Source of the DNA: Hyphochytrium catenoides
Lineage: Eukaryota > Protista > Hyphochytriomycota
Direction: 5' to 3'
Length of the DNA: 64,000 nucleotides
NCBI GenBank assembly: GCA_900088475.1
Contig: FLMG01002851.1
Location: forward strand, 1 to 64,000
In this document: positions 1 through 64,000 of the stretch, piece by piece
How positions within the stretch are numbered: the stretch's first letter is position 1
Layout of the letters: the number at the start of each line of letters is the position of its first letter
Notes under the pieces: model-generated
The model's database searches: none
Seen by the model: the letters and a program-made list of their open reading frames with translations, nothing else
Told to the model about the DNA's origin: nothing
Translations under genes and position numbers: made by a program

Positions 1-1202
1 GCCTGCTGCCCTGGAAGTATCATCTCCCCGCAGAAGCCGGAGCCAAAAGACAAAGGACGCCGAGAGTTCGAGAGGAAGACTATTGAAGTTTTTGTCCTCC
101 CGTTTGATAGTCTCTCATTCCTGTTAACTACTCTGTACGACGTCCCATCTTTTATCTCCTTCATTTCCTGGCGCTCCTTCCTCTCTCAGTCTTTATCCTA
201 GGTAGAGCGAGAGTGTTTTCCATCAATGACAAGCAGCTTAATAGCTTCAGGGTATGAGCGTGGTGACTCTGTTGAGCTGAAACGGTAGTCGGTTAAGACG
301 GACTCATAGAAGAGTAGGAGTAGGAAGTTGATAGAAGAAGGAGGAGGAGCCATCCATTACTATGTCAGAGCTACAGCACAGTCGCACACTGGAAACTACA
401 TATGCTTCTCCCTCCTCCTAGGCCTACTAGAAGTTGAGAGAGAGACGCCGCCACGGTCTTTTCATCGGTTACGTCTTCTTGACCCGGGAAACATCCCCAG
501 GCGTCTCCTCATGATCTTGCCAGTTGATAGGCGTTCACGACAACAGAGATATGCTCCTAAAAGACTAAGATGTGATAGAAGTGTGACTGTTGCTTGAATG
601 AGATAGGAACTCTTTAGGGGTCAGCAAGGAAGAGCAATAGCAGAAGAAGAGAAGAGAAGAAGAGGGACGCACGCACAGGAGGAGGAGGAGGAAGGGTAGC
701 TAGAAAGAGAGGACTGCTTTCTCGTCAGAAGAGTTAGAGGACGGAGGCTACCTAATAATAGAAGAGAGTAGGAAGCGCTGGGCAATAACGGGTCATTCTC
801 CTACTGGTAACGGCACATCCGTAACGACACTAGTAGGAGAACTACTACCCAGTTCCTCATGGCAGGACCATGATGAGGATAATCCAGATGAGAGTGGAGC
901 TTGAGCCAGGCAGCGGAGAGGCGGAGGAGGAGAGGGAAGACCTCCAGGTAGCTGCCTTGCGTCATCATGCGCTCGCGGCGGCGGCAGTGCACTGCTACTC
1001 AGTCCGTTATTCTTACCAACCAGTAGTAGTAGTAGTGCCCCAGCTCTAGGCAATAACGGACGAGAGCAGCGATTATCCGTCTACAGTTATCAGTATGTAA
1101 GAGGGTAGATAACCGAATTGCACCGCTTCATGTCTTGATGCTGTTGAGATACAGAATACAGAGCAAAGGAAACGGCCTTTTTCTTGTGCCTATCCATCCT
1201 CT

Positions 1203-1204
<2 letters not shown>

Positions 1205-1252
<48 letters not shown>

Positions 1253-1330
1253 TCTCTCTCGCTCTCTCTCGCTCTCTTCTTTCTCTCTCTCAACTCTCTC
1301 TCGCTCGCTCTCTCTCGCTTCACTCTCTCC
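1205..1330. repeat. (CT)n microsatellite with internal duplication
   Basis: Seen directly: ctctct tracts with a repeated caactctctc unit. Confidence 0.95.
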
Positions 1331-1770
1331 TGCAGAACTCTGCCTATAGTTCTATCTCATCCTCTTGCAGTAGGTCTTGTCTCTTTCCTCGTTGCATCAT
1401 CTTCATTGTCATCGATCCCCTTCGTTCTATCTCGTGCTCAAAGGAGAGGGAAGATTATCGCCCTACCGCCTGGGGTGGCTGCCACAGAGAGATCCTGGAC
1501 CTCTCAATAATTCGTGGACCTCTTACTATGCCTCAGGGCTCGCCGTGACAGAGTCTTCATAGACATCGCGGAGCGACCTGCACTGTCGATGGCGAGGTGC
1601 ATTCCTTGCCGTCCGCGCGGCCGACCGGCGCCCGATCCAAAGCATAACTCTCTGACAGTGACAGCGGAGCCCAGGCTCAACGCTCAGGCCGCCATCCCAA
1701 ATGGGGCGGACGGCCAATCGACGGCGTAAGTAACACCTTTGCTTCCCCTCTGCTGGCCACAATCACATAG

Positions 1771-2235
1771 CTCACATCCACTGGAGATGCTAGACTCTTA
1801 GATGACGAAGAGAAGCTGGAGGAAGAAGGAGCGGAAGACAAGGAAGCGTCTCACAGCTCGAAGAAGGAAGACTCGCTGAGCTCTCTTTCTCTCTGGAGCA
1901 GACGTGGACACTCCGTGAACCTTCATTCTTACAGCTCAGCCTCTAAAGCTTATCAAGAGACGAAGATTGGCGGCCATGCTCTAGATCATCGCCTTTTGTT
2001 TCGGCCCGCCCGCAGCCTGCAGAATTCTCTGTCAAACGCTGCGCAACGATACGGCCGAGACGTTGGGAAGTTCAGAGACAGCAGCAGGAGCCATAGGTTC
2101 GTCTACTGGGGCGCTCGAGATGCCAAGAAAGAGTATAATCCGACGAAGATCGGAGGCCATGCCTTTGACCACATTCGTTTCCTTGGAAGAGGGAGGCCAT
2201 CTCGGCCCACCCTGGTGCCTGGAGCGGTAATCAAG
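1771..2235 (+). CDS. Coding exon of unknown function with a duplicated TKIGGHA(L/F)DH motif; may be an upstream exon of the RING-kinase gene
   Basis: Open frame from a possible acceptor (catag|1771) to a phase-0 donor (aag|gtgagc at 2235). Two motif copies (1960-1989, 2143-2172) differ almost only at synonymous positions. The 5' end is unresolved. Confidence 0.5.
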
Positions 2236-2322
2236 GTGAGCATTTCAACTTTTCCTTCGTAGAAGACGGAGGGTCGCAGCCAAATAGAGAACACATTCTC
2301 ATGAAGAGAGCGAGAGGCAGGC

Positions 2323-2376
2323 AGACAGAGAGAGAGAGAATAGAGAGAGGCAGACAGAGAGACAGAGGGAACATAT

Positions 2377-2424
<48 letters not shown>

Positions 2425-2430
2425 GAGAGA
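2323..2430. repeat. (GA)n microsatellite
   Basis: Seen directly. Confidence 0.95.
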
Positions 2431-2432
2431 GC

Positions 2433-5400
2433 ATGGTAGTTGCGGAACAGCCTCCGATGGCTCATGACAATGAACTGCCTTTCCCTTTGTCTCCGACGCA
2501 GTATTCGAAAGGTCTTGGGACCCTGAAGCGGTCACCACAGAGCTTAGAAGGGCTAAACCTCGTGCACCTTCCTGTGAACCTCGTCATCGAGCGCTTCACC
2601 TGTGGCATCTGCCGTCTGATTCTTCACGGTAGGGCTTCCTCTGCCCTACTCTGCTCTCGGCCATGAGAACACTCGGCGCTATCGAAGTGTGCTCCTAGCC
2701 TCTGCCTTTGGTGCCACTTTCGATCCTGACACCCTCGCTCTGGTTTGCTCTTCAGTATCTCATCCCACGCCACCGACCGCTATGGCATTACGGGTCTGCT
2801 TGTGACACGCAAATCGTTGTCTTCCTCTTGCCAGATCTGTTTCATCTCTTGTCTTTCTCTTTCCCTCTATGATTCTACGCTTTCTCTTCTCCATTTCCTC
2901 TTGGCTCATGTTTTCACCGTCCACCCTTTGGTCTTTGCAGAGCCCAGGCGCCTTCTGGCTTGCAATCATGCCTTCTGCAGGCAGTGCTTGCTGACTGGAG
3001 GCTTCTCTCCAGTGATAGCCGGAGGGCGAGGGGACGATGCCAGAAGGCTTGAGTTCCCATTGCCTGAGAGCCAGTTGTGTCCAACCTGCGGGAGCCCTAT
3101 CGTCCCTCAGCTAGAGACCGGAGCCTGGATGGCGAGGATGCCACTGCTGGAGGCGTTCATGAGCCGTGAGTTCGGAGTCTCGGCCATAAGACAGGTCAGC
3201 ATGCAGATCAAGGCCGAAAGTCCCTTAGAGTAGGAACCATGGGGAGCCTCTTAGGGAGAGAGGTGGAGGGCATCAATAGGGGCGAAGAGAGTTGTGAGCT
3301 TTTCTGTCAAGGTGCTTGTATAAGGGCGGCGTGTATCCGCTTCGGTGAGAGAAAGAGTAAGAAGAAAGAGAAAGAGAGAGGGAGAGGGAGAGAAAGAGAG
3401 AGAGAGAAAAAGAGAGCGAGAGAAAGATGAAGGGCGACGATGGTCAAACTACTGAGAGAACCTCTGTGGCTAAAAGTTAAGGACTGTTGAAGCTCTGACA
3501 CAACCTACATGCTCTTCTCCAGCCCAGCCGCCGCAGCAACATGTTAGCAGATGACGGTAGCTGTGTTAACTATCTACCACAGCGAGGCAGCGAGCACGTC
3601 GATGAAGAATCTGCCCGCCTGGGTCGCGCCGGCCGGAGACTACTGGCGGCAATAGGCCAGCTACACCCTCAAGGGACTGATGGCATTGTGGAGCACCAGG
3701 TGGAAGAAGCTGACGACAGAGTCAGCGACGTAGGAGAAGAAGGAGAGGTGGACAGCGCTACCCCTTCAAAAAGAAGTAGGAAGTGGCCTCGGACCGCCAT
3801 GCTAGCGACTGCGTGCCTCCTCCTTCCAAAAATTGTAAGGACCTTTGGCCCGGTGGATGAAGACATCGTGGATGAGCCTCAGAGGGCAGGGGACTCTCTA
3901 CTCAATGATCAGCAAACATCCCCAGCGTCTCCCTCCAGCGTCAATGCCCCGAGCTCCCTGCGGAAACCCAAGACTATGGTTACACCTTCCCAGACATGTG
4001 GCAGGACGAACAGCGCAGTAGAAGCACTTCCTGAGGGCTTACAACCTCTTCCAGCTGTTCCGGACCAAGAAGCGGCGGCTTCCTGGCGGAATCTCGTTTC
4101 TCAGCTCCATCCCAGTTCCATCCTGCGACAGTTCTCTTGTCTCCGCACGTTAGGGCAGGGAAACTTCTCTACAGTCCGGCTGATGAGAAGGTAAACCTTT
4201 GCCCTGGCAGAGCTTGCTGCTGGCTGTCGCCTCTTGAAGTCTGTCACGTTGCCATCTTCTTTGCCTGCCGTCCATCCTACGAGCTTCTTCCCTTCAGCGC
4301 GTCCGTTACCACTGATCATGCCTTGAGATAGGGCTGGGAAACTTTGTACGTTGAAGGAGAGTTTGAGAATCAAAGAGGCCATGCATGAGGCCAAGCTGCT
4401 GACTACCATCCACTCCTCTAATGTGGTCTCTTTGCAGGATTTCTTCATAGAAGAGGTAAAAGCCCCTTGCCTTGAGTTCCTTCGAGCTCTTGAGTTCGGA
4501 ATCTGTTCCTCATGTCCTCGATTGTTCATCAACTCTATCTTAAACACATGTCGTCCGCCTTACACTGTCTTCATATTTGTCTTCCTTTCTTGTCTTCCTC
4601 TAGCTTCTAAATCTTCAGCAGGCAGTTAAATGGTAACTCTTCTTGCCCACAGGTGGCTGGCACTCCTCGCTCCTATCTTCAGCAAGAGTATTGCAATGCT
4701 GGAGACCTGGAGCGCTTCATTCTCAGAGCGCAACGGCTCGATGAGAATAGAATTGCTTCAGTTGTCATTCAGCTTGCGCGCGGCTTGCAAGGTGCGCTTG
4801 TCATCTCTACATTTTGGAAGACTCAGCGAAAGTCAGCCGCGGACTGATCTTGGCTAGACGCGTGTTCTCTATCTCTCTTCTGGTCCTATCTATCCCTTTT
4901 TTTTCTGTGTAACTCATTCGTCTGGTATCTGTCTCTCTGAATCTCGTCCATACTTCTGCAGCTATTCATGAGGCGCATATCATCCATTGCGACTTGAAGC
5001 CTTCAAATATCCTTCTCACATCCGAAGGCATAGTCAAGATCTCTGACTTCGGCGTCTCTAAGGAGCTACTGCCAAGCCGGTTGGGGACCATCCATCCAGC
5101 CGGCACGCTTGCGTTCATGGCTCCTGAGGTCAAACGGTTCCTCTTAGGAGAGCCTGTCAAGTTTGATAGGAGAGCCGGTAGGTGGACGGTAACTTTCAAC
5201 CTCGGTCTCTAGCCCTGTACTGCTCTCCTTAAGCGTGCTGAGAAGGACAGATGGGCAACAAGGCAGGCCCTTTGCAGTGGACCATCCTCTCTAGGGCAGC
5301 GCACTACGGTTTAGGAGTACTCCCTGCCTAACTTCTTTCTCTTTCTCGCCTTCAAAACCTCCTTGCTCTCGCCCTTATAGACATCTGGTCGTTAGGGGCA

Positions 5401-5709
5401 GTCGCGTACGTGATGGCCACGGGTAACGTGGAACCAAACTTCAACAATCGGCCAGGTAAGGATGTTTAGTGAGCTATGTTTTACAGCGCTTCCTCTTTAG
5501 ACCTGACAAGTTATGTTCTCTATATAGTTGCCGAGCTGGTGGAGGATGTGATCGAGGCCCTAGGCCCCGGAATCGTCGCAAAGGTCGTAGGCGGGATGCT
5601 GCAAGCGGCCCCGGATGTGCGGATGACCCTCAGCGACGTGCATTTGTTACTCAGTCGAAACACAGACGGCTCTGTCACTGACGTCAGTGGGCGCCGAGCC
5701 AACCTCTGA
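2433..5709 (+). CDS. RING-finger (C3HC4) plus Ser/Thr protein kinase fusion, NEK/STE-like and non-RD; about 8 exons
   Basis: Spliced RING CGIC..LH|[16 protein letters not shown]...CPTC (about 2598-3089). Kinase motifs [51 protein letters not shown] and DIWSLG are joined in frame through GT-AG introns. The true start may lie further upstream. Confidence 0.8.
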
Positions 5710-6253
5710 ACGAGTCCTGGCGGCGCTATAGTGAGCAACGAATCCTGGGCCATCTTTGTATATATTTAAGGGCCGAACACCGGCATAGAATTTCTTGATG
5801 GCCCGCACATGGACCTCGGACACTGAGTGCCAGCAGGAGGTAAAGGACCTCGTCGTGTTAATGGACGGCCCGCAGGTCACTGTCAGCCGTGGCGATGAAG
5901 GGTAGGTCCCAGCGACGGACACCAGATAATTGCGTTCTGAGGGCTGAGCGCCGCCTTTCGCGCTATAGCGGGTGGTATACGACCTTGCCAGAGTAATAAG
6001 ACACTCAGGGAGGGACGGCGATGGTACTATGAGTTAGTAAGGGAGAGACGGCGGACATAGGACAGCTGAGCACATGTATATAGAGACGCACACATGACGC
6101 CGGAGGCTGTAGACCTTACATCTTGTACAGAGCCAATACTATGTATATGTACATCATTTAGACAGAGTGAGGGCACAACAGGTCCAAGTACAGAGCAAGA
6201 ATATCACTATCTATATCGCTAACATTGCTAACGCCAGAAGGGCACCACCGCCA

Positions 6254-9200
6254 CTACCGCCACCCTAGCGCCTGATCCTGCGTCAGAGCTTTGCGTACGG
6301 CATGGCTAGGGCTAGCCATATGCAGCAGCTGCAGCGTGTAGTCCTGCTTGATAACCGCCAGCAACCTTTGCCGAATGTCCTCAAAGAAGCGCTTGAACTC
6401 AAAGATGTCCAGCTGCAAATGAGAAGACAACCCTTAGCCGTCTGGCACAGATTTTGCATAGAGAAAGAAGTTCGCGGAGCAGAAATAAACAGCGTAATTT
6501 GTCTAAGAGCAGGCCACAAAAGAAGAAGAAGAGCACGCGGCTCACCTGTCCTCTCTGGAACTCTACCATGTACAGGTTGCTGCTCATCAAGAAGACCTGC
6601 ACCGTGCACACACGGACTCCCCCACGGAACACCTAGTAGACGTAGGACTTAGTTAAGCTCAACTCGCCCCAGACAAAGGCAAACCTTCAAGGGAAACGAA
6701 CCAACGGCGGAATCGAAACAAAGAGGAGAGCGATGCAATGGAAAGGGAACATCGGCAAGACGGCTCACCTCAAGGCGGTAGTCCTGCCAGTGGGCGTCCA
6801 CCCTCTGGACGATGTTTCTGTAAGGATAGGGCATAGGGTAGGGGTTCTCTTTCACGATCGCTTCAATCTTCTTAAGCACCTCCATAGCAGGCACGGAGGT
6901 CGTGAATCTGGTGGATTTCTTTACCAGATCTTGAAAGGAAGGAGGCAGCTTCGTGGCAAAGTCTTGTGAGCTGCTTGAGCGCTATCAGGAGGGAAAAGGT
7001 GAAGGCATGAAAGAGGTGAACAACGGTAAGACTGAGAGAAGAGTTGAGAAATGAGGAGGCTACTCATCAGCACTCCTTACCAGTCGAGCGAACCTAGAGC
7101 CAGGGCCGCCCCAAGAAGTTTGCCGCTCCAGCGCCACGCCCAGTCCTCGCCCATCATTTCTAGTCGTGGCTGGTGCCCGAGTACCTGACAGCATAAGTGG
7201 TTCGACGTCTGTCACCACTTGCAAGGCCGCGAGAGGCGGAGACTCGAAGATCCCATAGTCCTTGAACGAGGGTCTTCTCTCTCCATGGCTCTCTCTCTTC
7301 ACTTCTTCTCCAGTCAGCGCCAGAGCCTCGAGCTCTCCTCTGATGGTCAAGAGAGATGAGTCCTGTCCTCTCTGAGCTGACCTGCTGGCCTCTTCTTTTG
7401 CCTCCGACAGCGTGCAGAGAGCCACCATACGGTTACCGGAGCTTGAGGAAGGGAGCGGTGGCCGTGATGAGGAAGAAATATTTACCAACGGCGACGCACT
7501 CTCAGGTGCTGACGCCGAACTGGGACCGGGAGAGTTCGGCTGCCTGGCGGCAGGACTGACTAGATTAAGCGTGGGCACTTCTACGAGGGCAGAGTCAAAC
7601 AGTTTGTGGGACAGGGAACACTGTTCAAGGTCTAAGAAAGGGGACTGTTCGCTCACTGGAGCGAGGGTGGTGCCTAACGAGTGGCGTGGAGAGGCAATGT
7701 GCGTGATGTAACCGGTCGATAGGTCTCCTAGGCCGGTCAGATCAACGCTGGGGGCGCCAGTATTTGACTCTTTCGCTTTCTGGCACCGCTTCTCATTGTC
7801 CTCGAGCCACGGATGTTGCTGGGCCTCCCTGACCGAGAGCCTCTCCGAGGGCTCTGGGTGAAGCATCAGAGCTATCAAAGACTTGGCCTCCTGTGTAAAG
7901 GTATTTGGAAAGAGCCAATCCGGGTACTCATCGTCCATTGGAGGGTCCAGGGGTGGACAGTCGTCCGGAGAGATATTTGTCAGTTGATTCTGCTGCTGGA
8001 CTCGAACTCTCTGCCTTGGATTGTGCCTGTCTTTGCCCCTTACGGTCATCCATTTGCTGAACTTCTGGAAGCGCAAGCAGTTGAGCAGATCCTTGCCGAA
8101 GGGAAGATTGCCAGCGAGCATCGCGTACAATATGACGCCAATGGACCAGACGTCTGCCTTCCGCCCATCGTAGCCCTTCCCATTGTCCTCCAGTACCTCT
8201 GGGGCCACATAATGTGGCGAACCTGACGCACCTAACAGTCAGTCTTCATTGTCACAAAAGAAGAAGCATGGGAGCTCAACGAGTTGGCCATATAGCAGGA
8301 AGACGTGGACAAGCTAGCCATTAGGGAAGAGCAAGCTTAAAAAGAGGGCACTTAGTCTGGCCGTCAACAGAGTCATCCAGTCTATCCTTCCAAAAGCTGG
8401 TGGACGCCTTACCTACGACTGACTTCAGTCTCTTCACATTAGGCTGTTTCCTCCGCCCGCCAATCTCTTCCTCGCCTCGGTCAGCAGAAGGATCCAAGGA
8501 GCCATCAGCGAACAATGCTGAGAGGCCAAAGTCTGCAATCTTTAGTGTCGCGCCGTCTTCTGCGTCTGCTAACAGGAGATTCTCTGGCTTCAGGTCTCTA
8601 TGACACACTCCAGCTTCGTGAAGAAAGGCCAGCCCAGACAGAAGCTGGGCAAAGTAACCCTTGGCTATCACCTCCTCTGTGCCACAATCTATCTTTATCC
8701 TGAAGAGACAGCATTTAGTCGACGCCGCTATCTTTCCATCTCTGTGCAGAGAGCTCCGCGTTCACACTTTCTCCTGCTACAGCTATTCCATCAAGATGTC
8801 CTTCAGGGTTAGAGCCTGAAGCGCTCTCTACTTATCGCGGCAAGATATCTTCTTCAGCTGTGTCGCCTTCTGTCGCTCCCTGCCCCGTCTTATTGATGGT
8901 GGACAACTTACCTATCGAATAGCTCTCCGCCGGAAGCAAGCTCTAATACTAGGAAGAGAGTCAGCTTGGTTCCTTGGACAAACTCTAAGACTTCTTCTAA
9001 CTGCAGCACGTTCTCGTGGTAACCCAGGGAGGACATGTTGATGATCTCTCTATATATGGAGCGGAGAGATCTCAGGAACTTGATATACTTGAGAGGCACG
9101 CGGGGCACAATGTAGGTGTATCCTTGGACAGATATTTCCTCAGCTGCACAGCGAGGAGTCAATACGACCAACAGCGTAGGTTAGCAGGAGAGCTTGCCAA

Positions 9201-10101
9201 AGAAAACTAGGCGAGAGAGGCACACACCTAGCCAAAGCTTGGCAGGATTGATAGATGCAGAGAGAAGACAAAGTAAGCACCAGAGAGGAAGTCAGAGTGA
9301 AAGAGAGACCCTGCGATAGAGAGGGAACTGCGCGTGAAAGCTTACTCTTGCCAGTTTCCTGGGCGTCTGTTCCCCATATCTCTATGCATTTGGGCAAGGG
9401 CAGCTCCTTGACACAGCCGCTTTCATCCTCATAGGCCGCCAACATCACCTTACTCTGTTGCTGAGCCAGCCACCACACATTCCTGCAGCAACCAACAATG
9501 CATACAATCCAAGCTGTCAGATCAGGTTTCCACTTCGCCACAGCAGATTGTATTAGACTTGTACCTCTGCTGCAGGGGGACGGAAGGGTCTGCACGTTCC
9601 CCACGCTTGACGACGATGCAGCGCTGGAGCTGTGCATTTGGGAGCAGTCTATAGCCTAGCGGATTGATGATCTTGATGGCAACATGCTGGAAGCCGGAGA
9701 GAGAGAGAGAAAGAGAGAGAGAGGGAGAAAGTGCAGGATGGAAGGCCGCGTCAGCAGTTGTTACTTCAAGAAGGGATAAAAGGTCGTGCTCACCTTTCGC
9801 GTCTTGAGCAAAACGGCCTCATACACGCTGCCAGGCAACAGAATAGAGGAAGAAAGAAAGGATGCAGATGTGAATAGCACTGGAACAAGATCAGCCCTAG
9901 GAACCCTTAGAATCCGACTTACACGCCTGCCGCGCCACCACCTAGGAAGTTGCCTAACTCATAGTAAGGCTGGTCATCGACGGAGAGCGTCTGGCCATCA
10001 TAGCGGTCCACCTGAAGCTTCCGGAGGCAACCCAAGCCGTCGGACGGCATCCTGGCCGCGGCTGCTTGTTGGGAGGAGAGAACGTCGTCAGGCAAAGTCA
10101 T
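6254..10101 (-). CDS. CAMK-group (CIPK/SnRK3/Chk1-like) Ser/Thr kinase with a C-terminal KA1/PPI-like domain; multi-exon
   Basis: [79 protein letters not shown]-terminal [14 protein letters not shown]...[19 protein letters not shown]. Confidence 0.85.
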
Positions 10102-10978
10102 ATATCCCGTCAGCAAGGTTCTTGGGATAAAAGCAACTGAGCTACAGGTCGGGCAGCGAAGGTACACTCACATGCCAGAACTTATTACGGCCTGTTTCCA
10201 AGCTAGCCGACCCTAGGGCTTCGCGATCTAGCAGTCTATTTCTCTGGACCTATGAGGGTTGCAGAAGAGGTCGCTCTCATGACGCCGCCGACAGAGAGGA
10301 GTTGGTCTGAGTAAGGACCTCGCAAGCGAGATGAACTCTGCGTCCGATCCGCCGCTTTACACCCAGCTCTCTACATCATAGAACAAACAGGGCAAAGTCC
10401 ATCTTTAACCTACGAGAGCTTGAGAGTCAAGCTGAAGAGATCTCACCCGGCCAGGGCAAGGGAGACAGAGACGATCCTCGGCCTGTCAGTGGTCCAAATT
10501 TGGTCGCCTACCGGTTCAAAGTCGACGCCTGCCCTGAGGCTAGCAGCTAATGTCCCCGATGGGACCAGCTTCGCCTGGAACTCCACAATCCTTGAGCTTC
10601 TGGCAGCCAATCGAAGGGACACGTCCGTCTCAGGACGCCGCAGGGTCTCTTTTCTCACGCCTCTGCTGTACAAAGAGCCCTAGCTCCTCGGTGCACTGCC
10701 AACAAGATAAGCTCTAGTGGCTCCTGGACCTTCTTTGATCTGTTTCTACCCCGTCGGCAGCATCACATTCCAAGGCCTGGGAGAGCTGTGAAGTGCCTCG
10801 ATATCCCTCGCATGGCGGGCGCCTGGGCTGTCCGATGGAGAGTAGAAAGGGAGAGAGATGATGGTTGAAGGAGGGAGAGAGGAGAGAGAAAGCGAAGAGG
10901 AGAGGGAGGAAAAGAGGTAGGTAGCTAGGCGCTGGAAACGGTGGGGTCGAGCTCTTGCTGCCGCTGCTGATGTCAGCA

Positions 10979-11009
<31 letters not shown>

Positions 11010-11068
11010 TTGTCCTGGTGTCCCATTCTCTTCAAAGTAGCAACACAAGAAAGAGGGAGAGAGGGAGG

Positions 11069-11106
<38 letters not shown>

Positions 11107-11107
11107 G
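10979..11107. repeat. (CT)n followed by (GA)n microsatellite, ending at an nn scaffold join
   Basis: Seen directly. The two tracts are mutually complementary. Confidence 0.9.
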
Positions 11108-11814
11108 NNCATTCCTACGCCGATTACACAGTACCTCTCCAGTTTTCCGAAGTCCTCCCCTCACTGCTCCTTGTTGCGAGCAGTGGAGGGCCCTGTGTAG
11201 TAGTATGACCCTTCATTGATGGTCAAATGCCTTCATTAGAGGAGTAATCAAGTGGCATAGTAATGCCCTTTGCTTGTGGTTGTTACTCTTGGACTTTCAC
11301 TCACAAGAAATTTATTGAAAGAAGCCCCATTGCAAGAAACGTGCAGTAGTAATATGCGCCACATGCTGTAGTAGTACGCAACCCCATCAGAGTTTTTTTA
11401 TATAGAAAGGCTGAAGTAGTAGTATTTAAGGCTACACCTTGGTAATGACTAACGCTACGGAAACCTGATTTACAATGGGGACGCCTAAACGTACGTCGAT
11501 GTTCATCATGTACATCGCCCAGCGGATACTGCAGGGATCATTATCACGATTACCAGACTTTAGATAGAATTTATGATTCTTTCTCAAGTGATTCTAGAGA
11601 TTGATGGTTGGGTGACAGGAAGATGAGAAGCAGCATCAAGAGCTTTTCTTCGTTCTGTCAATCTTCCGCTGCAGAACCACCGTCAGCAGATCCGTTTCTC
11701 ACCAGGCTTCAGAGATCGAGGCACCGGCTGCACGGCGGCTCTAGCATCATAGCGACGCTGCGAGGAGAGAAGGTGTCAGCTTCTTGGTAGAGCTCACACG
11801 TCTAAGCTATAAAG

Positions 11815-13136
11815 ATGTCCCTTAGAAGGAACATTCGCTTGCGGCGGGAGTATTTATATAGAAAGGGCCTGGAGGGCAAGGAAAAGGCAGTTTATGAACG
11901 GAAGCGGAAGCTCAAGGAGGCACTTAGAGGTAAACACGTTGCAAGTCGTTTCTTTCTTAACGTTATTTTAAAGGGGATTGTTAGATGGTAAGGCGATACC
12001 GACGGAGTTGCGCAACGAGGCAGCCGCTCTGCAAGGGGAGTTAGACCTGGACGACGATCAAAATATTGTACCCAGGGTAAGACCTTTTCGCCTTTGATGA
12101 CGATCGACCCCCTACTCAGTAGCTAACTCGACCGATGAAGACGCATGTGGACGATGAGTACGCCAATGCAGGCCTGTTCGACCCAAAAATAGCAGTCACT
12201 ACGTCACGTGACCCCAGTAATAGGTTAAAACAGTTCGCAAAGGTAGGTTCACTCTCGGCCCAAGTGAAAGGTTCCCCATCAGCCGAAGTGAACCTTACGG
12301 TTGCATGTTGACTGCTAGGAGATACGGTTAATATTTCCGAACTCACAGCGGCTAAATAGAGGCAATGCCAAGATAGACGAGGTGAGGAGGGTTGCTATTC
12401 TCTCAACTCTGTCTGACGACGAGGCTGACCGAACTACTTCCTCCGCTGCAGCTGGTTGAGGCAGCACGAAATAACGAGTTCACAGACCTAATCGTTCTCC
12501 ATGAGACTCGGGGAGAACCAGACGCGATGGTCGTAACACATCTTCCTTATGGGCCCACTGCATATTTCTCCTTGTCCAATTGTGTTCTACGACATGATAT
12601 AGAAAATAGGGTAAGGACATGAATGCCTTCAAGATGACACCCGGAACTTTGACCATGACCTCCACAGGCTACCATGTCTGAGGCATATCCGCATATCATA
12701 ACTAACAACTTTACTAGTGCATTGGTAAGCTTTGTTTCACTCTAAGCTCTAAAGGCGCTGGCTAATGCGCTCCCATCCGCAATCGCAACTTAGGGCGCTC
12801 GTGTGGCAAACGTTCTCAAGCACTTGTTTCCCGTCCCGAAAGATGAATCAAAGAGGGTTATCACCTTTCAAAACGAGGACGACTACATCTCCTTCAGGCA
12901 CCACGTCTTCAAAAAGGAGGGCAGAGAAGTTGAGCTCCAAGAGGTGGGAACGCGTCCCTTGACTCCTCTGCATTCTGATGATGGCGTCTCATCGTTCCTG
13001 CTAGGTCGGTCCTCGCTTTGAGATGCAGATCTACCAGTTGAAGCTTGGAACTATGGACCAGAAGACAGCAGAGAATGAATGGGTGCTGCGGCCCTACATG
13101 AACACCGCAAAGAAGCAGCGAAACCTAGCGGAGTAA
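11815..13136 (+). CDS. IMP4: U3 snoRNP protein IMP4 (Brix domain); multi-exon
   Basis: [114 protein letters not shown]-stop. Confidence 0.95.
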
Positions 13137-13271
13137 GGCATGGCAACTCAGCCAGGTTCCGCCACGAGCAGCTATACTCCTGTACATAATAAATTTGTAG
13201 CTATACCAAGCACAGATCGTCCGTCGAGAACAAGCATGTGGCTTCCGCCTCCGCCAAGTCAAAACGTCCAC

Positions 13272-14174
13272 TTACAAAGCCTCACGGTCTAAGATTATGA
13301 CCAGCAAGAAGCCCAAGAAGAACTGCACCGTCACGAACCAGGTGTCGTTCTTCATATCGGAGTGCGCCTCAATCATGAGCTCATCCGTGACAAGATAAAG
13401 CAAAGCAGCAACACCAAAAGAGATCATTGCCAAGAAGCTTGTTCCATCTAAACGCGATAGAATCAAAGCTCCCAACCCGGAACCGCAGAGAATTAGTGCG
13501 GGCAGTATGCCACATATAATCATAGCTGATACTCTTCGCACTCTCCTCTTTCGCATGGTAGATGAAACTGAGATGCCCAAGAAAAACATCTCCAGAGTCA
13601 GAGCCACGGCCATAATCCAGCCCACCTTCGCCCCCGCAATGTAGGATATCCCAAGAAGTAGACCATCCATGACACTATCTACAGCCGCAGCGACCACAAG
13701 GCCCCACGGGACATTATGCCAGATAGAATACTGCGGGTTGCCACGCTTAGCCGTCAAAGCCCCCAAGAGAGGGGATGCCTCCTCTGTCATTTGTGAGCGT
13801 TGAGCGCCACTCGTCAACATGTCGCTGGCAGATTCTTTCTCTAGTTCGGCCTCCTCCATCCTTCCGACGACAAGCCGCCCTACCACAAGCATTGAGCCAA
13901 CACCGAGGAGAAAACCAATTACAATTGCTAGTGTTGATGAATCTGAAGGGGACCCGGCGCTGGTGATCATTGGCAATAGCTCTACCCCAACTGCTGCAAA
14001 GACTAACCCTGCTGCAAAATGCTGGACAGCTGATGTCAACTTCGGCCCAGGCTCCGCCAAAAGCTGTACCATTTGCCCTCCGAAGAGCATTGAGAGGACT
14101 GGAATTGAGCAAAGCAGCGCAAGACCCATATCCAACTGCTTAGCTTCTCCTTTGGGATGAAGTTCAGGAGACAT
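13272..14174 (-). CDS. ZIP family (ZupT/GufA-like) divalent metal transporter, intronless
   Basis: About 8 hydrophobic segments. Motifs QHFAAGLVFAAVGVELLP, VDSVMDGLLLG, ALTLEMFFLG, LLYLVTDELMIEAH. The first in-frame ATG is at 14174; the ORF track extends to 14225 from a GTG. Confidence 0.9.
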   Translation of the reverse strand: MSPELHPKGEAKQLDMGLALLCSIPVLSMLFGGQMVQLLAEPGPKLTSAVQHFAAGLVFAAVGVELLPMITSAGSPSDSSTLAIVIGFLLGVGSMLVVGRLVVGRMEEAELEKESASDMLTSGAQRSQMTEEASPLLGALTAKRGNPQYSIWHNVPWGLVVAAAVDSVMDGLLLGISYIAGAKVGWIMAVALTLEMFFLGISVSSTMRKRRVRRVSAMIICGILPALILCGSGLGALILSRLDGTSFLAMISFGVAALLYLVTDELMIEAHSDMKNDTWFVTVQFFLGFLLVIILDREAL

Positions 14175-15326
14175 TGTGACTGGAGAAGGCAAGAATATTG
14201 CGTTTGTTGTACGTCGAATAGCCACTTGCTAGTGTCCGCAGTGTACAGAGAGTCTTCGAAGCTCCACGCCCATTCTATCTAACCCTGCATGTCAGAAGAG
14301 CCCCTCACTTTCGTGATCCCTTTCTCTAACGATGAGGTACTCCTTCAAAGTTCTTTGGTTAGCAGTGGTAACGATATGCAAGGGGGCGCGCCTAATGTTT
14401 TAGCACATGAGGTCAGCCCGCCAGCCCCCGTGGAGAACTACTAGCGCCAGGAAGTGGTCTCTCTATGATTGATGTGCGGAGATTGTATTCATAGGTGTAA
14501 CTCTTCTTATTACCAGCGGAGTCTCTGTCGCTCCATGGTGTCTGTCTCTGGTCTTCGGATGTAGGCGTGATGAAGGTGTGAAGATTTCTTCAACCTTCGT
14601 CATTGGCCTGTCAACCTTCGTTATTTGGGCCTGGTCAACCCTTCAAGCTGTAGTCGTTATGTCGTAGTTTGTATGTCGTAGTTTATAGCCTGTGGGTGGG
14701 GATGATGATCAGGGATAAATGTTAGGGTTGGGCACACATTCTCTCTGTGGGTGGGAAGCCGGGCAATCCTAGCTCCTGGGGTAGTATTGGCATGGTCCCA
14801 TGATACCGCGCTTGTCGTACAGAGAGTTGAATCTTTTTGCGCCTTGTTTATGAGCTTTGTCAGCTCATCTCTCATCTGCTGCTGATGTGCTGATGGCTCA
14901 GTCTCAGTTCCGCCACCAGGTTGTGAGCTAGATGATGGCCAGCATTGTCAGTGTGGAGGACGGAGAATGGAGGCCGCCTGAAGAGGCCGCCGGCAGCTTG
15001 CTGGGACTAATAATGGGTAGAGTGCAAGGGTTCGTGCCTGGTTTTGGCCTTGTGTGGGTGGCGGCGGCAGCGCAGCTACTGTCATGGCGAATATAGGGAG
15101 ATTAGGACATCCTTAGACATTCCCACCTCTGCAAGCGATAACTTCTTTCGGCAGCAGCGAATGTAAGCATCTTCAGCCCCCGTCGGGACGGCTTAAGGTT
15201 CTAATGCATCATTCCACTGAATTCTGTGTCCTCACTGTTGTCAAGAAGATGGATGCTTGAGGAATTGGCCGCGACTACGTGTTAATGGATGCAGGAAAGT
15301 GCTTGATCAGCATAAGTCAAAATAGA

Positions 15327-17571
15327 TTAAGAGAAGTACTTAGAGTCTGCATCGTTATCATCTCTCTCTTCGGACTGATCGTCCTCTACTGTCGTTTGGT
15401 GCAGGGGAGCGGATCTGTACATTATTCGACGGCCCTGCTTCTTCTTTGGCGCTTGCATTGATCGCTCAATGGACTTCTTCATTCTCTCCTCATACATCTT
15501 CTGCTGCTGCTCTAATCTCTCCTGTCGCACACGCTCTCTCCGCTCTTTTTCCTTCTCCTTCTCTGCCTTGGCAACATAATCCTCCGGCATATCTTGAATC
15601 GAGCGCAACAGCTCTTCGAGCCTTGACTCCAGATCAGTTAGCATGAAGAGCGTGCTAGGGTTGGAGTCTGCATCAAATCCACATTTCTTGTAGACATCCT
15701 TCACCTGCAAACATTGGAGAAATCCACAGTAAGGTTCGCTGTTACCTAGAGATTCTGTCAGCTAACACGGAAGTAGAATTTTGATTACCTTGAGGTGGAG
15801 CTCGTAAAGGAGCTTCTCATGCGGATCTTGGCCATTGCTATTGCTCACTCGCGCGCGTAGAGCGGCTGCCTTCGCTTCTTCAGCCCTGATCTGATTCTGC
15901 AGCTCGCTAATCTGGAGCTCTAAGGCTTGCGTCTTTCGGTTCATCTTCGCCTGAGTATCATGGAAATCTTGCTTCAGCTTCTCTAAGGCCTGCTCAGTTT
16001 CTTGACTATTCTGAATTAGGAAGAGATTGCTCTCTTCCAATGTCGTAAATATGCCAAGGAGCTGCTCCGGATGCTGAAAGTACATTGGGTACTCCTCTTC
16101 GCTGCAATGCTGAGGGTAAGAGACACAAAGATTGTCCGACTTGGGAACAAGTTCCTCACCTACTCGTAACCTGCAGTTCGTCAACGTTCGGCCTGGGAGG
16201 TAAGGTAGGCATGGAGTTGCTCGACTTGTCTCCTTTCTTCTTGACCCGTCCCTCCTTCTCTAATCTAGCCTTCTCGGCCCTCTCCTTGAATTCGAAGTCC
16301 TCCACTGCGGCTTGGCAGTCAGCCTCCCACTTCCTTAGCATCTCTGCTTTTCGGCTTTCCAGGCGGTCAAGCTGTATAAGCAGCAAGACACGATGAGAGA
16401 GGAGGCGTTATATGGTGTGAGAGGGGAGAGCTACTCTTTTTCGGTGTAGTGAAGGACAAATAGACAGCAAGAGCCAGAGAGAGAACACATGGCAAAGGAA
16501 AAGGGTTGAAGAGATAGAAAAAGTGCTAGCCCTAGCCTCGACCTGCCGCTTCTTCTTCTCTGCCGCACAGTGCTCGAAGAACTCTGGAGGAGTGAGGTCA
16601 TCTAGGAACTTCTTGTGCTTCAAACAATCTTCTAACTGCTCCTTAAGCTTGGACATCTCGCTTTGCACCACTTGGATCTGAAGGTGAGACCGGTTGACAG
16701 AGGTCAGAGATAAGGATAAGATGTTGGCGCTACACTGACGGAAAGAACCTGCTGATTGAGCTTTTTGATCTCTTGCACTTTCTCATTCTTGGCTTTCGTC
16801 TCTTTTTCTGCACGTTTGATGGCTTCATGCGCTTTGCGGTCGTTTTCCTTCAGGAAGGCATCAAACCTAACCGCATCTTCATCCAACATTTGCTCGCTCT
16901 TGCGTAGCGCTTCCTCCTTCATCTGCGCCTTTTCTTCCAGTTTCTTTATCTCTTCGCGCTTCGTGTCGAGCGCCATTTGCACCAGGAACATCTCCCTCTT
17001 CTTGGCCAAGAACTCAGACATATTCTCCTTTTCCCGATGACCCTGACTGGGTGTGGATGCAGTCATCAGTGCTTTCCCTGTCCGGGCTAAGGTAATATTG
17101 GATCCAGTCTGCGGGGTAAGCATAGCCTCCTACGATGTGGCGCAAGAGCATTTTCAGACGTGCAGCCTCATTTCGTTGCCTTTTATTTTCTTCACGTACC
17201 GATTGTACGCATTCTTTAGGCTTGGAACTCTTGCCTATGCGCGATGAAGCAGTGGTTTTCTCTATGACTTTAAGGTTCTTGACCAACGCTTTTGACTGGG
17301 TGAAAGCAGGTTAGCATATTAGATAGCGAACTGACTCTTCGAATGAATCTTTTCCTCCTGATACCTCTAACTTTTTCCGTTTATCCTCATCCCGCAGGCG
17401 GAAGATATCGTCATCTGAAGGGATCGTGAAAGGATTGACTTCTATGAAGGCAAGTTAGATGGAGCCACATGGTGAATGACAGTGCTCTTGCCACCAAGTA
17501 CCTGCAGCTTCCTCCCTGGGAGAGATATCGGTAACCAGGAGGTCGGCAACATTCCGGTTGTTGGTTGCCAT
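15327..17571 (-). CDS. CFAP100: Cilia- and flagella-associated protein 100 (CCDC37/38, MIA1/FAP100; DUF4200 coiled coil); multi-exon
   Basis: NPFTIPSDDDIFRLR, KENMSEFLAKKREMFLVQMALDTKREEIKKLEE, DAVRFDAFLKEND, FLDDLTPPEF, MYFQHPEQLLGIFTTLEESNLFLIQNSQETE, KKQGRRIMYRSAP, ending in DSKYFS. Confidence 0.9.
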
Positions 17572-18680
17572 CCTCCGAGTCCTCTTTCCACCTTGGAACT
17601 AGCTATGCCTGTTGACTTCACAAGCACACCTAATTGGCGAGCTAGCTAATGTTCTATGGCTCTGGACTGGGTTTCATCTGGTTCTGAGCAATAGATAGCT
17701 TCATGCCCAGGAAAACAATGGTCAGGATCCAGCCGAAGTGCACCGCCAGAAGGAGCGAAGATGGTTTCGATCGTACCGATGGGCAGGCGATGAAAATGGA
17801 CAGAAGCTCCTGGAACAAGCTGTCTGATGGGGTGCTGGCTGGGATACACGGAACAGCTAGCGTGATCCTTTTTCACGTCCTGTGTACATGCAGCAGATGG
17901 AAGGGAGCATCGCCTGCTGAGTCGGAAGAGCCGAAGATGAGGTGAGAGCTTGTCTGCTTGGCCGTCTCGGTGCACTTGGAGCTCAGGCTCCTCCTTCCCA
18001 GTGCTGCTGCTGGTCCTTATCGTCCTGGTGCTTGAGATGATGGAAACAGAACAAGGTCGTTACAATCCCAGACCCCCACCACTTATGTAAAATCTGCACC
18101 CTAATGTTCGGAACTTGCATGAGCTAATTTTAAATAGGGAAGCTGCTGTATGGTGGTCTCCTGACCTCCCCCAGGTCAGGTGGTGACGCTTCGTTCACTA
18201 CAGTTTTACAGTGAGGAAGGCACGGGGACGGCATGCCTAAGGCGGACTGAGAGCTAAAGCTGCGTGAAGACTGTGGCCCTGGCGGTCCTGACAGGCCGCG
18301 CCGCCGTCATTCATCCACAGCCCAATGTCCAGAGCCAACCTCTGTGTCATTGTCCTCCTTCCTCCTGCCTTCTCTTGGACCCTAACCATGTGCACGGGCA
18401 CCGCGATAGCCGCTAGAAGGCCTCCTCAGAGACAGAAGACGCTCCGATCGTCGGAGTCCTTGAGATCAAAGTCTTTGTTGACCGACTGAGACCACTGAAA
18501 GCTTCAGAGACCAGTATCCGCATGAAAGCCATGGCTACTTTGAGGCTGCCAACGGCGGGTAAGTGTGCTTTGACAGCCGAGGTCCCTAAGGCAAAGCATC
18601 CGCTCTAGCGAAGTGTTTTGCACTTCCAGAGTTTATGACTGAAATCTCTATACGCTCTAGAGACCTTCTCTCTTTGAACC

Positions 18681-21600
18681 ATGTCTAGGGGAAGCATGTC
18701 ATCCCCAGATCACCTTAAGAGGATGTCGTCCGCAGATCTCAGTCGGACATTGGCCAAAGCGAAGAGCCTCAGAGAGGGAGACATGTTTGGCCAAAGGTTG
18801 AGCTCTGAGAACCTCTCCTTCTCTCATGAGGCCAGCAAAAGCACAGGTTCTTCCATTGCTCCGCTCTCTCATCGAATATCTTCCAGAGAGAACTCCGACC
18901 ACAGCAAGGCTCAGAGGAAGGTCAATATCTACGCAGATCTCTTGCTGTGGCTGACGTCGCAAGTGGTCCTCCCTGTCAAGAAACGACCATGGACGGCAGA
19001 GGAAGAAGACGCCATGACGCGCTTTGTCTCAAGCTTTGAGATCACAAAGCTCCTCATCTACGTGGACGGAGGCAACAAGATCCACGTCACTTCCACAGAG
19101 ATGCCATTCTTATACGCGATTCCTTGCGGGATGTACTTTATCAAGATGGAAGGCAAGGTCACCATTGCTAACGTCAACCAGAAGATTATTCGTGGGACTT
19201 TTACCTCTAGCCGCTTTGGCGGCCTTGACTCCCTTCACAGGTCGATGGCCCTGGTATATCAAGCATCACTGACACAGAGCATGAAGTGGCGAGACGGGGT
19301 TCGGAATGAGTTCAAAAAGCATTACCACCGCTTTATGGCGGCACTGGTAGAGTCTACGAACTATGACAAGGCAAAGACTGTGCTTTACACAGCCGAGGAG
19401 GATCTGGAGGATGTGCAGATGGCAGTCAAGGACAAGGAGCTTATTCAACGGCTGGAGTCGGCAGTCATACATTGGACGCGGCAGATCAAGAACGTGTTGG
19501 CGAACCATGAGGATATAAACCGCTCGGATACTACTGGCCCACTAGAAGAGATCGAGTTTTGGCGCTCCAGAGCGTTAGATCTGACAGGCATCAGCGACCA
19601 GGTCAACAGTCCCGATCTGCAGAAGGTCCTACGGGTCCTGGAGTTAGCTGGATCTCAGTATCTGAAGCCCTTCATGACTCTAGCGAATATGATCCATGAT
19701 GGCGCCAGCCAGGCTAATGAGAATCTGACCTTTCTGAGCTCGCTTAGCAGCCCCTGTGAGGCCATTGAGGCGGCAGATCTGGACTCTCTGGCGCCTCTGA
19801 TGCCGGCTGTGCTTCTCCGTGTACGCATGATCTGGTCTCTGTCTACATTCTTCAACACAGACGAGAGAATCATCAGCCTTCTGGGAAAGCTGAGCTGCCA
19901 GATCGTCAATAAGTGCAAGTCAGCCCTTCTCTTGCTGCAGCTCTTCACTGGTAACATCGACGATATCTCTAAGAGTCTGGAGAGCTGCATTAGCTGCGGT
20001 CTGCGTTGGCGAGATGCCTATCACGGCACGAAGGCGGCCATCCAGAGGGCTCACTCAGACAACACATCACGACACTGGCGCTTTGATGACGCCAACGTCT
20101 TTGCTCAGTCTGATGCTTTCATCCAGCGCTGCCGCGATCTCTATGAGATCTGCAGGGCGCGGGATCAGTTTGAGCTCCGGCCGAGGGATGGCGAACCTCT
20201 GACTGCGGAACGCTTTGGAGGCCCCCGAGCGGCAGAGACAGTCAAAGCTTTGGGCGACATCCGCGCATCCTTTCTTGAAGAGCTGGACCTCATCCAAACG
20301 AGCAAATATGACATTCTGGACGTGAATATGTCAAGATGGCACCAAGACTTCAATAAGTTCAAGCTGGCCGTGAAAGACTTTGAATATATGCTGCAGAATG
20401 TCATCAACGTAAGCTTTGAGGGCCTCACTAATATTTCTGAGGCACTACATCAGCTGGAGGCCTTTGCTGACCTCGCCAAGACAAGCTCCATACATCGTAC
20501 CTTGGAAAGGAAAGCCTCTGACATATTCCAGCTCTTTCTTACTCAGACGGTTGCCGCGCGGGCTTCCTTTGACAGTCTTAGAAAGAGCCCACCGCTGCTC
20601 CCAACAGAACCATCATTCGCAGGCTCTGTCATCTGGGTGAGAGGGATCGGTGCACGCATCAGAAGGGACTGGGAGCAGCTGCAGGCGGCGGTAGCCAAGG
20701 GCTATCTAGCCAAAGTCCCAGAGCTGGAAGAGGCGGAAACAGCATGCACAGCCGTGCTGTCAAGCCTCGATGACTATGCCCAGAACCGCTATCAGAGCTG
20801 GCTTGCTACGGTGCAGAGCTTGGACCTTCAGTCACTGTTCAAGCTCTTAGACAAACCGCTTATTCGAAGAATGAGTGAGAAAGAAAGAGCGATGCAAGAC
20901 GAAGCTCGTAGATCCTATCAAAATCAGGCAGCTGCGATGATTGACTCCTTTCTGTCAGGAGATGGCACAGCCACATATCCAGGCAGTGGAGAGGGAGAGC
21001 AGAATTTGAACAAGATGGGATCTTCAGGCGCTAGCGGCTTCTCTCTCCCTCTTTTAGTAGTGAACTTCGACCCTTTCTTGCAGCGACTCTTTGCGGAGGT
21101 CTTTCATTGGCAGCGCCTGCAGGGCAAGTTCACTGTTCCGTTTGTCGTCCATGAGATCTGCTCTCAACGAGAGAAGTTCCGTGTGATGTCGGAGAGCGTG
21201 ACGCTGTTGGTTCGAGGATATAACAGCATCGTACAGTCCTTGGCGAACGAAGAACAGCGGCTGTTTGCTGATCATATGAAGCGGCTAGACAAGAGGATCA
21301 GCCAAGGCATNNNNNNNNNNNNNNNNNNNNNNNNNNNNNNNNNNNNNNNNNNNNNNNNNNNNNNNNNNNAAGAGACAATGGAACTGGTCAAGCGGTACAA
21401 TGAGGGCAGAGAGAAGATTGAGCTCATCTGTAAGTCCATCTCCAACTCTTCTACGGTCCACTTAGAACGGAACTATGTCTATGAGGAGCTTGAGTTTGAA
21501 GCTCGACAAAAGGACTTCAGCCTCAGCGCTCGAGAGAACCTGTTGGAGAGTTATAAGCAGGTAATCCGCACGCTGAAGGCCCTTCAGGGAATGTTCCAGG

Positions 21601-23082
21601 AGGCATCTGCAGACGCCCATAATGAGTGGAAGAAGTTCGTTCAGAGGGTGGACAGGGCCCTTGAGCAATCTCTTCGGCAAGCGGTCCGGCGCTCTTTGCA
21701 GGAGATATCTAAGGCAATCAACGGCGACCATGGCAACGAGCCGCAGGGGATGTTCAAGGCGTACGTGATGATTGATGACAAGAGTAATCAGGTCACGATG
21801 CGGCCGCCCGTGCTTCAGCTCGCTCAAAATGTGGATAACTCTTGCCGGGACTTGCTCAAAGCCCAGCTACTACTGCCACGGATCACCAAGTCTATTTTGA
21901 TGCTGCAGGAAGACCAACTGGACGAGTTGCTAGCTTTTCTGCCGAGGCAGACCAACACTGTGCTTTCCCCTGTCCCGCTGAGCACTGACAAGCCGTACAG
22001 CACCGGTTTAGCCCCGGTCCCTGGCTCTCCCGCTCGTCGTCCTCCTAAAGAAGGCGGCTTGGAGGGTGTAGAAGAAGGAGAGGACGGCGAAGGGGAGGCT
22101 ACCATAGAACCGACGGTGCTACCTGCCGTCTACAATCTTCCCATCCTGACACCAACAACAGTAAATTCGAAAGGCGAGGACTCTTTGCAGGCAGGCGTAG
22201 CGTTCTCAGACGGGCCAGTAGCCACGTACTTCGGTAGCATCTCAACGGACGAGGATGTGGCAAAGATCCTCATCCAGATCGTGCAAGGCATCAGCGGCAA
22301 TAATCGACAAGTGCAGAAGCATACGAGCTACTGGGAAGCCAAGTATAGCTACCTCTGGACCATCGATAGGGCCTCATACATGCGCAGGTATGAGAAAGCC
22401 AAGAAGGCCCCCTCGAGCTTTGAGGCCGACATAACGCGATACCTTGAGCAAAAGCTGGAGATCCTAGCTGAAGAGAACCTGATGCATATTCAAAGCATCG
22501 TTGTGGACTGCACGCGGCTCAAAGACTCCTTAGTGCAGCACTGTGTCCTGTGGCAGCAAAGCCTAACGACGCTTCTCAACCACGATGCCACCACACAGCT
22601 CACGTCCATACACGAGCTGTTCACAAGGAACACGAAGGCGCTCTCTGAGATGCCCTATACTTTGGAAGAGCTCAGCTCTAACCTGGCGCTGCTCCAAGAG
22701 ATGAAAGCGCAGGAGAAGTGGTTTGAGACCCAGTTCCAGGTATTGGATGAGATCTACTCTTATCTCGCAAAATTTGAGGTCCAAGTTCCGGACGAGGAGC
22801 TGCAGCAGCTCGCGGCGCTGCGGCCGGCCGGCAAACAATTCCTGGAGTTCTTAGATGAAGCCGCGAAGATGCTTGAGAAGTCAAAGGTGAACATGAAGCG
22901 CGACCTGGAAGGCTCCCTGGCTTCCGTTAAGAAGCAGGTAATAAGCCCAAGTAACCTCTCCCTTCATCCTTTTGTCTCTCTGTCTGTAAGGATCCTCAGC
23001 TGCATATAGCAGGCTTCTCATTCCTTTATGACTTCCCTTGGACACGTTAAAATTTTTCTCTCGTCTCCATCTCTTCTCTCTT

Positions 23083-23126
<44 letters not shown>

Positions 23127-26100
23127 TCTGTGACTGAGTATAACACCCATTCCACCGACGACTGTGCCAAATCCTGTAGGCAAGCGACCTCAAGATGCAG
23201 GGGACGAAAGCTCTGCCTTACAGCCCCGACATCCCAGAGGCACAAGCAGCGGCGGCAATCGAGGAGTTCAAGACCAAGGTGGAGGCTTGTCGGCAGAAGT
23301 CCCAAGCCCTGCTGCCTGGGATGACGATCTTCAACATTGAATTTGTAGAGCCTTCAGAATTGTTAGAGTTAGACCGTGACCTGCACCTGCTAAGCGAAGT
23401 CTGGACATTGAGCGAGGGCTGGAACAGGAAGTGGAGCACCTGGCGGCTCTCCGTCTTCTCGGAGGTAAACATTGAGGAGATGGAGACGGAGGCTGCGAAC
23501 TTCGCGAAGCACATCGCCAAGCTAGGGCGGGACATCAAGAGCTGGAAGATCTGGGTGGCCATGAGGGAGAAGATTGACCAGTTCCGGCAGACTGTGCCAC
23601 TGATCCAGGACCTGAAAAATCCTGCCATGCGCCGGCGGCACTGGGACCTCCTCCGCGCCGAGCTAAGCCAGCAGTTTGACCCGGAGAGCAGGACCTTTAC
23701 CCTGGAACGCGTCTTTGCCTTAGGACTGCACATGCACGCAGCACTGATTGGCGACATATCAGCCAACGCGAACAAGGAGCTGGTCATCGAAACCGCTCTA
23801 GCCGCGATAGCCAAGAAGTGGAATGAAGCGGCGCTCGACATCGTGCCCTATAAAGCTTCTTATTATAAGATCCGCAGCACAGACGACCTCAACCAAATGC
23901 TAGAGGATGATCAGGTTGCACTGTCCACTATGAAGAGCTCCAAGTTTTACCCTTCTTTCAAAGAAGAGATCAGTCATTGGGAAAGGAAGCTCACCATCAT
24001 CGCCGAAGTAATAGAGATTATGTTGCAGGTTCAACGGCAGTGGATGTACCTGGAGAACATCTTCGTCTCTTCTGAGGACATCCGCAAGCAGTTGCCAACC
24101 GAGACAGCGCTCTTTGATGAAGTCAACAAAGAGCTTAAGGCTCTGATGGCACTCATCGCAAGTGACCCTCGTGTGGTCCTCTGCTGCGTGGAGCGGGAGC
24201 TAATGAAACCAATATCAGCTATGGACACCAGCTTGCAGACCATCCAAAAGTCTTTGGATCACTACCTAGAAGCCAAACGGATGATCTTCCCCCGCTTCTA
24301 CTTCCTATCCAATGAGGATCTTCTAGAAATCTTGGGCCAGGCCAAGGACCCTTCGCAGGTGCAGAAGCACATCAAGAAGTGCTTCGAGGGGATAAAATCC
24401 TTGCAGCTCGATGTCATCACTGGACCATCTCCATCCGCCAACAGTTCCCAGCTGACAACGCCGGCTTCAGGAGAGGACAAAAGAGGTCACAACAGCGATG
24501 AGAGGGCAGGTGCAGGTTCTCAGGCTCACGAGAAGAGAATTGTGGCATCAGCTATGGTCGCTCCTGACGGTGAGATCGTTCGTTTCTCAGACCCTGTGCC
24601 AATTCAAGGCGCCGTGGAGCTCTGGCTAGTACAAGTGGAGCTCAAGATGCAAAGGACACTGCAAAATCTTCTTGCGGAGAGTCTTCAGAGCTCAAAAGGG
24701 CGTAAGGAGCAGTGGATCAAAGATTGGCAGGGCCAGCTTATCATTACTGTTGGGCAGATTGTATGGACGGCTGACTGCCATAAAGCTCTTTCAGAGATGG
24801 GTCAGGGTGACCGCGGGGCACTCAAGCAGTCGAAGAAGAAACAGGTAGCCTTCCTCAATCGCATGGCTGACATGGTGCGCAGCCCCTTAACAAAGATTCA
24901 GCGCGCGAAGCTTGTGGCTCTGATCACTGTGGAGATCCACAATCGCGATGTCATGGAGCGAATGATGAAGGCAAACTGTGAAAGTACCACGGACTTTGAA
25001 TGGATTAGCCAGCTGCGCTTTATCTTTGCCAGAGATGTGGGGCCTTCAGGAACCTGCCAGGTAAAGCAGCTGAATGCCCAGCTAGAATATAGCTACGAGT
25101 ACCAAGGAAACAACGGACGGCTGGTCATAACCCCACTGACTGACCGTTGCATACTGACCCTGGTGATGGCCATGCATCTTCACCGCGGAGGCAATCCTCT
25201 AGGGCCTGCAGGGACGGGAAAGACGGAGACCGTGAAGGATTTGGGAAAGAGCTTAGCCAAGTATGTGATCGTCATCAACTGCAGCGATGGGCTGGACTAT
25301 AAATCAGTAGGGAGGATGTTCTGTGGGCTCGCCCAGTGTGGGGCCTGGGGCTGCTTTGATGAGTTCAATCGCATCGACATCGAGGTGCTCTCGGTGGTGG
25401 CCATGCAGATTCTATCTATCATGACAGCACTCTCTCAAAAGCTCCCTCAGTTCGTCTTCATGGGACAGACCATCAAGCTCAACCCCAACTGCGGAATCTT
25501 CATCACGATGAACCCAGGATATGCTGGCCGAACAGAGCTTCCAGACAATCTCAAGGCGCTGATGCGCCCTGTAGCCATGATGACACCTGACCTCGCACTC
25601 ATCGCAGAGGTGATGCTCCAGGCCGAAGGATTCAAAGAAGCTCGAGTGCTTGNNNNNNNNNNNNNNNCAAACGCGAGGATCCTGAGATGAATGAAGATGC
25701 AATCCTGATGACTGCCCTGCGAGATATGAACGTGCCAAAGTTTATTGAGGATGATCTCAGGCTCTTTAAGCTGCTGCTATCTGATCTTTTCCCTTCTCTT
25801 GACCTGCCGCCCGATGAACCTGGGCCGCTGCATGCGGCCATAGGCCAAGAACTTAGAAAGGCAAGCCTTCAACAGTTGCCTTTCCAGGTGGACAAGATGA
25901 TCCAGCTCTCGGACTCGAAGGCGACGCGACATAGCAACATGCTCGTTGGGAAGACCTGCACTGGCAAATCTACTATCTGGAAGATCCTCTCACGGGCGCT
26001 CACAGCTCTCTCAAAGGATTCTGGACACACCTTGCCTTTGTCTCCAGGACCAAATACTGGCACTTTCGCGACGACGGACCCAGCAGGCGCTGGAGAAGGG

Positions 26101-27894
26101 TCAGACACTAAGCCTCCTATCCCCTCTAAGATCTCAACGCAGTACCATCCTGTGGCTGTCCTAGCGCTGAACCCGAAGAGCATCACACTGAATGAGCTCT
26201 ATGGAGCGTACAACCTTGCAACCTTTGAGTGGTCGGACGGTGTCATCTCCACCCTCTTCCGCCAGTGCGCTCAGGGAGAGAAAGCAGAAGAGAAGTGGCT
26301 TCTCTTTGATGGTCCGGTCGACACCTCCTGGATCGAGAGCATGAACTCTGTGATGGATGATAACAAGGTCCTAACGCTTATCAACGGAGACCGCATTGCC
26401 ATGACCGCTAGTATGTCCCTGCTCTTTGAGGTAGAAGACCTCTCTGTAGCCTCACCTGCCACCGTCAGCCGCGCAGGAATGGTCTACATAGACCCTTCAG
26501 TGTTAAGCTGGCAGCCCTTCGTGCAAACATGGCTCTCCAGAGTTTTTAGCACTCGTCCAGATACTCAGAGCAGCACTGGCGCCTCAATGAGTCATTACGC
26601 TGAGCTACAGGCTTTCCATCTAAAGCTGTTCGAGAAGTACGTTGGGCCCATGCTAGAGTACAAGCGGCAGACGTGCAAGGAGGAAGTCCCTGTCTGCGAT
26701 ATCAGCGCCATACAATCGCTCTGTCACCTCTATGAGGCTCTGCATACGGCAGAAAACGGACTGGATCCCTTCGGAACGTCCACTGCGGCATCTAGCTCCA
26801 CTACCACCGCAGCTGAAGGAGCAACAGCACCTGCTGCGGCAGCGGATCTGGTGAGCTACTGGCCATTGGCGGAGAAGTGGTTTGTCTTTGCCATGATCTG
26901 GACAGTGATGGCTACCACGGATGACCGTGGACGGCAACTCTTGGACGCCAAGCTTCGAGACCTAGAGACCCTGTTTCCACCAGTTAACACTGTCTATGAC
27001 TACGTCGTAGACCCTAAGAAGAAGGACTGGGAGTTATGGGAAGTTTCAGTTCCAGCCTGGAGGGCCCCGCGGAGCATGAACTTCTTCCAAATGATTGTCC
27101 CCACAGTGGACACAGTGAGAAACGCTTTTGTCGTCCAAGCCTCACAAGTGAGGGGCAACAGCGGCCGCCATGTGCTGTTGTTGGGCGGGACAGGAGTAGG
27201 AAAGTCAGTCCTAGCTAACAGCTTTTTGGGTGGACTGCCAGACTCATCTTATGCTTCTGTCAGCTTGAACTTTTCTGCTGCCACGCTCTCTAGCACCACT
27301 CAGGAAATATTGGAGAGTGTCATGGAGAAGCGCGCTAAGGACCGCTTCGGTCCTGCTGGAGGACGTCGTCTCATTGCCTTTATCGACGACCTCAACTTGC
27401 CGCGGAAAGACAAATTTGGCGCACAGCCAGCGCTGGAACTTCTCCGTCAGTGGATGGACTACGAAGGGTGGTATGACCGCGTGAAGTGCCACTGGAAGCA
27501 CATCTTAGATATGCAGATTCTTGCGGCTATGGCACCTCCGAACGGGGGACGAGCGAGCATCTGCAGCCGACTGGTCAGCCGCTTCCATCTCCTGAACATG
27601 ACGGCGCCCGATAATTCACAGGTACAGCGCATCTTTGAGTCCATTCTGTCCTGTCGCCTGGCGGAGTTTGAAGAGGATATCCGGCGCATTGGCCCGCTAC
27701 TAGTGAAGGCGACCATTGAGGTGAGGAAGGAGCAGTATTACTGTGGAGCTTGACTGTGTCCGTTCTGAGAAGTGACTCTATTTCACGCTCTCTTTGTCCC
27801 CGTCACCTGGCGCTTTCTCTCTCTTTAGATATACGTGAGGGACCTTTCTTCACACTTTTTCTGGCCTCTTGGCATTTTCTGTCTGTCTCTTTCC

Positions 27895-27930
<36 letters not shown>

Positions 27931-30900
27931 TCCTCTCTTTCCTCTCCCTCTCTCTTTTTCTTTCTTCCTTAGCCTGTTATGTTCTGACTTCCTAACCTCT
28001 TGTGTGCCTGAGCCTATCACGTCTCGCATCTCCTACCTCTTTACGTTCATTTGTCTCTAACACTGTGCTATCAACAGATCTACAGCGCAGTGAGCACCAA
28101 GTTCCTGCCGACGCCAATGAAATCTCACTACACCTTCAATCTCAGAGACGTCTCCAAAGTCTTACAAGGGCTTCTCAGAGCCAACAAGAAGCAGAATGAC
28201 AGCAAAGAGAGCCTTCTCCGCCTTTGGGTGCATGAATGCACGAGGATCTTCGCTGACCGCTTCCTCTTTGACGCCCAAGAGGACCACAAAGTGTTCCAGA
28301 CGCTGCTCGGGGAGGTTCTTCACCACGAGTTTGGCGTCTCGTGGTCACAGTTAATGAGTTCCTTACCTGCTGGTCTCTCTGCTCCTCTCTTTACTGGCTT
28401 TGTCTCAGAGCTTCCCGCCCTCACACCTTCAGTCTCCACTGCCCCCGCTGCAACGAAGAAGAGTACGTCCACGACAGCTGCCGCTCAAAGCAGCGCACAG
28501 AACGCTGCAGCAATGCAGAGACCTTCCACGCTACCGGCGAAAGGGCCGGGCTCGGGTGCGGAGAGTGTTCCTGGACATGGAGATAACAGTTATGGAGAGG
28601 TTGCCAGCCTCGACTCCTTAAGGGCATTCCTGGGTGGAGTACTGGAGGATTATAACAATGAGCCAAAGCTCATTCCTATGCCTCTCGTGCTGTTCAGGGT
28701 GAGACAACAGTGATAGAGGGGCGACAGAGAGAGACAGAGAGAGAAAAGCAGAGAGAGAGAGAGAGAGCCAGAGAGAGAGAGGCAGAGAGATGGACCAAAA
28801 AAATCCCGAAAGAAACTGATATAGAGCGAGCAGAAAGTCCAACGTCTTACGCTCTGTTGTCCTTCTGTCTCCTGCGCAGGACGCGATCCTCAACATCTGC
28901 ATCGTGCATCGCATCCTCACTCAGCCGAGAGGGAACGCAATGCTGGTAGGAGTAGGAGGTAGCGGGCGCCGCTCTTCTGCTCGTCTGGCCGCATACCTTG
29001 CCTCCTATCCTCTCTTCTCCATAGACATCACAAGCACCTACAGGCTGACGGAGTTCAGGGAGGATCTGAAGAAGTTGTACACAGCCACTGGAGCCAGCAA
29101 CAAACCCACTGTTTTCCTCTTTGCAGACACGCAGCTGAAGGAGGAGGCCTTTCTTGAAGACATCAACAACATACTCAGCAGCGGACAGGTGCCTGGCTTG
29201 TTCACAAAGGAAGAGATCCCAGCGCTGCTGGATGCTGTCAGAGGTCCAGCTAAGGTATGTGGCCATTGAAAGTGCTCAGTACTCCTTGCCAACTCTTCAA
29301 AACTTCGTTTCTTGCGCCTCTTTCTGGTCATGTCCTTGGCCCGCTTATCTCCAGCTCATCCGTACTCACTCTCCTCGTTGCAGACGGAAGGCCTACCAGA
29401 CAGTCCTAAAGCTCTGTGGGACTATTTCATTCAGCGTGTGAGGGCCAACTTGCACGTGGTTCTCTGCATGAGTCCAGTCGGTGCAGGCTTCCGCAACAGG
29501 TGCAGAATGTACCCAGCCCTGGTGAACTGCACAACCATTAACTGGTTCCATGAGTGGCCGGCGACAGCACTAGAGGTTGGATAACTATGATCCTTTTTTC
29601 TGTTCTTCAGTTCGCCTCTCTCTCTCTCTCTCTCCCCACCTCTCTTCTCCCTTGGGTTTGGCTTCTATCTCGCAGCGCGAACCGCCTTCCCCCTGAAGCA
29701 ACAGTTGCTCTACGCCTATCTCCAGCTCTGTTTGCCTCTAGCTTCTCTACTTGCTGATACTTCTTCCCCAGCAAGCTCTTCTTTGTCTGCTCGATCGCAC
29801 CTGAAACTTGCTTTCCATGGTCCCTATTGGATGTTGATCTCCTTATGCATGTATAGGAAGTCGCCATGAAGTATCTTGACGACATGAAGCTAGCAGATGG
29901 AGCTGCGAAAAAGAATCTGTCCGCAGTGTTTGCGGCCTGTCATGTTGGTGTGGCTCGGGCCTCTGAGAGAATGATGCTACAGCTCAGCAGGAAGAACCAC
30001 GTTACGCCCACACACTACCTGGAGCTCGTGAAGGGCTATCGAGCGCTGCTTAGAGAGAAAGACAAGGAGCTGGGAGATTCCAGAGGTGTGCACATTAATT
30101 CTCTTCTGTCGCGCTTCTTTCCTTACACATTCTTTTGACCCGTCGCTATTCTTTAGGTAGTCGTTCCTTTCCTTCCCTCTCCTCTCTCTCTCTCTCTCAC
30201 ACTCTCACTCTCTCTCTCTCTCGTGCTCTCTCGTGCTCTCCTTGCCATTCTGTTCTCTTTTTCAATTTTCCCGCCTACGATGGCGGTATTGAAACGTTGT
30301 CGCGCAATAGACAAGCTTCGGAATGGGCTTAGCAAGCTGGAAGAAAGCAGAGTGCAGGTTTTGCGGATGTCTGAGGAGCTCAGCGAGAAGAAGAAGGTTG
30401 TGGCTGTCAGCCAGAAAGAGTGTGAAGAGCTGCTGGTGGTGATTGTCTCAGAGCGCCGGGTGGCAGACGAGCAGCGGAAGCAGGTCGAGGCAGAGAGCGA
30501 ACAGATTACCAAGGAAGAGATCGACTGCAAAGCCATCGCACAGGATGCACAGAGAGACTTAGACGTGGCTCTCCCTGCGTTGGAGAAAGCGATGGCGGAG
30601 GTTGATAAGCTGGATAAGTCTGCTATCTCTGAGGTCAAAGCCTACTCTAAGCCACCGAAGGCTGTGGAAACAGTGCTCAACGCCGTGATGTTGCTCTTCG
30701 GGTGCGGCCCATTCTTTTATCCTTTTGGAGTCTATCGGGTTATTTCCAGCTCTTCGATCAACTATTTCTCTATGTCGCCTAATCTCTCTCGTTAAGTCTT
30801 TAGATTCTCTATTCCCTCTCCATCACTCGTCTTCCTCTCTTGCCTTCCTTTCTATCTATCTATATATGCGTCTCTCGTCTCTCTCTACGTGGGCGCACGT

Positions 30901-33900
30901 ATCTACCCTGTTGTTTCTCTTTACTGGGTCGCAGATGAGCCTCAAAAGCCTCCTGTCCTGCCCCAAGTGATGCTCCCATCCTGCTCATGTGCTGTCTCTC
31001 CTGCTCTCTCCCTCCCCTCCTCTTCTCCCCCATTTTCTCTACCCTGCTCTGTTTACTTACCACCCAACAGACTGAAATCTGACTGGCCGACGGCGAAGAA
31101 GAAGATTAGCGAGGGCAATTTTCTCCAGCAGATCAAGGCGTACGACAAGGATAACGTCAGCAATGCTCTCATTATGAAGCTTAAGAAATACACCGACGAC
31201 CCAGAGTTTAATACAGAGACAGTCAGAGGTGTCTCAGCAGCCGCAGCCGCTCTCTGCTCGTGGGTGTGCGCTATCTTCGTCTATGCGAATGTCTTTAGAG
31301 AAGTGGCGCCAAAGAGAGAAAGACTCCAGGCTGCGGAGCAAGGATTGAAGGCTAAGCAAGCTGCCCTGAGCAAGGCGAAGAGCCGTTTGGAGGAAGTGGT
31401 TGCCAAAGTAAATCAACTGAAGGAGAAGTATGACCAGAGCGTTGGAGAGAAAAATCGACTGAGAAAGGAGGCTGAGGAGCTGGAGCTGAAACTTACCAGG
31501 GCGGACAAGCTTGTGAAGGGGCTAGCCGGTGAGCTTTAAAGCCATCCTTGTCTTTCTCTCCCCCTCTTTCTTCCTTGGCGCTGCCATTTCCTCTTTTACC
31601 TCATTAGCTAGCTGTTTGTGACCCTTTTCCAAAAGTCTGGCTCTGTCTCGCTAGACAACGTTTAACCCTTCCGCCACTATTCCTTTATTCAGCATCCCCT
31701 GGTTTTGCTCATTGTCGTCCTGAGTCTGGACCTCACTGCCGCTTGTCTTCTGTCCCTGTCCCCTGGGGTCTGCAGGAGAGTACACTCGCTGGCAGGAGTC
31801 GATTGCTCTGTTCGACGCGCAGGTCCACAACCTCCTGGGAGACTCTCTCCTCGCTTCTGCCTTCCTTTCGTACGCCGGACCCTTTGACACAAGCTACCGC
31901 GATGGTCTCCTCCAGAAGTGGCAGGCGGACGTTAGAGCGAAAGAGATTCCGGTCAGCGAGGCATTCTCCGTGACAAAATTCCTGGCCAAGCCTACGGACG
32001 TGCGGCAGTGGAGCCTGCAGGTAGTAATAGTGCCAGATTTTCTCTTGCTAACTTCTCTGTCAGTTTGTCCCTTCTCCTCAAAAGTTCCTTTCAAGCATTT
32101 CGTTCTTGGACTCCTTCGAGGATCCCCATACGATGGTTGTCTCCCTTTCTGCCATTGGGAACACCTATAGTCGCTTCTTTCTCGCTTACCTCTCTTTGCC
32201 CTCTTCTCGTACCTTCAGGGGCTGCCCAACGATAGCTTTAGCACCGAAAACGGCGTCATCGTCACGCGTGGCAACCGCTGGCCGTTGATGATCGACCCTC
32301 AGGGTCAAGCCAACAAGTGGATCCGAGCCATGGAGGCGAAGAACTTGAAAGTGATTGACCTGAAGATGAGGGACTTCCTTCGAGAGGTAACTGGGCCCCA
32401 GCTATGACTAGTCTTCCCCTTTGTTCCTCTCCCTTTGCCTTCCTGCCTTTCCTGCATACGATCTATAGCTAGACTTTTCCTAAGCTGTCTGCTTGCTGCA
32501 GGTGGAGAACGCGATCCAATACGGTCTACCGGTGCTGCTGCAAGATGTCCTGGAGGAGCTTGATCCCAGCCTTGAGCCTGTTCTGAGCAAGTCTGTCCTC
32601 AAAGTCGGCAGCAGAGAAGTGATAAGGATTGGAGACAGCGAGATAGAGTTCTCGCGGGACTTCAAGTAACGATACCTCGTCATCCTTCTCCCGAGACAAT
32701 GTCTATTCTTTTCTCCCGTCTCAATCCTCCCGCCCTTCTCTCTCACACTCACTCGCTCTGTCTCCCTGTCTCCTCCGACCGAACCGTTAAGTTTCTCTCT
32801 CTGTTTCCCACCCGCTGTGTTTCCTTCTCTTCTCTCTCTCTCTCGTGACCCTCTCCCTCCCCCTCTCTCTTATTGCAAAGGGTTTCCTGTTCTCTCTCCC
32901 TCCTTGCTCGATTGACTGCTAACTTGTATCTGATCCTCCAACCCAAAAACACTGCGCTTTCCTCTGTCCTCAGGTTCTATATTACCACGAAGCTTGCAAA
33001 TCCGCACTTCACGCCCGAGGTGAGCACTAAGGTGGCAGTGGTCAACTTTGCCGTTAAGCAGCAGGGACTGGAGGCGCAGCTCTTGGGGCAGGTGGTGCAG
33101 GCAGAGGAGCCAGAGCTTGAGGATATGAAGAGTGAGCTCACCATGACAGTTGCTGCGGGGAAGACGAAGCTCGTTGATCTCGAGAACCAGATCCTTAAGC
33201 TCCTGAGCGAAGCCAAGGTCACTCTCAACCTTTTTCCCTGTTGACAGTCGTCCCCAATTTCTCTCTCTGTCTCTCTTCCTTTTCGAAACTCTCTCTCCCA
33301 TCTTTCTCTCTAGCTCGCTCACTTTTTGATGTGTCTCTGACTGTGCCGCCCTCTCCTTTCAACGATGGCTTTGGCTTTCACTCTTCCTGGTTTAGGGCTC
33401 ATTATTGGACGACGAGCATCTGGTCAGCACCCTGCAACAGAGCAAGGTGACAGCGGAGGAGGTATCTCGCCAGCTGAAGGTGGCGGAAGAAACGGAACAA
33501 CGCATTGATCTGGCCAGAGAGGCCTATCGCTCATCGGCAGTGCGCGCTGCAATCCTCTACTTTGTGCTGGATGATCTCTCGCGCATCGACCCGATGTACC
33601 AGTTCTCCCTCGACTCCTACGTTGACCTGTTCCGCCAGTCCATCTCTCAGTCTCGGTACATACCTATTTATCCTGCTGTTCAACGCTAGTTGGCTTTCCC
33701 CTTGTGTTTCTTTCCCATCTCTTTCTCTCTCTGTCTGCATATCTCTCGCCCGGTATCCACTCGGTCTTAGCAACCTATGACTACCACACCCTATTGCAGC
33801 TCTCTCTCTTTCTCTTGCCCTTCCATAACCCTCAAAGAAAGCAGGACTATGACGGAGGAGAGGGGAGTCGGTTCTCCCACTTTAGAGCTCACTTGCGCCA

Positions 33901-36900
33901 AATTTTCCTCGTCTCTTCTCCCTGTTCAGGATGCTAAGTGAAGATGAGGAGGTCATGGATCGGAACTGGTCCATTAACGCTTTCCACACGTACGCGGTCT
34001 ACGCCTCCACGTGTCTGGGGCTCTTCGCACGGCACAAGCTGCTCTTTGCCTTTCAGATGTGCACACAAATCCTCCGGCAAGAGGGAAAATTGCTTCAGGA
34101 AGAGTACACTTTCCTTCTCACGGGGGGAACCGTCTTGGATAGAAGCAATCAGCCACCTAATCCAGGTAGGAGGATCCCCTCCTTTCGACTTGCTTGTGTG
34201 TCCTTCTTTGTTTCTCTCTCTCGCTCCTTTCTCTCTCTCCATCTCTTTCTCTCTCTCTCTCCCCCTTTTAACCTTCTACGTCTCTTCAGTTTCCTCTCTC
34301 CAACCCCCTGCTGTGGCCGACACCTGTAGCACTGACTCTCATACTGCAGCTCCCGAGATCTTCCAGCCCAAGATGTGGGACAGCATCACCGAACTTTCAA
34401 GCTTGGCTGCCTTCTCAGGCCTTGCGGGGGCGATCGAGCAGAGCACCAAAGTGTGGAAAGAGTGGTACTCCAGCCCTCAGGTTAGTCCTTTTAGCTATCC
34501 CCGTCTCACGCTTCTCCAGTTCTTCTCAATCCATATCCTCCGAGCTCTTAGATTTTCTTCAGCTTAAGGGCACACGTAGGCAACTCTTCCCTTTTGTCCG
34601 GGATCTCCTTGTCGGTTTTATTGCTCTGTGTGCGGTGCTCTTTGACTTACGAAGCCCTCTTGCTAACAAACTATGTGCGCTCGACTCTCATCGACAGCCG
34701 GAACAAACGCCGCTGCCTGCGGACTGGAACATGAAGCTTGGGGACTTCCAGAAGATGCTTCTGCTACGAGCACTGCGGCCAGATCGCCTCCTCTTTGCCG
34801 CTAATCGTTTTGTTGCTAGCGTCATGGGTGCACAGTATGCAGAGCCTCCCGCGCTCGATTTGGCGCAGGTTTTAGAGCAGTCTTCGCCGTCCATCCCGCT
34901 GGTCTTTGTGCTCTCTCCCGGAGTCGACCCTACCGCTCAGGTATGCTGCCGCGGGCAGTCGCTCCCCGGAGATTGACTTTATTCCCAGTAAATGAATGAA
35001 AATTGACGAGTATCGTTCCTCTTCGCTGGTTCTCTCTTGCCATAGGTCTCCCAGCTCGCCAGCGCCATGAACATGCCGCTGGAGGTCTGTGCCTTGGGAC
35101 AGGGACAGGCACCAGTGGCCACACGGCTGTTGAAGGAAGCAATGGCGGCAGGAAAATGGGTGTTCCTCTCCAACTGTCATCTGATGCTCAGCTGGATGCC
35201 TACGTTAGAAAAGATTGTCGAGGCCCTCAGCAGTCGCTCTTCTGCACAGCCCATCAGCCCGCAGTTCCGCCTGTGGTTGTCCAGCGCGCCCCACCCACGG
35301 TTCCCGATTTCCATTCTGCAGCGCGGGCTGAAGATAACAACGGAACCGCCACGAGGCTTGAAGTCCAACTTGCTGCAGATGTACAACTTGATATCGGAAG
35401 ACCGCTTCAACGCCTGCAAAGAGGTGCATCTCTATCTGCTTACCATTGTCTACGCTACTCCCTGATTCATCTTCAAAGACTTTCAGCATCACAACCTCCG
35501 TGTGCTTTAGGCCGTACCTCAGACTTTGGCACAGTGTGTGCGTCGCTCGTTTGCTCTTTCTGCTCCCTCTCTCCTGCTGCTCTGTCTCTTTGTCTTTCTC
35601 AATCCGTATTCCCCATCTCCGCACTATCCGCTATTGCCTCCTCTCGTCCTTTTCTTTCCACGATTGTCTCTATTTTCTCTGATATCCCAAACTGTCATTC
35701 TGTCTCCTTCGTCTAGGGAAGCACCTATAAGAAGCTCATTTTCTCACTGGCATGGTTCCACTCCATCCTTCTCGAGCGGCGGAAGTTCAAGTCTTTAGGC
35801 TGGAACACAGCTTATGACTTCAACGCCTCAGACTTCTCCATATGCCACGACCTCATAGCAACCTTTTTGGAAGCCTATCCAGAGCACACCCCTTTTGAAG
35901 CGCTGCGTTATCTCATCGCCGAGGCGAACTATGGCGGCAGAGTCACCGACGATTGGGATAGGCGGCTGGTGGTTGTCTACGTAAATCAGTTCATTTGTAC
36001 CGAGGCCGTGACAGAGCCACAGTACAAGCTTTCCTCCCTGTCAGAATACTTTATCCCGCATGACGGCTCGTTAGAGTCGTATAAGGAGTATATTCGAGGG
36101 TTGCCCATCACAGAGCAGCCGAGCGCTTTCGGACAACATCCTAACGCTGACATCTCCTCCCAAATTGAGGAGACTAACGAGCTGCTGGACACAATATTCT
36201 CCTTGCAGCCTTCAGTGGTTACCGAAGCAGGAGAGACAAGAGAGACCAAGATACTGCGGATGGTGAAGAGTTTGGAAGAGCAGCTTTGTCAGACCATTGA
36301 CACCTCTCCGGTCACAACCCCTGGTGCCGTGCGGAAAGAGTCAGAGCCGCTAAAGACGGTGCTCCTGCAGGAATGTGAGCGCTATAACAAGCTCCTCACC
36401 ACGATGCGAAAGCACCTGCTGGACGTTGATAGGGCGGTACAGGGGCTCGTCGTTATCACAATGGAACTGGAGCAGGTGTGCGACGCTCTTCTAGGAGGCA
36501 AAGTGCCATCGGCTTGGTCATTCTGCTATCCATCTATAAAACCTCTCGGATCTTGGATGAATGACCTTAAAGAGCGCTGTGAACAAATGGGAAAATGGGT
36601 ACAGAAGGGAATGCCAAGCGTATTCTGGCTCTCAGGCTTTACCTATCCGACAGGCTTTCTTACCGCGTTGCTACAGACGACTGCACGGAAGAATGGGCTT
36701 CCCATTGACACTCTTGGTTGGGACTTCCCCGTCCTGAAGGAAGATGTCTATGGGCTTCGGGATGGCCCTCCGGCTGCCGAGGGAGCGTATGTTCAAGGCC
36801 TCTACCTTGAGGGCGCTCGGTGGGACAGTGAGGTTTCTTGCCTGGCTGACGCTCTACCTATGGAGCTATACTGTCCCATGCCTGTCATCCACTTCAAGCC

Positions 36901-37084
36901 AATCGAGAACAAACGAAAGCCCGCAAAGGGCTATTATAGCTGTCCTATCTATATGTATCCCGTCCGATCTGGGACTAGAGAACGGCCTTCGTTCATGATA
37001 GCGGCCGACCTCCGGGCTGGACAGATGGACGGGGACTTTTGGACCAAGCGAGGGGTGGCGCTGCTGCTCTCCCTGGGGAACTAA
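18681..37084 (+). CDS. DNAH2: Axonemal dynein heavy chain, inner-arm I1/f beta type (DNAH2 / Chlamydomonas DHC10-like); about 18 exons, two N-gaps
   Basis: Long DHC_N1 tail ([22 protein letters not shown]), typical of multi-headed dyneins. Linker [16 protein letters not shown]1 [14 protein letters not shown]...CFDEFNR, AAA2 [11 protein letters not shown]3 [11 protein letters not shown]4 GVGGSGRRS. Stalk/MTBD and AAA5 [11 protein letters not shown]. The C-terminus [17 protein letters not shown]...[13 protein letters not shown] resembles DNAH2. Confidence 0.9.
21311..21369. other. Assembly gap (N run); others at 11108-11109, 25653-25667, 54061-54112, 55152-55223, 55723-55778
   Basis: N characters in the sequence. 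Confidence 1.
23060..23130. repeat. (CT)n microsatellite in dynein intron 1
   Basis: Seen directly. Similar tracts lie in dynein introns at about 27890-27960, 28722-28790 (GA), 30180-30240, 32820-32870 and 34210-34265. Confidence 0.9.
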
Positions 37085-37428
37085 GTAGAGTCCATAAAGA
37101 ACAGTCAGGCGAGCCTTGTACATTCGTGAGTTAGAAGTTAGAATGGCCACACTAGAGAATATGAAGTGTATACAGCCGCTATATGTCTAGTCTCCATGCT
37201 CTTCCTTGCATCTAACATGACATTTTCTCTTGGTGCGCACTGGGCTGATCTTGAATCCTTCGGGCCTCTCACCGACTAACTACTTATCAGTAGAAAGAAT
37301 GATTCTCGATGACAGAGGCAAAGGTAAAAGAAAATAGGCCTTGCTGGCCCTGGATTTCAAAATTTAGGTTTTGTCTAAGTCGACGCCTTGCTGACGCGCA
37401 AGCTTCCTTTGAGCTTTCCAGACTGCTA

Positions 37429-38507
37429 TTAGGCTTCCACAAAGTTGTGGATCTCGCTGTCGACAAATCGCTTCAAATCACTTAGGTTCTCCCACCACTG
37501 AGGGAGGAGCGTTGAAGAAATGAACTGGAACCAGGGCGACACTAAGTGCTTGCCTTCTTTGCCCTCAGCTAGGAACCTAGCTAGCTCATCCGCCTTGAGG
37601 TAGCGGACTTCTGCAACTTCGTTCGGGTTCAGGTTGAGGTCATAGTCTCCTCTAAGTACCAGCAAGTGGTCTACCTCGTGCTCACCCCACATGTTATCGC
37701 ATGGACTCTACTCAAAGATAGCAAGAGCAAGTTCTCGCTTTAGATCTCTGAGGATCGCTCTAGTGATGCGATTTTAAGCTATACCTTATAAAGAATCCGC
37801 GTGAGATGCACCAAGGAATCCAACTCAATGGTATTGGAATCAATGCCAAGCTCTTGCTGAAGCTTCCGGCGGGCCGCCCTGCAGCACGATGACAGAGGTC
37901 AGCATGCGTCCAGCCATCAGAAGCAAGAAGGTAAAGTTTAGAGGACGTGATGAGAGTACCTCTTGACGCCAACGTTATTTGTCTCGTCTAATTCCTCGGG
38001 TACGTGAAGAGGATGGCTGCAGCAGGTATTGGCCCAATAACTTGGAAAAATGATCTTATCGCTCGCTCGCTTCTGAATCAACAACTCATCCTGGGAGTTG
38101 AACAAAAAGACGCTAAACGCTCTATGTAGCGCCTTGTCTCCATTGATCTGAGTCAGCAGATGGCCTGGACACGAAGACCAGCGTCTCTTTTAGCATCACT
38201 TTGTGCTTCTAAAGCTCCTTTCTTACTTACAATTCTTCTTAGACTCCTCTCCAATAACTCGATCCTTCTCATCAACAAGGATGCAACGCTCTTCCAGCAA
38301 CTTCACTTGTGTCGGATCTCCTTTTATCTCGTTGAACCCGGGCAGTGTCGCAGCTACTGAGAGCCTGGAGCCCAACACTTCTTATCAAATAGATAGCTCA
38401 AACAGAAGGAGTTACCCTAAATACCTTCGGATGCCTTGCCAAGAGGGGGCCATGGCACACAGTCCAGACCTCAGAAAGCGCGGAGCCGTCGCAGAGAGGA
38501 TCATCAT
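37429..38507 (-). CDS. IDI1: Isopentenyl-diphosphate delta-isomerase type 1, with an N-terminal presequence-like extension
   Basis: Spliced product: [88 protein letters not shown]. Catalytic Cys and Glu are present. Confidence 0.95.
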
Positions 38508-39362
38508 AACGACTCGCTGCGGCCTTCCCTGAGCTTGACCCGTGACCAAGGGTCTCTGAAGCTAAGTGAGCTTGGAGTGAGCTCTTGCCCTATGAGCTCT
38601 GCTCAGCGCACAGGCATCCAAGCGAGGCTGTCTCCAGGGAGGGCAAGGACGCTTGCGCAACTGTCGCGGGTCAAGCACAGTTCTTAGCAAGCGATGATGG
38701 GATGCATGACTTGACTGACGGATGAGGCCGAAGTGACGATCCGAAGATAATAACAATAAGAACATAATAAGGCCCCTTTGAAAGGTTCGTGGAAAGATTG
38801 GGAAGTCCATGGCACATTAATGACCCGTAATAGTCCTGTTTATTCAACCTGTGTCACACCATAGAAATATTTCGATGTTTGCGGACATCTTTTCACTTTC
38901 ACTGTGACGAAAAGGCGAAAGGCCTTTGACCGAAATTGCCGCGCCGGAAAGTCCGAAAAGAGGCGGCGAAGTACAGTACAGACTATTGCAGAATAACGCT
39001 AGCTACTCCTGGGGGAGGCTTGATCAGGTCATTACTCTCCCACCCAATCGTCACACCAGAAAGCAAGCTGCAGCTTCAGCCTGCGCTCCACAGCAGTGCA
39101 TCAACTCATCAGCTCATCGGCCACCAGCAACACGTTGTCACGTTGCTGAAGCTGCTGCTGACAAGTGCACACCAGGGAGCTGACTGTATGAAGCTGGTCT
39201 AAGTGCAGACTAAGCAGTCCGGGCTCTGAGCTAACGCTTGTCGACGGCAGTCCTCTGCTTGAGCACTGTCCAGGCCCTCAACAGAGGCGGAGGCGGTTGG
39301 GACAAATCTGTTTGGACGTTCAATCATCACCTCGACCAAGACTCCCACTTCATAATTGTAAA

Positions 39363-40031
39363 ATGTCAATCAAACGAAGTTCACTGGGTAATACTCTTAC
39401 TGAGGAGGGCAAGATTTTGCCAGGTTCTAGCAGCTTCGTGGCGGCGACTAGCCGTGCGCTGAAACCGCCTGTCTTTGACCTGCAACAACAAGGAGGAGGA
39501 AGCAGCTTCGCAAGTCTTGCAGCAAGCCTTCCAGACAGCAACTCCACTTTGGGTCAAACGCACGCATCGACAAGGGTTAGTCTTCAGCAGGGGACCAATG
39601 GAACCACCTCACAGGCACAAGCGAGCTCCCGTACCACTATTTTAGGTGCCTTTGATGGCCTCAACCTTAGTCTATCTCAGACATCAGCAGACAATGTCGG
39701 CACCACATCTGAAGCCGCAAAACAGCTTGAGCTACGGCGCGCAATCAAAGAGCTGGATGAAGCTGAGTCTTCTAAAGCAAAGGTAAAAAAAAACGAGATG
39801 TCGCTGCTGATGGAACATGCCTTCCAGTCGTATGATAAAGAGGTTGAGCAGAGTGGGCTCCTCGGAGCTAGAGGGAAATCCAGCAAAGCAACAGAAAGCA
39901 GTAGACGGGGCAATGCTAGGAAACAGAAGCTTCGAAACCGTGGCCAGGCCTACAGCGACAAAGTAGAGGCCAAAGTTTCGAAAGTGATGCGGAAAGAGAA
40001 CCGGAAGCAACGCTTGCGAAGCGTCTACTGA
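39363..40031 (+). CDS. Hypothetical intronless protein with a basic C-terminal helix; possibly Alb1/Ecm1-like ribosome-biogenesis factor
   Basis: 222-codon ORF. The Ser/Thr-rich N-half is followed by RKQKLRNRGQAYSDKVEAKVSKVMRKENRKQRLRSVY. The family assignment is weak. Confidence 0.6.
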   Translation: MSIKRSSLGNTLTEEGKILPGSSSFVAATSRALKPPVFDLQQQGGGSSFASLAASLPDSNSTLGQTHASTRVSLQQGTNGTTSQAQASSRTTILGAFDGLNLSLSQTSADNVGTTSEAAKQLELRRAIKELDEAESSKAKVKKNEMSLLMEHAFQSYDKEVEQSGLLGARGKSSKATESSRRGNARKQKLRNRGQAYSDKVEAKVSKVMRKENRKQRLRSVY

Positions 40032-40170
40032 GGCTCTTCCTCTCAACAACCTTCTGCGCGCGTCAGACTACTTGGCTAAGGGAGATGGACCTCTCTTTAT
40101 CTGATGAGGGAAACAGACGGCACTTGCCTCATGTGCTCTATGTGCTAGTGAAGCTCAGGACTATTTGTTG

Positions 40171-43100
40171 TTATTTCTTGGACTTAGCGGGCTCTTTAGG
40201 CTTCCGCTTGCCGGCTTGCGCTTCCAACTTCTTCCTAAGCTCATTCTTCACCGTGGCGCGCTGGCTTGGCTTGAGCGTGTTGGGTTTAGAAGAACCAGAG
40301 AGTACACCGCCAACAATCTAACCATCACGAAGTCATCAGCCTTTTCCAAGGACAAGCCGCAGTTTTGTGAATACAGCGTACCTGCGCCTGGCGCTTAAAG
40401 GCCTTCGAGGCCTCCTCTCTTGCCGCAGAGCCGCAGCCGTGGACTTCAGGAATGCCATGGCTGAGATCAAGAGGCTGCTGGTTAATTTATTGCCTCTACT
40501 GTTAGAATAAATAGTAAGAGAGATAAATCGTCCTTACGATATGCAAAAGCGGTTCTTGCAGTGTGCGCAAGTGGATCCAATGAGCTCCACACGCTTCCCA
40601 CAGCCAAACCAGCACTTTGACGCCTGATGCACTGCCATGTCTAACGCTTGAGTCATGGCTTCTATTTCTTGAAGTTCCTCTTCTGCAGTCTTGCCGTGTC
40701 CTGTACGAGTTTCGTTAGTAAGGACTGTTCTCACGACCCCAAGACTGATAAGCTCTTCATAGAACTTACCCTTGCTCTTTGCTTGCTTCTTCCCCTTCTT
40801 TCTCTTGCTGGACGGCTTCTGTTGTTCCTTGGCACTCATACTAAAAGATGCTTCAGCGTTAGGTGGCGCCAATGAAGCTGCTCGCCGCAGTCGCTCTTCA
40901 TGGAGCTGCTTGAGCAATACGTTCCCTGAAAGGAGGTCTGCTGCTGGCTTCCCTTCTACTTCGTCCTCTGATGAGCTTGATTCTAAGACATAGAGAGAAG
41001 GCTTCAAGCCAGCTGGTCGCTCTTCGTCACTCTTTACTTCCTGTACTTCCCTGTCCTGCTCATGTTGCCTCTTTTGAGACTGTATCTGCGGCTCAGGCGC
41101 TTTCGTAATCATCACGTAGCGCTCAGTACCCGTTCCATAGCTGTCATGGGCTAATCCTAGCTCTTCAGCCGTGGCATGGACTAAACGCCTCTGGAACGCG
41201 GTCAAGGTGGATGGAAATGATAGTGTGCTTGCGTTATCGGCTTTGGAAAACTTCTGAACCTAGAAAGAATGTTACCGTTGAGCAAAGTCTCATGCGCTAA
41301 TTCGCTCTTATAGGACCCCTAAGTACCTGATCAACAATCTCCATGCTAGCATCGTCGAGCTCATCCTCCTCAGCATGTGGCTGGTTTATAACTTTAGATT
41401 GGTTGCTGGCGTGATTGTGTGAAGAACTGGGTCTTGATGATAGGGCATACTTGGGCATAGCAGCCTCTGACGGCTTCTTGCTCTTTTTGGCAGTTTTTTT
41501 TGGAACTTGGGAGGCTTTCGGGGTTTGTCTCGGCCGCAGGAAGGATTCCGGCATAGAAGACTCAGGAAGATCTTCGTCACCCTCATAAGACTTTCCACTA
41601 ATGCAGAGGCCATGGCTCTGTAAATGGTCCACCTGTGGGAGAGGTGTTAGGGTTGGGTCAGATGAGAGCTACCAGCGTCTACTTAGAACTAGCCGACCAA
41701 AGGTCTACCAAGGACTAGCCCAGGAGGAGACAATTCGACGTCTGCGGAAGCGTGGAACCAGATAATGGGGACAGAGTGAACGAGAGTAAGAAGACCAATC
41801 GCCAAAGAATTAATCCGAAAGGGCTTGCCAAGAAGACATTTGGGGTTGCTCACCAATCCCGCGATAAATTCATCCTGGCAGACAGTCGATGGGTCGCAGA
41901 TGATGGCGCAGTGCCGCTTAGCCCTAGTCACTGCCACGTTTAACCGGCGCCGATCGGCAAGGAAGCCCACTTCACCTCTTTTGTTAGAGCGCACAAGGGA
42001 CAGTATTACTGCTTCCCTCTCGCCTCCCTACGAGTAAATCTTAGATAGGGAATTGCAACCAGGCGACACTCTGGGCACCTGAAATCCATCAACAGAGCGC
42101 ACTTGAACCTTGGGCATCGAGGGAGAGATCAGGCATTTCAATAACTCCACCTTCCGGAACGGTGTTGATGTCAGGGGTGGAAATGTGGCCGGAGCAGGCA
42201 GAGGATCAAAATACCTGTGCATTGTATGGCGTGATCACTGCAATGTTCTCCTGCGGCAGACCGGCACGGACCAAGCGGTGGACATGACGAGCCACGATGG
42301 ACGCTTCGCCTGCGTTGAACTTGGATTCGCTAGATGGAGCTAAGTTATCATTTACCCCGAACGGAGGTAAATATGTCCAGGATGATGCGCACCTGGTCTC
42401 GTGCGTCTGTTCCTCACAGTCACAGCCTTCAGTATCGACCAACACCAGAACCGAGTGTACCTCGGGATCATCTTCCTCGAAGCTCAGAGTGATAATATCG
42501 GCAAGCGTATGTCCTGCCACCGTCTCATCCGACAGCAAGCGCCCTGTGAGGTAGATAGATGCAAAAGCTCAGTCAGTATTAGAAGACCATGAATCTCTTA
42601 AGAAGACTGTAACTACCTACCCCCATACAGAGCATCAGAGGCCCAGCTACAAATAAGGTGATTCATCCGGTACTGCGTGTCAAGCATCACTGCGACCTCA
42701 TCCTGATATAGACTGCAAAGCGTAAGATAAAAGGTAATAATGGTGACCCAACAACCACCTCACCGATGGATGCGGTCAAAGAGCGTAACTCCCAACCCTT
42801 CACGCTCTGCCTGTGGAGACTTGATAGTTGGGGGGAGTTGATTGTGATCTCCTGCAAGCACTACTCTAGCGCCCTAATCATTCAGAGAGAGTCGCTAGTC
42901 AGCATTTTCTATATTGCTTCGGCAGAAGTTGGTGACCTTGAGGATAGGAATCCAGCACGACGCCTCCAAAGCTTGTGCTGCTTCATCTATAACCACGACA
43001 TCGAACTCCACTTGCTCTAGCGTCCGCATGCCGGCTCCAATATTAGTGGCACAAATGACGTTGCTCTGTCGGACGATCTGCATGATTGTCAACCGAGAAA

Positions 43101-44554
43101 AACAAACAGATCATTCGCACCTATGCCTCAAAGGACCTGGGGATATGCGCAAGTGGACTTACTTCCTTCACAGCACCTTCCTCCCGCTGGCGAAGCTCTT
43201 TTCTCAAAATCTTCAACTCCTTTCGGAGCTCTCTCTTAGCATCCTTGCTCTTCGACTTCATGATGTTCTTGTACACTGAATTCAACTCCTTTCGGATGTC
43301 CCCAACAATCTCTGTGGCATCTGAAGCCTAAGAGAGGAGAGAGCGGCCAAAGGCGTTTACACCAAAGCATGATGGGGATTCTAACGTACTCATCAGTTCA
43401 CAGCAGTACCTGAACCCTGGCATCTAAGCAGTGGCGCAAGATTTGTGGCAGCATCCGGGAGGGATGGCCAAGCCTCAGAACTCGTGGCTGTGATCCTTTG
43501 ATGGCAATTATAAGCGCCTTGTAATTAGAGTTCTTTTGATGGGCAAGTCCTGCTTACCTTTGATGGGGACGACCAATCTCTCAACGATGTTGTCTACAGC
43601 AACGTTGGACGGAGCACATACCAAAATCTTCAGGTCCTGAGCCACCAGCTGGCGGATAAGCTCAACTACAACTGTGGTCTTGCCTATCAACGGTGTGACC
43701 GTAAGCCCTTGGTTGCTTTGAGAGTCTAAGGTTTGCCTGTAAGCTCATTAGTACCTGTGCCGGGTGGGCCATGAATAAGCGCGACGTCCTTCGAGCTGAG
43801 TGCGAAGGAGATAGCGCCAAGTTGAGATGAGTTCAGGTTCTGGTTGAAAGGCTTGAAAGGCCTGCTGGTTCCTCTCTCGGGCCGTTTACCATGGAAGACG
43901 CTTGATACAGCGATAGTCACTTCATTGTCAAGAACGATGAGGTTATTCGAGAACCCACTTACACATTCACCACTCTTGCGCCAAGATCATGGCCTGCACT
44001 GCGCTCCAGCGCTCGCAGACCTTCCTCCAACTTATTGTACGTCACCTCATTGGCTAGTTGATCTATCCGCAGTGGCTCTGGGGGCAGATCGACCTCATCT
44101 AGCTTGTCACAAGCGACAGATATGGACGTATCTGTCACTTTGGAGACCACTCCGGTCAGACCCCCCGATACATATTGTGAGTCTACAGGGTCACGAGAGC
44201 TTTTAAGGCCCACAATGTCACCAACAGTAATGCGATTTGCGGGCAGTTGAGGCCTTGAGCCGTGTTTAAGCTCCACCACGCTACGTCCAAAGAGTCCTGA
44301 CTGAAGAGAAGCAACTCTCAACGAGAGGATGCTTGTGCCGCGTGCTTCGCATTCCTATAATAGGACAAGAACCAGCACGAAGCCTATAAGAAAGATGTAG
44401 AACGCTACGAGTCGCACTTCCGAACCTTTGCGGAGAGGTCATTCAACTGACTGTTAGATTGCTGCACCTCCTCCTGCTTCTCAATCGCTAGCAAGTGGCG
44501 CTGCTGCTTCAACCAGGCCTCCAACCCAATCTTAGCTTCCACCGTTGCCTCCAT
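40171..44554 (-). CDS. IGHMBP2: IGHMBP2/SMUBP-2-like SF1 (Upf1-like) helicase with R3H and AN1 zinc-finger domains; multi-exon
   Basis: [88 protein letters not shown]3[21 protein letters not shown]1 C..GC...[18 protein letters not shown]. Confidence 0.93.
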
Positions 44555-46181
44555 TTTGCCTATAGCGACCCAGCTTCCTCTGGATTATGCTGGAGAAGAG
44601 AGAGTAGGTTCTGTCCTCAGGACAGAAGGAGCTTCGTTGAGCTTAATGATGATTTGAGATGAAGGCGCACTCTGTTGCCGAGGACGGAGGATTGTGAACT
44701 GGTGATGGAAGAGGTTGGTTATCACCATTCCAGTCATCCTCCAGGACATCAGAAGGCTGATCAGAATCAGGGATGATGGGAAAAGATATTCCCATCGCGG
44801 CTCCTCGGAGTTGAGAGCGCGAGACAGAGGAAGAGAACGAAGGAGACATGCGGAAGAAGTTGAAGAAGCAACACACTGAAGCGAAGAAGATGTTCCTTCT
44901 CCCGGTTGGCAACAGACCTTGCCTTTCTTAGACGGAGGTGTGGCAGTGAAGTGCTCCTCCTTATCGTTGTCTCCTGTTGTTGGTCTGATTGATGCATACT
45001 ATCGACAGCTCATGCTCCTCGAGTTGATAACGGCGCCTTATCCTCGAGTAGCTTGACTGTGAATTAGAGTCTGCGGAGATTCATAAAATGGGTCGACGCC
45101 ACCTCACACTGAATTGCACTGTTTGCACCATTTTACCGTGACCCAGCCAAACGCTCAAGTGACTGCTAAGCCATCCACAGTCACAAAGAAGTTCTTCGCC
45201 TCAGCTTCACTTTTTCAATCCTTTCTCCGCCACCCCGTGATCAACATAAGGCACAGACTGCTCCAAACTTCGGTCAAGCTGCCGTAGGACCTTATGGATG
45301 GTTTCATTACCGCAGCTCCCCATGCTGTTGGCTCACTGCCTTCCTCCTCTTGTCATTCCCTAACGCATGCATCTTCACAGACAAGGAGGCGATAAAGGGT
45401 CTAGAGTATTGGATACATAGGGATACACAATCTAGTGAACGATGTTCCTTTCCAGCTGACTTTGCAGATCGTCGGGAGCCATACGAAAGCCCTCCATTGC
45501 GGACAGATCGTCACCAATCCGGTAGACTATCAATGGAGGAGCGCAGAATCAGAGATGATGAAGAACCTGACGGTCTGTTATTATGGCACACATACAATCT
45601 AAAAGAAAGGCAGTCCTCTAGCTGCTGCTCCATCGCCGCCCTGTCTCTCTCTTGGCTGACAATGTCCTGACTCCTAGCCAACAAACCGCCTTTGCAGACC
45701 TCAGCAGAGCACCAAACCACAAAGATCTTGACGAGTGGGAGAGCTGATGGGCCCTAACGATCTTCACTCCTGGGGGTCTACAACTTTATCGTGAATGTGG
45801 TTTCCTATAGTAGATATTATTATAGATCAACGTGTCCTAATTCGGAATGCTTCTCACAGTGGTCACTACTGCAATCGAAGTATTTGTTTGGTCGCTCTAG
45901 TGCAGCAAATCTTGCTTTCTGCATTGCTGATGAGTTTTGGGCCACTGGAGGCCCTGAGGCCTGAGGCACTCACTCGAGGAACAGCACTATCCATTGAAGG
46001 CTAGGAGGTATCAGAAACTCTCTCCTCCTCACTGGATTTGCGGCGTCTCAATAGCAGCACAGGGAGTTCACCTCAGCTCGGCCTCCTCCTTGTGGCTGGA
46101 TAAACTTGCTTCGGCGTTGAGGAAGAGCACGTGCTACGTGTGTCAAGGCAGCCGAAAGACCAGCACTACCCACCCGTTGAG

Positions 46182-48762
46182 ATGGCGTTCAATGGCTTCA
46201 ACTGGGGCTCAGGCTCTTTCTCGAGCACCGCCAGTAGCTCCTCGGCCCTGAAGCGCCAACGGGACGAAGCTTCCTTTGACCGAATAGGTTCAGTCCCAAA
46301 GAAAGGTAGCGCTGTCAGGCTGCTCCACAAGAGCTTTATGTGTCGTTGATTAAGCTAACCCTGTCCCTTTCTTGCTCCTCGACCCGCAGTGGCTGGTAGC
46401 AGCTTCGCATCTTCTTCGCTATCCCACAGTGCTGATTTTTCCAGTAGAGGGCTCTACAAGCCTCGGAGAAGTAAAACTGAAGAGCTGACTAGACAGCTCG
46501 CCGCGCTAAACAAACATTTTAGTGCCTTCATAGAGCAACAGCACAGAGAGAATCCTGGAGAAGATTGGACTGCAGGTAAGAGTGAAGAGACGAAACAGTG
46601 ATGTCACGTCAGAGCTATCCTATTCCACCAACTTTCTTAGTCCTTCTCGGTGTGCTTTGAAATGTCCGATGGTGACAAAGGCTCCCTGACATGGCGCTTG
46701 ACAGGCGTTCGGGACTATCTCTCCTATCTGTCGCAGCTCAAAGAGACCTTCGTACCTCAGAGTGGGAAGGTATTTACCTTTGGCAGTGGTGATTGTGGGC
46801 AGCTAGGACATGGAGTCGAGGAAGAGTCGGACCTTAGTGTGCGCTATCCTCGGGTGGTCCGTTCTCTGTACGCCGTTAACTTCGTGAAGATCTCCTGCGG
46901 TGGACTACACACGGTGGCGCTGACAGCTGAAGGGCAAGTCTACTCTTGGGGATGCAATGATGACGGCGCTCTAGGCCGAACCATGAAGGAAAGCGCGGAG
47001 GAGAATATCCCCACGCTTGTGTCAGGATTTCCAAATAACCCTTTGATAGTTGATGTAAGAGAGATGCCACGCGGACTTTATGAACGGGACAACCCATTGC
47101 CCCGGTCTTTCGCCGCTCCGTCAAATAACCCATGGCTCTCCCGCCCCGTATTCTCTTCCTCGGTCTTCATTACGCGTCTTTTGTCAGTCACCGTTTGCTC
47201 TTACCCTATTCTGCAACAGGTGGTCGCTGGTGATTGTCACTCGACAGTGCTCTCTGTAGAAGGTACGCTAATGGCTGCGTAAGACCCTCTTTCCTGGGCG
47301 AAGTGATGAACTTGACGGTTCTCAATCTCTTATAGGTGACGTCTACGGCTGGGGCTGTTATAAGGATAAGGATGGTAAGAACTGGTTCCACGACCAAGAG
47401 TCATCCAAATCCTTCAAGAAGAAGCAGGTTCTCGACATTGCAAGTATGCAGGGTCATCATAGCTTCCTAATATATTCTCGCCGACCCTCTCTGTCTTCCA
47501 GCTGACTCCAATGCTTATCAGAGGCGTCACAAACGCTGTAGAGATCAAATGTGGTGCCAGCTTCACTGTTGCCCGGACTGCAGATGGAGCGTTGTGGAGT
47601 TGGGGTCTAGGAGAAATGGGCCAGGTAACGCTCTTCTCGCTTTATAGCGTCCACCTAGGACACCTTGGCCTGGGTAGGCTCTCTATGCTCCCCTGTATCG
47701 CTGAGAGTTCTTTGTGTCGTTTGTGCAGCTAGGTCGGCCTGTAATCAAGGAGTTCAAAGACTCGGAACATGAATACCTGGTGGCGGATATCATTCGAGAC
47801 CATCTAACACCTGCCCGGGTTCAGTTGGATCGAAAGCCAGTGGCAAATGTGAAGGTCGTTGGCTGTGGTGCTTACCATACACTTTTCTCAATGGCGATTG
47901 GCAATAGGACCTTCGCCGTAGGTAAGCCTGATACCTCTTGCCATCCCGATCACGATAATTGAGAGTTCCCCGTTTACAACGTACTTGTTTCCAGGGCTAA
48001 ACAACTACGGACAGTTAGGGCTAGGAGACACAGATGCAAGGTATGTATTGCCACCTGGCCGTGCCAGATCGCGCACTAACGGATGCACTCTACTATTTGC
48101 CGTTTTGTTCTTCTTCTATAGATGGGAACCCGTCAGAGTCTCGGCCTTAGATCCTTACAAGCTCATCCGCATTGCCGGAGGAGTGCATCACTCAATGGTG
48201 CTCACATGGGAGGGCAAGGTGCTGACATTCGGCCGCTCGGATTCAGGGCAGCTGGGAGATGGTTCCACAGGGGGCCCAGGATCCTTTACTGACAGGTAAG
48301 GCGTCGCTGTGAAGCTTTTCAATGGTCGAGGAGCTATCCCAAACCTGCTAGTAGCGATATCACCCCGTATCAGAACTAACCTGGACTCTTTTCGCGTGAC
48401 GCTTATTTCAGACCTCAGCTCATCAAGATAGGGGACGACAATGAGCCTATCGTGGCCATCTCTTGTGGAGCAAACCACAACATGGTGCTCTCCAAGAGTC
48501 AAACAGTTTATGCTTGGGGCTACGGAGACATGTACGCACTAGGGACAGGAAAGGACAAGGATGAAGTGCGGCCAGCTAAGTTGCGATGGGACAAGGTAGC
48601 GGTAGACAATGACAAACAAGTGCTGCAGGTCTGTTCCCTCCCAAATATTCATTATGTTCTGACCTCTTGACCTTACCTCAGTCGTATTCTTGCTCCCTCT
48701 AGGTGGAAGCAGGAGGTCAGCATTCCGCAATTATCATAAAGGGTAAAATCTCCGTCAATTAA
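46182..48762 (+). CDS. RCC1: RCC1 (Ran GEF, seven-bladed propeller) with an N-terminal Nup50/Nup2-like helical domain; multi-exon
   Basis: RCC1-orthologue motifs GKVFTFGSGDCGQLG, CGGLHTVAL..GQVYSWGCNDDGALGR, VVAGDCHS, WGLGEMGQLGR, GLNNYGQLG, AGGVHHS, FGRSDSGQLG, WGYGDMYALG, AGGQHS. Exons 46182-46305, 46390-46575 and 46705 onward join in frame. Confidence 0.9.
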
Positions 48763-48862
48763 TTATTCAGTGGAGTTGAAGCTCCATAGTGACTATATCA
48801 CAGCTTGTCAATCTGAAGATCAACAGCGAACAGCAGCTCACATCTACGGTTACGGATAACAT

Positions 48863-51630
48863 TCAGCTATAGAGGTCTATAGTGCACATCACCTTGATCA
48901 AGGAAGAGATGTCGAAAGGATTAGCGGTGATGGGGAATCGGCGGACTTGGTCATTCGCGACTATCTCTGCTGCTATTAGATCAAGTGGTGCATTCTCCGC
49001 TGTCGTTAGGAGATGGATATCGGGTGGGCTTGCCTGTCGTCTTTTAGTAGGAGACTTCGCTGGAGATCCCTTGCTGGACATAAGGCCATTTGGGCAAAAG
49101 TGTCAAATGGATTGAAGTGATGGCTACACAGGCTGAAGGTTCCTAACCTTATCATTAGCCGGGAGGAAATGGCATCGGCTAAGCCGCCCGTGCCGCTAAT
49201 GACAATGAGGGGCCAGCCTTCCTTGGCTAAGCTCTGGGCAATGGAAGCTTTATTGGGCATGAAAGATTTGAGTGAAAGGTCCGTGCAAGGTTGGTCCATC
49301 CTTACCAAGCTCTTACCATCTCGCTCTCCCCCTCCGGTCAGCACAGCAACAACTCTGCCATTGCCACCTATAACTCTAGCCAAATCCACGACATCCGCTC
49401 CTACGGCGTCTGGGCTCTGCTCTCCGACCAGCACGACGTGGGAGGCATAAGTAGCAGGGAATGTCATCGTTGACCCTAAAGAGTACAGCGACAGTGAGGG
49501 ATGTGAACAGGAGGTATTAAGGTTAGTTCCAGTCAGTCGTGCCTCTGCTCGTGCCTCCAATGTAAGTGACAAACCTGGTAGCGGAGCCGGAGCGATGCCA
49601 GCTATGTCCACAGCCTTTAACAGCTGATAGGGAATCTGATCGGACGAGTGCAGACGACAGAGACTTTGGCCCACGCTGACATCGAGGACCATTGCATCTG
49701 CAAGCGCTGCGGTCCTTGCAATTGCTCCCAAGAACAGTCTGAGATAGTCCAGTTCTTGAACCCCATCGTTGACAGACGAAGTGCCTGATAACAGGAAACC
49801 ACGTCAGAGAAGTATAGGGAGGAAGGGAGAAGTAGGCCTACCAAGCAGTACAATCACCGGAAAGCGCCAGTCATGCATACCGCGACGCTCTCCTCTGATT
49901 ATGGCAATATCAGATTCGTTTATAGACTTGCATCCACTCTATCATCATCACGTCCCAGAATGGATGGCGTTAGAGTTCCGTCGTCTGTCTGTGCAGCTGA
50001 GGGAGACTTACCTGTATGATAACAGCGTTGCTTGGCAGAGTGATGCCCTGGTCCTTTAGTCTAGACAGTGCCTAGTAAGTCTCAGAGTTAAGAGGTCCGC
50101 CAGCACACTTACTTCTGTCTCCAAATGCTCTCCGCCGACGGCTGGCTTCCCTCTGGCTCCTGGGTAGGAAATAGTCTTCACTATATGTCTTGCAGCGAAG
50201 GATAACACTCTTCTTACCTCGCGCCCTTCCTCCATGTCGCCTTCAATAAATGGAGGCGGTCTTTGCGGTTTTGCCTTAGGTTCAAGGGGTCTGGCATCCA
50301 GGGATTCGTCATGTTGGGCCTCGTTGAAAGGCCGAGGTAAGCTTTGAGCACTTTCAGCGACTGATGAGGCTTTCTCAGCACCCGTGGTTGGCAGTGACGG
50401 TACTTCTTTGGGCAGCACCAGCTGATCCCCCTTATGTTCTTCCTTCTTAGAGGGTAAGCTTCTTTCCGCCTGGCTAGGGATGAGCGTGATCTCTCGAGCG
50501 GTCTGGGGAAGCTCTTGAGGGTTTGAATAAGTTTGCGGCGTCGACGAAACCCGTTCAGTGGCTTGCTGCTCTATCAGATCATCCATCTCTCTTGACACAG
50601 CGGGAGGCCCTTTCAAGGAGACTTTCTGAACAAGAGGATGCTCTTGAACCTGAACCGCGGTTCTTGGTGCAGCTGGAGGTCCCTTCAGTGGCATCTCTGA
50701 CCCTTCTTGCTGCCGCTTTGGTCCCTCCCTTGCGTTCGCCTCAGGCTCAGAGTTCTGAATCGGAGTAACAGCTCTCTGTTCTTTACCCTTAACAACCTCT
50801 AAGGGCTCAGCAATACGCTCTGACGGTACGTTTGCAGCTACAGATTGCAATTTGCTCTGGACCTGTATGGACTCTGCCGGAGGCCGCTCTTCCTCCAAAG
50901 GGAGATGGTCAGACGCAGTCTTCTCCGCGTGCTCAATATTTTGACTCAGTGAAGAAGCGATACTAGGAGTGGGTTCATCAGGACTGGTAAGAGAAGAGCA
51001 TGAAGATTCGCTAATAGGAGCTGAAGGAGAGAAGGCGACCTTTGTCAGAGGCTCATTTACTGCTGGATTCTCAGTTGGCTGTGGATTTGGTGGGAGGCCT
51101 TCGTTCAGGGTCCTCGGTTCAGCGATTGACACCGGCAAATTCTCGGCTTCCTTCACTGGCAACTCATACGACACTCCTTCGTCCTCTAGAGGAGCTACAG
51201 CATTTTGATCTCCTGTTGCACCGGTTGGAAGCACGAGCAGAGTGCTTGCCGGAAGGGACAAAGCAGAATCCAAGGGCAGTGGTGCTGGGCCGTCAGCTAA
51301 TTTAGCGGTTGGGGCCAGTGGGCCTACATCTGGAGGTGACAAAGTGGTATCCTCTGTGAGACCTGGAGCCTCCATTAGATTGCCGACTGATTGCAGGGAA
51401 GAGATATTCTCAGCGGTGTCAGAGGGCAGAGAATCTGCCACCGGGGTTGGATCTGTGACAGCTGAAGCTTGTAACCTAGCAGCACGTGCTGCCACCATCT
51501 CCTTCCCCTCATCTGTATCTTCGTACGAAGGTCCCACAACCGGTGCCAAGACATTATCATCTTCGGGAGGTCTCAAAGCTCCAACAGGCTGCTCTGGGAC
51601 AAGAAGCGGAACAGCCTGACTCTCTTCCAT
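48863..51630 (-). CDS. Protein with a ~500-aa Pro/Glu/Ser-rich disordered N-terminus and a C-terminal SLOG (LSDAT/TRPM-N-like) domain
   Basis: Spliced C-terminal part PVIVLLG...LRLFLGAIARTAALADAMVLD...IAGIAP...SHVVLVG...VVAVLTGGGE...GWPLIVISGTGGLADAIS follows the LSDAT motif order. The first ATG (MEESQ) is at 51630. Confidence 0.7.
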
Positions 51631-52323
51631 CCCTCTTTGCAACCCTCCTCCAAACTTCAAAGTTTACCCCTTTTGCCCTTGTCCCCTAAGTCGGCGTCAT
51701 CATCTCAGGCTGTGCTCATAAAGAAGGAAAGTAAGAGCTATTGCCGAGGCCATGACAAGGCTCAAAGCCCCGCTCAAAGCTCATCTCCCTGCTAGTTAGT
51801 AGAGCGCCAGTGCACTATCAACACTGCACAGCTGCTGCCAGTGCTGGGGCGGATCGCGGCCCTGTCTCCTGAGTTCTGATGAGGCGCGAAGGCCAGCGAT
51901 GAATGAAGAAAATGTCCTTTCGCCCTTCAGATATCCTCCAGGACCCGGCAAAATAACCACTTTCTCAGTAGCGGTTAGGCCCTTTTCTCGTGGCTGGGTA
52001 CAGGTTTAACCGGAATGGCTTTGAGGAAATGACTCTATCTGGCTTCTGTCCTCCCCTTGGAGTTAGAGATGATCTGCTGATTGAAGGAAGGAAGCCAGGC
52101 TGCGGCCGATGACGAAGGAAGAAGCACTTATATCGAGGAAGAAGGAGGAGGACCATGGCCTGCCGATGCTCAGACTGTCGTTCGCCTCGAGCTCAGCAGC
52201 AGGTTGCGGCAGTGCAAGCAGCAGGTTGCGGCAGTGCAACGGCTGATTGGACTCAAGAATCTGGGCGGAGCCTGACTTGGTTTGAGAAGAAGTTTTGAAG
52301 GTCGCCCTCTGCCTGTCCTCACA

Positions 52324-54674
52324 ATGGCAGACAGTTCAATCTCATCATGCCTGATGATGCCGGCCTTTGAGAGAGCCAGGAAGCGAGCCTTGGATCGCTC
52401 AAGACGCGACCAAGGTCAGGAGAGCATGGTCTCCACATTGCTAGAGAGATCATTAGACAAAGGCGCCTATGCCGGCATTCACAGTGCTAGCAAGGATGTG
52501 ATCCGCGGCCAAGAAGATGGTCCGGACAAAACGATAGAGCCGTGGTCGAAGACCTTCTTACCGTCTTATAAGCTGACAGCAACGATAGAACGAGTGCATA
52601 GCCTTATGAGAATTCTTTCTCCTGAGCGTGGTCGTATTAGCTTTAGACATGACCCTGTAGGACAGCGGCATGATACTTGCATGGAAATGCGGGATTGGCT
52701 GCAATTTCTCCAGCACCTCGCTTCCCTCAGAGAAGGAGTATGTTCTTCTAATCAGGAAGTTGAGATGAACGACCTACCTGGGGAGACAGCGGCGAGCGAC
52801 ATTAGCGATGACGCTTTCCCCTGGCCCTTGTCGGACATGGTGAGTTCTGTTCTTTGCTGGGTCCTCTTGATGTCGCTCACCGACTAGTCTGCTCGCTCTT
52901 AGGCAGAGTATCAGTACGGACGCCGTCGAACCACGAGAGAAGCATTGGACGACTTTAGACTATGTGTTAAATCTGAGGAGGAGGGCGCTGTGGTCCTGCT
53001 AGTCAACTTGCCGGAGATACCGGAGCCTTCAATCTCTACCCTCATCGTCAAGCCCTTGGCAGCCAATCTGTTCTGCTCTGTCATTGAAGAGAGGGACATC
53101 GTCGTACCCATGGATGATATCACTCATCGGAGCAAAGGGTAGGCTAATGTAGAATGCAGAGCGTTGTTTACACTCTAGCTAATCTCGACCACTCTTCCGT
53201 CCGACCTCTCGTTTGCGCTCATCTCTACGTTCTGGCTACAATCACTTTCTCTCGGTTCTTTATCAATCTCTTTCACCTCCTCGTTCTTTCTTACGCCTTT
53301 TCCCTCTTTACTCACACGCAATCAACCTTGTCTGTCCTCTGGCCTTATCCACGGCCAGATGTGCTTTTCTTCGCTTCCCCTCGTCCGATCTGGCTTCGCG
53401 CCTTATATCGGAGGTCTCTGTCATTCCCTGGAGTAACCACAAGAAGCCGCTTCGAATGCGCCTTGTGCAGGATTATAATGGACATAGTTCGCCAGCTCCT
53501 TTTCCAGGTACTCGATGCGCAACCTCAGGTACCAAAAGACCATTTCCTCCTCCTACTTTGTCTAGATGTAAATCAGCTGGTTAGATGTTTAAGGTCGACA
53601 CCGCCGTTGCCTCTGTGGTAGATGATGAACGAAGAGGCGATGAGAGAAACTCAAAACGTTTCTCATTTGTGAGCTGGTTGCAGAAGCCTAAGAGGGACCT
53701 TGTGCTAGAGACAGAGACAGAAGCCGGAGAGAATGATGGCGATTGCAGCTCTAACTGCTGTGAGACTGAGGAAGAGGAAGACTCGACAGAAGAGACAACG
53801 TACACAGACTCTGAGGAAATCGGGCGCAGAGACGGATCCCAGCCTTCGCATAGTGTTGAGAGAAGACTCTACGCTGCAACCTCTCGCTTAGCACTGATGG
53901 AAGGGAGGCTTGAGCTCGCTCTGATTGAACGTGAGAAGCTCCAATCAAGAGAAGAGGAGACAAAACGGAAATTGCAGGAGCACGCGGCGAAGGCTAGCGA
54001 GCTCGAGGAGCATTTACAGATCTCAGACAGGAAATATGCGAAGCTTCTGGTGGACTTCAANNNNNNNNNNNNNNNNNNNNNNNNNNNNNNNNNNNNNNNN
54101 NNNNNNNNNNNNCGCAGATCGCCTACACAGTCTTAGAGCAGCAGCTGAATGGGCTGACGCAGCAGAAAGTTGCAGGAGCAGAGAGCGGTGGTGGTAGGAA
54201 GGCGAACAGTGGCAGCGGCCTCGAGATGCATAGCAATGCGATAACAAAGCTGGACTCTGCGGTTCCGCAGGCATCTCCAGACCTGACAGCTCTGAATCTG
54301 GAGGAACTCCAAAGACTGGAGCAAGATTTGGAGCTGAAATTGACGAATGTCAGAAAGGCCAAGGTAGGGAATGATTTATGTCGGCTATAACGCTTAGGTG
54401 TCCCCGTGTGTTGGCGCTAGATATATCTGACAGTACCCGGGCGCTGCTGCAGGATTATCAGCTTCTCGTTCAGAGGCAGCAGATGTCTCGGAAGTATGAA
54501 GTAGAGCAGGAGCAGCGTATGTGCTCCATCTGTGCGGACAATGTGAAAACAGTGGTCCTGCTCCCCTGTCGTCATCTATGCGTTTGCAACGGCTGCAGCT
54601 CCAGAGCCGAGCTAAACCGATGCCCTATCTGCCGAGAGCGCGTCAGCGAGAAGATCAACGTCTTCATCTCTTAA
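52324..54674 (+). CDS. Coiled-coil protein with a C-terminal IAP/BOI-type RING (zf-C3HC4_3); putative E3 ligase, start uncertain, contains an N-gap
   Basis: CSICADNVKTVVLLPCRHLCVCNGC.....CPICR...KINVFIS-stop. Upstream are an acidic tract and coiled coil (53585-54363) and several spliceable exons. Confidence 0.75.
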
Positions 54675-55460
54675 GATGGCTAGCACCTATTTGTGAATTA
54701 CTTTTCACTAGGGCGTTTACTAATCATGATGAGATGATCTTGGTATCTATTTATGAAAAGCTAGAAGTGGTAGTCTTGGTCTCCTTCTCTATCTTTTGTC
54801 TCCTTCTGCACAAAAGCAATGTCCCGGACTGGCGTGTTAACTCTTACCCCTTCCCCTGCAATCTTCTTTCCTTCGCGCGTGTAACTCATCCTGATGTTCG
54901 GCCTCCTTGTCCCGGGGCCTTATTCATAGAGCATACGAATATAGGGCAGCTTCTCGATACCCAGCGGGCGAAACTCTTGCACCTCCTATCTTCTTTGTCA
55001 AGAGTCCCGGTGAAACCTGTGAAGACGCTCCATTTCCGCTACTCCCATAGCGCTGTGGCCGGCGTAGCTTTGGCTGCATGCTCCTCGCTGCAGAGAGTTC
55101 GCCCATCTCATGCTATTAGATACCATTTGAGCCAAGTACTTTTCACCTCCTNNNNNNNNNNNNNNNNNNNNNNNNNNNNNNNNNNNNNNNNNNNNNNNNN
55201 NNNNNNNNNNNNNNNNNNNNNNNCTGTATGTCCTTTGTCTGGTGTATGTTATCTGCTGATTCCGCTCATTGGGGGCTTAGCAGCTGGTGCGCTAGTGATG
55301 CCGCTGTGCAGTGTGCACAGAGATCATCAGGTACAATAGCTAGTTGGCAGCTAGTGCCTGTCTCTTATCTAGAGAGGAAGGCAGAGATAGCGTGGGTTCG
55401 GTCCAGAAAGGGGCGAGGTTGGGCATTTCAGCGTCGCTTCTTGACACTCCCCGCGAAGCC

Positions 55461-56435
55461 TCAAACCTTACACGGACAGTCCTTGCACGAGCCCTCTAAA
55501 CACTTCCCTGCCCACTCCACCTGCTCATCCACTGTCTTTCCCATCTGTCCTCTCCAGTGCTTGACCAGCACTTTGTCGCCGATAATATGTGACTCTACGA
55601 GTTCCGTCACAAGGTCAGGCGTCACATAGCCATACCAGTCCCCAATGACCACTCCCGCCTCGTCCCGCCTGCTGAAGATAATAACGTTTCCAGCGTACTT
55701 GTGTCCACCGACATGGGAGCAGNNNNNNNNNNNNNNNNNNNNNNNNNNNNNNNNNNNNNNNNNNNNNNNNNNNNNNNNAGCTACCGCCATAACCGCACCT
55801 AGCATCGCGCTTCATATGCGTGCAGATAAACACACTTGCGGGCGGGAGATGAGAGATCTGGAAGTTGCCAGATCCAAAGACTGCTGCTGCCGTTTGTACA
55901 TCCGTCTTCGCTAGCAAGAAGGTTTTTACGAAGTCCTCTACATTATCAATCTTCAGGCCTGCACAAGTCAAGCGGCAGTGAGAAAGCTTCCCCTCAGGTA
56001 AAAGTTAGCACAGAGAGTCCTACCTCTTATTCGGATAAGGTCTGGGTATACGAGAACATCTCCCTCCTCGTCGCCTGCCTCAGGGATGCCCTCAGCCGCT
56101 GTGAGGCGAATCTTGAAGGGCATGGATGACTTGTGGGCTTTCATCGCAGCGCATAGACCCTGTGGTAGGCCCTCACTTTCCTCCCATCTCGCTGGCCACT
56201 GGAGCGCTTTGCCACTGATGACGAAGAAGTGGCGATTGTACGTATCCACGGTACCCGGCAGGCTCAGAGTCCCGAGCTCCGCTCTCTTAAAGCCATACTC
56301 GGTGTTAGTCAGCACCTCCTCCTCCTTGCGAGCATCCTTCTTCCTCCTTCCCCGATATGTAACAATGGCTGTTGAGGCCACACAAAGAGCGAGTAACAAT
56401 GCTCTAGAGCTCACCAAGCTAAACCCTGCCATCAT
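55461..56435 (-). CDS. Sucrase/ferredoxin-like thioredoxin-fold 2Fe-2S protein (Apd1/Aim32 family)
   Basis: YNRHFFV, WPARWE, DVLVYPD, VFICTH..RDARCG, SHVGGHKYAGNVIIF, WYGYVTP, HWRGQMG. Both the C-x8-C and H-x3-H ligand motifs are present. One intron and one N-gap. Confidence 0.92.
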
Positions 56436-56999
56436 CACTCGTCACCTTGCCTCCCCGCAGTCCTGCTAACGAGTACGGTTGGAAATCTTGGGACTGACAG
56501 GGCGCTTGCCATTGCGCTGGCGGCCTCATCATCATCATCAATCATCAGAAGGCCGCTCTGGCGCTCGGGCAGCTCGGTCAGACCAAAACCTCAACACCAG
56601 AACCCACATCCGACACCTGGGTTCCTTCCCAGAAAGCCCACAATTCGGAAAAGGAACCTTCTACTTACTGTTACCCGTACAACACAAAACAACTTATAAC
56701 CAGGTTACCTACCCAGATCTGTTTACGCTTCTGTATGACAAGCCACAAGCCGCAGAAAAAGACATCAAGAATCCAATAATCTTCTCTCATCAGATGCCAC
56801 TGCTGCTGCTGCTGCTGCTGGTGGTGGCAGCGACACCAGTCTTCAAGAGCAGGAAGAAGCAGATTTAGACACATCTCTTGCCAGCCGAGTTCTATTTAGT
56901 TAGGTGTGCTCAATGCCTTCACTCTAGGACGCTAAGGGAGGTGGACGGAAGTTGAAAGGTTCCTGACAGAAGAGTGGTCCCGCCATCATTCCTTTGACG

Positions 57000-58563
57000 A
57001 TGGCCGCTGAAGCTCGTGATAGCATTCATATCAGGAGAATATCGCGGCATGTTGAAGACGTAAGACCATAGTCTTGTTTTACAGATGAAGTATAGAACTG
57101 GGACTCACATTATGCGAGAATGCTTACTCATAGGCCGGGAGCTTTTTGGCACAGTCAAAGAAAATGGTAACCTGGAGATTCGTTGTTGGTCCGCGCGACG
57201 AGCTCCACACGGTTATTCTGGAGCATTCGCTGCTCAAGGCCAAGAAAATTATCAAGCTCGATGGTTGGCAGATTCTACGGCAGGAGACTCCCACAATGGG
57301 TGATGAATGGAGGCACAAGTTCTTTATTAAAAATTGGGACTTCCCCTGCGAACTTGTTATCCGTACAGTCGCTGCAAGCGTACAAATGTCCGGGATGCGC
57401 TCTCCTTACGACTTAGAACTAAATGGCATCCAGTGGCATGAACTGCCGGAGCAAACAATATCCAGGCCAGGTATAGAGGATCCTTCTTAGACGTCAATTT
57501 GCCAGTGCCTTTCATATCTAAACAGAGTCCGCAGGGGCGTCCTCTAGCGGGTCTCATGTATGGAGCAGCACCAACCTGCCCCGGCAAGTGCAGAAAGTAG
57601 AGGAGGCTGTCTCCGACGAGGAAGTTTGGGTTAAGTGGTTCTTTTGCTTTGGAGTAAGGAGTGAGGTTCACACGCTCATCCTAGAGCACAACGCTTCAGG
57701 GAGAAAGATCTTACGGCTAAACAACAAGGTAGTGTACACCTAGTTCTCTGATTCTTACTACGATGATGTCTTACATATCTCTTACTCTCTCCCGACTGTT
57801 TCTGCTGCAGCTGGCGGCGCAGTATACACAGGATCACGAAGGAGACTGCGAGCTTGTCTGCTCCTTCCCTGGTCACTCCATGACAGTCCGTATCCTAGAC
57901 ACAGATCCTTACACCTATCAGTTAATCGTGGACGGAGTAGATTTTGATGCAATGATTCCAACTGACTTCACGCTAAAAGAAGGCTGGGAGAGCGTCAAGC
58001 CAGCCTCGGGGCCGAAGATGCACTACAGGAATATGAAGACTGGAGAGACGAGCACAGATGTACCGACCCAGCCACGAGGAGATCCGCAAGTTCTCAGTGC
58101 GTCTAAAGAGACCAAGCTTGGAGAAGTTGGGGCTGGCGACACAGTGTTGACAAGCACTAAACGCTTAGGAGAACGAGAAGACATTTCTCATGAAGCAGTG
58201 GCTGACCTGTTAAACATATCTGCCACAAGCGCCAACTCTGCCGCACAGCCTTTTTCAGGACCAAGACCGTTGACGGAAGATATTCCTCCTTCTCATGCTG
58301 AAGTGCGGGATATTCCTACTGCCGAAAGGAAGGCCGCAGCGACAGCAGATCTTCTAGACCTGTCTGCGGAGGAAACATCAATAGTTGCGGCGGTCCAATC
58401 TTTTGATCCATTTTCTACTTCCACCGCGGAGCAGGCAAGCCATGGACCCCTTAGTGACCTGATGGAGGTTCAACATCAACAGCCAATGGCAATGGCTGCG
58501 CGACCGGTAGCATGGGCTGTCAGTGATCCATTCCGAGAGCTCTCGCAGTCTGACGGTCGATAG
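57000..58563 (+). CDS. Protein with two FAIM1-like beta-sandwich domains, an atypical WW domain and a disordered tail with DLL/DPF motifs; 4 exons
   Basis: VTWRF...LHTVILEHSLLKAKKIIKLDG...YDLELNG and VKWFF...VHTLILEHNASGRKILRLNN...YQLIVDG. WW-like LKEGWESV..SG..HYRNMKTGETSTDVP. Exons join in frame from ATG 57000. Confidence 0.7.
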
Positions 58564-58611
58564 TGGACAAGATATAGTCGCGATGCTTAAACAGTACTCT
58601 TCTGATTATCT

Positions 58612-61600
58612 TTATGGCACATCGGAGCTCTGCAACTTAGCTGGTGAGAGCAAAGATGTGGGACTAATCAGCGAACTGACGGACTGGCTGACTGCCAGGG
58701 GAGTGAGGGACGCAGCAGGTGCGCCACATTTCTCTCTGAAGTCTGGATGCTTGGAGAAGATCTTTTCGTAGAAGTCTCGTGTCCTTCTTAGGAACGGGTC
58801 AGCGCTCTGCCATACCTTCTCTATGCCTAGCACGCTATCTAGCGCTCTTATCGCTCCTACATCGCGATGAGCGGAGGGAAGGTCCAACCGTCGAAAAAGA
58901 AAAACAAGATCGAACGACGACCAGGGAGCCCACAGCATAGACCATGGCCGTGCAATCAAGACGTTGGAGTTAGTATTATTCAGCGTTGTTGGCCTTAGGC
59001 TTGACCTAGAGGGCCCTTACCTTGCGCATAGCCTAGCACTTCTTGTGAAGACACACGGGAGAGTGTACCCTGCCGGATCGGAGAGGAAGCTTAGGCAGCA
59101 CGTCCTATATGCGAGCATACCCCATACCAGTATTTATAGCACCCATGCCTTCTGAAATCCACTATTGGCCTCCCTCTGTCTCCACATGGTGACCTCACTC
59201 ATCTTCACAATGGTAACTCTCGCTCTGGCTCAAGTGTAAGCTTTCGTACCTGAACTGTCCACTCACTCAGCATCCTAGCGACTTGTTCGTGCACATGTAA
59301 CGGAACGTTGGCGCCGCTTTTGTCTCCTTCTGCTGAGGTGGTCGCTCCTACTAGTGCTTCATACATAAAGTTATCCATGGCCAATTGTCGTAGGGATGCT
59401 GTGAGACGCTCTTTCCTCGACAGTACGGCGGTCACTAGCGACTGGCAAAAGGAGTCATCGACCAAAAGCTCCTCCTTTGTCCAAAGGTTCTGGAAGAGGA
59501 GCTTACAAGGAAAGACAGCGCCACGCTTGACCATAGTGATTGCATAATACATCATCACCTTAAATGGGTGCAGGAACGAGAGATGAGGAGGATAAATTAA
59601 TGGTTGAGGCCAAGGCAGAAAAGGTAGATAAGCCCATAATGATCCTACTTTGCCAAGGGCGGACTCATAGTTCATGAGCTCTTTCAGAACGGGATCTAAG
59701 GGTGGAAGCGCTTCGATGCCTATTTTGTGGGGAGGGGACACGAAGAGGTGAGGTGATGATTAAGAAGGGCGGAGACCTGTTAATCACTATAAACATTTAC
59801 CTTTCGAAGCCACCAAGCTTCCCGAGACCATACGAATCTCCACCGTGAAATGGGCCATCAATGGACAGAAGACGCGGCCCACTGCTGGATCGGCTTCGCG
59901 CACCACATACTCCTACAGCACACGTTCACAGCCATCAGGGTCACAACGTAAGGAGAGGAGTGGGGCATCAGCGCCACGCGTCAACGTTCAAGCTTACCCT
60001 AAGCTTCTTCATTCTCAATATGGACTCTGGGCTTCCAAGCGTTAAGAGCTGCACAATGCCTGGCATCAAGGGATGGTCCTGGCACCGAGCAGGCAGTTAG
60101 GTTCAAGAGAAAGTGTGCAGTCGATTAGCTGGTTGAGTTCACGATAGCCTCTTGTAGACATTGGGCACCTTCGGCAGCTGGCTTTTCGCAATGGCTTCAT
60201 TCACTACACGGACTAGACTCCTAATGAGCAGGTTCTGGACGAAAGGATTGCCCAGGAGGAAACAGACATCAAGAAGTGCTGGCATGTAGACCTCGCGAGG
60301 CAGAACAGGCTGACCGCTCTGGACAATTGAGAGGAGAGCGGCGAGTAAATAAACGTTATCGCACTGCCACTTAGTGATGGCAAAAGGCGGATTGGAGAGC
60401 TCACTCTACCCACATGATTCGGGCTTGCCAGCGTCCTTCTTCTCTTGGGCCTACTGCCTGGTTGCCGCTGCGGATTCAGCATCAATCGAGCCGCTTCAAA
60501 CACCTTCTCCGCCTTCGACTGGAGTTTCTGTGAAAAGGACAGAGACGTACATGGCAGGGTCAGACACAAGGCGAACCGCACGCGACGATAGTTGACCCCT
60601 GTCATCATCAAATGGAGATTCCGTGCAAGCCCTGCGGAGCCGTTTGGCCGTTTCTCTCTACCCATGATACCCGCTGTATCTCTTCAGCCCATAAAGTGGA
60701 ACTGTACCTTAGCATGCTTGAAGTATATAGTGTCAGGTTCATTGAAGAGGAGACAGTTATTGATCATCAACTGGAAGTCAGATTCAAGGTCTTCTACCGA
60801 CTTATACTGCTCAAACGTAGAGGGCAAGACAGGTGCGAAGGCGTTCAGCGTGATCATGTGTTAGGTTAATGTTCCCGGATGTCAATAGCAAGTCTTGGCT
60901 AATTTTACCTCTTCCCCTTCAGCCTTTCGCTGCATAGTAGAGAGATCCATGGGTTCGGAGATAATCTCCCGGTAACCTGGCACATCGTCTGGAACGGGTA
61001 GTGCAAATATATTGTGGGTATCATACTTGCTTAAGCTGGATAACACATACTGCAAGACCTATGCCGCGTGGAAAGACGAAGCAACGTTAGACATCACAGT
61101 TTGACACGCCTGGCACTAACACCCTATTCAAGCAAGCTTTAAACACTTTGGTGTCAGCGCAGGTGCGCACAGGTCCAAAATCATCAGGTAAGGTAGAGCT
61201 TACTACCAGGAGGAAACGCCGCCATCACCATTCTCTAACCACTCTAGCTGCTCTAGGAGTGGGGCTAGATTCATGCATCGCTTTAAAACCTCAGAGCTTT
61301 CGAATGCTCCTTTTGAGCCTGGCAGGCAGTAAGTGGCTCACCTCAGGAAGGGGTATGGGTGCGTAGTCAGCTTCATCGTCATAGTCACCAAGCATACTTA
61401 TATCCCCTGAAGAATGAGCTTAGCCTTCAGGTAACATCTCCCGTCGCCTTTTGCTCTTACCTAGTCGGTACTCTGCGATGATCTTCTGGATTTCGGTAAG
61501 CCTGGAGCTGTCCAGGTGGGGATACTTTAGCGCTGCATCCAGCGCCCACGCCAAGCGACTAATAGAGTCCTCCTTTAGGGCCTATGCAGAGACAGAGTTG

Positions 61601-63374
61601 AGGCCATAGAGTTCAATTATATATAGATACGATAGTGAGCGGAAGCATAGGGGTAGAAAGAGGAACCTTTACCAGACTTACCGATGGTTGAACGTCCTTA
61701 TGTGAGAGGATGATATCCATGCGAAGTGCCAAGAGAAGCGGGTTCTGTGTCTCTTCGTATTTCTCAGCGATGAGCGTTGAGAAAGAGTTGAATAGGGTCT
61801 ACGAAACATAAAGGACGGAAGTAACCGGGAAAAGCAGAGGTGGAAGAGACCTTTAATACAATGTACCGCAGATTACGGCGTCTTCCAGCTCCTCTAACCT
61901 TGGAAGTCCCAAGAGCTGTGATAATCTTGCGTAAGCTCTGGTCGCCGTGCCGTCTAAGAAAAGATGGGGTCGAGAGCCATCGAGAAATAGAAGTCGGAGA
62001 TTGAGTCTAAAAGAAGCATATCACCTTTCTTGCCCCATTGTAACTATTTCACTCTTCAATGCGTTGACAAGTTATCACTTTGACCAATGTACCATCATCT
62101 TCCCATATCTCCACTCTCTTGAATCGTCTTTCTCGATCAGGTGGACAACTCCGCTACGTTATTACTCCTCCTCGATCTTACCTGGTCTCTGCCGAGATGG
62201 TATGGTCTCCGGTCATGTCCAGGGCATACGATGCCGTGTGTCTGTTTTTTACATAGTCTTCTATATAGCCTCCCACCGCTCCGAAGAACACTTTCTCATC
62301 CAGCTCCCAGACTCTGCTTTTCACATGTAGAGGTAACTCCCTCATGATATCAGGCTTGATAGCTAAAGAGCGAAGGAAAGGCTCTGGAATATGCGACCCA
62401 GGGCGTGAGATAAGAGCAATAGGGACAGGGCGGAGCTCTGGGAAGTCAATAAAGGGAAAGGTCTTGGCAAGAAGGATGCCAAGCTTTTCAGCCTCCATGG
62501 TCCTGATGCGGTCTATGTATAAGAACGAGCGTGGAGAGCAATAGTTAGACTTGTTTGTGTGCTGCTTTGCTGGAGTACAACCTGGCCCTTTAACCCTCTT
62601 CTTCCCCTCTTATCCAGTCTCTCCTCAAGCTTTGGTCTTTACTCTTTAGCTCCCTCACTAACACTGTCCCCTTTATGTGAATGTTGGACCTCACCAAGTA
62701 AGTGCCGGCGCAGCTCTGTGACAATGGAAAGATAAAGGTCTGATCGCGCCATGTTTAGCTGTTCAAGCAGCGTAATGGCCGAGTCCACGCTTCCTAGTTT
62801 GAGAGCGTTCTGCTGCTGGAACTCGGTGATCGTCATCGCTGGGTCAGCGGATTTGCTGTAAGGGAAAATGGGAAGGGAAGGAGAGAGCGGATAAGTCTAA
62901 GAGAGCGGCGATAGAAGACAGAGTACACGCGACAGAAAAAAACCAGGGAGTTAGTAGGAAGGAGACAATAGTCCAAGCTGTCATTCCTAGAGACGGCGAG
63001 ACTAGAGCTATTCTCTCAGCTCCAAGCGCTTATAGGGAAGTCACATGGCAAGAGTATGGCGCGTTCTCAGCAAGGTAATCAGAGTAATCAAGCCTTCAGC
63101 AACCCAAGAGCACGGAAGGGAGAGACTCACGAAAGAGGGCCAGCAAGAGAGAGGATAAAGAAGGGAGAGAGCAGTAAGGCGAAAGAAGGACCGCACACAG
63201 AGGAAGAGAGTAGAGAGAGAGAGAGACAAGGGACAACGAGAAGAGAAATAAAAGACAACTTATATCCACGTAACAGGACCTTAGGGCATCGCGCAGGACT
63301 GCTCCTCCAAGCGAGCCAATCAAGGCCACCGGAGAGTGACCGGGATTCATCTCTCCGCCTCCCACCGTCGACAT
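58612..63374 (-). CDS. NELFB: Negative elongation factor B (COBRA1) homologue with an internal bromodomain; multi-exon
   Basis: Colinear NELF-B motifs: LRDALSKSADPAMTITEFQQQNAL, LLAKTFPFIDFPELRPV, LPLHVKSRVWE, LLALRMDIILS, RLAWALDAAL...DSSRLTEIQ, LLDVCFLLGNPF, SQLPK|DHPLMPGIVQLLTLG. Bromodomain exons are 61058-60909, 60806-60708 and 60527 onward. Confidence 0.88.
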
Positions 63375-64000
63375 TCTGGTAGTAAGAGAGACAAGAGCTA
63401 AGACCGGGACGCCAAGGGAGGGGCTCGACGTGAGGAACAGAGAGCTGAACGTGCCAGCAGTGCTAAGCGTCCTACAAGCGTTAGCTCTTGCTAGTACGCT
63501 CCTGCAGCAGCGCAAAAGTGACCGACAAGCTTGTCGGTCACTTGTGAAGCAGGAATCATAGAAGAACACCGCTCTCTGCTGCTAGTGGACAAACGAGGAA
63601 GAAGATACTGACATGAGGTATCGTCTGCAATTTCAAGAGAGGAGAAAGCCTAAAGGGAAAGAAGGGAAAGAAGAGACCGCTCGTTGAGAATTAGAAAGCT
63701 CACGATAGGGAAGAGGAGCCGCAGGATGTCTATAAACGTTGCTCCTCGATACAGAGAGAGAGCAAGCCAAGAGAGAGAGAGAGAGGGAGTCCAGACAGAG
63801 GCGTGAGCTAGCAAGCTGGGAGACCGGGGAGACAGAGTGCTCGTTGGGCTGGAGAGCTTGGAAGCGCTGAGCATGCCGCCGCGGTCGAGCGAGGACAGGA
63901 AGGTTCAGGAAGCCAATCGCGAGTGCTCAAGAGCTGGCCAAGATGCTGATGGTCTGCTTGGGGGGAATACGTATGAGCCACGAACCTCAGCTCGAAAATT

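Follow-up and report, generated by a model that had tools for sequence, protein, structure and literature searches.

The locus described here raises the question of whether a bromodomain can be an integral part of NELF-B (COBRA1) and, if so, where in the protein it lies and what it might do there. NELF is usually regarded as an animal pausing factor without a chromatin-reading module, and we know of no chromatin-reader domain in animal NELF. In the window, the whole 64,000-nucleotide stretch of Hyphochytrium catenoides contig FLMG01002851.1 that was analyzed, an earlier reading made from the sequence only had placed a bromodomain between two blocks of NELF-B on the minus strand. We delimited a NELF-B/COBRA1 homolog on that strand (63374..58612), with 17 exons and a coding sequence of 2325 nt for a protein of 774 amino acids. 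All of its introns are GT-AG and the open frame is continuous up to a TAA stop; the splicing was inferred from the frame, the splice signals and homology, as the sequencing runs listed for the organism include no RNA run and the run sequences aligned here are genomic contigs that show no splice joints. The exons are as follows.

Exon 1, 63280..63374, minus strand: residues 1-32; start codon at 63374; aligns to the N-termini of homologs from about residue 13.
Exon 2, 62695..62855, minus strand: residues 32-86; N-terminal region of NELF-B, by profile alignment.
Exon 3, 62182..62512, minus strand: residues 86-196; the NELF-B block that is easiest to recognize.
Exon 4, 61899..61953, minus strand: residues 196-214; placed by profile alignment.
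Exon 5, 61682..61798, minus strand: residues 215-253; placed by profile alignment.
Exon 6, 61461..61581, minus strand: residues 254-294; final NELF-B helix ahead of the insert, RLAWALDAALKYPHLDSSRLTEIQKIIAEY; ends in phase 1.
Exon 7, 61342..61406, minus strand: residues 294-315; 65 nt; linker 1 of the insert, acidic and little conserved, GDISMLGDYDDEADYAPIPLPE.
Exon 8, 60909..61058, minus strand: residues 316-365; 150 nt; helix Z, ZA loop and helix A of the bromodomain.
Exon 9, 60708..60806, minus strand: residues 366-398; 99 nt; helix B, BC loop and start of helix C of the bromodomain.
Exon 10, 60414..60527, minus strand: residues 399-436; remainder of helix C, then linker 2; donor CAT/GTGGGT at 60414.
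Exon 11, 60169..60318, minus strand: residues 437-486; the insert ends at about residue 444 (60295) and NELF-B restarts with LLDVCFLLGNPFVQNLL.
Exon 12, 59998..60078, minus strand: residues 487-513; middle region of NELF-B, DHPLMPGIVQLLTLG.
Exon 13, 59801..59912, minus strand: residues 514-551; placed by profile alignment.
Exon 14, 59649..59719, minus strand: residues 551-574; placed by profile alignment.
Exon 15, 59250..59558, minus strand: residues 575-677; C-terminal region of NELF-B.
Exon 16, 59021..59069, minus strand: residues 678-694.
Exon 17, 58612..58856, minus strand: residues 694-774 with the TAA stop; the profile alignment reaches residue 736.

All of the sequences quoted in the sequence-only reading were found on the minus strand where it had placed them, the helix exon at 61581-61461 included. 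Its exon layout was right for the 150-nt and 99-nt exons and for the start at 60527; it had overlooked the 65-nt exon at 61406-61342. For the exon beginning at 60527 the end falls at 60414; a later GT donor was rejected because it causes a frameshift. Exon 7, which follows the helix exon and precedes those of the bromodomain, is needed for the reading frame to be kept.

A profile HMM built from 47 NELF-B sequences without a bromodomain matched the spliced model from end to end (354.5 bits, residues 13-736), and the sole long insertion in this alignment fell between profile nodes 286 and 287, at residues ~293-444. Exon 3 matched Pfam COBRA1 (PF06209, profile positions 2-76 of 348, E 7e-5, 22.4 bits for a cut-off of 22); in a sequence search of the PDB it found NELF-B only (human residues 91-185, E 8e-6), and it retrieved 146 NELF-B relatives from a representative protein library. 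Exon 11, on the other side of the insert, gave a weak match to COBRA1 positions 192-227 (E 0.17) and no match in a PDB sequence search with this exon alone. The helix in exon 6 aligned with the DPCHKF.WCLDAC helix of other NELF-Bs, and exon 11 aligned with the LGD.AM.L.DPF segment that is present in all NELF-Bs. Where NELF-Bs have no bromodomain these flanking blocks are only 6-8 residues apart, and the loop maps to approximately residues 288-298 of human NELF-B. The animal protein (human Q8WX92; PDB 6GML, 8JJ6 and 9J0N chain V) is a helical-repeat scaffold homologous to the window protein end to end, but it has ~10 residues in this loop, whereas the window protein has ~150, the bromodomain included. 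NELF-B sequence then continues for ~330 residues past the bromodomain. The locus is a stramenopile ortholog of NELF-B, and the bromodomain is nested inside the protein, not C-terminal. NELF-B on both flanks, normally parted by a short loop, is what the sequence-only reading had proposed, and the exon 3 matches, the whole-model profile score and the loop lengths agree with it.

The bromodomain is divided between two exons. Exon 8 matched positions 4-49 of the 84 in Pfam profile PF00439 (E 9.5e-9) and exon 9 matched positions 51-83 (E 3.8e-8); since these stretches lie on consecutive phase-0 exons, splicing restores a single contiguous domain. BRD9 was the top single-domain PDB match to exon 8 (E 8e-7) and to exon 9 (E 1.5e-7), its alignment on exon 9 picking up exactly where that on exon 8 stops. 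The ZA-loop residue Y344 (codon 60974-60972, exon 8) aligned with the PGY Tyr of BRD9; in exon 9, the BC-loop residue N387 (codon 60743-60741) aligned with its Asn and Y393 (codon 60725-60723), at Asn+6, with its gatekeeper Tyr. The FAxPV motif, the PGY Tyr, the Asn and the Tyr gatekeeper at Asn+6 are shared with BRD9, BRD7, BRPF1 (peregrin) and BRD1, which are also the most similar bromodomains; the best matches of the bromodomain in one ortholog, P0016, are BRPF1 and BRD1. By similarity and by the Tyr gatekeeper, the domain is classed here as putatively family-IV-like (BRD9/BRD7/BRPF type). The domains of BRD9, BRD7, BRPF1 and BRD1 are beads on a string in SWI/SNF or MOZ/HBO1 acetyltransferase scaffolds; the window bromodomain, unlike these, lies inside another fold and in the elongation machinery.

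Conservation was assessed in nine orthologs, in all of which Y344, N387 and the PV and PMxL motifs were invariant. Identity to the orthologs was 32-49% for the bromodomain and 13-33% for the NELF-B parts; in the linkers it was ~25% or less wherever at least nine positions could be aligned, and ~20% or lower for exon 7. The bromodomain is the best-conserved segment of the protein. The Pfam comparison that the sequence-only reading had suggested, the BRD9 alignments and the nine orthologs all uphold its description of an intact, BRD7/9-like bromodomain with ZA-loop Tyr, BC-loop Asn and Tyr gatekeeper. Such a domain would probably bind acetyl-lysine.

Relatives were found by a representative-library search and local phmmer. 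At least eight have a bromodomain in the same loop (Phytophthora palmivora, P. ramorum, Albugo laibachii and five others, environmental ones included), so the architecture that the sequence-only reading had suggested looking for is present in other stramenopiles. The best identity of the window protein to any library representative was 50%. A homologous-protein search with P0006 as the query returned unrelated bromodomain proteins only. In five relatives (P0006, P0016, P0017, P0131 and P0040, the last from GCA_022599615.1) the N-terminal part of NELF-B, the bromodomain and the C-terminal part lie within a single uninterrupted ORF. This identical arrangement of the parts in unbroken ORFs shows the predicted NELF-B-bromodomain locus to be one gene, as had been claimed.

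A tree of the NELF-B parts (LG+G4, fast alignment, quick search), in which deep branches are weak, grouped the window protein with the oomycetes (Phytophthora, Albugo), P0006 and P0016 (SH-aLRT 98%); P0017 and P0131 were placed elsewhere on long branches. The likelihood of a tree with all bromodomain bearers together was higher than that of the free tree (AU p 0.857); by the AU test, the placement of P0017 and P0131 does not speak for a second origin. The bearers have one insertion site in common, and a single origin of the insert is compatible with the data.

The combination of NELF-B and a bromodomain is not new. It is already on record, briefly, in the supplement of a 2024 preprint (Chivu et al., bioRxiv 10.1101/2023.02.19.529146), which notes for every stramenopile NELF-B sequence it examined, Aurantiochytrium limacinum and Hondaea fermentalgiana among them, a "C-terminal Bromodomain" and remarks that this 'might reflect functional changes', with nothing further; the novelty implied by the sequence-only reading was too high. 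The label 'C-terminal' arose because Pfam detected only the N-terminal part of COBRA1. In the transcriptome-derived protein of A. limacinum, for example, COBRA1 is matched at 180-318 and is followed by a bromodomain at 400-482. The published description is here corrected to nested; the nesting at one loop, the subfamily, the conservation of the pocket and the linkers had not been described. Databases list the bromodomain-bearing NELF-Bs under the names "Bromodomain-containing protein 1" or "hypothetical", and the gene models together with the Pfam annotation conceal their NELF-B identity.

The fold was modelled on ortholog P0016, which is 34% identical to the window protein across the NELF-B part. 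The AlphaFold model had a pLDDT of 81 and a pTM of 0.71; the bromodomain was predicted with pLDDT 87-97, and both linkers were below 50. When the model was compared with the PDB by Foldseek, NELF-B chains came first (E 3.5e-12, TM by target 0.60-0.66), followed by BRD1, BRPF1 and BRD9 at an rmsd of ~1 Å, with ~1.0-1.2 Å for BRD1 and BRPF1. For P0016 these matches agree with the helical-repeat fold of NELF-B and with the left-handed four-helix bundle of bromodomains. The bromodomain probably hangs flexibly from its two little-conserved linkers of ~20-40 residues. Linker 2, in exon 10, carries a basic motif, RPKRRR (60452-60435), and a K/R-rich motif is found at the equivalent position in the oomycete proteins, P0006 and P0016.

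NELF-B is the central subunit of NELF; its N-terminal region binds NELF-C, it cradles NELF-E, and residues 291-438 form a hinge-like middle region (PMC4940160). In mammalian structures the NELF-BE lobe makes up the elongation complex's downstream edge, near the +1 nucleosome (PMC11881899). NELF-B and NELF-C/D are ancient, and stramenopiles have only this B-C/D core, in which the NELF-C/D (TH1) homologs bear N-terminal WW domains (Chivu et al. and its supplement, bioRxiv 10.1101/2023.02.19.529146). As an overall explanation we lean toward a stramenopile NELF-B with a nested, family-IV-like, acetyl-lysine-reading bromodomain that acts at promoter-proximal chromatin. The bromodomain, which sits in a short surface loop after the N-terminal NELF-C-binding region, would bind acetyl-lysine with its conserved ZA-loop Tyr and BC-loop Asn, and by this binding NELF would be tethered or oriented on promoter-proximal chromatin that is acetylated, in the simplest case on the tails of the +1 nucleosome. 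The tethering or orienting step, which the sequence-only reading had also put forward as recruitment to acetylated +1 nucleosomes, is offered tentatively, as one possibility that has somewhat less than even prospects. [quoted passage not shown] A fuller version, which we consider speculative and rather unlikely, would make the stramenopile core NELF a 'reader-equipped' pausing complex: the NELF-B bromodomain would read acetylated +1-nucleosome tails, the WW domains of NELF-C/D would read proline-rich or phosphorylated CTD-type motifs, and jointly they would take the place of the tentacles by which animal NELF-A and NELF-E bind Pol II and RNA.

In animals, a bromodomain ties histone acetylation to the control of promoter-proximal pausing through BRD4 and P-TEFb. 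The likeness is a functional analogy only: BRD4, which promotes the release of the pause, is a factor of its own, whereas here the putative reader is part of a pausing factor. If the fuller version above is true, histone acetylation would directly gate early elongation in this lineage, which in animals it does only indirectly via BRD4 and P-TEFb. A conserved candidate reader in the subunit that faces the +1 nucleosome in mammals is also a testable handle on the protist NELF core: does acetylation recruit NELF or position it, and what is the effect on pausing? Aurantiochytrium and Phaeodactylum are non-pathogenic, genetically tractable stramenopiles that could be used for such questions.

The competing explanation that survives best, though we would give it a distinctly minor share of the probability, is that the bromodomain works as a reader, but of an acetylated partner other than a histone (for instance a transcription factor, NELF itself or an elongation factor), or that the protein acts outside pausing, the link to the +1 nucleosome then being wrong. 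Certain bromodomains with an intact Asn are weak binders or recognize non-histone targets. Conservation of the pocket is silent on the ligand, family-IV bromodomains accept various acyl-lysine peptides according to the titles of PDB entries, and a pausing-independent cytoplasmic function is reported for animal NELF-B (PMC10591015). The nearest solved relatives, BRPF1, BRD1 and BRD9, are, however, histone-tail readers by the titles of their PDB entries, and in mammalian structures the NELF-BE lobe adjoins the nucleosome (PMC11881899), both of which speak against this alternative.

It is improbable that the domain has lost its ligand binding and serves as a mere structural spacer or protein-protein interface in a divergent NELF-like complex. 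The domain does depart from that of BRD9 in having F386 in place of the Tyr before the Asn and a ZA loop one residue shorter, but the residues and motifs that are invariant in nine orthologs stand out in proteins otherwise 13-33% identical in their NELF-B parts, the bromodomain is better conserved than any other segment, and the predicted fold of P0016 matches BRD1 to ~1 Å rmsd, all of which argue against such a loss.

It is very improbable that the exons of the bromodomain form part of another transcript, separate or alternative, the constitutive protein being an ordinary NELF-B: skipping of exons 8-10 would keep the frame, but five relatives join all three parts in one ORF, the transcriptome-derived A. 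limacinum protein has COBRA1 and then the bromodomain, the exon 8/9 junction restores a contiguous domain, and the cassette contains neither start nor stop, which leaves no space for a separate gene. On the uninterrupted ORFs, the contiguous domain and the lack of a start or stop, we rejected an independent bromodomain gene as well as an artifact of exon trapping. Exons 8-10 are each phase 0-0, and an in-frame isoform without the bromodomain is therefore possible; joint skipping of exons 7-10 would break the frame. Variants between sequencing runs comprise 8 synonymous and 6 non-synonymous changes in exons and 26 outside them.

On the minus strand of the window, 17 predicted exons between 63374 and 58612, with GT-AG boundaries at every intron, give, when joined, a single open reading frame (2325 nt, 774 aa). 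The runs covering the NELF-B locus are genomic contigs without joints, and the exon joins are predicted. All peptides quoted in the sequence-only reading were located on this strand, and its series of bromodomain exons (150 nt, 99 nt and the next from 60527) was recovered; a further exon of 65 nt had been missed. The exons in and around the insert are as follows.

61581-61461, minus strand: exon holding the 'RLAWALDAALKY...' helix
61406-61342, minus strand: additional 65-nt exon, between the 'RLAWALDAALKY...' exon and the first bromodomain exon
61058-60909, minus strand: bromodomain exon 8, 150 nt, phase 0-0
60806-60708, minus strand: bromodomain exon 9, 99 nt, phase 0-0
60527-60414, minus strand: exon 10, phase 0-0, donor CAT|GTGGGT

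A later GT as donor for the exon starting at 60527 was rejected because it breaks the frame, and this exon must therefore end at 60414. The insert cassette, exons 7-10, sums to 428 nt, so that loss of all four exons would put the downstream sequence out of frame; within the cassette, in-frame skipping is possible for exons 8-10 only. At no fewer than 40 positions, the three DNA runs that cover the locus disagree with the window sequence (58500-63500). The between-run differences comprise 14 in predicted exons (8 synonymous and 6 non-synonymous, the latter including Arg/Lys and Asp/Glu exchanges) versus 26 outside exons. At several positions, e.g. 59723-59774, 61031-61085 and 63035-63062, two variants occur inside one run, which suggests heterozygosity or strain mixtures.

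The assignment of both flanks to NELF-B, claimed from the sequence, was borne out by profile searches. Exon 3 by itself exceeded the Pfam COBRA1 threshold (22.4 bits, E 7e-5, profile 2-76), and its sole match in the PDB sequence set was human NELF-B (residues 91-185, E 8e-6). Exon 11 matched COBRA1 weakly (profile 192-227), and PF00439 fell between the two, the arrangement that the proposed HMM check looked for. With exon 3 as query, an exhaustive HMMER search yielded 146 relatives, all of which were matched by the N-terminal 300 residues of the predicted protein (best E 4e-43); its C-terminal 338 residues matched 27 of them, bromodomain-less NELF-Bs included, at the expected downstream positions. 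The cleanest test used a profile HMM trained on 47 bromodomain-less NELF-B homologues. Against the spliced model it gave one domain alignment (354.5 bits, profile 8-557 of 606, model 13-736), interrupted by a single long insertion between nodes 286 and 287 (model residues ~293-444). With about 280 residues of NELF-B sequence before the insert and about 330 after it, the bromodomain is nested within NELF-B rather than terminal.

PF00439 matched exon 8 over profile 4-49 (E 9.5e-9) and exon 9 over 51-83 (E 3.8e-8); the splice therefore restores one contiguous domain. For both halves, the nearest single bromodomain among solved structures was BRD9, followed by BRD7, BRPF1 and BRD1. On BRD9 entry 5I7X, exon 8 aligns to 8-53 and exon 9 to 58-90. 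The computed alignments place 'FALPV' against BRD9 'FAFPV', Y344 of 'PGY' (codon 60974-60972) against the ZA-loop Tyr, N387 of 'FN' (60743-60741) against the acetyl-lysine-anchoring Asn, and Y393 (60725-60723) against the Tyr gatekeeper at Asn+6, so that all four features named in the sequence-only reading are retained.

Comparison with relatives argues strongly that NELF-B and bromodomain form one gene. Eight full-length proteins among the 146, oomycetes included, carry a bromodomain between the NELF-B N and C parts. Named examples are Phytophthora palmivora POM57477.1, Albugo laibachii CCA18079.1 and P. ramorum H3GUF8/XP_067740293.1, the last annotated 'Bromodomain-containing protein 1'. In five relatives the full arrangement lies in one ORF without interruption, on genomic or environmental contigs: P0017 (contig L001), P0040 (L002), P0006 (L003), P0131 (L004) and P0016, for which the gene range of 2697 nt corresponds to 898 codons and a stop. 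Three further gene models (P0091, P0161 and P0027) break off within the bromodomain's first half, probably through truncation at an intron, which means that protein databases under-count the architecture. In a multiple alignment the insert occupies the identical loop in all bearers; in bromodomain-less NELF-Bs this loop is only 6-8 residues long, as had been claimed for the flanking blocks. The environmental protein P0131 (L004 1501-4761) has two tandem bromodomains, 386-484 and 588-681, in the same loop.

Between the window protein and the eight bearers, identity is 32-49 % in the bromodomain, 24-33 % in the NELF-B N part, 13-30 % in the middle/C part and, in every linker comparison with 9 or more aligned positions, about 25 % or less. 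Among the invariant residues are F333, A334, P336, V337, Y344, P351, M352, L354, Y366, N382, C383 and N387. This is the pattern that would be expected of a ligand-binding domain on flexible tethers. AlphaFold2 was applied to P0016, the nearest orthologue, with a 55-sequence alignment (mean pLDDT 81.2, pTM 0.71); confidence was high in the bromodomain and below 50 in the linkers (309-349 and 491-505). When the PDB was searched with Foldseek, the top matches of this P0016 model were NELF-B chains 8W8E_V, 8JJ6_A, 9J0N_V, 9J0O_V and 8UHA_V (lowest E 3.5e-12, TM by target 0.60-0.66), followed by the bromodomains of BRD1, BRPF1, BRD9 and BRD7 (~1.0-1.2 A rmsd, 36 % identity).

Mapped through P0024, which is closely related to the human protein, the insertion loop corresponds to human NELF-B ~D288-L298 (GFLDGVKKGQEQVLGD). 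It falls on the border between the NELF-C-crosslinking N-terminal region and the 'middle region (291-438)', a proposed hinge (Vos et al. 2016, PMC4940160). A maximum-likelihood tree of the NELF-B part, with the insert removed, grouped the window protein with P0006, P0016 and the oomycetes (98 % SH-aLRT), then with P0040/P0091 (82 %); the long-branched bearers P0017 and P0131 were placed elsewhere. When all ten bearers were constrained to a single clade, the log-likelihood rose by 30.6 units over that of the free quick search (AU p 0.857), and the data are thus fully compatible with a single insertion event. Rhizarian NELF-Bs of Plasmodiophora and Spongospora have expansions of ~10-14 residues in this loop (Chivu et al. 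supplement file 93), which seems generally insertion-tolerant.

Full-text literature searches, including oomycete and stramenopile terms, found the combination of NELF-B/COBRA1 with a bromodomain discussed in no main text. The novelty implied in the sequence-only reading does not hold, since the combination is already on record in the supplement of Chivu et al. (bioRxiv 10.1101/2023.02.19.529146): Table S1 gives a 'C-terminal Bromodomain' for Stramenopiles, the Pfam table lists Aurantiochytrium limacinum with COBRA1 at 180-318 and a bromodomain at 400-482, and domain differences 'might reflect functional changes'. Other entries in that EukProt set have MMETSP transcriptome identifiers, so the A. 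limacinum entry probably provides transcript-level support from a labyrinthulomycete. What is new here is that the domain is nested, that its insertion maps to a single loop, that its pocket is invariant, that it has family-IV character and flexible linkers, and that database names conceal the NELF-B identity of bearers. The stramenopile bromodomain-NELF-B is a barely described kind, with a testable functional hypothesis.

Beyond the demonstrated architecture and conservation, we infer that the nested bromodomain would read acetyl-lysine. In mammalian structures the NELF-BE lobe lies near RPB5 and is close to the +1 nucleosome or clashes with it, and NELF-E helix alpha-1 contacts nucleosomal DNA (PMC11881899). 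A bromodomain tethered to this lobe by linkers of 20-40 residues could reach the histone tails of the downstream nucleosome. NELF-B and NELF-C/D are widely distributed, NELF-A and NELF-E being later derivations, and stramenopile NELF-C/D (TH1) homologues have N-terminal WW domains, e.g. P. sojae XP_009523672.1 (Chivu et al. and supplement, Table S1). Both core subunits seem to have gained interaction modules in stramenopiles, and one might speculate that the core complex acquired its own recruitment modules in this lineage.

Directly after bromodomain helix C lies a basic RPKRRR motif (60435-60452, minus strand, aa 424-429); the oomycete proteins, P0006 and P0016 have a K/R-rich patch at the equivalent place (KKRRK, SKRRK, KRPK, KKRK). 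Its possible roles are those of a nuclear localisation signal or of a contact with DNA or with the acidic patch; nucleosomal DNA is contacted in mammals by a Lys-rich helix of NELF-E (PMC11881899). Long CT-rich tracts (ctctctct...) lie on the minus strand at 63160-63260, in the first intron, and at 63760-63800, upstream of the start codon. A plus-strand ORF of 266 aa (57763-58563) terminates 48 bp short of the stop codon of NELF-B, and the two genes are therefore convergent and almost spacerless.
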